A stretch of DNA of 64,000 nt, from contig NC_086097.1 in NCBI RefSeq assembly GCF_963921235.1, positions 149,918,001 to 149,982,000 of the forward strand, written 5' to 3'. The notes under the pieces were generated by a model. That model did no database searches. It had not been told where the DNA came from and worked only from the letters and a program-made list of their open reading frames with translations. Every line of letters starts with the position of its first letter. The stretch's first letter is position 1. The position numbers and the translations under genes were made by a program. Shown here piece by piece: positions 1 through 64,000 of this stretch. The stretch is from Mobula hypostoma (taxonomy: Eukaryota).

Positions 1-1530
1 AGAATCCAAGTGTTGAAATTCACGTTCTTCTACTAGAAATTTATTCTCTGGAATATCAAAACAGCTGGAAAAGACTTTAGCCTTTTCTGCATGAAAACAT
101 TACTTCTTGATTGAAATTTTCTTCCACTTGTGATTCTTTCAATTATTGCTTTGCTGTAAAGTACAAATCCATTCTTCAAATAGATCAAGGGTTTTCAACA
201 CAGTTTTTAGATGACTAGAGAGTCAATCGCTATTCATAAATGATGAGCAAATCCAACACTTGAGATTTTAATTACAAAACACGTGAACTTTCACGTTAAG
301 ACAAAACGGGTTTGGCACAGTACAAGCTTTAAAAGTCCTGAGAGAAAGATTGCACTGATTTCTTAGGATATGTAGAATTTTGGGATTGGTCTACAATCAA
401 ATCACATACTTAGAATTATGTTAAGACTGCAAACTTCATCAGCAGTTCAGATTAGCACCAAGTTCTCAATTTAATCACTACTACACAAAGTACAAATTGG
501 CATCTTTATCAGTTAAACCTATAAAACTAATTTAACAAAATTATGAGAACAATCTTGAGAAGCAATATTGAATTTGAAGAAAAGGGCAAAGCTTGTTGAT
601 ATTTAAAGGTTTATTTCAATATACGGGTTCCAGAAATAAGGTAGTGAGCAAGATGCAGAAACACTTGCAGGCATGTCACCAAAATTCCTGTTGAAAGTTT
701 ACTTAAAAGGATAATTCAATCTTCTTGGTTATTTCTTCACAATGTCCTGACTCAAGAGGCCTACTTAATACACCTTCTCCTGGTTCAACAGTCCCAGTAG
801 TTAAGTTTGGTCCATTTTCATTCTGCACTCTCCTTGGCAAATATATCCTTTTGGGTAAGGAGACAACATTATAGGAAAGATGCCATATTATAAGGAGGGT
901 AAAGAGCTAATCTGAGGATGTTGTTTTGAGATTATTTATTATCAGAAAAGTTTAGTTATCACAGCAAAGGACATCTAGGTGGAAGTTATATTCTTCAGAA
1001 ATTGAGTCTGAATTAAGGTGCATAAATCCAAGTGCCCTGGATATCACAAAAATAAGACTATTTCCTTTCGCAGAGAAGTTAACGATTGAGCAGAAATTTA
1101 AAGGAACAAGGGGGAAGGATTACAGTAGAAGTAGAGCTCTAGAATTTATAATCTGTCAAAAACAAAAGCATTAGAAGGTGAAAACGCCATATTTAAAATG
1201 TCCCCAAATGAGCATTATAGAGGTATTGTAATGCTGTGCCCAAGATCTGAAAGGCAGTATTAGTCTTAAATGTTCATTTCTAAAATGGCATAATCCAAAT
1301 GCCCTCGTGCTGCATGAGCACAAGATCTCTACATTTTCCTCAATCAAGACTAATTTTTTTTAAATGCTTTTCAATTTGAGCTTTTATCTTAAACTTTGAA
1401 TAACACAGCATATTGTACTTGTTACATGCTTCCATTATCATGGAGGCACTTGAGAAACTTCAAACTACTTCAGTTGTCATCTGCAACATTTTATCTACCC
1501 AGTAAGGCCAACAGAAGAGCACTTGCTTAC

Positions 1531-1602
1531 CATTTCAGAGAAACCAGAATTTTCCACTAGAAGCTGTCTGACTTCAGAGAGGGCGACATCTTGTAGAGCC
1601 AT
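1531..1602 (-). CDS. First coding exon of an unidentified host gene (exon 1531-1623; MALQDVALSEVRQLLVENSGFSEM, phase 0)
   Basis: Minus strand reads cttattcttttctag|tttctctagaaagtgtgcacgATGG...GAAATG|gtaagc: polypyrimidine acceptor, in-frame upstream TAG, strong Kozak (A-3, G+4), 24 open codons, canonical donor; unique non-repeat sequence. Confidence 0.7.
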
Positions 1603-2132
1603 CGTGCACACTTTCTAGAGAAACTAGAAAAGAATAAGATGGATGACAATTAAATGAAATTGAATTTCTACAATATTTACATTCCTATAAAAATTACTTC
1701 ATGAAGTTAGAGAAATGAATGCCCAAAAATAAAATTATCAACTCAAAATGCAAACTTTCATAACTTGCACTTTTAACCACTGCTACACACATTTAGCTAC
1801 AATATTGTTTGAAAGTTAGTACAATATAATGAAACTTCGGTATTAAGTCATTAAAGTTTAAGTTATGAACTTTAAAAAGTTCGTAATACTGAAGTTTGAT
1901 CAGCTTAATGCATAATTATCAAGCTCATCTGACCAATGTAGAGCATAGAGGTGTACATGAAGTTAGAACAGACAATTTAGACTGAAATTATGAGAAGTGT
2001 CAAAACACCTTCAAATTATATTTAAACTTGGAAGCATTGGGATGGCCACACTAGTTAACCATTAAAACAGATTTACAACTGTTCTTTTATAAGTACAGTA
2101 TCAAAGGGTAAAACCAAGACATTAAAACATAC

Positions 2133-2186
2133 CGTAATCAAATTCCAATTGACTCAATAGCCTGCTTAATCTGACGGAGGCAGGTT
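2133..2186 (-). other. Possible small 5'-UTR exon of the same gene
   Basis: Minus strand ttttgttttcataaagcag|aacctg...ttacg|gtatgt; splice signals only. Confidence 0.3.
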
Positions 2187-2261
2187 CTGCTTTATGAAAA
2201 CAAAACTAGCCTAGAAATTCATATCAATCCCTCTGCTCCAGAATTGTGTAATAAAAAATTT

Positions 2262-2577
2262 TATTTGAAGATACAGCGTAGAATTGGCCTTATTGGCCCC
2301 TTGAGCCGCGCTACCAACCATCAATTCAATCCCAGCCTAATCATGAGACAAGTTACAATGATACAATGACCAATTTACCTACAACCAGTGTGTTCTCGGA
2401 CTGTGGCGGGGGGAAAGAGAACCAGAGGACCTGGAAGAATCCCATAAGTTCATGGGGTGAAGATATAGACTCCTTATACATGATGCAGGAACTGAACTCC
2501 GATCTCCTATGCCTTAGAAAACCTACAGCCTTGAGCTGTAATAGCACTGCACTAACCACTATGCTATCGTGGCACCT
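2262..2577 (-). mobile_element. tRNA-derived V-SINE (HE1-like), decayed
   Basis: V-domain-like core (ggactgtggcggggga...accagaggacctggaagaatccca...ggggtgaagatatagactcc), tRNA-like head at right end, CR1-like tail at left. Confidence 0.65.
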
Positions 2578-4119
2578 GGAAGTGTTATCATAATTATTTC
2601 CAGGTTGTTTTACTTCATTCCTATAAGTCACTCCACTTGAGCACTTGATAATTCCTTGTTCAATTATATTTGGGGTGACATGCTCTTCTCAAAACTCCTT
2701 TCTACAGCACTGTACAGCAAATTTAGACCAAATTGCCTGTTTATGGACTGATATTTAAAACATACCTATATAGAGAGGATAACTAAGTTTTGAATATCAC
2801 AGTGATGGACTGAAACCTTACAAGTTTGTACTTCTGGACTCTCCCCTCATTAATCCAACATGAAACATCAGCCATTGGAAGCCTCCATCTCTATGGATCA
2901 TAACACCATGATGAACATAAAAGACCACAAGCCTCCCCAACCTAAACAACTCCCTTCCTACAATCAGGATCATGCCCCTGTGAATCTAAAAGCCCATTAA
3001 TTGAAGCCACTTTCTCCAACACATCTTGTTTCCAGCACCAAAGCCACTCTCATCTCTAATCTTCTATAAAGTCGTCATGGAGGAAGATATGGAGATATGG
3101 AATATTTAAAGATTATGGAGGTCTCAATAACACATCAAAATTCACATGAAACATCAAACATCTTTAATCCAAAAGAAAAATCACCTCTACATGTGATGTG
3201 GCATGCACTGTCACAACTAAAGTCATCATTGTTCCATATGACAAAGATAAAACTACAGTCTATTGGTTAGTCATACATTTGATTCAAATTTACAGGTACA
3301 TTAAACATGTTAGGGCTCTGGATGGAAATAGCTTAACCAAAAAGGTACAGATGCTCCTGGTGATTAAAGGGAGGCAAGAGGAAGCGTTCCATGTATAAAA
3401 ACCTTAACTGACTAGCTAGGACATTCTGCTGACACATCACTAACTCTGCCAACAGTTTTATGATACCAGAAAGAAATATCAAGAGTTAAAATCCTTGTTA
3501 AACAAGAATTGAATGGAGTAAAAATATTATACACATCACAACAATACTTTGAATTAATCTTTCATGTTGGTATAAATGTTTGTTTACTAGTCAGATTACT
3601 ACTGGTATAAAATTTCTTTGTTGTCTAATGTGCTGAGATTGCAATACCAAAAGGAGGCACTGCCAATAACAAGTTGAAACGGCTCCGAAAAACTAGATAC
3701 ACCCCGCTGCCATTGCTGTATTGTTAATCATAATGATTTGTCAAATGAAGTTTAGGAATACTGAATATACATGCAACCACACAATCAATATTTGCTGATG
3801 GGAATAACCAAATCCTGACTTCTGCGAATTATAAAACACTCCAGATTATATGGGTCTAGAAATTATTCTCAATCAAGCCGTAGAACTACATTTCATTAAA
3901 TTTTATAATCTGGAGTGTTTTATAACCAGTCTGAATCGTATCAAAACTGCCTTTAACAAGAGGAATGGAGACCTAAAATGATGAAATATAGTTAAAACTT
4001 GGCTTCTTTTGTACTCTGAAAGAAACAAAAGTTGACAGACTAGTCCCATCAGACTCTGATCTGATAGCAGAATTCTATAAAGGCCTGCTTCAGGAATAAA
4101 ATAGGCCATAATTACCTGG

Positions 4120-4574
4120 TTATGCCTCACTGTCTGGAGGTGGTGGTGGTGGCTATTGCACAGGACCGAAAGAAGCTGCAGAGGGTTGTAAATTTAGTCC
4201 GCTCCATCTTGGGTACTAGCCTACAAAATACCCAGGACATCTTCAAGGAGCAGTGTCTCAGAAAGGCAGCATCCATTATTAAGGACCTCCAGCACCCAGG
4301 GCATGGCCTTTTCTTACTGTTATCATTAGGTAGGAAGTACAGAAGCCTGAAGGCACACACTCAGCGATTCTTCCGCTCTGCCATCCAATTCCTAAATGGA
4401 CATTGAACCCTTCCTCCATTTTTTGATATATATCTTACTTCTTTTTTACATGACCTTTAATCTATTCAATATATGTATACCGTAACTTATTTTTTTTTCT
4501 TCTGTATTGCATTAAACTGCTAAGTTAACAAACTTCATGACACATGCTGGTGATAATAAACCTGATTCTGATTC
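4120..4574 (+). mobile_element. Rex1/Babar LINE 3' fragment
   Basis: Translation QDRKKLQRVV...RKAASIIKDLQHPGHGLF..L..GRKYRS..AIQFLN; tail aataaacctgattctgattc. Confidence 0.8.
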
Positions 4575-5124
4575 CTGCAAGTCAGAGAAATTAGAATATT
4601 CTACAATAGTCCCATTAGCAAATTGCTTGCTTCCCATCTCCACTGACATTGTTACAACCTACTACCCTCCACAACTAATCATACCCCTTGCCAACAACAA
4701 ACTGAGGATAATCCTTCCACTTAACCAACTCTAGACGCAGAGCTTCTACTCACTCTTGGTAATTTGCCCAACTGCCTTCTTAAACAGCTACAGCAGTAGA
4801 CAGGGTTTTGAGGTTTTCAAATTAAAGACACATTCAATTGTACTGGTCTCTTTGCATCTAGATATGGCACTAACTACCCAGATAACATTGTTTTAATGGA
4901 TTTTGACACAGAAGAATCAAGGTCCCAGTTCTCCCAAAAAGAAACTTGTTCAGAAATTTAAAATATGGAACATATTCAAAGTACTTCAATTTTAGCTATG
5001 TCCTGACAATCTAGGTTGTGACAAGTCATGTGACATACTTTTCATTCATCCATATTTTAAGATGGAGAAGCAAAATTGTTTCCAGATGCATTAAATGGTT
5101 AGTGGAAAGGGACATGATTGGTAA

Positions 5125-5590
5125 ATTGATTTATTGTTGTCACAGTACCAAAGTGCAGCAAAAAAAAACTTTTGCATACCATCAGTTACTTTCGTTACAA
5201 CAGGGCACTGAAGTAACACAAGGGAAAACAATTAACAGAACACAGAATAATGTTTTACTGTTACAAAGAAAGAGCAGTGCAGGCAGACAATAAGGTGCAA
5301 GCCCACAACAAGGTAGAGTTCGATGTCAAGAGTTCATCTTATTATAGTAGGGGACCATTCAATGGACATTACAATGGAATAGACAACATCCTTGATCCTG
5401 GAGGGATATGTATTCAGGTTTTTCTATCATTTGCCTGATGGGAGGTGAGGAGAGAAAGTCCATTGTGGGTGGGGTCACTGATTAATGTTGGTTACTTTAC
5501 AGTGAAAGGAAGAATTGTATTCACAGTTCATGGAAGCAAGACTGGTTTCCCTGATGTGCGAGTTATGTCCTTAACTTTGCAATTTCCTTA
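5125..5590 (-). mobile_element. Rex1/Babar-type 3' tail fragment, decayed
   Basis: tttattgttgtcaca tail and similarity to 30465-30770 and 37580-37765. Confidence 0.55.
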
Positions 5591-6041
5591 AGTGAACAGT
5601 TTGCTATAGACCTTGGAGGAAGTGCATTCAAGGAAGTTCATGATCTTGCTGAATGAAGCTTCAGATACCCACATTTATACTCCTATGCCCCTTTTGTCCC
5701 TTACAATAGTTTTTAATTTTCTCATTTCTGAAGGCAAGGAAGTTATTTCAAAACAGAGCATACAGCACAACTGCTCCAACACAAATAAAAATTTGGACTT
5801 CACTATATTCCAAATAGATAACCTACAGTTTAGATTAACTGAACATAATCATGTGGGTGTCAAAAAGGTTTCACTTATGCCCATGAAATTGGCCACTACA
5901 AGCAGCCATTATACCAAAACAATACATGCCACTGGTTTGAAATCTATATTTGAATTATGCTTATGCAACATATCCGATTAAATCAGCAGAAACAAAGTGT
6001 TCCGCACATGCAATGTCGCTGCATATTGACTTGGCTTAATG

Positions 6042-7045
6042 CAGCAGTCCCCAACCACCGGGCCGTAAAGCATGTGCTACTGAGCCACGAGGAAGCGATA
6101 TGATTTGGCGATATCAGTCAGTTGCACCTTTCCTCATTCCCTGTCACACCCACTGTTGAGCTTGAATGCACGCGAGGTCATTACCCACGCATCATCCATG
6201 GCAGCGTCAGAAGAAGATCAACTCCTCAAGCTTGCAAATGACAGCAGGCTGAAAAGTATGTCTGACATAACATCTCTGCTGGCATTCTGGATCAAAGGCT
6301 AAATATCCTGAGATAGCCACGAAAGCACTGAAAACGTTGCTTCCATTTCCAACATATCTCTGCAATGAATGCAACGAAAACTAAATTGCGGAATAGACTG
6401 GACATAAGGAACCCCCTTCGAGTATCGCTGTCTCCCATCACCCCTCGATGCCACCGTCTCGTTGCAGGGAAACAAGCCCAGGGCTCCCACTGATTCAGCG
6501 ATATTGGTGTGTTGCAATGATTTTATATGTTCATACAAGGAAAATATGTAATGTTTAATATCCAAATGTTACTTAAAATGTTATGATGCTATTGACTTAA
6601 GTGACTTGTACAGTAATTGACTTATCACTATATTAAAACGAGGAAAATATGCACTGTGTGTTTAAAATTAAATTTGTTAGATAAACCCTTTTAGAAACAA
6701 AATTGAGTGTATTAGCCACTAAAAAGTGACTTATAGTTGACTGATCTTCTATATTCCGGTTGTGATTAACACTCCCCCCCCACCCCCCAAACAGAATCGC
6801 CAAAAACGATTTGTAGAAAAAAAAATTCGGCACATACACGCATGCGCACACAGGTGCCCGTGCAAGGATTCATGGTAATTGTAATCTTCTCGGGGTAAAG
6901 ACAACGTACTTGATGGTTACTCTTGTCTGTTGGCAACCCTACCCCACCACCTGCACCTGCGACCCCCCCCCCCCCGCCACCGGTCCACAAGAATATTGTC
7001 AATAATAAACCAGTCCACGGTGCAAAAAAACGTTGGGGACCCCTG
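6042..7045 (+). mobile_element. Non-autonomous hAT (Buster/Charlie) DNA transposon
   Basis: TIRs cagcagtccccaac / gttggggacccctg; 8-bp TSD gcttaatg (6034-6041) / gcttagtg (7046-7053) with central TA; remnant transposase C-terminus (EEDQLLKLAND..FWIK..YPEIATKALKTLLPFPT..TKTKLRNRLDI). Confidence 0.9.
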
Positions 7046-7179
7046 GCTTAGTGCATCCAAGATGATGATTCAGCACTAGCCCCTCCATTAGGCACACAAG
7101 ACCTTAATGATTCAGCAGCAGAAAATTTCCCCTTGCTCCCTACTCATCAAATTCCAAAAGGGTCTTTATTAACTTGCTG

Positions 7180-7630
7180 GTTGCTTTGGTGACTATGTTT
7201 TATAGATAGCATTCTTACTGGTTGCATTAAAGCCTAGAATGGAGGCTTCAATGCACAGCATTGCTGGAGGAAAAGGCTTGTACATTCAGCTAGCTCTATT
7301 ACAGGCACAATGGCCTAATTCTGCTCTTATATCTTATAGAAAGCATTGTCTGGCTGCATTCCCCACCATTCAGGACATCTTCAAGCTGCAGTGCCTCAAA
7401 AAGGCTGTATTCATCCTTAACAACTCTCACTGTCAAGACGACGACAACTTCTTGTTATTCCATGAGGATGGAGGTGCAGGTGCCCAAGGACCCAATTAAT
7501 TCAGTAAGAGCTTCTTTCTCTGTTAAGATTTCTGAACATTACCTCAATATTCCCTTGCTCTTTGCACTATTTATTCTGTAATTTATGGTAATTTTATGCC
7601 TTTGCACTAAACTGTGGTCTCAAAACAAGT
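7180..7630 (+). mobile_element. Rex1/Babar LINE 3' fragment, decayed
   Basis: PTIQDIFKLQCLKKA similar to 4120-4574. Confidence 0.6.
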
Positions 7631-9223
7631 TATGTCAGAAGACAGTGATAAAAAAAATCCAATTCTGAATAAAGGGGAAGAGATATGAAGACCATATCAT
7701 GGAGGAGTAGACTGCTGAATACAAAGATAATTTTGATCGTAATTCCATACCCTTTCTCACAAAGCTACAGTTGCAAGAAAATGTTTTTTTAACCTGGTTT
7801 TCTGCATTACTCACAAAACGTGATCTAATCTTCATGCAAGTCACAATAATAGACGAACACAATCGCCTAAACTAGTAACAAACTGTACTTTTCATGTCTT
7901 TATTTAACACAATGTAATCATTCAGTGCAAGATGGGAAAAGTATGTGAATCCTTTTGTTCACTAATAGACCCTCCTATAAGCAGCAATAACCTCCACCAA
8001 ATGTTTCCTGTAGCTGCTGATCAGACTTGCACAATGGCACAGGGGAATATTAGACCATTCCTCCATACAAGACTGCTTCATTTCATAAATATTTCTGGGA
8101 TACCTTGCATTAACAGCCTTCTTTAGTTCATGCCAGAGCATCTCAATTGGGTTAAGGTCTGGAATCCAACTTGGCCATTCCAAAACACATATTTTTTTCT
8201 TTTTTAACCATTCTGTTGTTGATTTGCTCGTGTTTCAGATCGTCTTCTTGCATCATGCAACTTTTATTAATCTTCAAATGATGGACCGCCACCATGACCT
8301 TCTCATGTAAAATGTGTTGATACAAATTTTGAATTATTCTTCCCTCAACAAGCGACAGCTGCGCTGTCCAGACCCTGAGGCAGCAAAGCAGCCCCAAACC
8401 ATGACGCTCATTCCAACATGCTTCACAGTTGGGTTGAGGTTCCGGTGTTGGTGTGCAGGGCCCTTTTTCCTCAAAAAAAAAGCACTATGAATTTCTGCCA
8501 GAAGTTCAACTTTTGTCTCATCTGTACACAGAACACTGTCCCAGAAGCATTGTGGAACATCCAGGTGGTCTTTTGCAAACTTGAGACATGCATCAACTTA
8601 TTTTTTTGGAGAGCAGTGGTTTCCTCCATGCTGTCCTTCCATGAACGCCATTCTTATTCAATGTTTTTCTTATAGTGGACACATGAAGGGAGTTTAACAA
8701 GTGCTAGATATTTCTGCAAGCCTTTTGCTGTTACCCTTGGGTTGTTTTTCACCTCCTTCAGCATTGCATGTTGTGCTTTTGGTGTCATCTTTGCAGGATG
8801 CCCACTCCTAGGGACAGTAGCAACAGTATTGAGTTTCCTCCATTTGTAGACAATTTCTCATACTGTGGACTCATACTCAGGTCTTTAGAAGTGCTTGTGT
8901 AGCCTTTTCCAGCTTCAGGCATCTCTACATTCCTTCTAAGATCCTCTGAAAGTTGTTGCACATAAATGGATCTTCCTTAACAGCAGTTTCTGTCAGTAAC
9001 CTGACTGTCTTTTTTTAAAGACATAGCTCCTCTACAACCTATGCCTCCAATCTCAACTCATTGACTGGAACACCTGACTCCAAATAGCTTTTGTAGAAGG
9101 CATTACCCCAGAGCTTCACATACTTTATTGAACCTAGACTGATTGCTTAAATAGTGTACAATTGTTTGTATGTTTAACTTAGGCAGATTGTGTTTCTTTA
9201 TAATTGTGACCTAGATGAAGATC

Positions 9224-11230
9224 TAATTACAACAACTTCAGGATGAGGGTCTCTTCAGGAGCAATTATATCAAGCTGGCACAAGGTGGAGATTGGCATCA
9301 TCACAGGATGCACTATTTCAGTGACACGGTTCTCCCTAGCCACGAAGATGCTCACCAAATCAGCTGAACCAGAGTGCAGAGGGCCCAGAATGAATTCCGC
9401 TCAACGGCAACCACCTATCAGGGCATTCATGGATGACCTCACGATCACCACAAAATTAGTCCCAGGCTGCCAGTGGATTCTGCAGGGGCTCAAAAAGTTG
9501 GTGGAGTGGGCCCAGATGCGTTTCAAACCTGCCAAATCAAGATCTATGGTGCTGAGAAAAGGGAAGGTGGAGAACAAGTTCCGGTTCAGCATTGCAGCCG
9601 CAGCTATCCCAACCATCACAGAAAAGCCAGTCAAGAGCTTAGGTAAGGTTTTTGTCAGCTCTTTAAGGGACACGATATCCATTCAGGTGATCTGCACCGA
9701 GTTGGATGGCTGGCTGAAATCTGTGGACAAGTCTGGCCCACCTGGGAAGCTCAAAGCCTGTGTGTATCAGCATGGCATTCTTCCTGGAATCCTGTGGCCC
9801 CTTCTCATCTATGCAGTTCTGATCTCGACAGTTGAAACCTTAGAGAGGAGGGTTAGCAATCACCTCAGGAGATGTCAGGGGCTGCCAAAGAGCCTGAGCA
9901 GCATCGCACTCTATGGACACAACAAACTGCAACTGCCCTTCAAATCCTTGGAGGAGGAATTCAAGGTAACAAGAGCCAGAGAAGTGGTACAGTATTGGGA
10001 CTCAAGTGATCTGAAGGTGGTTAGAGCAGGGATCTAAGTAAGGAATCCAAGGCAGGAAGTGGAGGGCAGAGGAAGCTGTTCAGGAGGCAGTGGCAAGGCT
10101 ACATCACAGGGGCCTAATGGGAGTGGTCACGCAAGGCCGAGCTGGGCTAGGATTCTTTCCAACTCCCCAAATGGGCACCAGAGGGAAGGAGAGGCGCCGC
10201 CTAGTTCAGGAGGTGGTGAGTGCAGTAGTGGAGGAGATGAGAGCCTGCAAGGCGGTGGGAATGAGCAACAGGGAGCTTGGACAAGATGAGAGAATGTGGT
10301 TGAGAGGAAGGTGACCTGGGCTGAGCTTTGGAAAGTCGAACTACACCACATCCAATTTCTCATCCAGGCAGTGTATGATACGCTTCCAAGCCCACCAAAC
10401 CTGCACACATGGGCAAAGCAGAGTCATCTGTGTGCCCACTGTGCTCCAAGCGAGGAACCCTGGAGCACATCCTCAGCGGCTGCACAAGGACACTTGGTGA
10501 GGGACGGTGCCAATGGAGGCCAGATCAAGTCCTGAAAACCATCGCTGAAACCGTCAGCACAGGAGTTGAGTGGGCGAAGCTGTCCCGACCCTCCAAGCAG
10601 ACCATTGCCTTTGTCAGAGCTGAGGAGCAGCCAATACCCGCCAAAAGAACATATGCAGGCAACCTGACCTCTGTAAGGGACTGGCAGCTGTTGGTGGACC
10701 TCAAACAGCAGCTGAAGTTCCCCAATCATATCGCAGCCACCACCCTGCGACCAGACATTGTTCTTGTGTCTGAGTCTACTAAGCAAGTGTTGCCGCTGGA
10801 GCTGATAGTCCCATGGGAAGATAGCTTGGAAGAGGCCTTTGAAAGGAAGCTCTCCAAGTATGCAGGACTGGTCAGCAACTGTCAGCAGGCTGGATGGAGA
10901 GTGAGGTGTCTCCCAGTGGAGGTTGGTTGTAGGGGATTCGTAGCCCGTTCATTAGCTAGAGCCTTCAGCAATTTGGGCATCGAGGAAGAGAGGAAGAGGA
11001 GAGCCATCCACCGTATCACCGATGCGGCAGAGAAGGCCTCAAGATGTCTGTGGCTCAAAAGAGGGGAGCCATGGAGTCATAAGTAGCTAGCCATCTGGAC
11101 ACAAGCTGGGGTCTGATCAGCCCTGGCTGGGTCACCTGGAGGAGGGTGCATGATGTTGAAAGATCAGAAACACCCGATGATTCCAGGAACATCACTGAAC
11201 ATGTGTCCAGATGCATCAGTAGATGTACAC
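9224..11230 (+). mobile_element. 5'-truncated RLE non-LTR retrotransposon (HERO/NeSL-like), family A
   Basis: RT (GIITGCTIS, FMDDLT), zinc knuckle CPLC..HIL..C, R(H>P)D, RPDIVL..ELIVPWE..K..KY restriction-like endonuclease; several stops/frameshifts; flanked by AAGATC at 9218-9223 and 11231-11236. Confidence 0.92.
11092..11213 (+). ncRNA. Structured 3'-UTR RNA with permuted hammerhead-like core (degenerate copy)
   Basis: Outer stem catctggacaca/tgtgtccagatg; gggtg-CA-tgatgtt ... GAAA-caccc ... aacatca-CTGAACA. Confidence 0.6.
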
Positions 11231-13134
11231 AAGATCAGACCACATTTTATGAGTTATTAATATAGAAAACCAGGTAAATGCAAAGACTTCACAAACTTTC
11301 TTGCAACTACTGTTTAGTCTCAAACATCTATATTGGTATTTGGATTCCATGCAGCTTGGAAAATGGACTAAGAGATTTTGCAAAGAAATTTAATATGCAA
11401 GGCAAGATTAAAGTTCTCAAACCTCACCCCAATCTGCCCTTTTCCATAGAACAAGTTATGGACTTATGACAAAAGTGCTGAGTTGCAATGGTCTACCAAG
11501 AATGTGTGCTTCCATTTGAATTTTCACCCTCCCACCTCCACAAAAAGCACATGAAAGCTGAGATTCCCATCTACACCAAGAGTTTTACTGACTGTTTATG
11601 AATCTTTTTCACAAATATGTCTTGCATTAAAAAGCAAGCAGGATAGTTAAGGGTTAAGGGTTTTTAATCATTGACCACAAGTTGTGAGGAAAGGTACCAA
11701 GTCACAACAGGGAATGACATTAGGGTAACTGAACTGAGGAAGATACAATTTTGAGTTCCAGGAAAATTAAAATAGAAACCTAGGGCTCAAAAGGAATGCC
11801 AATAAGACATAATGTAAAGACTTTTACTCCTCATGTATATGAAGGCTGTCAGTAATAAAGTCAATTCAATTCAATGCCAAAATAATGTTAACTCCAAAAT
11901 ACTGCGGTATCAAGAACAAATTATAAACCCTACATGATGCAAAATATTAAGAGGCTTGAATAAAGAAACATTCTCCCCATCCATCCTCGCAATGTAATTC
12001 AGTTTTAGAAACATATTCCTCATTAAATTATCAAATTCCTTGTTGCTCATTTACAACCAGAGAAAATAACATGGGGGGCATGATTTTAAGGTGACTGGGG
12101 GAAAATATAGGGGGATTTCAGAGTTACTTTTTCAGTTTAAAAAAAAAGAGCGTTAAATGCATGGAACACACTGGCGGGGATAGCTGTAGAGACGGGTACT
12201 TTAGGGACATTAAGAGGATGTTAAAAATAGAGGACTATGTAGAAACAACTTTACTGTGCTGGAATATTCTAAGCTCTATGAAAATGAATACCAAAAGCTT
12301 TGTTTTGGATGCAAAAAGATTAATTGTGAAAAAGAAAATATCTCTGAACAGTAAACATTTTTCTCTATTGCTTAGATGCTCAAAATACATTTTATTATTA
12401 GTAGATAAATAAAACAAGTGAAACTGGCCTTTAACATTTGTAGTAAAGGCTAGAGAAAAATTTCATCCAGTGTTATTGTGATGGACATACATCATGCAGC
12501 AACATCTGCCATGTTTATAAAGGCAAGCCAGGTATAATCAGTTACAATTTTGTAAACTCTACCCCTAACTTGCTGATACTCACCTTCTGGGCTCCAATAC
12601 AAGTGCACAATTTAATATTGTAACAGAAGACAATAAGATAACTGTTCCCCTATTCTCCAGCTGTCAGGATATACAAAGATAATTGGATCAGGTGGGGCAA
12701 AGAAACTAGGCTGAATTACTCATGACTGCTGTTGAAGTTGGCAGTAAATGACACGTTCTATTGTTCAATGCCACATTGATCTTCTGTCAAAATAAAATAC
12801 AAAATTCTATAAACTCCCATGAGTATTTTTTGTGGGAAGACAGCAGTTAACACTTCAAGATGATAACAGCAACTGAGAGAATTTGAAAAGTTAAGTGTCA
12901 TTGACACAAATGTTAAACCATTCTCTTCAAAGATGCTGCCCAACCAGATACTTCCAGTGCTGTTTTTGTGCTTGAGGTCAAACTTCCCCTGCAGATGTTC
13001 TTGCATTTCCTGCCAAAAGGGATCATGTAACGAAAAATTAGTTACTAAGATGCAAAAAGAGCACAAAATGAATGTCTACAACTTTCACCAGCAAATGTAC
13101 CAGTTCACCAGCTTCAGCTAAATTGAAGCCCAGA

Positions 13135-13310
13135 ATCAATCAGGTTTAATATTGACATACGTCATGAAATTTGTTTTGTGGTAGCAGTACAGTGTAATAC
13201 ACAAAGATATTAAGAATTACAATAAAAATTATATATATTAGGTAGTACAAAAGAGCAAAAGTAGTGTGTACTGTTCATGGGTTGGTTTATTGTTCATTCA
13301 GATATCTGAT
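13135..13310 (-). mobile_element. Rex1/Babar tail fragment
   Basis: agaatcaatcaggtttaat...gtcatgaaatttgtt, reverse complement of the 4530-4574 tail. Confidence 0.65.
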
Positions 13311-15639
13311 GAGTATGCTGGTTATCCACACTCTCAACATTGCTGACAGACTAAAGCAACTGGTTAATTTCTGTGCAGACAATGAATGACATTTTAACGA
13401 GAGAGGCTCTGATGACCCCAGCCCCAGACAAATACCCAAACCCTAACATGCATTGAACATTGTAAACAACAACAACCAGTTTTGATAAAAGTCATGTTAA
13501 GAGTTAAATTTGGGTCACTGAATTCTCTTTGCAAAATAAAAGAGTTAACAATAAATAAAATAGTTAATTTTGTACTCAGTCTGTTTAATCAAAGATTTGT
13601 TGGATTACCAACGTGTCTATTGCCTATTTTTGATGTCAACTAAAACATAAGGCTACAAGACATACCATGGTACCAAAACTAAATTTCTGAAAGGTGAATT
13701 TTTGATGTTATTTGGTCTTGCGGTAAAGGACTTGCTGTGTTGGTAATTTAGCATTGTCTACGACTCTTCCCATAACAGAGTAGGTTGAGTGTGTTTTATC
13801 ATTCAAAGCCATAATACTCAAAACTACCAAGACTGTTTCGCTGCTTTCAAACCTACATTCTGTTATGCCCTTATCTTGGATCTCCAAGTACTGATTAAAT
13901 ACTGCAATTCATTTTAAACATCCAATTAAGATTAACTTTCAAGGCTTCTACACTATCTAAGTTAACACAAGTTTATAACATTTCATTGTTTATAAGTGTG
14001 TACTAGCAGTTTACCCTCAAGTCATTTTTTTTTAAAAACTCTTTGATGCAGTGAAGGTTGGCTCTAGCATTTTAATTCCCCCCCCCTCACCTTTAGAGGG
14101 CTACATTTCAAAGTTTATCAGTCCAACTGTCAGTGTTGTTTACACCACTGCACACTAATTACATTACAAATTATCTACGTCATTTTTCAACACGTCTTCC
14201 TTAAGACCATTTTCCATTTGAAATGATCCAAGTTGTTTGACTTGATCATTTCCTGAGGAAGCAAGTTCCTCATTCTATCAGCCTTTCTGACAAAATTTAG
14301 TAATTGTGTACCAGATTTCAGTTCTGTGCTTTAGGACATCTTTTGTTTCTCATTTTCATACCATTGAGGAATGGTCATAAAGAGGAATAAACCAGCCATT
14401 TACAATATGAATAGTTATCCATTAGACTGCAGTAATGATTTATGGTCTGAAATAAAATCCAGTAGTGACTGAAAAATTGACATATACAAAAATAACTTCC
14501 CAAAAAAGAATCTAGTGTATGATGAAATTACCAATTTGCTGAATTAACCCAACTACTTTGCTGTCCTATAGTAAAGAAATAGGACATTCTTACCCAGTGT
14601 GCCACATTCAACTTCAGATACAGAAGTTGCTCTTTAATTGCTCTCTAAAAATGGATTGAAAGGGCACTCACTTTGCCAAAAAAAACCTACAGACTATGCA
14701 GATATCAAATTCAAACAAGTCACTGAGTTGAGTGCGCATGAACACCAAAATTCTTGTGAACTGAGATAGTTTAGCTAAACAAATTTGATTCACATCTTTC
14801 AACCAGCATCTCAGATGCATCACAATCCTTGTACATCCTGCCTCACCTCTGAGGCACACTGGAACATCGTTCCTCAATACTGACACTAAAAACTGCATCA
14901 AGAATCAAATATGAGGAAAGAAAATCTGATCACCACCACTACTATTCCTCAGTTAATTAATCAGTAATCTATGTAGAACATCACTCAAAAGAAGTGAAAC
15001 ATAGTAGAAACAAGAATACTCTGGATGCTAAAATTTTCCATCTTGACTTAGTAACAGTGCTGAAAAAAATTAGATGAAAGGGACCAGGACAAAGCCCCCA
15101 GACTAAGCTCGAGGGAGTTTTGACAGAATCAATGCAAGATGTATTTCATAATTAGCCATACATTCAATCCAGCTGTTCTAGTAGCCCGAATATACTGAAT
15201 TAAATCAATACATCTAGTCACTCTCAATCATAAGTGATGTTTTGAGTAATGCTATCAATAATTAACTTGTTCAAATATGACAGATATAGCTTCCACAAGC
15301 ATTATGAATTCCAAAAAAGATGTGGAAGACTAGAAAATCACTATCCCCAAACCCAGAGCCCAGTAAAATTGAGGTCAATGGAAAAGGTAGTTGGAATCAT
15401 GCCCAACATAACATGGTTTTGAAGTCAACCATTTCAGAAAACCTTCAGGACACTGTCCAATGCCTAAATATCTTTATACACAGCAAGAGCCAGTTGCAAG
15501 TATTATGCTACAGTTGAAAGTGCTTAGTTCCCTTCCCATCTCTCAGAAAAGGGAAATTTCCCAGCTCTTTCTGCAGTTAGGTACAGACAATTTGAAGCAA
15601 TGATACATTTGACCCTGTTTTATGAGAGTCGACTGACTT

Positions 15640-16000
15640 CTAAGTGTGCCAGGGCAGGTTGAGCAAACAGTTAAGGATGGAGTAAACCCAAGAAGGAAAT
15701 CAGAAGGCCAAAAAGGGGACATACTAACTTTGGCAGAGATGATTACGAAGAATACAATAAGATTTTAAGTATATCAAGGAAAAAGAATAACGAGAGAGAA
15801 AATGGGGCCTCAAAGACCAAAGTGGATGTGGAGCCACAAGACACTGTCAAAGTCCTCAGTGAATATTGCTCCTGTTTATACCATGGATGAAGACCTGAAG
15901 GCTTCAAAACTTCGGAAGTTGATACCTTAGGGATAGTCCACTTACAGCAAAGTGCTGGACATCTTAAAACACATGAAAGCAGATAAATCTCTGGGGCATG
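15640..16000 (+). mobile_element. Old CR1 ORF2 fragment
   Basis: Decayed linker region (aaaaggggacat..ttggcagag..ttttaagtatatcaaggaaaaag..ctcagtgaatatt..gataaatctctgggg). Confidence 0.55.
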
Positions 16001-16486
16001 TCTAAATTTGCCAATGGAAACTGTTCCCACGGGCAGAAGAAAGAAGAACAAGGGGGCACAAAGTGACAATTGAAAACAAAAGAACTAATAAAGTTCTAAC
16101 TACTGGCTTTTGCAGGTTAGTTGAAAAACAAAAAGATGGATTTTATACAAAAAACCAGTATGTGGTTCATTCCAGGGAAAACAGTGCAAGAGGAGTGAAA
16201 GATTACTGGAGACAGATCTAAATGCGATCTTTAAAAGTATGCAAAACAAATCAAAACCCAAAAAACTGATAGTATTACGATCTGGATAACACTTATATGG
16301 AATCAACGCAGACTCAATCCTCAAATGGCCGCCATAAACTTCGATTATAGGAACTCAACACACCAGCTGTAGTGATTGTTAACGTTAAAATTTTAATTGC
16401 TTTGACTTCATATAATACCTCATTCAAATTGTACTTCAAAATCAGAAATAGTTGATGATTAAGTGTGACAAGTAGTTAAGAATTAC

Positions 16487-16790
16487 CTCTCCAATCGCAC
16501 AGAACGTGCCCCGCTGCTGCCCCTTTAGTCGGACTCAGGTAAATCAGTTGCTGAGCATTGCCACCTGGACAGAGTAGGCGAGCACACGTCGTCCTGCAAA
16601 CCCACCAATTGGACACAGGGCACCCAGCAGTGGGCGGGATTGTCGCTTAACTGACAGGCCGGGTGCGCGAGCCCGGACAACCGACCACGGTTAAAACGGT
16701 TGGACTTGGGCGAAGCGGATTGGCGTCTGGGATTTGAGTGACGTCTCGTTTCTTCACAACAAAACCAGATCCACGCGCGTCCCTGAACCT
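16487..16790 (-). promoter_or_regulatory. CpG-rich promoter with candidate non-coding first exon (donor after 16487)
   Basis: Local GC/CpG enrichment; ccaattgg near 16606, gggcggg near 16632, attgg near 16719, tgacgt near 16739; minus-strand donor ggagag|gtaatt. Confidence 0.7.
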
Positions 16791-17094
16791 AATTACCCAT
16801 TCAAAGTACAACCCCCAATTCAAAAGTTACAATAGACGCTTTTATCGATAAACTACGTATTGCCCAGTACTACAGTTTTTGCAAGAGTCCCTGGGTTTTC
16901 GTTCCTGGGAGAGAGAAATTGCCAACGTTAGCTTTAATGATAGAGTTCAACTGCCTCTTCTGTTAAATCTGAGGTCTGCACACACGCACATAACATCAGG
17001 TATAAACTAGTGTGGGAAATTAAGAGGCCAAGGCAACAGGGTCCTCGGAGCATGGGTCTCCAACAGTCAGAAAAATGCTATTAAAACATGTTAT

Positions 17095-17215
17095 TCACAA
17101 ACACCAGAAAATCTGCAGATACTGGCAAACACGCAAAATGTTGGAGGAACTCAGCAGGCCGGGCAGGATTAATGGAAAAAGAGTCGGCGTTTCGGGCGGA
17201 GACCCTTCATCAGAA
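17095..17215 (-). mobile_element. Penelope-like terminal fragment with mutated minimal hammerhead
   Basis: Minus: ctgatga-agggtctccgccc-gaaa-cg-CC-gact (UH site mutated). Confidence 0.75.
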
Positions 17216-18553
17216 CCCATGTTATTCGTTCCTCTTTCCCCCCCCCAAAATGAACATTCGGAAAGATGGGCGGGAGAAACTAGTTTGTTATTGAAGGCAA
17301 TTACACAACCGATTCAAGTTTTCAGCAACTGCAGATTTTAAAAATCTTTCATTTATTGAACAGATCTGGCTGGGAGAAGAGAAAGTGGTTCACAGGTAAG
17401 CTTTCTGGAAGTCAGCATCGTCTACGCACAACAAAAACAAACCCTGAGCATTTGCGCAACAGCTGGTTGCAAGGCCACTTGACGCGAAACAACCATTACA
17501 AGTATCTCTGGGTAGAAAGGAGCCACCACTTACTGAAACTATAATTCGCCACAAAATAAACGTCTTATTTCAGTTTTCTGTAATATGAATGCCATTATAA
17601 TAAACCTTCAGCGACGAATACACCAAAAACAAGTCAATGTGGGTTTTTTTTGCTACAGTCAGTAATGAAACCGCACTTGAAGCTATCACTGCTGGGGAGT
17701 TTTAAAACACCTTGATACTTTTAACAGCTGAAACTTCAGCAAACCAGAAATCTGTCTAAACTTTAAGAAGCACTGTGCAATCAATTCGCAGCCATCTGCT
17801 TTATCTCATCTGGTGTTATCAAATGATCTCTTCCTTCTCCAACTAGCCACGTACACAAAAATATAGTGCTCTATAAAGCACGGCATGTAAATTACGTTTA
17901 GGATCAATGACGGAGCATACATCATTGATTTGTACATGTGACATTATAGACGTGCTCTCGGATTATTTTAAGTTTTGTAGGATAACTTGGATATTACCCC
18001 TCATACAAAAGTTTCGGGAGGACGCACTCTGCAGCAACAAGTCGCGAGATTCGTTTCACGTTTCAAGACTTATATAATCATATACGGTAGAGTATTTATA
18101 TTCACTTCGTGTAATGTGCTACTGGGAGCGTGGGTGGATCAAATACCAGGAGTTGTGTGGATTTTTGCATTATTTAAAAAAAGAATGAGGTGGCGAAAAC
18201 CACGAGTTATTTAAAAACCACATTTACAATTTTATTAATTAAAACAAGAAGAAGAAAACCAAGTTGGAAAAGGTTCCAGCGTGATTGACCACCCGTCTTG
18301 TGGCAACATCAAGAAATACAAACAAGTTATTCGCTCCACCCCCAAATCTCATTCTCGTTTCCTAAATATTGCGTTGCTAACTTCCCTTAAAAATCACGAT
18401 TACTGTACTCAGAAGAACTTATTTTACTCTCGATAAATACTAATGGCTTTGAAAAGAATGTCATCGCCCGTTGAAAGGCATGTACCCAAAACAAATCAAA
18501 ATTGACATGCTGTAAGAAACAAGAGTTGTCAAATAAGGTTGTTGCAAACTTAC

Positions 18554-18751
18554 CTCGAGTTAAAGAAAGATCTGCACTTATGCCGAGCCTGCTGGCAAAC
18601 GTAGCCCGTTTGTTTTCAAACCTATCTTTTGTAACGTTCCGTATATTTTTCCCCTCCGCCTGTTACCGTTTTGGTATGAGCGGATGTGGGAGGTTTTATA
18701 AAGCTTCTGTTACAGCCCTGCCCACTATTTTTTTCGCCTTGCAGACACGTG
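18554..18751 (-). promoter_or_regulatory. Candidate upstream TATA promoter and alternative first exon
   Basis: Minus strand: cacgtg (18746-18751), gtgggcaggg, TATAAAA (18700-18694), about 120 nt CpG-containing segment, perfect donor GAG|GTAAGT after 18554. Confidence 0.5.
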
Positions 18752-19549
18752 TTTTCCATTAGAAAATGAAAACGTTTCAATTTTAAAGCCTTTATTTAGT
18801 AAACAAGATAATTTATTTACAACAGACATTTTGAAAAACAAATAAAAATGATCCGGAAACTGAATGTACCAAAGTTGTACTTGTATTTTTTTATATGTAA
18901 TCTCGAACTAGTTGTAATGGCGTATGTGCTGTTGAGCACATCCACGTACTAGAGCAATTAAAGCTGTTAGGAGGCAAAATACAGATTAAATTTTGTTACT
19001 TGTGCCTAAAGTATTTTCTCAGATTACGACAGGCGCATGACTGTGTGCACATACACACTGCAATTCCCACACGTAGTCGGGATGATGCAATTTGCAATAG
19101 ATAACTAAAACCCAGGATGTTTTGAACTCTCACATAAGTTTATCTTACATTCAGTAAAACATTTACCAGACAATGAGAGGCAGATACTTAACAAAGTTAT
19201 TTATCCAATATTACTGCTGCGTCCGAAAAAGAAACTCCCTAGTTTAGTTGTGTGGTTCTGTTGCATGGGTATACCAATCCAAAACCCCATCAGAATTTTA
19301 AAAATAGTTTTCACCATTTAAAACGACTTTACAAATCAACTATTATATTGAAAAAATCACCATGCGACCAATTGGATTATACTGATGTTTACATGGCGTC
19401 CTTCACTCTAATTTTCATATTCCAATTTGTTTTACATTATTCATTTTCCATAATATATGCATCAAGCTTCCTTTCTATTAAAGATTGGTTGATTCCATAT
19501 TCTTGATAGAATTTAATGTTGCATCCTCTTCGTCCAGGAAATAAATTCA

Positions 19550-19930
19550 AAGATCAACATAAATTTATTATCAAAATACAAAGAGTATACAGTATATTAC
19601 TGAAAACTATATTTTCATGCAGGCATTTACAGGAAAAGAATAGAATATAATTGTGTGGGGAAAAAATTGTACATAAACGAAGATGGACAAACACCAAGGT
19701 GAAAAAGCAGACAAACTGCAATTAAAAATAATATTGATAACATGGGTTGTAAAGAGCCCTTGAAACTGAGTCTGCAGATTCAGTTCAGGGTATTGGTGAA
19801 TGAAATTATTCACACCAGTTCAGTTTGTAGAGTAAGATTTGTTCCTGAAACTAGTAGTGTAGGGTTGAAGGCTTCTGTATCTTCCGCACAATGGTAATAG
19901 TAAGAAGAGGGATGGCTTGGATAGTAGGGT
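19550..19930 (-). mobile_element. Rex1/Babar-type 3' tail fragment
   Basis: aaatttattatcaaa tail; similar to 42720-43165. Confidence 0.6.
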
Positions 19931-19933
19931 CTT

Positions 19934-20968
19934 CAGAATCAGAATCAGGTTTAATAGCACTGGCATATGTCATGCAGCAGCGCACAATGCAATACACAAT
20001 AATAGAGAAAATACATGAGTTATCATAATTATATATAATTGTTAAATAAGTAGTGCAAAAGTAAAAATTTTAAAAGTAGTGAGGTAGTGTTTGTGGGTTC
20101 AAGGTCCACTCAGAAATCTGCAGAGGGAAGAAGCTATTCCTGAATCGCTGAGTGTGTGCCTTCAGGCTCCTGTACCTCCTCTCTGATGGTAGCAGTGTGA
20201 AGAGGGTATGTCCTGGTTCTTGGGGGTCCTCAATGATGGATGCCGCCTTTTTGACATACGTATTGCTCTTTAAAGATGTCCTGGATACCGTCCATTATAG
20301 AGATGACTAAGATCATAACTTTCTGCAGCTTCTTTTGATCCTGTGTAGTAGCTGCGCCCCCCCCCCCACCATACAAGCCAGTGATGCAGCTATTTAGAAT
20401 GCTGTCCACTGTACATCTGGAGACATTGAGTGTCTTTGGTGCGTATCAACTTTCCTCGCACTCCTAATGAAATATAACCACTGTTGTGTGCCTTCTTTAT
20501 AGTTGCATTGATATGTTGGGCCCAGGATAGATCCTCAGAGGTACTGACACCCAAGAAGTTGAAATTGCTCACTCTTTCAACTTCTGATTCCTCTACGAAG
20601 ACTGGTATGTGTTCCCGTGTCTTACCCTTTCTGAAGTCCACAATCAGTTCTTTGGTCTTACTGACGTCGAGTGCCAGGTTGTTGCTGCAGCACCACTCAA
20701 CTAGCTGATGTATTTCACTCCTGTATGGCCTCTTGTCACCATCTGAAATTCTGCCAATAATAGTGGTATTTATGGCATTTGAGCTGTGCCTATCCACACA
20801 GTCATGGATGCAGAGAGGGGAGTAGAGCAGTGGGCTAAGCACACATCCCTGAGGTGCGCCAATGTTAATTGTTGTGGAGGTGGAGATGTTATTTCTTATC
20901 CATGCAGATGGCGGTCTCCCAGAGAGGAGTCGAGGATCCAGTTGCAGAGGGAAGTACCAAGACTCAGG
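19934..20968 (-). mobile_element. Rex1/Babar LINE, RT C-terminal half plus tail
   Basis: LSPLLYS..HDC..WC.SNNLALDVSKTKELIVDFRK..FLGV..SEDLSW; tail (gattct)n. Confidence 0.88.
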
Positions 20969-21639
20969 TTAGGATACAGGTCTGTGCATCCATAGACCTG
21001 CATACAATTTATTTTTTATGCTCCTTTATTCTTAACTTGTCTCCCTGAAGATATTTTCCACATTCCCTCAACAGACCACTTCTCAGTAACACTTTTGGGT
21101 ATATCTTATGGAATTTAGGCTGCTGATCATGAAACTCTGTGAAATTTCCCTATCACACACAATTTTATTGGAATCACCTGTATTTGTTATTTCAAGTCAT
21201 AGTTCAAGTCAATTAAAATGTTGCCCACAACATAAGCTGAAACCATCTTGGTCCATAACAATATCATCTTTTTATTGACTCAGACAATCCCTTCTGCATA
21301 AGCATCCATTATAATTATGTTTCTAGATTGATATCTTCCTTAAACTTTCATCAACAGTTATGCGAAGATGTGCTTTCTTTTCTCTCCAGAAAGATGTTTC
21401 TGTTTTAAAGCTTATCCAGGATTTCCTCAGCAGAGAAATTAGTTTCTCCTCATCTGGTCTTTCAAATCTTTTATCATTTTAAACACCACAGTTATATGTC
21501 CTTCAATTTTCTTTTGTCAAGAGATAAGAAACCAAGTCAATCTTCAATCTGTTCTGACTGGCTGATACATGCTTCGGCAGATTATTAATCGCAGTTGACA
21601 TTTTGAGTTGAGGACTTTCTTCTGGACACCGTCCTCAAA

Positions 21640-21745
21640 TTCAGGTCCTGAAGAAGGTTTTTGACTCGTAATTTTGACTGTCCATTTCTCTCCATGGATG
21701 CTGCCTGAACCACTGAGCTTCTCGAAAATTTTGTGTTTTGCTTTG
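21640..21745 (+). mobile_element. Penelope-like terminal fragment, decayed
   Basis: gtcctgaagaagg...gactg...ggatgctgcctga...ctgag. Confidence 0.55.
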
Positions 21746-21828
21746 GTTGCTTGATGAGTGGAGTTCTTCCTGTGCTTTCTTAGATTTCCTGCAGATTCTC
21801 AGGTCCCACAGCTGTAACTCCCGCCCCC

Positions 21829-21830
<2 letters not shown>

Positions 21831-21867
<37 letters not shown>

Positions 21868-21900
21868 GCGCGCGCACGCACACACACTCACCCACAACAC
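21831..21900. repeat. (CA)n microsatellite with (CG)n interruption
   Basis: Direct reading. Confidence 0.95.
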
Positions 21901-22039
21901 ATTTTTGATTTCTTAAACACCCTTTTTCTCAGATAGCTAAAGGTAATGCTAGCAATTGAAAATAATAATGAATTTCATCACTAATATCTAACAGAGTGGT
22001 GTTCCTAAGATATTCTGACACAAAAAAATTACGAGAATA

Positions 22040-22450
22040 TTGCTGGGATGTCAGGGCCTGAGTTATAGGAAGAGGTTGGGCTGGTAAAACTTTATTTCTT
22101 GAGATATAAATAACTCAGAGGTGGAGGTGGATAAACTCACGTGGAGCAGAGATAATATGAATTCACAGTCATTCTCCCAGGGAAAGGGAACCCAAAATGA
22201 AAGGATATAGGTTTAAGGTGAGAGGAAAAAGAACCTGAGAGGCAATTTCTTCATCAAGAGGGTGGTGCATGTATGGATTGAGCTGCTAAAGGAGGCAGTT
22301 GAGGCAGGTACAATGACAACTTTTAAAAGATGTTTGGGTAAGTGCAGAAATAGGAATGTTTGGAGGGAGATGGGCCAAATATAGGACCAGCTTGGATGAG
22401 TACCATGGTCCTGTTGGGCTGAAGAGCCTATCTCTGTGCTATATTCCTCT
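22040..22450 (+). mobile_element. CR1 3' fragment
   Basis: ctgagttataggaagaggttg..ttcttcatcaagagggtggtg..gggctgaagagcctatctctgtgctatatt. Confidence 0.7.
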
Positions 22451-22631
22451 AGGATTCGAAATGGGAAACATTTCATGATTCTGAGGGTCTCCTCATGGGC
22501 CTGTACTGTTGCAGGGCAGTGTTATACAGTGCGGAGAGTTTGGCACAGGGGAGTGTTTTGTGGATGTTGACTGTAAGATCCATTCCCTTATAAGGTTCAA
22601 TGAGCAAATGAGCAAGAGCAATAGTTTTGAC

Positions 22632-23229
22632 TGGTGGCATCCGTTAGTCTCGCGAGACCATGGATCTGTGCCTGGAAAGTCTTGCTCTGGAGTGTCCTCT
22701 CCAGGGTGCAGGCCTGGGCAAGGTTGTATGGAGGATTGGCAGTTGCCCAAGCAGCAAGTCTCCCCTCTCCATGCCACCGGTGTTGTCCAAGAGAAGGGCA
22801 AGGGCCGATATAGCTTGGCACCAGTGTCGTCGCAGGAGTTGCCAGAACGAGGTTGAAGGCAACGTCGGACCGCCTTAGGGACTCCAGTTCCAGATTTGTC
22901 TTCAGGGTTTACTCCTGAAGCCTTTCCCATGAGTGGGTATGGCCGCAAGGCAGCAGAGGTTTGAAATCAGAGTTTCCCTTCCTTAGATGGACAGCCTTCC
23001 CAGGCTGACGAGCTCCATCTACCCAAAGCACTGGTTTTAAGGTGCCAGGATCTGCCTTCACCCCTTCTCCTGTCAGTAGAAACAGTTCCGCTGGGCTTAG
23101 AGGCTAAGCCACATGAGAAGGCCAGGAGCTGGACTTGGTTGTCAGAGGCTATTTGAGGTGCATGCCATGAGGAGCACTTTTATGTAGTGGGAGATTGCCC
23201 CACTACCACTCCTCGGCTTGACAACCTTG
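22632..23229 (-). mobile_element. Non-autonomous RTE-related element (5'-UTR-like body plus RTE-type 3' end)
   Basis: GC-rich block; minus strand ends ccatggtctcgcgagactaacggatgccacc and contains cagcctgggaaggc..ccatctaaggaagggaaactctgatttcaaacctc, resembling RTE UTR motifs; no coding remnant. Confidence 0.6.
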
Positions 23230-23289
23230 GAACTACAGCTCCCAAAATGTGCATATATAAGTATAGCTTGGAACAGCAGCACAACTTAC

Positions 23290-24355
23290 AAGGCCTCTGG
23301 TTCTCTTCGATCTTGTGCATTGGATCCTCATTACCAGTCAGTGATGCAACCAGTCAAATTGCCCTCCATGGTACAACTGTAGAAGTTTACGAGAGTGACA
23401 TACCAAATCTCCTCAGACCTCTAGTGAAATACAGCCAGTAGCTGCATCAATGTGTTGAGCCCACGCTAGATCCTCGGAGATGCTGACACCCAGCAACTTG
23501 AAGCTGATCATCCTTTCCACTGCTGATCCTAAAATGGTGGTTGGTGTGTGTTGTCCTGATGTCCCCATTCAATTCCTTGGTATTGATGGCGTTGAGGGTG
23601 AGGTTGTTGTCATGACACCACTCAGCCAGCTAATTTGTTTCGCCTCCCTGTCACCTTCTGAGATTCTGGCATCAAGAGCGCCATCATCGGTGAATTTTGC
23701 AGATGGTACTTGATCTGTGCCAAGCCACACGGTCATGTGTGGAGAGACTGGAGCAGGGGTAAGCGTGCATCGTTGAGGTGCATCTGTGACTGTCAGCGAT
23801 ATGGAGATGTTACTATTGATCCAAGCTGACTGTGGTGGCCTGATGAGGAAGTCAAAAATCCAGATGCAGGGGGAGGTAGAGAGGCCAAGGTTTTGAAACA
23901 TGTGATTAGAATAGAGGGGACAATGGTGTTGAACTTTGAGTTGTAGTCAATTAATAGCAACCTGACATAGATATTCCTGTTGACAAGGTGGGCCAAAGCT
24001 GAGTGGGGAGCCAATGAAATTGCATCTGCTGTAGACCTGTTGTGGCAATATGCAATTTACAGCAGGTCCAGATCTTTGCTCGGGTAGGAGTTAATTCTAG
24101 CCGTCACGCACCTCTCAAAGTTCATCACGGTAGATGTGCATGCTATTGGGCAATAGTTCAGCTCATGCTGCTCTTTTTGGGCTCCAGAATGATTGATGTC
24201 CTTTTGAAGCAGATGGGAACCTCTGGCTGTAGCAATGAGAGTCTGAAGATGTCCTTGAACATTCCAGCCTGCAGGTTGGTATAGGCTTTCAGTACTCTCT
24301 CAGCTACACCATTGGGGCCTGATGCATAGCGAGTGTTCCCCCTCTTAAAGGATGA
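23290..24355 (-). mobile_element. Rex1/Babar LINE RT fragment, decayed
   Basis: YVRLLLIDYNSKFNTIVP, LGLSTSPCIWIFDFL..PQ, KFTDD. Confidence 0.85.
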
Positions 24356-24559
24356 AGTATGAACTGTTTACTTTAATTTCAACCTCTTTAGTCTTCCAGG
24401 ATGCTATCATTTTCTCCATTATCTTCCTCCACTGTCATGAACAACTTTCCACTCTGCAACCCCTTAAAACTATACCCAAGTCATTATCTGAATATCTAGA
24501 AATGTATAGCTAAGCTAATTCCTTATTAAAGCCAAACATTAGTAGAAAAACATGGAAAG

Positions 24560-25260
24560 TTAGCTTACTTTTTAAATGTGAGACCAGGAAAGGCTTTGAA
24601 GTTCAGAATGACCCAGATCCTTTTGAACATGAGTCACTATGTGTAGGTGCGGCAAGCAAATAGGAAGGCAGTTGTATCTTTTATCAATTTATTGGAAGGC
24701 TTTTATTGTAAGAGGATTGAGTGCAAGAGTGGACATCCTACTTCCATTATATCAGGTCTTGCTGAGCCTGAAACTGAATGTTCTCCGCACGCTTGGTTAC
24801 TTTACCTAAGGAAGGATATATTTGTGATAGAGAAGTACAACAAATGTTCACCAGAGGTAGTGAACTTCTCATATAATCAGTGATTAAACAGAGCATGTTT
24901 ATACTCCTGAGCTTAAAAGAATGCAAGGTTATCTAATTAAAACCCCTGACTGAGGTATACAGAGTTATGACCCATTGTCTCAATTTAAGGGAACAGGGAT
25001 GAGGCCAAAATGTTTACCCAGAAGGTAGCAAATTTTTGGAGTACTCTGCCTCAGTGGGCCCTGGAGGCTCATCTTCTGGCTGGGTATATTCAATGCAGAA
25101 ATCCATAGATTTTTAGATATTGATGGAAGTAAGGGATATGCAGTTTGTGCAGGAAAGTGACACAGCGGTATAAGAGCAGTTGTGATCTTACTGAATGATG
25201 CAGCAAATGTTCAGGGCTGAATAGACCGCTCCTGCTTTATTCTTTTTCTAATGTCTCTTG
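24560..25260 (+). mobile_element. Old CR1 3' fragment
   Basis: gcaaataggaaggca..ggattgagtgcaagag..cctaaggaaggatat..gggctgaatagaccgctcctgct. Confidence 0.65.
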
Positions 25261-25354
25261 GTGCACATTTGTTGTTTTATCGTGTAATCATTGCTTCCAT
25301 TCCATCTTCAGGTCTGCTTTCAATTAAACAGAATTCATCTATTTGTATTTCTTC

Positions 25355-25522
25355 ACAAACACGCAAAATGCTGGAGCAACTCAGCATGTCAGGCAGCACC
25401 TATAGCGAAAAATGAACAGTCAGTGTTTCAGCCTCCAACATTGATCGTTCATTTCCTTCCATAGTTCCTGCAGTGTTTTGTGTGTGTTGATCTGAATTTC
25501 CAACAGCTTCAGCCTGTGTTGT
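25355..25522. mobile_element. Inverted (palindromic) Penelope-like terminal repeat, decayed
   Basis: aaacacgcaaaatgctggagcaactcagc...tttcagcc followed by partial reverse complement. Confidence 0.6.
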
Positions 25523-26344
25523 GACTGTGAACGGCTTCAGCTTTTCTATCCTGTCTGTAATATTAATTGGAAAGTGTTTAGAAAACTTCTAGATTCATAA
25601 TGATGTTGGAGTTGACTCAGAATTCTGTAATTAATGTTTTTCTGTCTTTATAGCATTTTAAATAATGTGATGTTATCATACATAGCTTCAGCCAAATGGT
25701 ACATAATTTCAGACAAACCCTTGGTGCCACATGATCTTTGAATTTTGGCCTCAGCCAAGAACAGGAATAATCAGCTGGTTTGCTGATACAGATGCTTGAT
25801 GGAAGATATGAAGGCTGGAAAGATTTTAGATGACATGCTTTTCACAAGTCAACTATCTTGCAAAAGGGAAGAATAAATGTTAGAAAACTACGTTCTTTAC
25901 TCAAATGCATTTCTATTAATGATTTTGGGTTGATCTGCTCTGCAAGTATTCTATGTTCTTCTATTGTTTAACATGGTGAGAAAATACTAAGCTATTTTTT
26001 GTAGGATGGCATGTTGAAACACAGTCAGTAACTCTGGTCTGTTACTGGAAACTCACTGAAACATCCAACTTGTGCAAACTTGCTATAAGTGTGTAATTCT
26101 AAAGAAACAACTCCAAAGGCGAGCTTGTTGCCACAAAGCACTCATTTGCAATACCACTATGATTTCACATACTTACTAATGCTAACAAGTTTTCGTATTA
26201 AATGTGACTAATCATACAATCTTATAGCACACAAAGAAACTGTTTGAATCATCACACACCTGTAACTCTATCTATTTACTCCAGTTCCCTCGGTCTTTTC
26301 TCACTTTCGGTTACTATTTATGTTCTTTAAAATGCGCTGATTAC

Positions 26345-26612
26345 AGACTAAAGATTAGCTTTATCTGTCACACGTACATCGCAGCATACAGTGAATTGCA
26401 TGTTTGCATCAATGACCAACACACAGTCTGAGATTGCTGGGGGCAAGCTGCAAATGACGCCATGCTTCCTTGCCAACATAGTATCTCCTTTACTAACACT
26501 AATGCATACACCTTTGGAATGTAGGAGGAACTGGAGCAACTTGAGGAAAGTCCACCATCACAGGGAGAATGTAAGAACTCCATGCAGACAGTGGCAGGAA
26601 TTGAATCCCAGA
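26345..26612 (-). mobile_element. V-SINE-like element
   Basis: ctttggaatgtaggaggaactggagca..gaggaaa..cacagggagaatgta..actccatgcagacag..ggaattgaatccc. Confidence 0.6.
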
Positions 26613-27019
26613 AGAATATCCATATCTAAAGATGGTCAAAGATACATCTTCGACTTTGATAATAAATTTCAGATAGGTTGAAGCTTTTTACTTAAGGGAG
26701 ATGACTGTGGTTGGAAAGGAAACTATACTTGAGCTTTTTCTGGCAATTTCTATCTACGCCCTTGGAGTTTGTTGCACTGCTCTGGGAAAATTAGAAGATG
26801 TCTTACTTTGATTTGGTGTTCTTACCATGAGTATTACAAGCCACTTGAGAAATTGCAATAAGGGTAATTGAGTCAGAAAATCAGAAACAATGAATGAAAA
26901 TCTAGTTGAAAAGATGATTTTTGACACAATTTATAATTGACAAGCCTGGGCAAAGAAGAATGCTGTCATGGTATTGGGCAGAAGATTACCAAGTCTGATA
27001 AGGAAGAGCCATGGTTATA

Positions 27020-28628
27020 CAGAGCCTTGAAAAGGTATTTAGGACCCACAACTATTTTCACATTTTACTGTCTTAGTTTTCTAATTTAAAATATATTGAA
27101 GTGGGATTTTTGAACTAGTTTACAAAATAATGTCAAATCAAAAGAGAAATTCCCAAACCTGTCAATAATTTATTAAAATTTAAAACCAAAATTGTGAGGC
27201 TGAAAATGTACTCATTCTCTTTGTAATTATTACACTAACTTCTCTCACGTGCAATACTGTATATTGCCTTACAAACTCACCCAATTTGTTGATGTTGAAA
27301 ACAAGAGAATCATCAGTTTTCAATTAATTCAGAAGAATAAATAACTCCTTTCTCTGTAAGGTCCAACTGTATGGTAGATTTTTAACAGATAAAAACAAAA
27401 TGAAGACAAAAAGACATTCAAGAGAAGTTAGGGAAATGATAATAGAGAAGCACAGATCTGGGGAAGGGTACTAGACCATTACAAACCCATGGAACATACC
27501 TCAGAGCTCAGTGTAGTCCATCATGAAAAAGTGGAAAAAATATGAAAGCACAGCCACACTGCTTAGTTCTGACTGCCTCTCGATACTCAGTGACTGGAGA
27601 AGCATGGCACTTGTATGATGCCAGCAGTACTCTGGGTGAGCTGCAGAAATCAGTGGCTGCAACTGGAGATGAAATTCATGGCTCCACGATCTCTAAAGCC
27701 TTGCACAAAAAAAGGTATTTGTGGAAGAGTGGCAAGGAAGATACCTTGGTTGAAAAAGAAGCTTATCCTTGCCCATAAAGACTTCGCAAAGTGTCATTTA
27801 GAAGATACTGTAAAGATGTGGAACAAGATCTTGTGGTCGGATGGGACTGAAGTGGACCTTTTTGGCTTTAGCGCTAAGTGATACATGTGGCGTAAATCTA
27901 ATACTGCGCATCAGCCAGGTAAAACCATCGCTATTGTAAAGTATGGTACCGGTAGCATCATGTTATGGGGATGCTTTTCAGCACCGGGGACTGGAAATTT
28001 GGTCAGGATTGATCAGAAGAAGAGTCCTACTAAATACAGAGATCCTGGATAAAAAACTGCAAGCCCCTGCCCGAAAAAGGAAGAAGTTCATCTTTCAAAA
28101 GGACAACAGAACAACGACCCAAAGCACACTGTCAGAGCAATCATGGATTGTCTTCAAATGATGAAAATTGATGTCTTTCAGTGGTCCATTCGAGTCCTGA
28201 CCTTAACCCAATCAAAGATCTCTGGCAAGACCTCATGATTGCTGCCCACTGCCACCCCCCAGCTAACCTGGCAACACTTGAGAAATTTTGCAAGGAGAAA
28301 TGGACTAATTTTGCTCCATCACATTGTGCAAAGCTCATAAAAACTTATCCAAAAAGACTACTGGCTGTAACGGCTGTGAGAGGTGGTTCAACTGAGCGAA
28401 GAGGCATGAATGCTTTCGAAGCACTGATATTTCAGTTTTTGAATTTATAGTTTTTCATGCTTTACAATTTTCCCTGTTTTTTGGTGGGTGGGGGAGGCTC
28501 TACTGTGAAGAAAAAGAACTATGTGACTCACAAATAAAAATTCTCAGTTAAATTGATCAAAATCCCTGATTGTAATACTCATTTATGTGAACAAAGTGTT
28601 GGAGGCTGAATACTTTTACGAGGCACTG
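27020..28628 (+). mobile_element. Tc1 transposon, full length (about 1.6 kb), transposase pseudogenised
   Basis: TA-flanked TIRs cagagccttgaaaaggtatt / aatacttttacgaggcactg; ORF remnants from 27400 MKTKRHSREVREMIIEKH..., ILWSDGTE, FQKDN, SSPDLNPIKDLW. Confidence 0.93.
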
Positions 28629-28659
28629 TATTTTAGTAGGAATTTGGATGTAATTCCGG

Positions 28660-30278
28660 AACTCAGGAAGCTGAATAGGCTAAAGGTCGATAAATCTCCT
28701 AGACCAGATGGAATGCACCCTCGTGTTCTGAAGGAAGTAGCTGTGGAGATTGCGGAGGCATTAGCGATGATCTTTCAAAAGTCGATAGATTCTGGCATGG
28801 TTCCGGAAGACTGGAAGATTGCAAATGTCACTCCGCTATTTAAGAAGGGGGCAAGGAAGCAAAAAGGAAATTATAGACCCGTTAGCTTGACGTCGGTGGT
28901 TGGGAAGTTGTTGGAGTCGATTGTCAAGGATGAGGTTACAGAGTACCTGGAGGCATATGACAAGATAGACAGAACTCAGCATGGATTTCTTAAAGGAAAA
29001 TCCTGCCTGACAAACCTATTACAATTTTTTTGAGGAAATTACCAGTAGGCTAGACAAGGGAGATGCAGTGGATGTTGTATATTTGGATTTTCAGAAGGCC
29101 TTTGACAAGGTGCCACACATGAGGCTGCTTAACAAGATAAGAGCCCATGGAATTACAGGAAAGTTACATACGTGGATAGAGCGTTGGCTGATTGGCAGGA
29201 AACAGAGAGTGGGAATAAAGGGATCCTATTCTGGTTGGCTGCCGGTTACCAGTGGTTTTCCACAGGGATCAGTGCTGGGGCCGCTTCTTTTTACATTGTA
29301 CATCAACGATTTGGATTATGGAATAGATGGCTTTGTGGCTAAGTTTGCTGACGATACGAAGATAGATGGAGGGGCTGGTAGTGCTGAGGAAACGGAGAGT
29401 CTGCAGAGAGACTTGGATAGATTGGAAGAATGGGCAGAGAAGTGGCAAATGAAGTACAATGTTGGAAAGTGTATGGTTATGCACTTTGGCAGAAAAAATA
29501 AACGGGCAGACTATTATTTAAATGGGGAAAGAATTCAAAGTTCTGAGATGCAACGGGACTTGGGAGTCCTCGTACAGGATTCCCTTAAAGTTAACCTCCA
29601 GGTTGAGTCGGTAGTGAAGAAGGCGAATGCAATGTTGGCATTCATTTCTAGAGGAATAGAGTATAAGAACAGGGATGTGATGTTGAGGCTCTATAAGGCG
29701 CTGGTGAGACCTCACTTGGAGTACTGTGGGCAGTTTTGGTCTCCTTATTTAAGAAAGGATGTGCTGACGTTGGAGAGGGTACAGAGAAGATTCACTAGAA
29801 TGATTCCGGGAATGAGAGGGTTAACATATGAGGAACGTTTGTCCGCTCTTGGACTGTATTCCTTGGAGTTTAGAAGAATGAGGGGAGACCTCATAGAAAC
29901 ATTTCGAATGTTAAAAGGCATGGACAGAGTGGATGTGGCAAAGTTGTTTCCCATGATGGGGGAGTCTAGTACGAGAAGGCATGACTTCAGGATTGAAGGG
30001 CGCCCTTTCAGAACAGAAATACGAAAAAATTTTTTTAGTCAGAGGGTGGTGAATCTATGGAATTTGTTGCCATGGGCAGCATTAGAGGCCAAGTCATTGG
30101 GTGTATTTAAGGCAGAGATTGATAGGTATCTGAGTAGCCAGGGCATCAAAGGTTATGGTGAGAAGGCGGGGCAGTGGGACTAAATAGGATAAAATGAATC
30201 AGCTCATGATAAAATGGCGGAGCAGACTCGATGGGCCAAATGGCCTACTTCTGCTCCTTTGTCTTATGGTCTTATGGT
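28660..30278 (+). mobile_element. Young 5'-truncated CR1 LINE (RT domain to tail)
   Basis: NYRPVSLTS, QHGF, YLDFQKAFDKV, PQGSVLGP, FADD, RPHLEYC; a single +1 T frameshift at 29025-29031; (cttatggt)2 tail. Confidence 0.97.
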
Positions 30279-31779
30279 AATGAGTTGTGAGCAACTAAGT
30301 TAGGATAGTGAGGAAATAGAGATAGTGCAGCACAGCATAAGTTTTCATTGACTTGCTGCATTTGAGAACCTTACAAACAGCAATAATGGACTCTGTAAGA
30401 AATAAGTGAAATTGAAGGAATACAGCTAAAATTTTAAAATGGTAAATAAGTAAGTAAATTGATAAATTTGTTTATTTTTCACCTGTACTGAGGTACAATG
30501 ACAAACATGTTTTGCATATCATTCAGAAAGATCAATTCATTATAACAGTTCATTGAGATAGTTCAAAGTAAAAGAAAGGCAGATTGCAGAATAAAGTGTT
30601 ACAGTTAAAGAGAAAATGCAGTGCGTGTAGAAAATAAAGTGCAAAGTCATACAAAGTAGATTGTGAAGTTGAAAATCCATTCTAATTCACTAGGAACTGT
30701 TCATTAGTCTTACAAGAGCAGAATATAAATGTCCTTGACTTTGGTGGTAAGTGCTTTCAGGCCTTTGTATAAATTATATTTATATATCTTTTTTCACATA
30801 AAGTGAAACATGGATTGCTGTGGGAACTTTATCAAACCAAATTCACCATAGATTACAAAGAAGAGTAGTTAACAGCATAGTAGAGTAATAGCTTTGTCAA
30901 GGGGTGGGGGGTACCTTTTTGAGAGGATTTTAAAGGAAAAATGGTCAAGTTGTTCGTGATGTACTTCCAAAGTTTGGGTCTTTGGATTAGAAAGCACGGC
31001 TGCCAATATGGGAGTGATTAAAACTGGATAAATGCAAGAGGCCAAACATGAAAGATTGTTAGGGATATTAGAGACAATCAAGGGCAACGCAATGGAGGGT
31101 AATATCGGAGAAATTTTATTTTTATCCTATCTACACTTGAGCTTTGCTGATTTTTGGACTTGTCGTTTGACCTGGCAGTTTAAAAATAAAATGCAAGTAT
31201 ATCTTAACACCTCCACTAAAAATGCTCATTCACTGAACTGAAAAAAATCTGGAAAGGGGGAAGTAAATCATTTGCTTCACCCTGAGCATGCACTCGTTTA
31301 AAATCTGCTTATGAATCTCATGACTTCCTGAGGTTATTTTTAGTCATTAAGTGTCACCAACTGGCTTTAGGAGCAACGATCACTTTATTTAAGTTCTCTT
31401 GATGAAGTGTAAATATTTAAAGACTGCTTAAGTAATGTATCAATATCAGCGTCTGACACACTGGAAAATAGCCAGCAGGTAGAAAGTGTTTATAAGCAAA
31501 AGAACAGTGAGAAGAAAGAGAGTGCAAACACATATGAACATCTCTATTCTATTGCCAGACAGACAATTGGTTCCAGTTCATCCAACACCAACAATATAAC
31601 AAAGGTCTGGTCTGTCTGAATGGACATTTGCCTGTGGCTCCCCAATAATTTGCAGCAACAACATGCATGATAGTTGCTGTCTGATTGTGAAAACTTCTGA
31701 ACTCCTGGTCATGATACAGGTTGATAACATGGTAGCAGGTAGATAACCTCCAATAGATAGATGTGGTTAGGTAAGTAAA

Positions 31780-32270
31780 TAGAAAACTGATATTCATTAG
31801 TCAGGGCATTGAATACAGAAGTGGGAAAGTTATGCTCCAACACTATACAATCTTAGTCAGACTTTAGTGGGATAACTGCATGCAGTTTGGTCTCTATGCT
31901 GTTGGAAGAATCTGATAGTAGCGGCAAAGATGCAGAGGAGACTCACCAGGAACTTGTATGTGATGGAATAGTTCAGTTATGAGGAGAGGCTGGAAAGTCT
32001 AGATCCGTTCTCTCAGAGCAGAAGAGGTTAAGGGGAAGATGACTGAGGCATATAAAATTATGAAGGGTATAGATAAAGTAGACTGGAGGAAACCTTCCTC
32101 CATAGCAGAAGTAGATAAAACTAGAAGATACAGTTTTAGATTTAAAGGCGATCAGAGGAGGAGTTTCTTCACCCAGGGAGTGGTAAGTACTGTGAATGCA
32201 ATGGCAGAGTGAGTAGTTGAATTCGGGTTGTTGATAGCATTACAGAAGTGTCCAGATGGGAAAGAATCAT
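31780..32270 (+). mobile_element. Old CR1 3' fragment
   Basis: ttcattagtcagggcattgaatacaga..cagttatgaggagaggctgga..ttcttcacccagggagtggt. Confidence 0.7.
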
Positions 32271-33952
32271 TTAGGCTTAGATAATTTCAAGTTTCATCTC
32301 TTGATTATGAGGGAAATGATAATAGTTAGCTCTTCCTCTTCTAGAAAGGTTGATTTTGCTTTTAACGCGTTAGTGCATTCTCCAGGATTTCATTTGAGCT
32401 TTATAGTTGAGTAGAATGTACCCAGCGATGTACTTCAAATTTTATTGGGGTTTAATAAAAAAGACACATGAATGTGGAGAGATTCTCCCATTTTGCTAAC
32501 CTTGTCTTATATGAAGGAAATATTGTATTTGGTGTGTGCTATTTGAAGAGAAACAATGTTGACCTTAGAGCCTTTGAATGGCCTAATCCTGCTTCATCTT
32601 GTGTTCTCATTTATAACAATTTATTTTTATTACAAATTAAATGGATGTTAATTGTATGTGTTGTCAGAGTGCACTTAAATGACGAAAAATCCACCACACT
32701 TCTGACAGGTGGCTTAAAGGTAATGGAAAGACATGGGGAATCAGATGACGATCAAGGAAGACACAACTTTTGCTGCACACAGTACAACGATAAATAGCAC
32801 AAAGAGGTATGGTTTGTCTAATATGACAGCAACACTAAATCTAGACCAGCTCCTCTGTCACTAAAGGAAGAATGCTTGAACTTATACGTAACCTTCATTG
32901 TCCTCAAGTGGTTCCAAAGCGGTCCAAAAATAATACACAGTAAAAAAATAATCAGGTACTGTTTCATAAGAATGTTGGAGATAAACACACAAGCTTGCAC
33001 TTCTAGTCGTGTGAAGATTACCTATTGTTGTTATCCTGTGCCTAATTGTTCATGCTTTTCTGCATTCTGGCACAGAATGCTTTGTTTTCTGATGTGTAAT
33101 GAGTTCAATTTCTCTTCAAAGAAAATGCAATGTTATCATTCTCTAAATAGCTGCCTGGCAAAAAAAAATGAGTCCTTTGAAAACAAAAGAAAGAATGTCA
33201 TAATAATTCAACTGGGAACATATTTCTAGATTTCTACAGGGCTATTTAAAAAGAGCAGGAGTTTCTCCCAAATTACAGCCAGCCTTGTTTTCTATGATAA
33301 GACCTTTGTAAAGATTTCCTAATTAGTCATCTCACTTCTTTGTAGTTCATGTTATACTTTGAAAGATTACTATCTCAGTTCCAATCATTTATCATTACAT
33401 AATCTCATTCGTTTTGTTATTGAGGAGAATATTCTTGAGGTGTTTTACCTTTTTGCGTTGTCAACTCCACATGAGTAAACAATAAGGGTTTCACAAGCAT
33501 TCAAGTTGTGTTTGGCTTTTGGCAGAGATATCTCTTCCAAAGTGAATTCCTTGCTTTTATTATAGTGGGATGGAAATATTTTAATGACTTTGGGTCTCAT
33601 CTTGAACACCAGAAGTATTTCATCTCCTCTGCTACAAACTGGAGGTGAAAGATCACAATCTGCTTTTTATAAGCTGAAGGGATATATGCTTATATTTGTC
33701 AGACTAATTCAGTGAAGAATTTCTTTCACTCTTTTGTGAACTGTCATGGAAAGTGATGAGGGAAATGCGTCATTGCATGTCTTGTGAATTGTTTGGGTGA
33801 CATAAGGACTGTGGCTGAATAAATGACATTGAAGTCTGAGATGTGGGTGAATGGCTGGAAGTGATGTATGTAGTGGGAAAGGGTGGGAGTGTGGTGGTAT
33901 ACATGAATGTTAGGCATGTATCTTGATGGAGATTGCTATTCCTTAGTATCAT

Positions 33953-34115
33953 GCAACACACAGAAAACGCTGGAGGAACTCAGCAAGCAGGGCAGGATCT
34001 ATGGAAAAAAATACAGTCAATATTTCGGACCGAGACCCGGCCTGCTAAGTTCCTCCAGCGTTTTCTGTGTGTTGCTTGGATTTCCAGCATCTGCAGATTT
34101 CCTCTTCGGTGTGTG
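33953..34115. mobile_element. Palindromic Penelope-like terminal repeat
   Basis: gcaacacacagaaaacgctggaggaactcagc / gctaagttcctccagcgttttctgtgtgttgc inverted arms. Confidence 0.8.
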
Positions 34116-34651
34116 TCATGGAGTAGGCTGTGAAACTAATTGTGTAGTTGCTTGGGAATGGGATTTGTGACAGCACCATATACATTACATGTTGTAAGTA
34201 TAATATAGATTATACTACCTGAAAGAGTCAAAAGGTATTCACACAATGGAAAAGAATTAGTTATTTAACAGAAGAAAAAAACGTACAAAATGTAGGGATC
34301 AAGAAACTGATTAAAATATCTCTTTCAAAGGACGATTAAAGACATGATGGACAAATAACATCCTATTGAATCCGGTGGATTTATGCTGCTGGTGTGTGTA
34401 ATGACTACTGATTCACTGTATACCATGAAAATTAGGTTACCATTGTAAAGCTGCTGCTCACAAAATTTGAAAGGTGTAGTTCTGCTGCATTGTGAGAGCA
34501 GGTGCCTGGGAGAATTTTGTCCTTCCTTTGTAAACTGAGCATTAAAATAAAACTGCAACAAATGAAACCTCCATATGGATAGAGTCTTTCTTGTCATACA
34601 GATGTAATAAAATTTCCCACCGCGTAATTTGAACAAGCGCAGGAAGAATGA

Positions 34652-35057
34652 GAATCAAAATCAGGTTTAATATCACTATCCTGTTGTGAAATTTGTTAAT
34701 ACATCATAGTATAGAAAAATTAATTAATTAATTAATTACAGTGAGTATATATATATGTATATTAAATAGTTAAATTAAAACAGAAATAATAAAAAAATTT
34801 GAGGTAGCAATAGAAATTGTATGGCAGAGGGGAAAAAGCTGTTCCTGCATCGCTGAGTGTGTACATTTAGGTTTCTGTACCACCTTCCTGACAGTAGCAA
34901 TGAGAAGAGGCCATGTCCTGGTGATGGGGGTCCCTAATAATGGATGTCGCCTTTCTGAGGCATCACTCTTTGAGGTGTCTTAGATACTGCGGAGACTAGC
35001 ACCCATGATGGAGCTGACTAATTTTATAACTTTCTGTAATCCTCTTTCAATCCTGTT
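34652..35057 (-). mobile_element. Rex1/Babar 3' fragment
   Basis: gaatcaaaatcaggtttaat tail; similar to 19934-20340. Confidence 0.8.
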
Positions 35058-35689
35058 ACCCAGACCACAATCACTTCTTTAGAGTGTCCAGTTATTTCAT
35101 CATTGCTGTTTTTTATACCTTTATTGTGTGACAACTGAACGCTGCAGCTCCTTCTATTATAACAACACAACACTAAAATTCAGTTAATTGGATGAGTTTG
35201 TGTAAAGTGCTATATAAAAGTAAAGAAACAATAAAAACTGCAATAGTTTGGTTGTGGAATGTGTTGGAACTACTGACGACAAAGGAGGGTATGTATACAT
35301 TCAAATTTTCGTCCTTTAATGACAGAGGTACTGCTTCAGATATAGCATTGCTGCCAGAGTAAACAAAACATCTATACGTTTTAAGGTATGGAAAACACAC
35401 CTAGAAGGCTTTAGGGGCCTTTTACAACGTTATACTGTTGGTGTCATTTGGATAGACAAAAATATTTCCAAAGAATCTTAAATTTATGGATGAAAACTAC
35501 TTAAGCCTATCCTTATACCTTCCAATTTATTTTCGCAACATTTGTTTTTCAGCCATTTCATTTTAAATGGCATCGGGTTGTCCATGGCGATAAACTACAT
35601 CTGAGGAGCAGTGATTTCTGATGCTTAATTGCTAAGGATAAGCTATAATTTGAATATAATTTTAATTCATCCAATTATTTCAGATGATC

Positions 35690-36920
35690 ATGTGGAAATC
35701 CATCTGAGAAACACCATTATAATATCAGCCATTTGCCAATTCCCTGACCTGTCTGTCCCTGGCATTCTCCACTGCCAGCATAAGGCCAAACAGACACTTG
35801 AAGAAAAATTCATATTCTACACAGATAGTCTATAAACCAATGCTATGAACATTGAATTTTGTAATTTGAATTAACATGCATCCCACTTCTTCAGATCCAG
35901 CTAGGTTCTCTCACCTCTTTTTCCTCCCCTGCCCCCCAAATCCTCATCACCCATTGTGTTGTCCTCACCCACCATGTTCTACCTACCTATCACCCACACA
36001 CTTAACCTACTGAGTTTCCTACCCTCTCCCCCAATGGGCCAATCTTCTCATCATCCCTCCCTTATCTGGTTCCACATTACCATCCTTACTTATCAGATTC
36101 CTGTATCTGCAGACTTTTGAGTCTCCACTTAACATCTTTCAGCCCCTGTCTCTACCTTTATCCTTTCCTCCTCCACCTCCATATGCCCCTTTTCTCTCTC
36201 CTTAACCATCTTTACCTGTCATTTACCAGTCATTGTCTCCCAACTCCACCCTTCCTCCTTTTCCATTTATTTTCATCTACCCATCTTTCCCCTCCTCATG
36301 GTTCAACCTGCTAGATTTGAACTGAAATGTCAATATTGACTGTATCTTTTGCCATCTCCTATCACTAAATACATCTTTCCCTCCCCCATTCTCCACTTTC
36401 TGCAGTTATTGCTCTCTACATGTCTTCCTTGTCCACTTGTCCATCCCCACTGATCTCCTTCCTGGCACTTAACCATGCAAGCAGAGCAACCATTTTAATC
36501 CTACTTCACATTCTCATCCCAACATGTCTGTCCAGATCCTTGTCTACTGCCAAGATGAAGGCTACTGTCATGTTGGAGGAGTAACACTTCATATTCACTC
36601 TAGGTAGCCTCCAACCTGATGGCAAGAACATCAGTTTCTCAATCTTCAAGTAATTTCTCCCCCTTCCCCTTCTCTATTCTTTTCATTCCCCACTCTGGCT
36701 CCCCATTACCCCTTCTCTTCTTCTGTCCTGCTCATCACCTCCCTCTGGTGATCCTCCTCCTTTCCTTTCTCCCATGGTCTACTCTTCTCTCCTATCAGAT
36801 TCCTTCTTCTTAAGCCCTTTACCTCTTCCACCTATCACCTCTCAGCTTCTTACTTCAATCCCACCCCCACCCACCCACATTCTCCCTCACCTGGTTTCAC
36901 CTATCACCTGCCATCATATA
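35690..36920 (+). mobile_element. Cluster of decayed Penelope-like 3' fragments (GIY-YIG C-terminus plus pyrimidine-rich UTR)
   Basis: ttggaggagtaacacttcatattcactctaggtagcctccaacctgatggc matches the reverse complement of 62140-62200 and 49600-49650. Confidence 0.7.
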
Positions 36921-37129
36921 CTTTTCTCCCCCCAATATTCGATGCATATGACATTCAAATCCATCCCTCTTTTACTCCTTGGCAATTCTTGCCAACTCAT
37001 AGATTGCACACAAAGACATCTATCATACTTTGGCAACCATTATTCTACGTGCCCAATTGTAAACTTCATTATTTTAATCCCTAATACAATATCCATCATA
37101 TTAACAGTCATGATAATTATACCATGACA

Positions 37130-37412
37130 TCTGAACTGAGGCTGTGGCCTGCAACTAACGGGCTCCTGGATTGGCTGTGACTGGCTTTGTGGCCATGAAC
37201 TCACTTTCGTGAACTTCAGTTCTGAATGTTATTTGCTTACTTTTATTGTTTGCACATTTTGATTTTTTTTCCCCTGCACATTGGGTGTTTGACAGTCTTT
37301 TTTTAATGGGTTTTATTGTTGTTTCGTTGTTTTGTGGCCGCCTGCAAGGAGATGAATCTCAAGGTTGTATATAGTATACATACTTTGATAATAAATGTAT
37401 TTTGAACTTTGA
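37130..37412 (+). mobile_element. Short non-autonomous retroelement with Rex-type tail
   Basis: gaatctcaaggttgtatat..tactttgataataaatgtattttgaactttga tail. Confidence 0.55.
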
Positions 37413-38575
37413 CTATTAATTGTTCCTGTGAACTCCATGTATGTGCCATCATATTGTCCACTTAATTGCTCTCATCACAGAGTATCAGTAAATACAACCC
37501 ATTATCACCCCTAACTTCATGGAGATACACCAGTTCACAGCAATGGAGAAAGAGAAGTGGAAGGTGGACACCACAAAGGTTGAATGTACTTTGCTTTGCA
37601 TGCCATCCATGCAGAACATTTAATCTTATCAGTACATTGAATAGGTACAAGGGACAAACAGTAACGAAGTGCAGTTACACAGAAAGTACACTGCAAGCAG
37701 ACAATAAGGTGCAAGAACAGAAAAATGTAGATTGTGTGGTCAAAGAGTCCATCTCATCATACAGGCTTAAGTTTCATGTGAAACAATACTTTGTTCTCAT
37801 GACCTTCAGAATGGGCAATAGAATAGAAAAGCTGATGTGCTAAATCTTTGGAGGGCTTGTCCAGAAAGACTTGGCTGAGGATTGCAAAATATTAGCATAC
37901 ATAGAAAGTCTGGTGCAGATGCATCTGGAAACACTTGGTGCATTATCCAGCCTGCATGATAGAATGCAGGATCTGTCAAGGGGATGGTCATTTTCAGCCC
38001 TTCACAGAGCTTTATACAAGCCATAAGCAGATCATTTTGGCCTTGGCTCTATTTCAGAGACAAGCAATATTGACACTCCGAAGGTTCAGCAGCTGATGCA
38101 GCAGATTTCCGCTTAAATGGAGGGACAATTAGAACACTGCTTTCTGGCATCCAGCCAGTGACTGCTGTTACGCTTGAGCAGAGCAATTGGTAAATGAGTA
38201 AATCTGGAGAGAGCAGCTTGCAATGAGTCGCCACAGTCCAGTGCCATCTTGCATCATAACCCACTTTTGAATAGATTATAACTAGCAGGGGCTGGCTCAC
38301 TGCTTTGTGAGAACAACTCCCCTGTGTTGATAAGGGTTTGGAAGCATTGATATCAGATGAAATCATGGATTTCTTAGATCTGCTCTGGCAGTGAGGAGCA
38401 GCTCTCTTCCATCAGTGGTTCTCAAATAACATCTTTGCATGTGGCCTACATTCAGCCTGCCTAAGGCCCAGACTCTCAATTCAAGATGCTGCAGCAACAT
38501 CCAACATGCCTAGGGCCAAACCTGCTTCGAGTTGTCTTTCTCAGCTATCGAAATCCAGCATCTGAAAAGGGGGAG

Positions 38576-38883
38576 TGTCATGAGCCCTGCGGACCTCTGC
38601 ACCTGTATTTGTTAATCGCTCTCTTATCTAGAGTTGTTAAGCCCTCGAGCTTTCTGTTTAATCTTGCTAAATTTATTTTGACTGGCAAAAGTTTTCTTGT
38701 GTACTGTGATTATTTAAAGTGGACTCTCGATTTGCACTTATCCTTGAGTTTTGAGAATGAAACTCGTGTTGCATTGATGTTCTGCTGCAATTCTTATGAA
38801 TAAGCTCTTGTTTCTGTCTCTACATGAGAGCCTGTCATTCCTCTGCACCTGGGTTCAGTCGTCTATCGGTGCACACCGTGACA
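38576..38883 (+). mobile_element. Gypsy-like LTR, probably solo (308 bp)
   Basis: TGTCA(t)G...CGTGACA termini; aataag followed by tctgcacctgggttc...cgtgaca U5-like end; flanks gggag / aggag. Confidence 0.7.
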
Positions 38884-41356
38884 AGGAGCTTTCTGAGAAT
38901 CTAGCCGAAGTCCTGCAATAAAACTGACCCGGTAGCACACCAAGAGGCTTATACTTAGGGCAAAATCACAATTATATCATGATATAGTTAATTAAATTCC
39001 TTTTACATTAATTTTCTGGGATTTGCCTCATTAATTAATTTTGTTCAAATTATAGTGGTTTAAGCACTTTAATGTACAGTAGTGAAAAGGTGGCTTTGGA
39101 AAGATGGAACAATAGTCTTTGTCTAATCTTTATCCTTCACCCATTGTATTTAAAAACAAATCATCATTTGGTTCAGTGTTAGGGATAAAGAGTTATCTGG
39201 TGGATGAGAAAAGTAATCAAAATCAGCAGGTTTTACCATTCCAACTTAATCACGTTGTCTCTTTATCTGAATTAACGTAATCCCTTCCTGTTGTTTATTC
39301 ATTGAAACATGGAATCAGTAGCATTATAGGAAACACATGCTGCAGGGTCTTGGACATGAATTGTTCATGAGGACTTCTTGCAAATGTTAACAATAAAGCA
39401 AATAAATGGGTCGGGCATGTTAGTTGATTGTATTACGGTGAGCAGAAATGTTGAAACTTCTTCTCCTTTTAACGTTCACTGCTTTAGACTGAAAGGAAAA
39501 TTAGCCCCTCAATTGACAGGCAAAGTGCTTCAGCAGAATGATAACAGTACTTGTTATTTCCCCCATTGCATTGTTGCTATGTTCTGTGCTACATGCCATC
39601 AAGTCACCCCAAGTTTTGAATGTAGTCTGTAAAGGTAGCCAGTGGCTTCCACTGACTTGCAACTCTAGTCCCAACCGGAGTAAAAGCCAAGGTTTTGGAC
39701 ACCTGCTCTTTAGCTGCTTTCTTTGTATCATTATGGTCAATGTGACAGCTGTGATATGCCATTGTCAAGAAGCAGCAGAACATGGCACACTTTACTTGCT
39801 CCTCAGATAAGTTATTCTTCTTGGCTTAATGCTGCACCTCAGCAGCTGTCGAATGCAGTCGCTAAGTAAGTTTTAACTTTACAGGCTTAAAGCTTCCCTG
39901 GGTTGAACAATTCTAGGATAGACAATTGTGTGGCTGGATCAGGTGAGTTTCACTTCCCAGTAAAGATTCTAACTGAAAACTCAAGTAGAATAAAATCTCT
40001 GGGCAGGCTGAAGTCTCATAAGCAGAGCAGAACAAAATTATGCCCATGGTGCCTTTTATTAAGTCAGAATCCGAGAGACTGATTGGATGCTTGGGGCAGA
40101 GTCTCCTCTGGAATAAAAAAGAAAATGATTCCTCTCATGGCCTTTTCAACGTCCACAGAATGCCTTGTAGACATTGTACACATATAATGGAACTTTAGGT
40201 TTATGATGAACAGGATATTTCTGAAGAAGCAGCCAAAAATATGAAAGGTAGCAAGCAGTATGTGTACCAGTTACACTTGCATATACGGAGAAAGATTGGC
40301 AGAATATGCCATCAGGCATGATTGGCATAATATCCTCGTTCATGAAAGTGGAATCTGTGAAGGCTTACATACCACAAATACCACCTTACATATGATGTAA
40401 CCAGTTTAACCTTGACCATTCATCACCCCTTTGATTGACAACTGTGTTCTCACCTCAACATTGTAAACAGAACATTACAGCTGGCACCTAATAGGATTTT
40501 GTTCTTATTAGGGATATTACATGAGACGTAAAAGGCAACAGCAAAAGATGTGGATACTAAAGACAATTAATGTCATTATCATTAGGAAATCCACCACCAT
40601 CAATATACTAGACAGTGACTAGAAACCTAACCGGACCAGCTGCTTGGTTTCCATGGCTTTAAGAGAAGACTAGAGGCTGTTCTCTGCAGCAAGATGCTCG
40701 TCTCCAGATTCTCAAAGTCAATTTATTATCTACAACGGGCCATATCAGGAATGTGAATGAATGATCTATTTGTCATGATGAGTGCAGTGTAAACAACAGC
40801 AAAGAAACTTGAGATGATCAAGCCCATTTGACACCCAATCTTTAACCATCCGATCCCTCACGCTGAAGTGTACAGCATCTGCAAGGAAAACTCGAATGCA
40901 ACGTACCAAAGCTTTCGTGACAGTATCTCCAAACATATTACCTTTACCATCTAGAAACATGCGGACTTCAGGAACAAGGGAAAAAAGCCACTTCCAGGAA
41001 TCTCGGCAGTTCACTTGTCACCCTAACTTAGAAATGTTCCATAATTTCTTCCTCATTGGGAATGCTTCCTGAACATTCCTAGGGGAGTAACTTTAACATA
41101 TACTACAGCATTTTAAGAAGACAGCTCACATCCACCTTCCCAAGTGCTATTGTAAGTGGACGATAAATGGCCTTGTGTTGCTATTTTAATATGGCAATGT
41201 ATTTTGAGTCAAAATATTTGCTCTTAGATACTTATAGCACAGAAAATTACAAGTTGGACTATGATGGCAAAAATGTAGATATCCTGCTTGAATACTTCAA
41301 AGCCCTGACAATCATTAATGTGATTCTCTCTGCTCTCATCTATAGCACTATCACAT

Positions 41357-42120
41357 AGAATATAAAACATAGAACAGTACAACATAGTACAGGCCCTTCA
41401 GCTCATGATGTTCTGCTGATCTTTTAACCTATTCCAAGATCAATCTGATGCTTCCCTATCACATAGGCTCTTTAATGTATCACCTCAACCAGTACCACAG
41501 GCAGTGAGTTCCACACTTACTACTCTCTGTGTAAAAAGCTTACCTTTGACATCCCCCCATACCATCCTCCAATCACATTAAAAATATGCTCACTTCTATT
41601 AACCATTTCCACCCTGGGGAATAAAGGCACTGCCTGACCACTGTCTATACCTCTTATCATCTTATACTCCTCTATCAAGTCTCCTCTCATCCGTCTTCGC
41701 CCCAAAGAGGAAAAAACCCAAGCTTACAGAACCTATCCTCATAAAATAGGCTCACTAATCCAGGTAGCATCTGGTAAACCTTCCCTGCATGCTCTTAAAG
41801 CTTCTAAATCCTTCCAATAATGAGGCAACCAGAACTGAACACAATACTCCAAGGCAACACACACAAAATGCTGGAGGACCTCAGTAGGTCAGGCAGCATC
41901 TATGGAAAGGAATAAACAGTCAACATTTCGGGCCGAGACCCAGGTCCCGATGAAGAGTCTCGGCCCAAAATGTCGACTGTTTATTCCTTTCCATAGATGC
42001 TGCCTGGCCTGCTGAGTTCCTTCAGCATTTTGTGTGTGTTACCTTGGATTTTCAGCAGCTGCAGACTTTCTTGTGTTTGTGATAGTCCTCCAAGTGTGGT
42101 CTAACCGGAGTTTTATAGAA
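41357..42120 (-). mobile_element. CR1 3' fragment interrupted by a PLE palindrome
   Basis: RRMRGDLIEEYKMIRGID; tail catagaacagtacaaca. Confidence 0.8.
41854..42087. mobile_element. Palindromic Penelope-like terminal repeat with 7-bp TSD
   Basis: About 85-bp inverted arms; ctccaag at 41847-41853 and 42088-42094; decayed hammerhead ccgatga..aaaa-tg-tc-gac at the centre. Confidence 0.85.
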
Positions 42121-42719
42121 ATTTTATTGAGAAGGCCACATGAGACAATGTCCAAAGGAATACAACAGAAAGATTAGTGTAGGCATAAGTGTAGCAAATA
42201 ACTGTGAGATTTTATTTTAAAGTTCAACTTCATCTCATTGTGCAACTTTACAAAGATCTGAAAAATTTGCTCACGTAGTCAGTTAAATCCAATTGCAGCA
42301 ATTGTGTATCCCTGGTTTCCTTCAGATTCTCCATTTCCTGTTATTTGTAGAGATATCTTCCACTGCCTAGGCACTAAACTCTGTGACATTCCACCTCTCC
42401 ACCCCAACCTCCTCCTTTATTCTTGCTGGTCTTCTAATTTATTTGGATAGTTGTGAAAAATGCTGGGATGTTCTACTTTGTTAAAAACACTCTAATGATG
42501 CTGAGATACAGCTACAATCTAAATTATTGTTACTGCAAGGCACTGTCAGGTTTTGTGAGTGGGTTTGCTTGTACTTAGATGTGTGAAATATAACTATCAA
42601 GGGCAAAACAATTTTTTTTTGGTGAAGAGCCAAGCACTACAAGTAGGAGCAACAATTCTGTCTATTTTCCACCCTTCCTTAGTCCTGGAGGATTAGGGTA
42701 AGTGCATTACTCCACGGCT

Positions 42720-43165
42720 GAAATTTATTATCAAAGTATATTTATGTTACCATATACTATTCCAAGATTCACTTTGGCAGGCATTCATAATAGAACAGAC
42801 AAGTTCAATAGAATCAATGAAAAACTACACACAAAGACTAACAAACAATGTCCAAAAGAAGACAAACTGTGCAAATACAAAAAAGCAAATAATTATTTTA
42901 TTAAATAAATAAATTATACTGAAAACATGAGTTGTAGAGTACTTGAAAGTGAGTCTGTGATGTTGAAGTGAGTGAAGTTATCCACATTGGTTTAGCAGCT
43001 GGTTTAGTTGAAGGGTAATAACTGCTCCCGAACCTGGTGGTATGAGAACTAAGGCTCTTCCCGATGACAGCAGCAAGAAGAGACCAAGGTCGGGATGGTG
43101 GGACTACCTGATGACGAATGCTGCTTTCTTGTGATAGTGCTCCTTGTAGATGTGCTCAATGGTGT
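42720..43165 (-). mobile_element. Rex1/Babar-type 3' tail fragment
   Basis: aaatttattatcaaagta tail; similar to 19550-19930. Confidence 0.6.
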
Positions 43166-43402
43166 TCAGGTGGATAGTTTAAGGGAAGGTATTTCCTTTG
43201 GCTAAGGCATCTACAGCTATGAGTCACAATCTCAAAATAAGTGTAGGCCACTTAGGATTGAAATGAGAGAAATTTCTTGATTCAGAGGTTTGTGAATGTT
43301 TGGAATCCTTCACTCAGGACGCTGATTCCAGGTGTCAGTAAGTTCTGGATATTAAATGAATCAAGGGATAGTATGATGGCACAGGGAGTGGTGTTGAGAT
43401 TA

Positions 43403-46400
43403 TAAAACCATAAGACACGGGAGCAGAATTAGGCCATTCAGCCCATCAAGTCTGCTCTGCTATTCCATCATGGCTGATCCCAGACCCTGCTCAACCCTAT
43501 ACACCTGCCTTCTCACAATATCCTTTGATGCCCTGACTGATCGGGAAACGATCAACTTCTGCCTTGAATGTACCCATGGACTTAGCCTCCACCGCGGTCT
43601 GTGGGAGAGCATTCCACAGATTCACTACTCTCTGGCTAAAAAAATCCCTCCTTACCTCTGTTCTAAAGGTTGCCCCTCAATTTTGAGGCTGTGCCCTCTA
43701 GTTTTGGATACTCCCACCATAGGATGCATCCTCTCCGCATCCACCCTATCTAGTCCTTTTGACATTCAGTAGGTTTCAATGAGATCCCCCACATTCTTCT
43801 AAATTCCAGTGAATACAGGCCCAAAGCTGCTAAAAATTCCTCATTTTTTAAACCCCTTGGTTCCCAGACTCAGCCCCGTGAACCACCTCTGAGCTCTCTC
43901 CAATGACAACTCATGCTTTCTGAGATATAGGGACCAAAACTGTTGATACCACTCCAAGTGCAGCCTGACGAGTATCTTATAAAGGCTCACCATGATCTCC
44001 TTGCTTTTATATTCTATTCCCCTTGAAATAAATGACGACATTGCATTTGCCTTCTTTATCACCGACTCAACCTGTAAATTAACCTTCGGGAGTCTTGCAC
44101 AAGAATTCCCAAGGCCCTCTGCACCTCTGATGTTTGAACCTTCTCCCCATTTAGATAATAGTCAGCACTATTGTTCCTTTTACCAAAATACATTATCATA
44201 CATTTCCCAACACCGTCTTCCATTTGCCACTGTTTTGCCCATTCTTCCAATTTGTCTAAGTCCTGCTGCAATTGCATTGCTTCCTCAGCACTACCTACCC
44301 CTCCACCTATCTTCGTATCATCTGCAAACTTTGCTACAAAGCCATCAATGCTACTATCCAAATAATTGACAATGTGAAAAGCAGTGGTCCCGATACTGAC
44401 CCCCGAGGAACGCCACTAGTCACTGGCAACCAACCAGAAAAGGCCCCCTTTATTCCTACTCGCTGCCCACTGCCTGTCAGTCATTCTTCTATCCAGGCCA
44501 GTATTTCTCCTGTAATGCCACAGGATTTTATATTATTTAACAGCTTCATGCATGGCACCTTATCAAATACCTTCTGAAAATCCAAGTAAATGACATCCAC
44601 TACCTCTCCTTTGTCCACCCTGCTTCTTACTTCCTCGAAGAATGCTAACAGGTATGTCAGGGAAGATTTTCTTTGACAGAACAATACAGACTTTGACTTA
44701 TTTTGTCATTAGTCTCCAAGTACCTCGAAACATCATCCTTAATAATAGACTCCAACACTTTCCCAACCACTGATGTTAGGCAAACTGGCATATAATTTAT
44801 TTTCTTTTGCTTTCCTCCCTTCTTAAGAGTCGAGTGACTTTTGCAATCTTCCAGTCCTCCGGGACCATGTCAGAGTCAAATCATTCTTGATAGTCATGAC
44901 CAATGCATCCATTAGCTCTTCAGAAACCTCTCTCTGGACTCTGGGATGGAGTCCATCTGATCCAGGTGATTTATCCACCTTAAGACCTTTCAGTTTGCCT
45001 AGCACTTTTTCCTTTGTAATAGCAATAACACTCACTCCTGCTACCTGACACTCACGGACCTCTGGTACACTGCTTGTGTCTTCCACTGTGAAAACAGATG
45101 CAAAGTACCCATTATGTTCATCTGCCATTTCTTTGTCACCCTCACTAGCATCATTTTTCAGCGATCCAATATCAGTTCCTACTTCCCTTCTACGCTTTAT
45201 ATAACTGAAAAAACTTTTGGTATCCTGCTTTATATTATTGGCTAGTCTGCCCTCAAATTTCATTTTTTCCCTTCGTAACACTTTTATAGTTGCCTTTTGT
45301 TGGATTTTAAAAGTTTCCAATCATCCATTTTCCACTCACCTTTGCTAATCTATATGCCCTTTCCTTGGCTTTTATGTAGTCCTTAACTTCCCTTATCAGC
45401 CACGGTTGCCTACTCCTGCATTTGAGAACTTCTTCCTCTCTGGGACATATCTATCCTGTGCCTTGGCAACTATTCTTAGAAACTTCAGCCATCCCTGCTC
45501 TGCTGTCATCCCCTCCAGTATCCTCCTCCAATGCACCTGGGCAAGTTCATTTCTCTTGCCTCTGTAATTCCCTTTATTCCATTGCGATACTGATACATGT
45601 GACTTATGCTTCTGCCTCTCAAATTGCCATATGAATTCAATCAAATTATGATTACTATCTCCTAAGAGTTCCTTTACATTAAACTTCCTAATAAGATCTA
45701 GGTTATTACACAACACCCAATCTAAGATATTCTTTTCCGATGTAGATTCAAGCACAAGCTGCTCTAAAAAGCCATCTCACAGGCATTCAACAAATTCCCT
45801 CTCTTACAATCCAACACCAACCTCATTTTTCCAATTCCCTTGCATATTGAAGTCCTCCATTACAATTGTGTCATTACCCTTATCACATTCCTTTTCCAGC
45901 TCCCAGTGCAATCCCAACCTCACATCTTGGCTGCTATTTGGAAGTCTATATATGATTCCCGTAATGTTTTTATCACCCTTGCTGTTTCTTAGCTCCACCC
46001 ACAAAGATTCAACATTCTCTGGCCCTATGTCACTCCTTCTAAAGATGTAATTCCATCTCTTACCAACAGAGCCACACCACCACCTATGCCTTCCCGTCTA
46101 TCCTTTCAATACTAACTATATTCTTTGATGTTAAGACCATAAGACCATAAGACAAAGGAGCAGAAGTCGGCCATTGGGCCCATCGAGTCTGCTCCGCCAT
46201 TTTATCATGAGCTGATCCATTCTCCCATTTAGTCCCACTCCCCCACCTTCTCACCATAACCTTTGATGCCCTGGCTACTCAGATACCTATCAATCTCTGC
46301 CTTAAATACACCCAATGACTTGTCCTCCACTGCCGCCCATGGTGACAAATTCCATAGATTCACCACCCTTTGGCTAAAAAAATTTCTTCGCATCATAAGC

Positions 46401-46455
46401 TCCCAACTATGACCTACTTTCACCCATGTCTTAGTGATGCCACAATGTCATACCG
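43403..46455 (-). mobile_element. CR1 LINE, nearly complete ORF2 (APE endonuclease plus RT), decayed
   Basis: WVELRNSKG..GIIYRLPNS, DFN, NILDWVLCN..GDSNHN, YLDFQKVFDKV, FADD. Confidence 0.93.
46136..46395 (-). mobile_element. Young CR1 3' end nested in the older CR1
   Basis: Near-identical to 30025-30278; taag on both sides (46132-46135, 46396-46399). Confidence 0.9.
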
Positions 46456-46929
46456 ATACTATATTAATATATGCTCCATGACCTTTTTTTTTGACCAATG
46501 AATATAATCTCAGCTCTTTTTATCATCATACTTCATTTGTTATTCAGTTAACCTGTCTATCAGCCTGATAGCTTGAACTATCGCCCAGTTTTGTATCATT
46601 ATTGGCATTCTTAGATATATTGCACTGATCCCTGCATTAAAATCATTGATATAGATTGTAAACAACTGAGACACCAGCACTGACACATGGCCAATTTAAA
46701 AATGACCCATTTATTCCTGCTCTCTCTTTTGCTTGTTAACCAATTTTCAGTTCATACCATTAGATTACTGCGAGTACGATTTTCCCTAATCTTGTTTGGT
46801 AATCCCCTTTATGATGCCATATTGAAAGTCCTCTACAGGTTAAGGTGCTCCACATCAATTAGTTCACCTTTATATGTTAAAGCTGATTACAATCTCAACC
46901 ACCCCCCCCCACTCCCACCCCCCTGCAGA

Positions 46930-49228
46930 TTCTGGGGGAGATGGCTCATCAGGAGAAGGCACTGGTAGGCAAGATCATGGCACAATGAGCGGCTTTGCAT
47001 AGGAGGGCAGGATAAAGAGTGGCCGAGGAGTGGTTGGGGATTCCATGGTAAGGGGAATAGACGAAAACTTTGAGGTAGAAAATGGGATTCCTGGTTGGTA
47101 TGTTGCCTCTCAGCAACAAGGATCAGGGATGTCTGGGAGCGACTGCAGGGCATTCTAGAAGGAGAGGGTGAACAGCCACTTAACACAGTGCATGTAGGTA
47201 CCAACAATACAGTAAAAGAGTGGGATGAGGCCCTACAACCTAAACTTAGGGAGCTAGGAGATAAATTGAAAGTATGATCTTAAAGATAGTAATCTCAGGA
47301 TTACTATGTCTGCCATGTGCTAGTGAGAGCAGGAGAAATAGAATAGTTAAAAATGAACATGTGGTTTGAGTAGTGGTGCAGGAGGAATGGCTTCAGGTTC
47401 CTCGGGCATTGGAACAGGTTCTAAGGGTGATGATTCATACACCTGGGTGGGACCAGGATCAACGTCCTAACATACTAAAGAAGGATGTTATAGATGCAAG
47501 GGGATGTGAGTACCTTGATACAATCACTATCGCTAAAGAAGTAGTGCTGAGTAATTTTAAAAACATAGAAACATAGAAACAGGCCCTTTGGCCCACAAAG
47601 CTGTGCCGAATATGTCCTCAAGGTAAATACGTCCCCAGGTCCTGATGAAATGTGACCCAGGGTACAGAAGGAAATGGTGCTTGTTTTAATGTACCCTAAC
47701 TGTGAATTCTGGGCATTTAAAGACAATAAATGTCACACCACTGTTTAAGAAGAGGATGTAGGCAAAAGGCTGGTAACTATAGGCTGCCTTTATCATTAAG
47801 GAACAAATAGTAAGACATCTGAATAAAGATTGCTCCATCAGGCGGGCATGATATGGATTCGGGTAGGACAGGTCCTCTGACAAACTTACAGAAGTTATTT
47901 GAAGGTTTAACAAGCTCAGTGGAAAGAAGTGAAGAGGTAGATGTTATATACTTGGATTTCCAGAAGGTGTTTCATAAGGTGCCACATAAAAGTCCATAAG
48001 ATAAGGGGATATAAGAAAATTGAGTGTAATCTATTATTATGGATAGAGGATTGGTTAATCAATAGAAGGTAGAGATTCAGCATAATAGGATGTTTCTTTG
48101 GTTTGCGATCAATGCTAAGTGGAGTGCCACTGGGGTCAGTGTTGGGCATCCAACTGTTCATGATGTACATTAACGGTTTGGAAGAGCGGACTTAGTGTAA
48201 CGTATTAAGTTTGCTGATGATACTAAATTGAGTGGAAAAGCAAATTGTGAAGAAGATGCATGGAGTCTGCAGAGGGATATACTGTGGATAGGTCAAGTGG
48301 AGTACAACATTGGTAAATGCGAGGTCATCCACTTTGGAGGGAAAGAACAGAGTATTATATAAATGGTGAAAGATTGAAGTATGGTGTTGTGCAGAGCATT
48401 TGTGTATGAATTGCAAAAGGTTGCAAGTTCCACGTGTTATCAGGAAAGCAAATAGAATGTTGGCCTTCATTACTAGAGGGACTGAATTTAAGAGCAGGGA
48501 GATAATGCTGCATCTGTACAAGTCCACACCTGGAGTACTGTGCTGTTCTGGCCTCCTCATTTGAGAAAAGATATACTGCCTTTGGAGGCCTTGTGGAGGA
48601 TACTCACCAGGTTGATTCTGGAGAAGAGGGGGTTAGCCTATGTGAACAGATTGAGTCACCTTTGACTATGCATGCTTGAATTCAGAAAAATGAGAGGAGA
48701 GCTCATAGAAACATATAAAATCATGAAAGGGATAGATAAGATAACGATAAGAAAGTTGTTTCCACTGGCAGGTGAGGCTAGAACTAGGGGACAAGATTCA
48801 GGGCAATAGATTTAGGACAGAGATGAGGCTGGACTACTTTTCCTAGAGAGTAGAAAATCTGAGGATATCTCTGTCCAAGGAAGCAGTAGCGACTACATCT
48901 TAAGATATATTTAGGTCACAGCTTGAGTCTGCGAGTCCACTTGGAAAGTCGAATCCCCAACGACCGTGGATCCATGGGTCCACTGGAGGCTGGAGGCCAA
49001 AGAAAGCCTGCCCTGGGGTTACAGAATTGTGAACATGCATGGGTGGGTGGGAGGGAGCAATGCAGACTTGCTTTGTTGTCATTGCTTTACCGTGTGAACT
49101 TGAGGAATTAAGGGTTATGGAGAAAAGATAGGTATGTGGAGCTGTGTCCACAGCCAGATCAGCCATAATTTCATTGAATAGTGGCCAGATGGTCTCATTC
49201 TGTTTCTATCCTCGTGTTCTTATGTTCT
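46930..49228 (+). mobile_element. Decayed CR1 with ORF1 esterase-like remnant and ORF2 RT
   Basis: VVGDSMVRGID..VCCL..RIRDV.ERLQGILEGEGEQP..VHVGTN (SGNH-like), then YLDFQK, GVPLGSVLG, KFADD and ttcttatg tail. Confidence 0.85.
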
Positions 49229-51650
49229 TAAACACAATAAATTCTACAAATGCTGGAAATCCAGAGCAACACACACAAAATGCTGCAGTAACTCAGCAAG
49301 TCAAGCAGCAGCTATGGAAATGAATAAAGAGTTGATGTTTTGAGCTGAGACCCTTCATCAGGACTGTAAAGGGGGGGGGTAGATGACAGAATAAAGAAGT
49401 GGTGGGAGGGAAAGAGGACTAGCTAGAAGGTGATAGGTGACCACGGGAGAAAAGGAAGAAGGAGGGAGGGAGGCATGCCAGGGGAAGATGATACGAAGGT
49501 GAGGAGAAGAGGCAAGAGGGGCCAAAGTAGGGAATAGAAAAAGAGGGAAGGGGGATGGGGAAGAGGAAAAAATAATCGGAAGGAGAAATTGGTGGTCATG
49601 CCATCAAGTTGGATGCTACCTAGATGGAATATGAGGCGTTGTTTCTCCACCCTGAGAGTGACCTCATCGGGCAGAAGAGGAGGCCACAGACTAACATGTC
49701 GGAATGGAAATGGGGATAGGAATTAAAGTGATTGGCCACTGGGAAATTCTGCTTTTTGCTGATGGAGCAGAGGTGCTCAACAAAGCAGACCCCTGATTTA
49801 CATCCGGTCTCACCAATGTAGAGTAGACCACATCAGGAGCATAGAATACAACAGATGGCCCTCAACAGATTTGCCTCACCTGGAAGAACTATTTAGGGCC
49901 CTGAATGGATGTGAGGGAGTAGGTGAATGGGCAGGTGCATAATTTTTGTAACTTGCAGGATACATGCCAGGAGGGAGCTTAGTGGTGTGGGACAAATTGT
50001 TAAGAGAATCATAGAGGGAGTGATCCCTTCAGTAAGCAGAGAGTGTGTGTGTGGGGGGGGGGAGTGGTTGTGGGGGGAATGTGGAGTTAAAGATGTGTTT
50101 GATCCCGTAGCAGATGGCAGAATTTGCGGAGAATGATGTTTGATGCAAAGACTTATGGGGTGGTAGATGAGGACAAAAGGAACTCTATCCCTGTTAAGGT
50201 GGTAGTAAAATGGGCGAGCGCGGATGTCCAGGAAATGGAGGAGATGCGGGTGAGGGCAGCACCAATTGTGGAGGAAGTGAAACCCCATTCTTTGAAGAAG
50301 GAGACATCTCTGATGTCCTGGAATGGAAAGTCTCATCCTGGGAGCAGATGTGGTAGAAACAAAGGAACGAAGAAAATGGAATAACATTTTTACAAGAGAA
50401 CTTGTGGGAAGAGATATATTCACGATCAGTGGGTTTATAAAAGATGTTGGTAGACAGGCTATCACCAGAGATGGAGGCAGAGAGATCAAGAAAAGGGAGC
50501 CAGGTGTCTGAAATGGACCAAGTGAACTTAAAGGTGGGGGGAAGTTAAAGGCAAAGTTGATGAAATTGTCGAGATCAGCATAGGTGCATGAAACAGCAAC
50601 TATGCAGTTGTCAATGCAGCAGAGGAAGAGTTGGGGAGCATTACAAGGGAAGGCTTGGCACATGGACTGTTCTACATAGCCAAGGCAGGCATAGGTGGCG
50701 CCCATGTGAATACCCATAGTAACCCCTTGACTTTGGGGAAAGTGGAAGGAGCTGAAGGAGAAATTGTTAAGGGTGAGGACCAGTTCTCCCAGACGAGGAT
50801 GGGGAGTGGGGTTTGGTGGAGGGGAACTGACTGGTTCTTTTTTTGAGAAAGGAGAGCTTTAAGGCCTTCTTGAAGGGGGATAGAAGTATAAAGGGACTGG
50901 ACATGGAAATTGCAAGCTGTTGAGGTGATGAAGTGCATGTGAAGTGTCGCAGATGTGGGTAGAAAGGGACTGAACCAAGAGGAACAGAATGGATTCGGGG
51001 TATGTGCACACGAGTTCAGTGGGGCAGGAACAGGCAGATAGTCAGGTTTGTGGGAGGTAGAATTAAGCAGTATGGGGTAAGAGAACTATGAGTGTGGTGG
51101 CAGTGGATGGGAGTTCTCCAGAGTGGACGAGTGGACTCTGATGGTCCAGAGTGCCATCCTTTTCAAGGGAGGAGGCATCGGAGAGTTGCCGCCTGGCAAC
51201 AGGAACCGCTTTGTCTGTGGGTTTGATGGTAAAGATAGGATTGGTGTGAAGTGAATGGAGGGCAGTGTGTTCAGAGGGGGTAAGGTTTGAGGAAGAGAGA
51301 GGAACGCCGAGATGGAAATATCCAGAGCAGGTTGCGAACCAGAGCAGGGTGTCCAAGATGAGCAGGAAGGTTGAAGGCAGGAGAAGAGGTCATGGGTGTG
51401 GAGAGGGGAGCTCTTGCCAAAGATGTGAGCTTAGCGGTGACAGAAGAAGAGCTTGGCATTGTGGCAGGCGTGGAACTCACTGAGATGTAGGTGAAGGGGG
51501 GCCAAAAGTAAGGCCTTTGCTGAGGACAGAACATTTGTTCAGAGAGGGGAAGATCAGAGTGAATGGTGAAGACACGACAAGGGTTAGAGCTAAGATCAGA
51601 GGGGAAAGCGAGTTGGCGGCACCAGAGAAGAGAGGAGGTTTGGATGTTCA
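49229..51650 (-). mobile_element. Penelope-like element (RT plus GIY-YIG), decayed
   Basis: IKPTDK, VQSLYTSIP, MG.HMG..YACL..YVEQS, CIDN (YIDD), YIGET; terminal repeat with mutated hammerhead near 49332-49366. Confidence 0.88.
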
Positions 51651-51768
51651 CCGAAGGTGGAGTGAGAGGAAGATAGAGGCTTCCTTTTTATGTTTTTATT
51701 GTTCAAACTTAATTCTCACTTCATAAATTCATGCCAACTCTGCTCAATCCTATTACTTTGTAAAGTGA

Positions 51769-51931
51769 ACAACAGGAATTCTGCAGATGCTGGAAATTCA
51801 AGCAACATACATCAAAGTTGCTGGTGAACACAGCAGGCCAGGCAGCATCTGTAGGAAGAGGTGCAGTCGACGTTTCAGGCCGAGACCCTTCTCGAAATGT
51901 CGACTGCACCTCTTCCTACAGATGCTGCCTG
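51769..51931. mobile_element. Young partly inverted PLE terminal repeat with 14-bp TSD
   Basis: actttgtaaagtga at 51755-51768 and 51932-51945; about 40-bp inverted arm. Confidence 0.9.
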
Positions 51932-53244
51932 ACTTTGTAAAGTGACATATTTCCACTTTCCTCGTAATAGATTCCTGTAATTTCCCTTCCTCAAATGTTA
52001 GGCTAATTAGTCAATAGTTTTCGGTTTCTATATATTTTTTTCTTTGGGTGTGATTTCTTCCCAACACACCATTGGTGATAAATATTGAACTTGGCAACAA
52101 TGTCCAAATCCTAGAAATTTAAAGTATGCAAAATTCAGCATAATGGTGTGTTAACACTCATGTTCCAAGACTATGAAGAACAATAGCAAGGAGGCCACGT
52201 GGTTTGGAATGGCTTAGCATTCAATAGTCATAAGATGCCTCTGGCAAAGGGGAAGAGGAGAATTTACAAACAATAACATTACAAATTTAATATAATTCCA
52301 CAAAAATTTAAGATAAAATGGTAAGATTCACCATTGAGCAGGGGTTCAAATTTTAAATATACTTTTAAGAACTCAACTGGTAAACTTTAATGATTTTTTA
52401 AAAATGCATTTCAAGGTCGGGTCAATGAGAAAACCAGGCAATAACAGGACACACATCAATACACAATGCTATCAGTGAATTTGGATGTGTGCAACAATTC
52501 ACTGAAAGCAGACATTACTCATCATTTTTCAGCTGTTCTTGTTTTCTGACAATTTGCTCATTCTTTTTCCTCATGAAGCATTTAGATGTTGGAATTTAAA
52601 ATTATTACTTTTTAATTCCATCAACATCTCAGCCTCCTCATATCATTAAACACCATCAGCCCTAAAATTGCCATGAAGTTTGAGCTCCACCAACTCTAGC
52701 CTATATTATCATTCTTTCATAGGAAATGAACATTACTTGCAAGCTCAGCCTTTATTACCTTCTCTAATTGTTCTTGAGATTGTGACAGTGACCGCTTTTC
52801 TTGAATTACTGCAAGTTGGGTGGTGAAAATATTCGCACAGTGACTTTAAGACTGGACCATTTCCACCTGCACAAAGCTCCTGCTCTTCTATAAAGTAGGA
52901 GCAACAGGTCTGCAAAAGTTCTTTGCAGTTTGAGAGGATTCTTGGCAAAATGCCAAGTACATCTTGCAAGTGATACACAGTATGGTGGAAGGAGTATATC
53001 TTCAAATTGGTAGGTGGAGTGAAGTCATGAAGACTATTTCCCCCTCTTTACTAGTCTAGATGAAGGATCTCAACCAAAGACATCGGTTGACCATTTCCAT
53101 CCATAGACGTTGCTTGATCCATTGAATTCCTCCAGCACATATTGTGCTGCTGCAGGCTATTTTCCCTGAGACAATCTTGAGCAATCGTTGGTTTTAGAAC
53201 AGAGGGGTTATGCAATCCAATGTTTAGGTAATCCAAGCAATTCT

Positions 53245-53495
53245 GAATCAGAATGAAGATCAGATTTATTAACTTTGTCTTATATGACATGAAATTTGTT
53301 GTTTTGCGGTAGCAGTAGTATAGTGCAAATATATAAAATTATTATAAATTACAAAATAATTAAATAGTGCAGAAGAATGATGAATGAGGTAGTGTTCATG
53401 GGTTCATGGACCATTCAGAAGTCAGATGGTAGAAGGGAGGAAGCTGTTATTGAATTGTCGAGTGTGGGTCTTCAGGCCCCTGTACCTTCCCAATG
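53245..53495 (-). mobile_element. Rex1/Babar tail fragment
   Basis: gaatcagaatgaagatcagatttatt..gacatgaaatttgttg. Confidence 0.7.
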
Positions 53496-53899
53496 GTTAA
53501 ACTCATATCTAATTAAATAAATCTTGTGAAAAATGAAAATCTCTCAAAAACCCATTTGGTTTCCTTTAGGAAAAGATATTTGTCATTTGGATCTAATTGT
53601 AGCTTTGGACTCAGAAGAATGCCTTCCTTCTCCCAATTGTCCCTTGAAAAGGCTTATGTTGGGCGTTAAACTGCTAAATGAAACCATTAAGAAGAAAAGC
53701 AGACAAGTTACTTATGAACCCAGGAATTGGACAGAGCAATGGTTCACTATAGCAGAGGTTGAAGTACTGCTGTTTGAGGTCAAAGCACATGCCTTGGTGA
53801 ACTTTGGGCTTTGGTGAGGAGTGTTGGAAACATCGAAGTATGGCAAGGTCAGTTTTTTCCCCCTTTTCATTAAATCCACTAGTTATCAAGGAGAACTAA

Positions 53900-55100
53900 T
53901 GGCAGTCAGAGGAGTGGTATAGTCTGGTAAGCATTACATCAGTGGTAGGGAAAATATTGGAGATGATTTTTAGGGAAAAGTTTAATATGTATTTGGGAAA
54001 ACGGATTCATTAGCGATAGTCAGCAAGGCTTTGAATGAGGGAAGGTTCTGTCTTACAAATTAGATTGAGTTTATCAAATAAATAATGAAAATGATTGATG
54101 ATGGTACGGGAAAGACAGTGGATATTGTCCATAAGGATTTTAGTAAACCATTTGACAAGGGTCGACATGATCAGATGGCCCAAAAAGATATGTCACATGG
54201 GATTCACAGTGAACTTTGAGTTGGATCCAGAATTGACTAGCTCATTGAAGGCAGAGGGTAGTGGCAGAGCGGTGTTTCTCTGACTCAACATCTGTGATCG
54301 GTGGAGCTCCACCAGGATCCGTGCTGTTTGTGATAAATATAAATGATCTGGATGAAAATGTCACTTTGCAGAGAGCACGAAAATTGGTCAAGTCATCAGT
54401 AGAGAGGAAGGCTGTAGACAGAGTATACAATCAGCCTTATATCCACAGGGTAGTAATGTGAAATACTCGGGAGTATAATACATAGAGTGGTAGTTGCTTA
54501 GAACACACTGCCAGAGGAGGTAGAGTCATGGAGTTACACATCCGGCAAACAGAACTTTTAGCCCAACTGGTCGATGCTGACCAAGCTAGTCTCATCTGCC
54601 CATGTTTGGCCCATATACTTCTAAACCTTTCCTATCTATGTATCTTTCCAAGTGCCTTTTAAAAGTTGATAATGTACCTGGCTCAACCACTTCTGGCAGC
54701 TCATTCAATATATTATTACTTTTGGCTGAGAAAGTAGCCTCTCAGGTTCCTATAAATCTCCCCCCTCTCATCTTAAACCGATACCCTTTAGTTCTTGACT
54801 TCTCCAAGACTGTGAGACTATCTATGCCTCTCATAATTTATACAATCCTGTAAGATTACCTCTCCATTGAATAAAGTCCCTACCTGCTCAATGTCTCTCC
54901 CTGACACAGTAACATCCTTGTAAATTTGTCAGATGCTAGAAGCAGATAAATAGCAACATTTCAGAGGCATTTAGGCATATACATGAACATGGAAGGAATA
55001 GAGGAATATGGACCACGTGTAGAGAGATGGGATTAGTTAGAATGGCATCATGGTTGATGCAGACATGATGGGCCATAAGTATAGTTCCGATGATGATTGC
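53900..55100 (+). mobile_element. Decayed CR1 pieces, with an inverted CR1 tail at about 54520-54925
   Basis: agtcagcaaggcttt, ggattttagtaaaccatttgacaagg, ccaccaggatccgtgctg, atgatctggatgaaaatg. Confidence 0.7.
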
Positions 55101-55629
55101 TTTATCATCGATGCATCATTGCTTTAAGATGTACAATCAGAATGTACGTGATCTAAATGCCTTCAATTCATCCAACAGCTGACTTCTAAGTTTTAAGTAA
55201 GTGATGCATTCCTGCTCTGATCTCATTGTACTGTATTTATTGTAAATGTTCCTTCAAGATGTGCTGGATACAGATTTTATTTCATGATTCATTCTACCCT
55301 GTGACTTGTCCATTTGCCAAGATATTACAATGATGTCGACTGAATCCAAATGTTAAAGTAACAGAGTAAAACAAACATAGGTTAGCCACTAAGGAATACT
55401 TCCAATTTATTTTCATGCTTAAAGAATTGAGCAATTGGGATCTCTGAAATTAATTTCATCAGCTGCTATTTATTTGCCAAATCAGAGTAGATACAGATGA
55501 CATACATGTAACATTAAGTAATTTTAAAAACAGCTGGGTCATTTTGCCTGTTTCATCTAGATGTATATATATGTATGTGTGTGTACATAATCAAACCTCC
55601 TTATATTACCTCACGGGGAAGAAATAACT

Positions 55630-55765
55630 GACAAACAAGAGAAAATCTGCAGATGCTGCAACTCCAAGCAAGACACACTGGAGGAACTTGACGGGACAGG
55701 CAACGTCTGTGGAAAAAGGTACAGTCGATGTTTCGGGCCGAGACACTTCGACAGGACTGGAGAAA
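55630..55765 (-). mobile_element. Penelope-like terminal fragment with mutated hammerhead
   Basis: Minus: agtc-ctgTcga-agtgtctcggccc-gaaa-ca-tc-gact. Confidence 0.75.
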
Positions 55766-56889
55766 AAAAGATGAGGAGTAGATTGAAAACTGAGGTCAAT
55801 TTTGAATAGCCAGTGACGCCAAACAGAGGAACTCCAGAAGATGTGTAACACCAATAGGCTCTCCTAGCTTTTGTAATTTGATCCAGCAATACGTATGCTA
55901 ATAAAATGGAAAAGATGTAGAAATTCAGTTGTGGTTCATACTTTTCTTTAAGTGAAAAGTTAATAGTTGTGAATTTACAGTTACAGCAACAAGGGAAATT
56001 GTTATTGTTTGCCATCATGAGACTAAAAAATGCTGGTGCTGAGAGAGATATGGATGTTTCTCTTTCAGAAATGCAGAATGTTAACATTCATAAATAGAGA
56101 ACGATTAGAAAGGCAGATAGAATGCTGGCTTTCATTTCATTTGGCATGGCATATAAAATTCTTTAAAAATTATTCAGGCATAGAATTTGAGTGATTTTTT
56201 TAAGAAAAGCTATACTAACCTTAGAGGCAGCACAGATAAAGTTCACTATAATGATTCCTCGGATGAAGCGTGCATTTTGTGAGGCAAGATTGAATACTTT
56301 GGGTTCATACTTTCTGAAGTATATAAGAAGGAGAGGTGATCTTATTAAAATTCTAGATTGTGAGCTGGGTTTGATTATGTTTGACCTTGATAATTTCAGG
56401 GATTCCTAAATTAAAATGATGTGAGTTGGTGGGTGCCATTTGCAGGCAAACCAATACCAGTTGAGTGAGGTTTTAGTGAGACAGGAACCTGCAGTTGATG
56501 GTTAGTGGAGGTTGGAAGGTGAACATGATGAAATTGCTAAATATTGAGTGATCTTCTCAGTCCCAGTTTCTCTCCATCACAGCCTCCGTTAAGGACTTTA
56601 AAAAAATCAAAGATGATTAAATCTTATTGCCACTTAAATCCTGTTTGTGATAGATGTAATTCTGAGGTAGCTTCCTTGACACATATGTTCTGGTCTTGTC
56701 CTCTTCTAGAAAAATATTGAAAAGATAAGATAGATATTATTTCAGTCGTTCTGCATATTGATTTACAACCTCATCCTATTACTGCAAGTTTTGGACTACC
56801 AGTGATAGACCCTAGTCGTTTATCCTTGTCAGCTTGTCGTCTAATTGTATTTGTTACATTAATAGCCAGAAGATCCATTTTATTTAGGT

Positions 56890-57623
56890 TTTTTTTAGAT
56901 TAAGAGGACACGCAGTCCTCTTTCATTGTCATTTAGTAATGCATGCATTAGGAAATGATACAATGTTTCTCCAGAATGATATCACAGAAATACATGACAA
57001 ACCGACTGAAAAACTGACAAAAACTACATAATTATAACATATCAAAGTTGCTGGTAAACGCAGCAGGCCAGGCAGCATCTATTGGAAGAGTTTCTGTCGA
57101 CGTTTCAGGCCGAGACCCTTCTAACATATAGTTACAACAGTGCAAAGCAATACCATAATTTGATAAAGAACAGACCATGGCACAGTAAAAAGTCTCAAAG
57201 CCTCTCCAAAGTCCCATCATCTCACACAGACGGTGAACCTCCAGCGCCGCAAACTTGCCGATGCAGCATACTGGAAGCATCTGACCACAGTCCGACTCCG
57301 AGTCCGTCCGAAAACTTCGAGCCTCTGACCAGCTATCCGACACTGAGCACTGAGCACCATCTCTGCCGAGCGCTTCGACCCAGACTCCGGCAACAGGCAA
57401 TAGGCAAAGTCGAGGATTTGGGGCCTTCCCCTCCGGAGATTCTTGATCGCACAGTAGCAGTGGCAGCGAAGTGGGTATTTCAGAAGTTTCTCCAGGTGTT
57501 CCTCCGAGCTTCTCACGTCTGTCTCCATTAAATCAGGATTGTGCACGGCCCCTAGTTAACACATTACGATATCATTCGGAACGGTCGCACGCACTGCGTT
57601 GCGCTGCCATCTTCTCCTCCCTC
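56890..57623 (-). mobile_element. Non-autonomous retroelement with CpG-rich head (ggaggagaagatggcagcg) and LINE-type tail; carries a PLE insert at 57043-57121
   Basis: CpG-rich body, tail hairpin gaggactgcgtgtcctc; PLE insert flanked by taacatat (57035-57042, 57122-57129). Confidence 0.6.
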
Positions 57624-57689
57624 CTACTGGAATGGAAATGGAAAGATTCTAATCCCCCCACTACATTTCAATGGTTTTCGCAAACGATC

Positions 57690-57878
57690 GTTGTCATCAT
57701 CTGAACCCTTAGTGCCTAGGTGGCACATGGGGCCTCCACAAGGGCCTTCCATTTCCGCCGGTCTTTCTCTCTGCTGCTCGCTGTTACCCAGTTCATGCCT
57801 ACTTCTTTCAGTTCTACTTCCACAGATCTTCACCACGTCATTTTGGGCCTGCCCCTACTTCGCTTTCCCTGTGGGGTC
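57690..57878 (-). mobile_element. RTE-clade LINE extreme 3' end
   Basis: Minus translation TPQGKRSRGRPKMTW.RSVEVELKEVGMNW..DRRKWKALVEAPCAT. Confidence 0.8.
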
Positions 57879-57899
57879 TGAAACGATAGCACGCCAAAA

Positions 57900-60800
57900 T
57901 TTGGAAAAAATTAGGAGTGGTAATCTGGATCCTTCTGTTAAATTTGAGCCCTTGTGGGCAGCACTCGCAAGAGGGCACCACTCAAGCTACAACTGAATAC
58001 GAAGAACAATAACCCCAGAGTCTCCCGAGAGAGGGGGAGGATGAGAGACTCAACAGGATTGTCATACCGGCAATGGCCAGGACAGGAAACACGACTACGA
58101 GGAAGCTAAAGCAAACAACACTGACCGGAGAGGAATTCACAGTAAGGTGTCATTGCGGGAAAGTCTGCAAAAACATCAGAGGGCTCAAGATACACCAGAG
58201 CAAGTCTAGATGTGGATCAATGGTGACCCAAGTGCAGTGCACAGACCTAGTGTCTGGTGAGACGAAGGAGAATTCCAGCCGGGAAGCACCCCACAGAGCT
58301 GAAGATCTCTCCCCACTTGAGTCCCCTCAGCACCGAACAACAGACCTAGTGAGTTCCTCTTCTGCTACCCCAATCCATTCGTCAAGGAAAGACAGGATCA
58401 AATGGCCTAGATCATCAGACAACGTCACCTGGATGCAGTTCGATGACGATCTAGATGGTATCCTGGAAGTTGCCTTAGCAGGTCCAGTACACAGAAAGAT
58501 CGACTCACTCACAGCCATAGCGTACAATCTAGCTGAGGAACGATTTGGTCCAATGGAGCGGAGAAGCCAGCCGGAGTTACTGCGGCAACCAAATAGGAGG
58601 GAAATGGAGATTCGGTGCTTGAGAGGTGAATTAAAGATGCTCAACAAGAGGTTTAAAACCAGCTCACCGGCTGAAAAAGAAGGTATTAAGGACTTAACCA
58701 GTAAGCTGCGGGAAAAGCTGTGCAAACTCTGGAAGGCGAAACATCTACAACGGCAAAGAAGGAAGAAAGAGAAGAGGCGAGCGCAGTTTGTGAGAAATCC
58801 ATTCAGCTTCACCAGGACTCTTCTCGGCCAACAAAAATCTGGTATACTATCCAGCTTGAAGCCAGAGGTAGAGGAGTTCCTGCGGGAGGCACACAGTGAC
58901 CCACGGAGGGGTCAGGGACTAGGAACCAATCGGGCTGTGCGTAGACTGGAAAATCCGGCAGAATGTGAAGGAGCCTACACGGCAGGAAATCCAGGACATC
59001 ATCCGGAAAGCTAAAGCATCAGCTGCCCCAGCCCCAAGCAGCATACCTTATAAGGTGTATAAGAAATGCCCAAAACATCTTCGGAGGCTGTGGAAGGTCA
59101 TGAGAAAGATCTGGGCCAAAGGTACTATTCCATCAAGTTGGAAATTGGCAGAGGGATGCTTTATTCCAAAGGAAGAGGTTTCTTCCACAATTGCCCAGTT
59201 TAGGACAATTTCTGTCCTGGATGTGGAATGTAAGATTTTCTTTTCTGTGCTTGCAAGAAGGCTGACTTCTTACATGATGCAGAACCGCTATATCAACACA
59301 TCCATCCAGAAAGGCGGTATTCCAGGCTTTTCAGGGTGTCTGGAACATTAGCCTTCTGATCTGTGAGGCCAAGCAGAAAAAAGGCGACCTAACAGTTGCC
59401 TGGTTAGACCTCGTGAACGCCTACGTGTCTATTCCACATGACCTCATCCTAGAAAGACTCGACCACTACTACATCCCAGTGACTATTCGAGACATGATCA
59501 CCAGCTACCCAGGAGGATTCAAACTCAGATTTACATCAACCCATTTCACAACTAGTTGGCAGGACCTCCAGAAGGGAATTCCAACAGGGTGCACCATCTC
59601 CCCCATCCTATTTATTATGAGAACGAACCTCCTATTATCAGCAGCAGAAGATGTAACCCGCAGCCCGACGCTGGAGTCGGGCATTGTTCAGCCAGCTCTA
59701 CGAGGGTTCATGGACGACATCACTATAACAACTGTGTCACATGTCCAAGCAAGATGGGTATTGGAAACCCTGGGTAATGTAGCCACTTGGGTGAGGATGT
59801 CCTTCAAGGCCAAGAAGTCCAGGTGCATGGTGAACAGAAAGGGCAAAGTTACTAGCAAGTTTAGCCTTCAAGTTCAAGGTGAGGTCATCCCTTCCATTGA
59901 AGATAACCCAATAAAATGCTTGGGGAAGTGGTTTAATGTGTCACTGACAGATGGGGCTAATGTCACCAGTGCTGTGAAGCAGACAGACAAATGGCTGAAG
60001 AAGATCGACAAATCTGGACTTCTGGGTAAACTCAAGACCTGGCTGTACCAATAAGGCATTCTGCCCAGGCTCCTCTGGCTCTTCACACTTTATGAGTTCC
60101 CCATGACTGCCGTAGAGAGCATTGAGAGGAGAACCAACAAGCACCTGAGGAGATGGTTGGGAGTTCCCCCAAGCTTCTTTTCAGCGGACCTCTACATTCG
60201 TTCTGGGCAACTGCAGCTTCCCCTGTCATCTGTTGTGGAGGAATTCAAGGTGGCAAAATGCAGAGCCTTATTAAGCTTGAGAGATTCCAATGACGTCCTG
60301 GTAAAGCAAGCAGGTGTTACAACCAGATCTGACCGCAAGTGGGCAGCCAACGCAGCTGGGGAGGAGGCAGTGTGTTCTCTGAAGCTGCGAGATATCATCG
60401 GCAACCCCTGCGTTGGGCGGCAAGGACTCGGCTCAGTTCACTTCCAGAAGTGGGGAAACGCAAGCATAAGGAACAGGCGAGACATGATACAGGCAGAAGT
60501 ACGGATCCATGAGGAAGAGAAGCGGATGTCAAAGGCAGTGGAACAAGGGTCCCAGGGTGCCTGGTCAAAATGGGATCTGCCTAAGCACAAGATCTCATGG
60601 GCAGAGTTATGGAGACTGGAGCCCTTCCGTATTTCCTTCCTCTTGCGATCCGTGTATGACACCCTTCCTTCACCTTTACATCTGTACACATGGAGGATGA
60701 GAGAGGACCCGAACTGTAAGCTCTGTGGTCAAAAGGGGACACTGGCTCATATACTGTCCAGGTGTAAAACAGCTCTAACTCAAGGACGATATAGGTGGCG

Positions 60801-61550
60801 CCATGATAAGGTGCTTCTGGCTCTTGCTGACACACTAGAGCGGGAGAAATGCAAGAAGAGGACGACTGGCACAGATTTGAGGAAAGCCATCACCTTCATC
60901 AAAGAGGGAGCGAGGCTTTTCGTAACCAAACAACCAAAGCCCAATCTGCTGCTAATGGCCACGCCCTGGGAGATGAGTGTTGATGTGGGAAGGAGGTTGC
61001 AGTTCCCGGACGTGGTGCACACAACCCTACGCCTGGACATTGTACTGTGGTCAACGGAAGACAAGAAAATAATTCTGGTTGAGTTGACTGTGCTGTGGGA
61101 GGAGGGATGGGAAGAGGCCCACGAGAGAAAGGCCTTGAAATACCAGCCCTTTGTGCAGGAGTGTGAAGACAAGGGATGGCAGGCATGGTTGTTCCCTGTG
61201 GAGATCGGCTGCAGAGGTTTCCCAGCCAAATCAGCATGGCGGTTGTTGTCAGATCTGGGCCTGGATGAAAGGAGCAAAAAACAAGCAGCTCGTAGGATGG
61301 GGGAAGAGGCAGAATGAGCCTCTTCTTGGATTTGGAGTAGGCGAGAGGAGGGGAGCTGGAAGCCAGGAGCAGATGGGCAGTGATTTGGCCTCCACTGCCG
61401 GCCCACCAACTGGAGAGTGTCGTGGTTAAGGGTCGAAACACTCTGTGAAGGTTGTGAACCACCTGATGACATCTGCTCCTGGCTGAAGGCTACGGTTACC
61501 TTATAAAGTAACTGGAGAATGCACCCAAACGGGTGTATATAACAAGAAGA
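57900..61550 (+). mobile_element. Near full-length RLE non-LTR retrotransposon (HERO/NeSL-like), family B
   Basis: Single disrupted ORF 58073-61383: N-terminal zinc finger CHCGKVCKNIRGLKIHQSKSRC, FRTISVLDVE, IQKGG, WLDL.NAY, GIPTGCTISP, FMDD, CKLC..HIL..C, RHD, R(P>L)DIVL..ELTV.WE..K..KY. Confidence 0.95.
61361..61484 (+). ncRNA. Candidate non-circularly permuted hammerhead-like ribozyme in the HERO-like 3' UTR
   Basis: agagtg-TC-gtggtt-aa-gggtc-GAAA-cactct...aaccac-CTGATGA inside a 15-bp outer stem agccaggagcagatg/catctgctcctggct. Confidence 0.7.
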
Positions 61551-61689
61551 AACTTGGAGGCCATTTATTCAATATTTTCATATTATGTAAGTTGACCCTT
61601 TCTGAACCCTTTGTAGTAATTTTTTTGTTCCTGTTTAGAGGAGTGGAGTTAACGATAAATAATAATTTTAGCCAATGTAATATGACAGC

Positions 61690-62666
61690 AAACAACAGGA
61701 ATTCCGCAGATGCTGGAATTTCAAGCAACATACATCAAAGTTGCTGGTGAACGCAGCAGGCCAAGCAGCATCTATAGGAAGAGGCGCAGTCGACGTTTCC
61801 GGCCGAGACCCTTCGTCAGGACTAACTGAAGGAAGAGTGAGTAAGGGATTTGAAAGCTGGAGGGGGAGGGGGAGATGCAAAATGATAGGAGAAGACAGGA
61901 GGGGGAGGGATAGAGCCGAGAGCTGGACAGGTGATAGGCAAAAGGGGATACGAGAGGATCATGGGACAGGAGGCCTAGGGAGAAAGACGGGGGGGGGGTG
62001 ACCCAGAGGATGGGCAAGAGGTATATTCAGAGGGACAGAGGGAGAAAAAGGAGAGTGAGAGAAAGAATGCGTGCATAAAAATGAGTAACAGCTGGGGTAC
62101 GAGGGGGAGGTGGGGCCTAGCGGAAGTTAGAGAAGTCAATGTTCAGGCCATCAGGTTGGAGGCTACCCAGACGGAATATAAGGTGTTGTTCCTCCAACCT
62201 GAGTGTGGCTTCATCTTTACAGTAGAGGAGGCCGTGGATAGACATGTCAGAATGGGAATGGGATGTGGAATTAAAATGTGTGGCCACTGGGAGATCCTGC
62301 TTTCTCTGGCGGACAGAACGTAGATGTTCAGCAAAGCGGTCTCCCAGTCTGCGTCGGGTCTCACCAATACGTAGGCTTATAGTAGATATCAGTGGATAAG
62401 CTGTCTCCAGAGACAGAGACAGAAAGATCTAGAAAGGGGAGGGAGGTGTCGGAAATAGACCAGGTAAACTTGAGGGCAGGGTGAAAGTTGGAGGCAAAGT
62501 TAATAAAGTCAACGAGTTCTGCATGCGTGCAGGAAGCAGCGCCAATGCAGTCGTCGATATAGCGAAGGAAAAGTGGGGGACAGATACCAGAATAGGCACG
62601 GAACATAGATTGTTCCACAAACCCAACAAAAAGGCAGGCATAGCTAGGACCCATACGGGTGCCCAC
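61690..62666 (-). mobile_element. Young Penelope-like element, 5'-truncated and internally deleted
   Basis: MGTRMGPSYACLFVG..RYIDD..FLD..YYKPT fused near 62370 to GIY-YIG IGETRRRLGDRFAEHLRSV; terminal repeat to 61690. Confidence 0.92.
61788..61823 (-). ncRNA. Minimal type I hammerhead ribozyme of the PLE terminus
   Basis: Minus: AGUC-CUGACGA-AGGGUCUCGGCCG-GAAA-CG-UC-GACU; palindromic ACGU in place of stem III. Confidence 0.8.
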
Positions 62667-62669
62667 CCA

Positions 62670-62912
62670 AGCTTTGTTTGTTTTTTTTTAGTTTAGTTTT
62701 TCTTTAGTTCAGGGGGTTTTCTTTTTTTCTCTTTATAAAATATCTCTTTCATGGTCAATTACTTGAGATTGGGAGGCTAAACTATGTTTGTTACTTGGAA
62801 TCTGTGCTTGTACATGTTAACTGTTATTATTGTAATCCCGATCTCTAAGTATCATCACTATTATTGTTATGTTTAATTTTGAAACTTAATAAAAAGATTG
62901 AAAAAGAAAAAA
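62670..62912 (+). mobile_element. L1/Tx1-like 3' UTR remnant
   Basis: T-rich UTR ending aataaaaagattgaaaaagaaaaaa. Confidence 0.5.
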
Positions 62913-63710
62913 GATGATTAATTCAGGACTTTTCTTTACATACTGTTATGCAAGGGTGACTCAGTAGACATAACCAGTGGATGTGGAATTTCGGAAATTG
63001 GTGGTGCTGGGCAAGTATGATCAGCTCCGGGCGTGGTGGGGATAAAGGAAAGCTGGAAAGTAAGTAAGCAATTAATTAATTAAGAGCAAACTGATCTGAA
63101 TTGTCTTCAGGTTGCTAGGATGGGTCTTACTTAGCAATTTTAATTCTAAATTATGCAATTGCAGAACACACAGCAACATGATAACCTAATTGACTGATAG
63201 CAAACAATGACAGTCATGCTTCAGGAATGTATTTCCTTCCCGCACTCTGAGTGGCTATTGCATACAAGTAGCATTATTACATGCATGCTGAACTCTTGCA
63301 AACAAAATTTCATGACAGGACATGTCATATTTAATAATGAAATGATAAAGAAACTACTGCAATTGCATTCATTCTGCGAACACTGATTTTTATAAACAGT
63401 GCAAATAAAGCATGACCCTTTCACTAAATTGATTTAGGAAAACAGATTTCATAATCATAAAAAATGTTTGAATAGCTTGCCTGATATATGTTATTTTCTA
63501 TTCTATTTTGAAAATTTACAGCATCTGAATGTCGTCGTCCCTAAAATATTTTAAAAGTAATATAACAGGCGTCTCTCATTCTTAGTTTTCAGTCAACAAT
63601 AATTCTTCAGTGTATTTGACAATTCATCCTTGAAAAACTATTGCTGGATACCAGAGATCCAACCTGGAATTACTAATTTTATTCTCTGTACCATTTTTGA
63701 ATTTTCTCCC

Positions 63711-64000
63711 CATTATTATTTAGATGGGGAGAAAATCCAAAAATCGGAAGTGCAAAAGGACTTGGGGGTCCTCGTGCAGGATACCCTAAAGGTTAACCAC
63801 CAGGTTGGATGGGCAGTAAGGAAAGCGAATGCTATGTTGGCATTCATTTCAAGAGGAATAGTGTATAAGAGTAAGGAGGTGTTGATGAGGCTTTATGGGG
63901 CATTAGTGAGACCTCATTTGGAATACTGTGTGCAGTTTTGGGCCCCCTATCTTGGAAGGGATGTATTGATGTTGGAGAGAGTTCAGAGAAGATTTACGAG
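63711..64000 (+). mobile_element. CR1 ORF2 3' part (runs off window)
   Basis: YYLDGEKIQKSEVQKDLGVLVQD..KANAMLAFISRG..RPHLEYCVQFW. Confidence 0.92.

Follow-up and report, generated by a model that had tools for sequence, protein, structure and literature searches.

A hammerhead-like fold interrupted by a predicted four-way junction in the 3' UTR of a LINE clade: a candidate self-cleaving ribozyme

Results

Two LINE copies in the analysed locus

We analysed a 64,000-nucleotide stretch of the Mobula hypostoma genome (RefSeq assembly GCF_963921235.1, contig NC_086097.1, positions 149,918,001 to 149,982,000), here called the window, whose positions are used throughout. It contains a truncated LINE, copy A, inserted within the right end of a DNA-transposon remnant that it interrupts, and a second LINE of another family, copy B:

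7768..11308, no strand assigned: host DNA-transposon remnant with long inverted ends (about 200 bases), delimited by inverted repeats I1-I3 and I8
9218..9223, + strand: left target-site duplication AAGATC, from the sequence
9219-10037: reverse transcriptase (RT) remnant of copy A, matching the RVT_1 profile at E 2e-4, under the cut-off
9224..11230, + strand: copy A, a 5'-truncated RLE-type LINE running from the RT remnant to the 3' tail, with ends set by the target-site duplication
10379..11086, + strand: C-terminal open frame of copy A, with a zinc knuckle (CCHC) and a restriction-like endonuclease
11231..11236, + strand: right target-site duplication AAGATC, from the sequence
about 57950-61540, + strand: copy B element, with ORF pieces at 58013-61317

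In the contigs of four sequencing runs, loose contig ends before 11231 agree with the sequence left of 9218-9223. The host remnant is one that we take to be Tc1-like. The ORF of copy A is broken into pieces, and its C-terminal frame stops 5 nt upstream of a fold at 11092-11213, which forms the 3' UTR of this decayed copy; a 17-nt tail then ends the element at 11230. We found 191 homologues for the C-terminal frame, the named ones being from fishes and lancelets (Branchiostoma), and its profile weakly matches the R2 protein structures 9nl3 and 9dou (E 2e-4).

Both copies carry RT, C-terminal zinc knuckle and restriction-like endonuclease in one ORF, a trait of the HERO clade, and the hosts of the named homologues (fishes, Branchiostoma) and the insertion of copy A in a transposon end agree with this placement. 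We presume, with the earlier note, that copies A and B are HERO-like elements, a label that fits their domain layout and host range. The available text of two papers (PMC9004415, PMC4640811) gives fish, lancelet and sea urchin as hosts of the clade and states that many of its families are without target specificity; the features of our elements fit this description, and the name is offered as a lead.

Other repeats were seen in the window. A weak RT-like remnant at 29044-29655 has 24% identity to copy B, and a short dispersed repeat is present in three copies (51810-51902, about 57040-57130 and 61735-61818). On the minus strand, a fragment at about 57690-57880 resembles the 3' end of another LINE type, presumably RTE-like, and adjoins the 5' end of copy B.

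A six-helix fold at the end of both copies

The fold is made up of the following parts, numbered as in hammerhead ribozymes:

11092..11103, + strand: outer stem a, 5' strand, pairing with 11202-11213 (12/12 paired)
11104..11128, + strand: hairpin b, stem 11104-11/11121-28 (8/8 paired), abutting stem a and stem II
11114-11119, + strand: palindrome TGATCA in the loop of hairpin b
11129..11133, + strand: 10.x strand of stem II, GGGTC, with G10.1 at 11129, pairing with 11162-66 and placed 5' of the cut site
11135..11140, + strand: interaction helix, 5' strand CCTGGA, also the NC helix of the kink-turn, pairing with TCCAGG at 11182-11187 (6/6)
11142..11143, + strand: GA of the kink-turn, unbulged strand
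11144..11150, + strand: 16.x strand of stem III, 11144-48 pairing with 11171-75 (5/5), with 16.1 at 11149 and H17 at 11150
3' of 11150, + strand: predicted cut, by analogy only
11151..11157, + strand: 1.x strand of stem I, pairing with 11188-11194 (7/7)
11162..11175, + strand: block G, comprising the 11.x strand of stem II (GATCA; family GACCC), GAAA at 11167-70 and the 15.x strand of stem III
11176..11180, + strand: 3-nt kink-turn bulge GAT (11176-78) followed by GA (11179-80)
11182..11201, + strand: interaction helix 3' strand, 2.x strand of stem I, and CUGANGA
11202..11230, + strand: outer stem a, 3' strand (11202-13), and the 17-nt tail without poly(A)
61362..61483, + strand: fold of copy B at the end of this near full-length LINE, core intact (GUC, CUGAUGA), with H17 at 61421

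The earlier note had placed these helices in 11092-11213 from the sequence alone, and all six lie where it put them; the partial complementarity that it saw between GGGTC (11129-33) and GATCA (11162-66) amounts to 4/5 pairs. Every base is used at most once by the six helices. When nested folding was compared with shuffled sequences, copy A reached z = -2.85 (2/200 shuffles equally good) and the segment 61355-61495 of copy B z = -3.81 (0/200). The mean probabilities of stems I and II in nested ensembles are 0.01 and 0.27, values which, coming from a program without pseudoknot folding, show only the pseudoknot relation of these stems to a, b and III.

Copies A and B share 37% identity over the C-terminal part of the protein and 60% over the core of the motif. 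A descriptor scan of both window strands at a threshold of 42 returned copy A and copy B and no other site, and a covariance model built from copy A and 13 close relatives retrieved copy B at 56.8 bits. In several relatives (P0075, P0098, P0025) the ORF runs into the fold, so that motif letters lie within predicted protein tails; the ORF of copy B would also enter its fold (61317-61382) if the stop at 61315-17 is a later change.

Family letters of copy A

Copy A reads CA at 11149-50, with C at 16.1 and A at H17, and CTGAACA at 11195-11201, the position of CUGANGA, with C at G8 (11200). The earlier note suspected decay and predicted what the family would read at three places, which we examined in depth-weighted contigs of four runs at 80% likeness, where depths are not copy numbers. 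The three DNA-type runs agreed with the prediction throughout: T at 11149 accounts for 99.9, 99.7 and 94.8% of depth and G at 11200 for 99.4, 99.9 and 97.3%, and the expected GACCC at 11162-66 agrees with C at 11164 in 99.7, 99.6 and 88.9% and C at 11166 in 95.3, 90.5 and 68.9%. Position 11150 keeps A in the same runs (C in 0.6, 1.2 and 10.9%), so that together with T at 11149 the family triplet is GUA, and the family as a whole reads GUA, GACCC-GAAA and CUGAAGA. Some natural hammerheads carry GUA before the cut, according to the available text of PMC1636495. In the fourth run (X16, RNA type by guess) T at 11149 makes up 36% and C at 11150 67% of depth.

Since the family letters restore U16.1, G8 and GACCC, copy A has decayed, with U16.1 changed to C, G8 to C and C11.1 to A relative to the family majority. 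The same changes are apparent against the nearest intact relative, L001, which has all the restored letters together in a single molecule and departs from copy A at 10/122 positions, including one compensatory pair in stem III; the fragmented ORF points the same way. In runs X1 and X3 the main subfamily reads T at 11146 (84% and 82%), which, among the rows listed, likely gives a U.C mismatch in stem III. Around the predicted cut (11150/51) the contigs of the four runs contained no indel at 4% or above and no joint, and none of the loose contig ends listed falls there. Copy A is probably a dead relic, and any ribozyme activity is predicted from the sequence of its family.

Spread of the fold among relatives

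Protein alignment against metagenome contigs yielded 328 relatives, and the best 80 of the 328 were kept, representing 79 loci. With the two window copies these made 81 regions, of which 11 were too short and were left out, leaving 70 testable. Using a descriptor anchored on CUGANGA and GAAA (up to 1 mismatch), with registers chosen to maximise pairing, we found the fold after the ORF in 55/70 regions (53 metagenome loci and both window copies) at scores of 46-70, compared to at most 41 for 350 dinucleotide shuffles and at most 31 for 70 reverse strands. For further counts the 55 motifs were dereplicated to 39 representatives at 85% and 23 at 75%.

Scanning the whole loci (651,738 bases) added five loci whose motif lies further downstream or near a contig end (L002, L016, L045, L067, L076), as well as another copy in L032; six more matches at 42-46 were taken as noise. 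The other 21 loci comprise 13 that end too early, five with damaged copies recognised by the covariance model (L007, L012, L020, L043, L061), and three (L057, L066, L077) in which neither descriptor nor covariance model found a trace of the motif. One of these three, L066 (3824 bases), is a unit whose ends overlap by 25 bases and whose 5' UTR begins similarly, with no sign of the motif and no Rfam match.

A search of viral contigs returned no relatives. Prokaryote genomes contained three short pieces of these LINE proteins (L080-L082), which in bacterial genome records are probably contamination by animal DNA. Against Rfam, the window matched no ribozyme family at E values up to 5, and 15 loci matched none at E values up to 2. 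In the papers and bioRxiv preprints searched, outside subscription journals and Repbase Reports, no title or abstract start among the matches listed describes the motif. The fold thus has a wiring for which no description was found in the papers searched or in Rfam.

The core follows the hammerhead consensus

From 5' to 3' the fold carries the site block, the GAAA block and CUGANGA, which is the S-G-C order of the non-circular type. CUGANGA and GAAA are each exact in 53/55 motifs, though both also served as search anchors. Among letters outside the scoring, U16.1, opposite A15.1, is present in 53/55 (the exceptions being copy A and L029, to which L012 may be added under the threshold), G16.2 in 51/55, and C11.1 in 45/55 with T in 7 more. 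The base at H17 is U in 21, C in 19 and A in 15 motifs and never G, and all four letters occur at N7. H17 changes 23 times on a quick tree of 60 protein rows, never to G, for which the chance is near 1 in 10,000 if all changes were equally possible to G; the absence of G17 could also stem from folding alone. The core is intact in natural copies such as L001, L005, L030, L033, L053 and copy B.

Stems I to III covary, and G10.1-C11.1 is kept, as a hammerhead requires. In a MAFFT alignment of 14 close relatives, made independently of structure, 92% of cells pair and both sides change in 26/42 pairs, with each of the six helices contributing (8/11 pairs in outer stem a, 5/6 in the interaction helix); none of 500 shuffles of the alignment, which ignore kinship, matched this. 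A selected fold with differing helix sequences, which the earlier note had proposed from the two window copies, is supported and now extends to 55 motifs. Pairing of native versus swapped strands was 0.95/0.38 for stem I, 0.90/0.49 for stem II, 0.85/0.51 for stem III and 0.87/0.32 for stem a, figures biased upwards by the choice of registers that favour pairing. In the model-made alignment A3, divergent rows are misaligned in loops.

Two related motifs (L012:839-966 and L029:2643-2770) have GCC in place of GUH, and run X16 may carry GCC at about two thirds of depth, so that a lineage may have spread without U16.1. One hammerhead feature is missing from the fold, namely a stem II strand within 0-2 nt of A9. 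Judged by its sequence, the fold works like a hammerhead, and for lack of this defining feature it is not a plain member of the class.

A predicted four-way junction, a kink-turn motif and a palindromic loop

Several features go beyond what the earlier note described: the kink-turn motif, the palindromic loop, the tandems, and the strand after CUGANGA, which does not form stem II. As the canonical stem II partner that strand gives 4/4 pairs in only 1/39 representatives (5/39 when 0-2 extra nt are allowed), whereas the first four pairs with the upstream strand are all formed in 33/39, and the upstream strand varies in sequence together with its partner. We accordingly rejected a canonical SGC stem II (1/39 versus 33/39). 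The strand after A9 pairs instead to close the outer stem, and the 5' strand of this stem leads through hairpin b to G10.1, leaving A9 unlinked to G10.1 in 38/39 representatives. Since block C is interrupted, we filed the fold as SGC-like and not as an SGC member.

The pairing describes a flush four-way junction at the A9-G10.1 step: in 28/39 representatives hairpin b, judged by its first three pairs, is flush at both crossings, compared to 0-3/39 when one side was shifted. G occupies position 10.1 in 27 of these 28 (G-C in 23, G-U in 3), and the first base after CUGANGA is U in 24, C in 22, G in 6 and A in 3 of the 55 motifs. Flush helix-helix contact of this kind, with no unpaired bases, is also seen at the four-way junction of the hairpin ribozyme, a likeness that is architectural only.

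Stems I and II are separated by a linker of 1-8 nt (39 representatives), and their far ends are joined by the interaction helix, which forms at least 5 pairs in 64% of native compared to 12% of swapped combinations. This helix is separated from stem III by a 3-nt bulge, after which come G.A and A.G pairs, a pattern found in 42/55, 28/39 and 14/23 motifs depending on the level of dereplication; other bulge lengths gave 0-13, and L3 is U in 21/28. The standard kink-turn likewise consists of a 3-nt bulge and then G.A and A.G pairs between the C and NC helices, bends RNA to about 50 degrees, and is a protein-binding site (PMC4316175). By sequence pattern, then, this is a kink-turn motif at stem III, and we infer that it resolves the geometric problem flagged by Eckert et al., in which the interaction helix lies far from the end of stem III.

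Well-formed hairpins b are present in 32/39 representatives, and 23 of these 32 have a central palindrome of at least 6 letters (shuffle mean 4.4, maximum 12). The palindromes are TGATCA in 15, TGGCCA in 4, GACGTC in 3 and AGTACT in 1, so that there are only about four independent states, and several families have none. Self-duplex energies of the loops range from -4.8 to -9.1 kcal/mol, which offers a lead towards a kissing loop. Retroviral dimer initiation loops are also built around a self-complementary 6-nt sequence, the likeness again being one of architecture only.

Tandems, tails and the 5' UTR

Among 46 motifs with enough flanking sequence, 11 have the 5' UTR of a next element within 200 nt downstream and 35 do not; 8 of the 11 were seeds of the 5' UTR profile. 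Conversely, of seven 5' UTR starts that precede an ORF, six come after the tail of an element. Several contigs self-repeat at 3.6-3.8 kb, and collapsed assemblies favour such arrays; both window copies are solo. Tails lack poly(A), with an A8 run in 0/47 and AATAAA in 2/47.

The stretch CCAGTGAC, which follows many motifs, was considered as a second 3' element and rejected, since it is where the 5' UTR of the following copy begins. This conserved start (L003:115-219, L026:153-253, L032:1151-1251) seems to hold a short hairpin between conserved flanks, and the region may act as a promoter or form another structured RNA. L032 has a head-to-tail tandem of two families with 70% likeness (966-1088 and 4690-4810), both with TGGCCA loops, a single case. 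The contig of L010 (1-90) starts at position 1.2, one base past 1.1, of an upstream motif copy, again a single and perhaps arbitrary end.

The predicted cut is located some 80 nt into the copied RNA, and in the contigs of the four runs copies keep both sides of it without visible scars.

Discussion

Relation to known ribozymes

The fold can be set beside several described systems, as far as the available text of the papers cited here goes. Type-SGC/CSG hammerheads (Eckert, Friedrich, Weinberg and Weinberg 2023, PMC10085705) share its S-G-C order, short I-II linker, interaction helix and full core consensus. The LINE fold differs from them in that block C is split, with the 10.x strand 5' of the cut site and A9 leading into a four-way junction; in closing all three block-to-block links and placing a kink-turn motif at stem III; and in residing in animal DNA, whereas the part of that paper available reports none in genomes of known organisms bar one bacterial GCS candidate. 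A word search of its supplement gave no match for Danio, kink or junction. The CChMVd (+) hammerhead, in which an extra A10 stands between A9 and G10.1 and activity is kept (PMC3705267, PMC1636495), is altered at the same backbone step, but by one inserted base, compared to two helices and both chain ends in the LINE fold.

Among retroelements, R2 is likewise an RLE-type LINE, with a structured 3' end and a ribozyme that releases the element from longer transcripts, as the LINE fold may do (5' HDV-like ribozyme and 3' UTR; PMC7650587, PMC11194090, available text); its ribozyme is of another class and at the opposite end, and its cut marks the element edge, whereas that of the LINE fold would be internal by about 80 nt. 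Retrozymes and Penelope-like elements (bioRxiv 10.64898/2026.07.22.740005, PMC4209133, PMC4918200, available text) also carry hammerheads in tandem retroelement units, yielding unit-length and circular RNA. Unlike the LINE fold, these are type I or III hammerheads of the classical, circularly permuted kind and belong to elements that are non-autonomous or Penelope; the available text of the bioRxiv preprint has no match for HERO, SGC or RLE.

A candidate ribozyme and what it may do

Our preferred reading, which we hold at about even chances, is that in this LINE clade the 3' UTR forms a self-cleaving hammerhead-type ribozyme of undescribed wiring, copy A being a dead relic of it. That the fold cleaves in some intact form appears to us probable on the grounds of its sequence, and a role in unit-length processing could go either way. 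The most elaborate version is put forward tentatively, as possible rather than expected: an autonomous LINE clade would carry a hammerhead with a four-way junction in its catalytic core as the way in and out for the chain, a kink-turn that holds it and a kissing loop that dimerises it, and the clade would retrotranspose from self-cut, unit-length nicked or circular RNA, with tandem arrays in the life cycle.

In our preferred reading, stem II would stack on the core through the unbroken C11.1-G12 strand, the two extra helices would stack on each other and point away, and the bend of the kink-turn would return the interaction helix beside stems I and II. Element transcripts would be cut 3' of H17, and in head-to-tail arrays two cuts would release a unit-length RNA with its ends paired via four helices, as a nicked or re-ligated circle. 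RT would start at the tail and cross the cut site by re-ligation or by a template jump, which would explain how copies keep both halves; as the halves would be held by stems a and II, stem III and the interaction helix, either re-ligation or an R2-like jump could bridge the site. The palindromic loop would probably dimerise two RNAs, favouring the end-to-end jumps that make tandems. The R2 RT does jump templates (PMC11194090, available text), and template jumping without a ribozyme could also yield tandems.

Speaking against cleavage are the broken A9-G10.1 link, the position of the cut site inside the template, the possible GCC subfamily and the likely U.C mismatch in stem III of the main subfamily in X1 and X3. 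On the first, known hammerheads have at most 1-2 bases between CUGANGA and the stems according to the available text of Eckert et al. (PMC10085705). In CChMVd an extra base at the A9-G10.1 step is tolerated, and insertion of C or G lowers trans-cleavage (PMC3705267, available text). As a scale for rates, natural SGC ribozymes cleave at 0.007-0.19 per min (PMC10085705, available text).

Alternatively, a hammerhead-derived fold which no longer cuts may serve as a docking site for the RT-endonuclease, like the structured 3' UTR of R2, a reading we regard as somewhat unlikely. The fold lies at the 3' end, the part of the template to which RLE proteins bind; A9 is almost always unlinked to G10.1, copies keep both sides of the site unscarred, L012 and L029 read GCC, and kink-turns bind proteins. 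Against this reading stand the pattern of a catalytic core, with H17 free among A, C and U and never G over 23 changes, N7 free, and G10.1-C11.1 kept, and helices without conflict (no shared base) in which stems I and II covary like nested ones; docking and cutting can coexist.

We consider it unlikely that the fold is instead an active but gated ribozyme working on single copies, switched by a kink-turn protein, junction stacking or loop dimerisation, whose cut strips the poly(A) end of read-through transcripts and thereby limits expression or shifts the RNA from translation to integration. Such gating is consistent with the conservation of three candidate switch parts, with tails devoid of poly(A), with the 35/46 motifs that have no next element within 200 nt and with the solo state of both window copies, but it leaves unexplained why 6/7 recognisable full 5' ends follow the tail of another element. 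Chance pairing in a decayed repeat, to which one might ascribe the three core or near-core defects of copy A and the choice of registers that maximise pairing, is very improbable and was rejected on the shuffle and reverse-strand scores and the MAFFT covariation, with which the swap controls and the core-restoring family letters agree.

Returning to the self-cleaving ribozyme that we favour, standard descriptors and Rfam miss the fold, so that many copies may be uncounted. The fold also raises the question of how a LINE manages to copy a template that carries a cut site about 80 nt from the 3' end. Should the fold not cleave, it would be a ribozyme fold reused for protein binding or dimerisation. 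If it does cleave, hammerhead blocks would be interruptible, against the usual assumption, the A9-G10.1 step would be a place where whole domains can be attached, useful for the design of switches, and animal genomes would contain a hammerhead that is not circularly permuted.

What the first reader, a model, noticed from the sequence alone, without database searches (positions are those of the whole stretch)
61361..61484. Complete hammerhead catalytic core in a non-circularly permuted order at the 3' end of a HERO-like retrotransposon
Seen: stem III agagtg (61414-19)/cactct (61439-44) next to UC (61420-21, GUC triplet) and GAAA (61435-38); stem I gtggtt (61422-27)/aaccac (61457-62) followed directly by CUGAUGA (61463-69). 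All conserved core nucleotides are present, but in the order IIIa-UC-Ia-GAAA-IIIb-Ib-CUGAUGA, which is none of types I/II/III and needs a pseudoknot or a dimer. There is no ordinary stem II: the strand after CUGAUGA pairs with 61361-75 (15 bp, overlapping the last codons), and gggtc before GAAA can pair with ggccc (61400-04), the two linked by hairpin ggcagtg/cactgcc. Established: R2-type RLE elements use 5' HDV-like ribozymes, and hammerheads are known from PLEs and retrozymes. I recall a report of natural non-circularly permuted hammerheads, so novelty must be checked. Inference: cleavage after 61421 would fall about 38 nt past the stop codon yet about 130 nt before the element end, which genomic copies retain, so it may be conditional, leave the fragments paired, or be a non-cleaving protein-binding fold.
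Basis: partly seen in the sequence, partly recalled or inferred. Interest (0 to 1): 0.9.

Follow-up and report, generated by a model that had tools for sequence, protein, structure and literature searches.

The report
Rewired hammerhead ribozyme in HERO retrotransposons
The tail of a widespread animal jumping-gene family carries a deeply conserved hammerhead-ribozyme fold wired in a way I did not find described, and its longest copies run head-to-tail past their own start, which suggests (untested) that the element cuts and circularises its RNA before copying it.

Summary
Observation confirmed and extended. 61361-61484 is the 3' UTR of a high-copy HERO-like RLE LINE; this copy is dead. All six covary in a structure-blind alignment (89% of cells paired against 68% shuffled; 33 of 36 pairs compensatory). 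The core behaves like a hammerhead: CUGA-GA and GAAA fixed, N7 free, position 17 C/U/A and never G, G10.1-C11.1 kept. The block order is the published type SGC. What is new is that the backbone is broken between A9 and G10.1: G10.1 comes from an upstream strand through a gap-free four-way junction, so published search patterns miss it. Also, 29 of 30 copies with an intact 5' UTR continue upstream into the element's own 3' end through one exact junction, mostly past the cut site. Best reading: a PLE-like cycle in which the ribozyme cuts, ends rejoin into a circle, and reverse transcription runs more than one unit. Cleavage is untested.

The parts
57948..61546 (+). HERO-like RLE non-LTR retrotransposon copy, missing about the first 120 nt of the 5' UTR; ORF broken by two frameshifts and two in-frame stops (dead copy)
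59278..60054 (+). Reverse transcriptase fragment (Pfam RVT_1, E 3.5e-16)
60055..61383 (+). C-terminal region: zf-RVT/CCHC knuckle, RHD, PD..E..K restriction-like endonuclease motifs (motif names recalled); true stop TGA 61381-83
61361..61375 (+). P1 5' arm (last codons), pairs with 61470-84, 15 bp
61376..61399 (+). P2 hairpin, directly between P1 and G10.1; holds the stop codon
61400..61404 (+). Stem II arm carrying G10.1 (G61400), supplied from upstream instead of following A9
61406..61411 (+). P4 5' arm, the stem I-stem II contact helix
61414..61427 (+). Block S: stem III arm, U16.1 (61420), C17 (61421; predicted cut after it), stem I arm
61430..61444 (+). Block G: stem II arm ending in C11.1 (61434), G12 A13 A14 A15.1 (61435-38), stem III arm
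61450..61455 (+). P4 3' arm (T at 61455 in this copy)
61457..61469 (+). Block C without its stem II arm: stem I arm plus C3-A9 (CUGAUGA)
61470..61484 (+). P1 3' arm, starting directly after A9
61495..61546 (+). Two terminal hairpins and the TAACAAG end where reverse transcription starts; in tandem copies joined exactly to the 5' UTR

Best explanation
It is a hammerhead ribozyme variant: a type-SGC core whose strand is opened between A9 and G10.1 and closed by two stacked helices (P1, P2), which makes a four-way junction. Shown: sequence, helices, covariation, and the head-to-tail organisation of genomic copies. Inferred: it cleaves after C17 (about 0.8 for at least some families). In read-through RNA from a partial-tandem locus, two ribozymes release a unit-length RNA with a 5'-OH and a cyclic phosphate. 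Its two ends are the two halves of one ribozyme and are joined by the reverse reaction or a host ligase. The RT starts internally at TAACAAG on this circle, crosses the sealed cut site, and after one full round runs on across the 3' end/5' UTR junction. That yields the partial tandems and regenerates an upstream ribozyme. This is the cycle proposed for Penelope-like elements, here in an RLE LINE. The confidence is for the whole chain; the fold alone is about 0.95.
For: Covariation in all six helices (89.4% paired vs 68.2% shuffled, slid controls 33-45%, 33 of 36 pairs with two-sided change). Core over 21 clusters: C3 U4 G5 A6 G8 A9 A13 A14 in 21 of 21, G12 20 of 21; N7 = U13/C4/A3/G1; position 17 = C9/U6/A6/G0 with any base allowed. 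G10.1-C11.1 in 18 of 21 while the next pair varies freely; a contiguous stem II scores at chance, 0 of 21 at its first pair. L108 (36% identity) was found outside the search window with all six helices. 29 of 30 copies picked by their 5' UTR continue into the element's own 3' end with no extra bases, whereas 16 of 48 chromosomal 3' junctions carry tail-like stutters. 25 of 42 upstream extensions pass the cut site. One locus holds two junctions. Upstream and downstream units share rare variants on both sides of the cut (5 vs 0.7 and 9 vs 1.9 expected). 3' end/5' UTR junctions also occur in 8 of 50 loci of other families.
Against: No cleavage, ligation or circular RNA was shown. Copies do not pile up at the cut site: none of 8 pattern matches starts at 61422, and second-round ends are spread smoothly, with only two loci starting at 61422-23; this fits sealing but equally fits no cutting. 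Only 6 of 22 tandem pairs share a rare variant, and some pairs differ at polymorphic sites (4 of 22 at -36, 5 at -101 by eye), more than one template molecule should give. One metagenome contig joins two families of 70% identity head to tail. Only 2 of 26 loci have long duplicated flanks, so a one-event origin is not proven. Cut products would stay bound by about 33 bp (about -32 kcal/mol), so circle formation needs a strand exchange. P4 is tied to the far end of stem III by short linkers; my ideal-helix estimate says it reaches (about 41 A to span, 8-14 nt available), but no 3D model was built. In a PLE the hammerhead was dispensable for insertion in vitro (PMC11167929).
Confidence: 0.5

Rival explanations
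1. Active ribozyme, no circle. The upstream copy's ribozyme only frees the 5' end from a host co-transcript (the job R2 gives its HDV ribozyme). The RT then jumps by homology from that 5' end to the 125-nt redundant stretch of the same or another RNA.
For: Same catalytic signature. Discordant sites within tandem pairs and a two-family tandem fit jumps between molecules. R2 RT is known to jump templates (title seen in a reference list).
Against: It needs the identical downstream ribozyme to stay uncut or resealed. The two-junction locus would need two precise jumps.
Confidence: 0.22
2. A non-cleaving or rarely cleaving hammerhead-derived fold that docks the RT/RLE protein.
For: No stop at the cut site. 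A two-helix insertion at A9/G10.1 has no precedent in what I read. The four-way junction could stack in the inactive way.
Against: The helices do not conflict: none shares a base and all covary together. G8, G12, the NUH rule and G10.1-C11.1 are kept across families of 36-77% protein identity. Exact junctions argue against end-to-end jumps.
Confidence: 0.18
3. A regulatory switch. Translation through P1/P2 (last codons and stop) or binding of the element's protein gates cleavage, which mainly destroys or retires the mRNA.
For: P1 and P2 overlap the ORF end in most families. A PLE hammerhead was reported as protein-assisted (PMC11167929).
Against: In the L092/L099 and L108 families the motif lies about 170 and 670 nt past the ORF end. 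It does not explain the tandems.
Confidence: 0.09
4. A chance arrangement of hammerhead-like letters.
For: The core-only descriptor hits 0.13 times per random window.
Against: 47 strict hits within 330 nt of the ORF end against 2 elsewhere in 427 kb, one of the 2 being a true motif; covariation.
Confidence: 0.01

Closest known systems
Type-SGC hammerhead ribozymes (HRIMA-1 and variants; Eckert et al. 2023, PMC10085705; read main-text parts 2-5 of 8 and supplement passages)
   Same: S-G-C order, short linker from stem I to stem II, a helix joining stems I and II, full core, and the same open question of how that helix reaches the far end of stem III.
   Different: There the stem II arm follows CUGAnGA directly: the paper assumes this and its pattern demands CUGAUGAG or CUGAUGAUG. 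Here that arm and half of the contact helix lie 5' of block S, with P1 and P2 inserted at A9/G10.1. [quoted passage not shown]
Penelope-like elements with pLTR hammerheads (PMC4209133, PMC11167929, PMC6765202; passages read) and non-LTR retrozymes
   Same: Hammerhead plus head-to-tail partial tandems; circular RNA and more-than-unit reverse transcription proposed; internal RT initiation shown for one PLE.
   Different: PLEs use GIY-YIG endonuclease, telomerase-like RT and minimal type I hammerheads that often work as dimers. This is an RLE LINE with a large monomeric pseudoknotted hammerhead.
R2, L1Tc and other LINEs with HDV-like ribozymes (PMC6765202 passages)
   Same: RLE-type protein (R2); a ribozyme processes the element RNA.
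   Different: HDV class at the 5' end and linear templates there; hammerhead class in the 3' UTR here.
Pseudoknot-containing (pistol-like) hammerhead, PDB 8YDC (PMC11300833, parts 1-2 of 6 read)
   Same: Pseudoknotted periphery, A-rich linker, G10.1-C11.1 kept.
   Different: There A9.G12 and G10.1-C11.1 form the short stem of one loop on a continuous strand; connectivity differs.

Membership tests
Hammerhead ribozyme | Core C3 U4 G5 A6 N7 G8 A9 and G12 A13 A14 | tested here: met
   21 of 21 clusters except G12 20 of 21, N7 free. Partly circular, since rows were found by a descriptor allowing one core mismatch.
Hammerhead ribozyme | A15.1-U16.1 pair and H at 17 | tested here: met
   U-A in 19 of 21; position 17 non-G in 57 of 58 rows and 21 of 21 clusters, any base allowed
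Hammerhead ribozyme | G10.1-C11.1 closing stem II | tested here: met
   G-C in 18 of 21, G10.1 from the upstream strand
Hammerhead ribozyme | Stems I, II, III with covariation | tested here: met
   two-sided changes in 5 of 5, 4 of 5 and 5 of 6 pairs
Hammerhead ribozyme | Tertiary contact between stems I and II | tested here: met
   P4: 4 of 4 pairs covary; its role as the contact is inferred from position
Hammerhead ribozyme | A9 joined to G10.1 with at most 1-2 inserted nt (three-way junction) | tested here: not met
   contiguous stem II at chance, 0 of 21 at the first pair
Hammerhead ribozyme | Self-cleavage 3' of position 17 | not testable with these tools
   needs transcription; public runs were contigs only
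Type-SGC hammerhead | Block order S, G, C | tested here: met
Type-SGC hammerhead | Intact block C (CUGAUGAG followed by the stem II arm) | tested here: not met
Types I, II, III hammerhead | Orders CGS, GSC or SCG; Rfam match | tested here: not met
   order is SGC; no hammerhead hit at E<=5 in window 56000-64000, no hit at E<=1 in 8 related loci
HERO clade | RT plus restriction-like endonuclease in one ORF | tested here: met
   RLE motifs judged by eye against recalled motifs
HERO clade | Mostly not site-specific; fish, lancelet, echinoderm range (PMC4640811, PMC9004415 passages) | tested here: met
   unrelated flanks; named homologues from teleosts, lancelets, bivalves and a crinoid
HERO clade | RT phylogeny grouping with named HERO elements | not tested
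   no named HERO sequence was available; the label rests on recall and the two features above
Penelope-like element | GIY-YIG endonuclease | tested here: not met
   no GIY-YIG Pfam hit; RLE-type C-terminus
Penelope-like element | Tandem or partial-tandem organisation | tested here: met

The most novel reading that the evidence does not exclude
HERO-clade LINEs carry an undescribed four-way-junction hammerhead, outside the six-permutation scheme, that acts as a nick-and-seal device. It turns read-through transcripts into unit-length circular RNA, on which the RLE retrotransposase starts internally and copies by rolling circle. That would be an autonomous LINE clade replicating through a ribozyme-made circle.
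Probability: 0.45. Interest if true: 0.93.

Novelty: new variant of a known kind. Interest (0 to 1): 0.86.

Why it matters
It breaks a stated rule of hammerhead architecture (CUGAnGA must run straight into stem II). Ribozymes of this wiring are invisible to the Rfam models and published descriptors tried here, yet they sit across a widespread animal LINE clade. It would be a hammerhead in an RLE LINE, which my searches did not find in print. It gives a clean test of the long-standing, unproven idea that retroelement hammerheads make circular templates for more-than-unit reverse transcription: a large monomeric ribozyme, an exact junction and many natural covariants. RLE proteins are being developed as RNA-templated gene writers, so one that starts internally on a circle would be of practical use.

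Tried and rejected
Rfam: no hammerhead or HDV hit. Contiguous stem II after A9: chance level. GUC/GAC mispair: -0.5 kcal/mol. Dimer: not needed, all arms fit one strand. Viral contigs: 43 pattern matches, no relative. Sequencing runs: no RNA holder listed; four guessed-RNA runs were contigs and gave no start or end information, and two contigs cross the junction with under 31 letters on one side; no evidence either way. Pile-up of copy ends at the cut site: an apparent cluster dissolved with more loci and was not seen. A hint that only the part 3' of the cut differs within tandem pairs was not upheld. Target-site duplications: no consistent signal. PDB searches for the RT and C-terminus gave nothing useful. 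No named HERO sequence in the Utopia supplements. Fourteen of 71 loci had no relaxed hit. By eye: 4 end too early, L108 has the motif further on, L100 ends before that distance, 6 are decayed or deleted copies with remnants, L094 is interrupted, L089 is unexplained (181 nt available). Not in print in searches. Repbase Reports, Kojima and Fujiwara 2004, Weinberg 2015 and Fell 2025 were not read, and the Eckert supplement alignments were only term-searched; any of these could mention the motif or the tandems.

Full report
Setting. The motif ends a 3.6-kb element (about 57948-61546) with RT and a C-terminal zinc knuckle and restriction-like endonuclease (motif names recalled). This copy lacks about 120 nt of its 5' UTR and has two frameshifts and two internal stops. 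The family is abundant: 2247 first-look candidates in G000, 40 scored, 30 fetched, ending at TAACAAG in unrelated flanks. Named homologues are from teleosts, lancelets, bivalves and a crinoid, which fits the HERO clade as described in PMC4640811 and PMC9004415 (passages read). No tree against named HERO elements could be made.

Observation. All coordinates hold and no base is shared between helices. The descriptor hits once in the window. Simulations give 0.13 core-only and no full hits per window. Rfam has no hammerhead match.

Relatives. A C-terminal alignment fetched 80 of 178 metagenome loci and one genome contig. The ORF end was located in 71 of these 81. A strict descriptor hit 47 of 71 within 330 nt, a relaxed one 57 of 71; the 14 misses are listed under Tried and rejected. 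With the window, 58 rows fall into 21 clusters. The order is always P1a, P2 hairpin, IIa, P4a, IIIa-UH-Ia, A-rich linker, IIb-GAAA-IIIb, P4b, Ib-CUGANGA, P1b. The descriptor looked for P1, P2, stem II and the core joined with no unpaired base, and most rows fit that. L108, at 36% protein identity, turned up 667 nt downstream, outside the search window, with all six helices.

Covariation. My own counts place helices by optimisation and lean towards pairing. I therefore aligned the window and 20 cluster representatives with MAFFT, blind to structure. Representatives were the best-pairing member of each cluster, one truncated cluster was left out, and one is represented twice. Result: 89.4% of 744 cells paired against 68.2% shuffled and 33-45% slid; 33 of 36 pairs have two-sided changes; every helix contributes. 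A conventional stem II using the strand after A9 scores 43.8% against 46.2% shuffled, and its first pair forms in 0 of 21. G61400-C61434 is G-C in 18 of 21 while its neighbour pair takes four forms. So G10.1 is supplied by the upstream strand.

Catalytic signature. Over 21 clusters C3, U4, G5, A6, G8, A9, A13 and A14 are fixed and G12 is kept in 20. N7 takes all four bases. Position 17 is C, U or A and never G, although any base was allowed. Core invariance is partly built into the descriptor; the N7, position 17 and 10.1-11.1 patterns are not. G12 as general base and the G8 2'-OH as general acid are described in PMC11300833. I put cleavage in at least some families at about 0.8.

Relation to known forms. 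Eckert et al. (PMC10085705) define blocks S, G and C and show type SGC cleaving in vitro. They assume CUGAnGA cannot be separated from stem II, and their pattern demands a G straight after it. This RNA is SGC opened between A9 and G10.1, with the freed arm and half of the contact helix moved to the 5' side and the gap closed by P1 and P2. One extra nucleotide at this position is known; two helices are not, in what I read. Inference: P1 stacks on P2 and stem II on the A9.G12 pair; the other stacking would be an off state. The short tether of P4 to the end of stem III is the main structural doubt, shared with some SGC RNAs; a rough ideal-helix estimate allows it. I find no conflict once G10.1 is taken from upstream.

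Head-to-tail organisation. Of 13 copies found by a 5' UTR pattern, 12 are preceded by the element's own 3' end. Of 30 found by a 5' UTR DNA query (best of 230 candidates, overlapping the first set), 29 are, with no added bases. An exact 23-letter junction pattern has 46 matches. Chromosomal 3' junctions, by contrast, stutter in 16 of 48 cases, so the internal junction is templated. In 42 loci, 40 of them fetched from those 46 matches, the upstream piece is 11 to over 1669 nt long; 25 pass the cut site and 19 include a whole upstream ribozyme. One locus has two junctions and begins with a short jump from the tail into the 5' UTR. Upstream and downstream units are closer than random pairs (4.5% vs 5.6%; 26 shared variants vs 6.5) on both sides of the cut. 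Against a single template: only 6 of 22 pairs share a rare variant, some differ at two polymorphic sites, duplicated flanks are rare, and one contig joins two families. Junctions recur in 8 of 50 loci of other families.

Mechanism. A linear RNA starting at the cut allows only 125 nt of extension, and plain read-through would erode with each generation. Something must regenerate long upstream pieces with an exact junction. Cutting at two ribozymes and sealing gives a circle that does this, as proposed for PLEs (PMC4209133), and internal initiation is shown for one PLE (PMC11167929). The short second round (median about 170 nt) would reflect the RT displacing its own anchored cDNA; that is inference. 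The absence of a stop at the cut site means copied templates were continuous there, either sealed or uncut. Genomic data cannot separate a circle (0.5) from homology-guided jumps after a 5' cut (0.22) or a non-cutting docking fold (0.18).

Verdict. Real and deeply conserved; a new topological variant of the hammerhead in a new kind of host element; not found in ten library searches, with the gaps named above. Interest 0.86.

Noticed in passing
L125:1490-1590; also L035, L036, L037, L039, L042, L044: The 5' UTR starts with four or five small hairpins with GAAAGA/GAGAGA-type loops joined by UGAC/UGGC, conserved across families (read by eye, the MFE fold shows only two of them). In a circle it would lie just 3' of the RT start, a candidate protein-binding or ribosome-entry platform. 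No Rfam match.
   Followed up: partly
L155 (G000:C1:127.434-127.444 Mb): One insertion holds 1.7 kb of 3' end, a near-full unit, 98 nt of 5' UTR and then the last 18 nt of the tail: two junctions and a short jump.
   Followed up: partly
window 61789-61821, minus strand; decayed copy near 57058-57110: Minimal type I hammerhead of a Penelope-like element inserted just downstream; a known kind.
   Followed up: no
L035 and L033, same contig: The 3' end of one family is joined directly to a 5' UTR and ORF that end in another family (70% identity): assembly chimera or cross-family template jump.
   Followed up: partly
window 61444 and 61511 equivalents: Two sites (G/T and A/T) differ within tandem pairs that otherwise share private variants; possible RT error hot spots, RNA modification or gene conversion.
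   Followed up: no
P0095, P0096, P0098: These proteins (two named from teleosts) end in ...GRPSEGV or ...GRPGEGV, which may encode block S, so in some families the ORF may run up to the cut site (inferred from protein only).
   Followed up: no
L095 and L096, same contig: Two near-identical copies 4365 nt apart in a distant family with a much longer 3' UTR; the N-terminal ORF follows the first copy.
   Followed up: partly
L108:2740-2880: The most distant family has an extra hairpin between P4 and stem III, useful for testing linker tolerance.
   Followed up: partly
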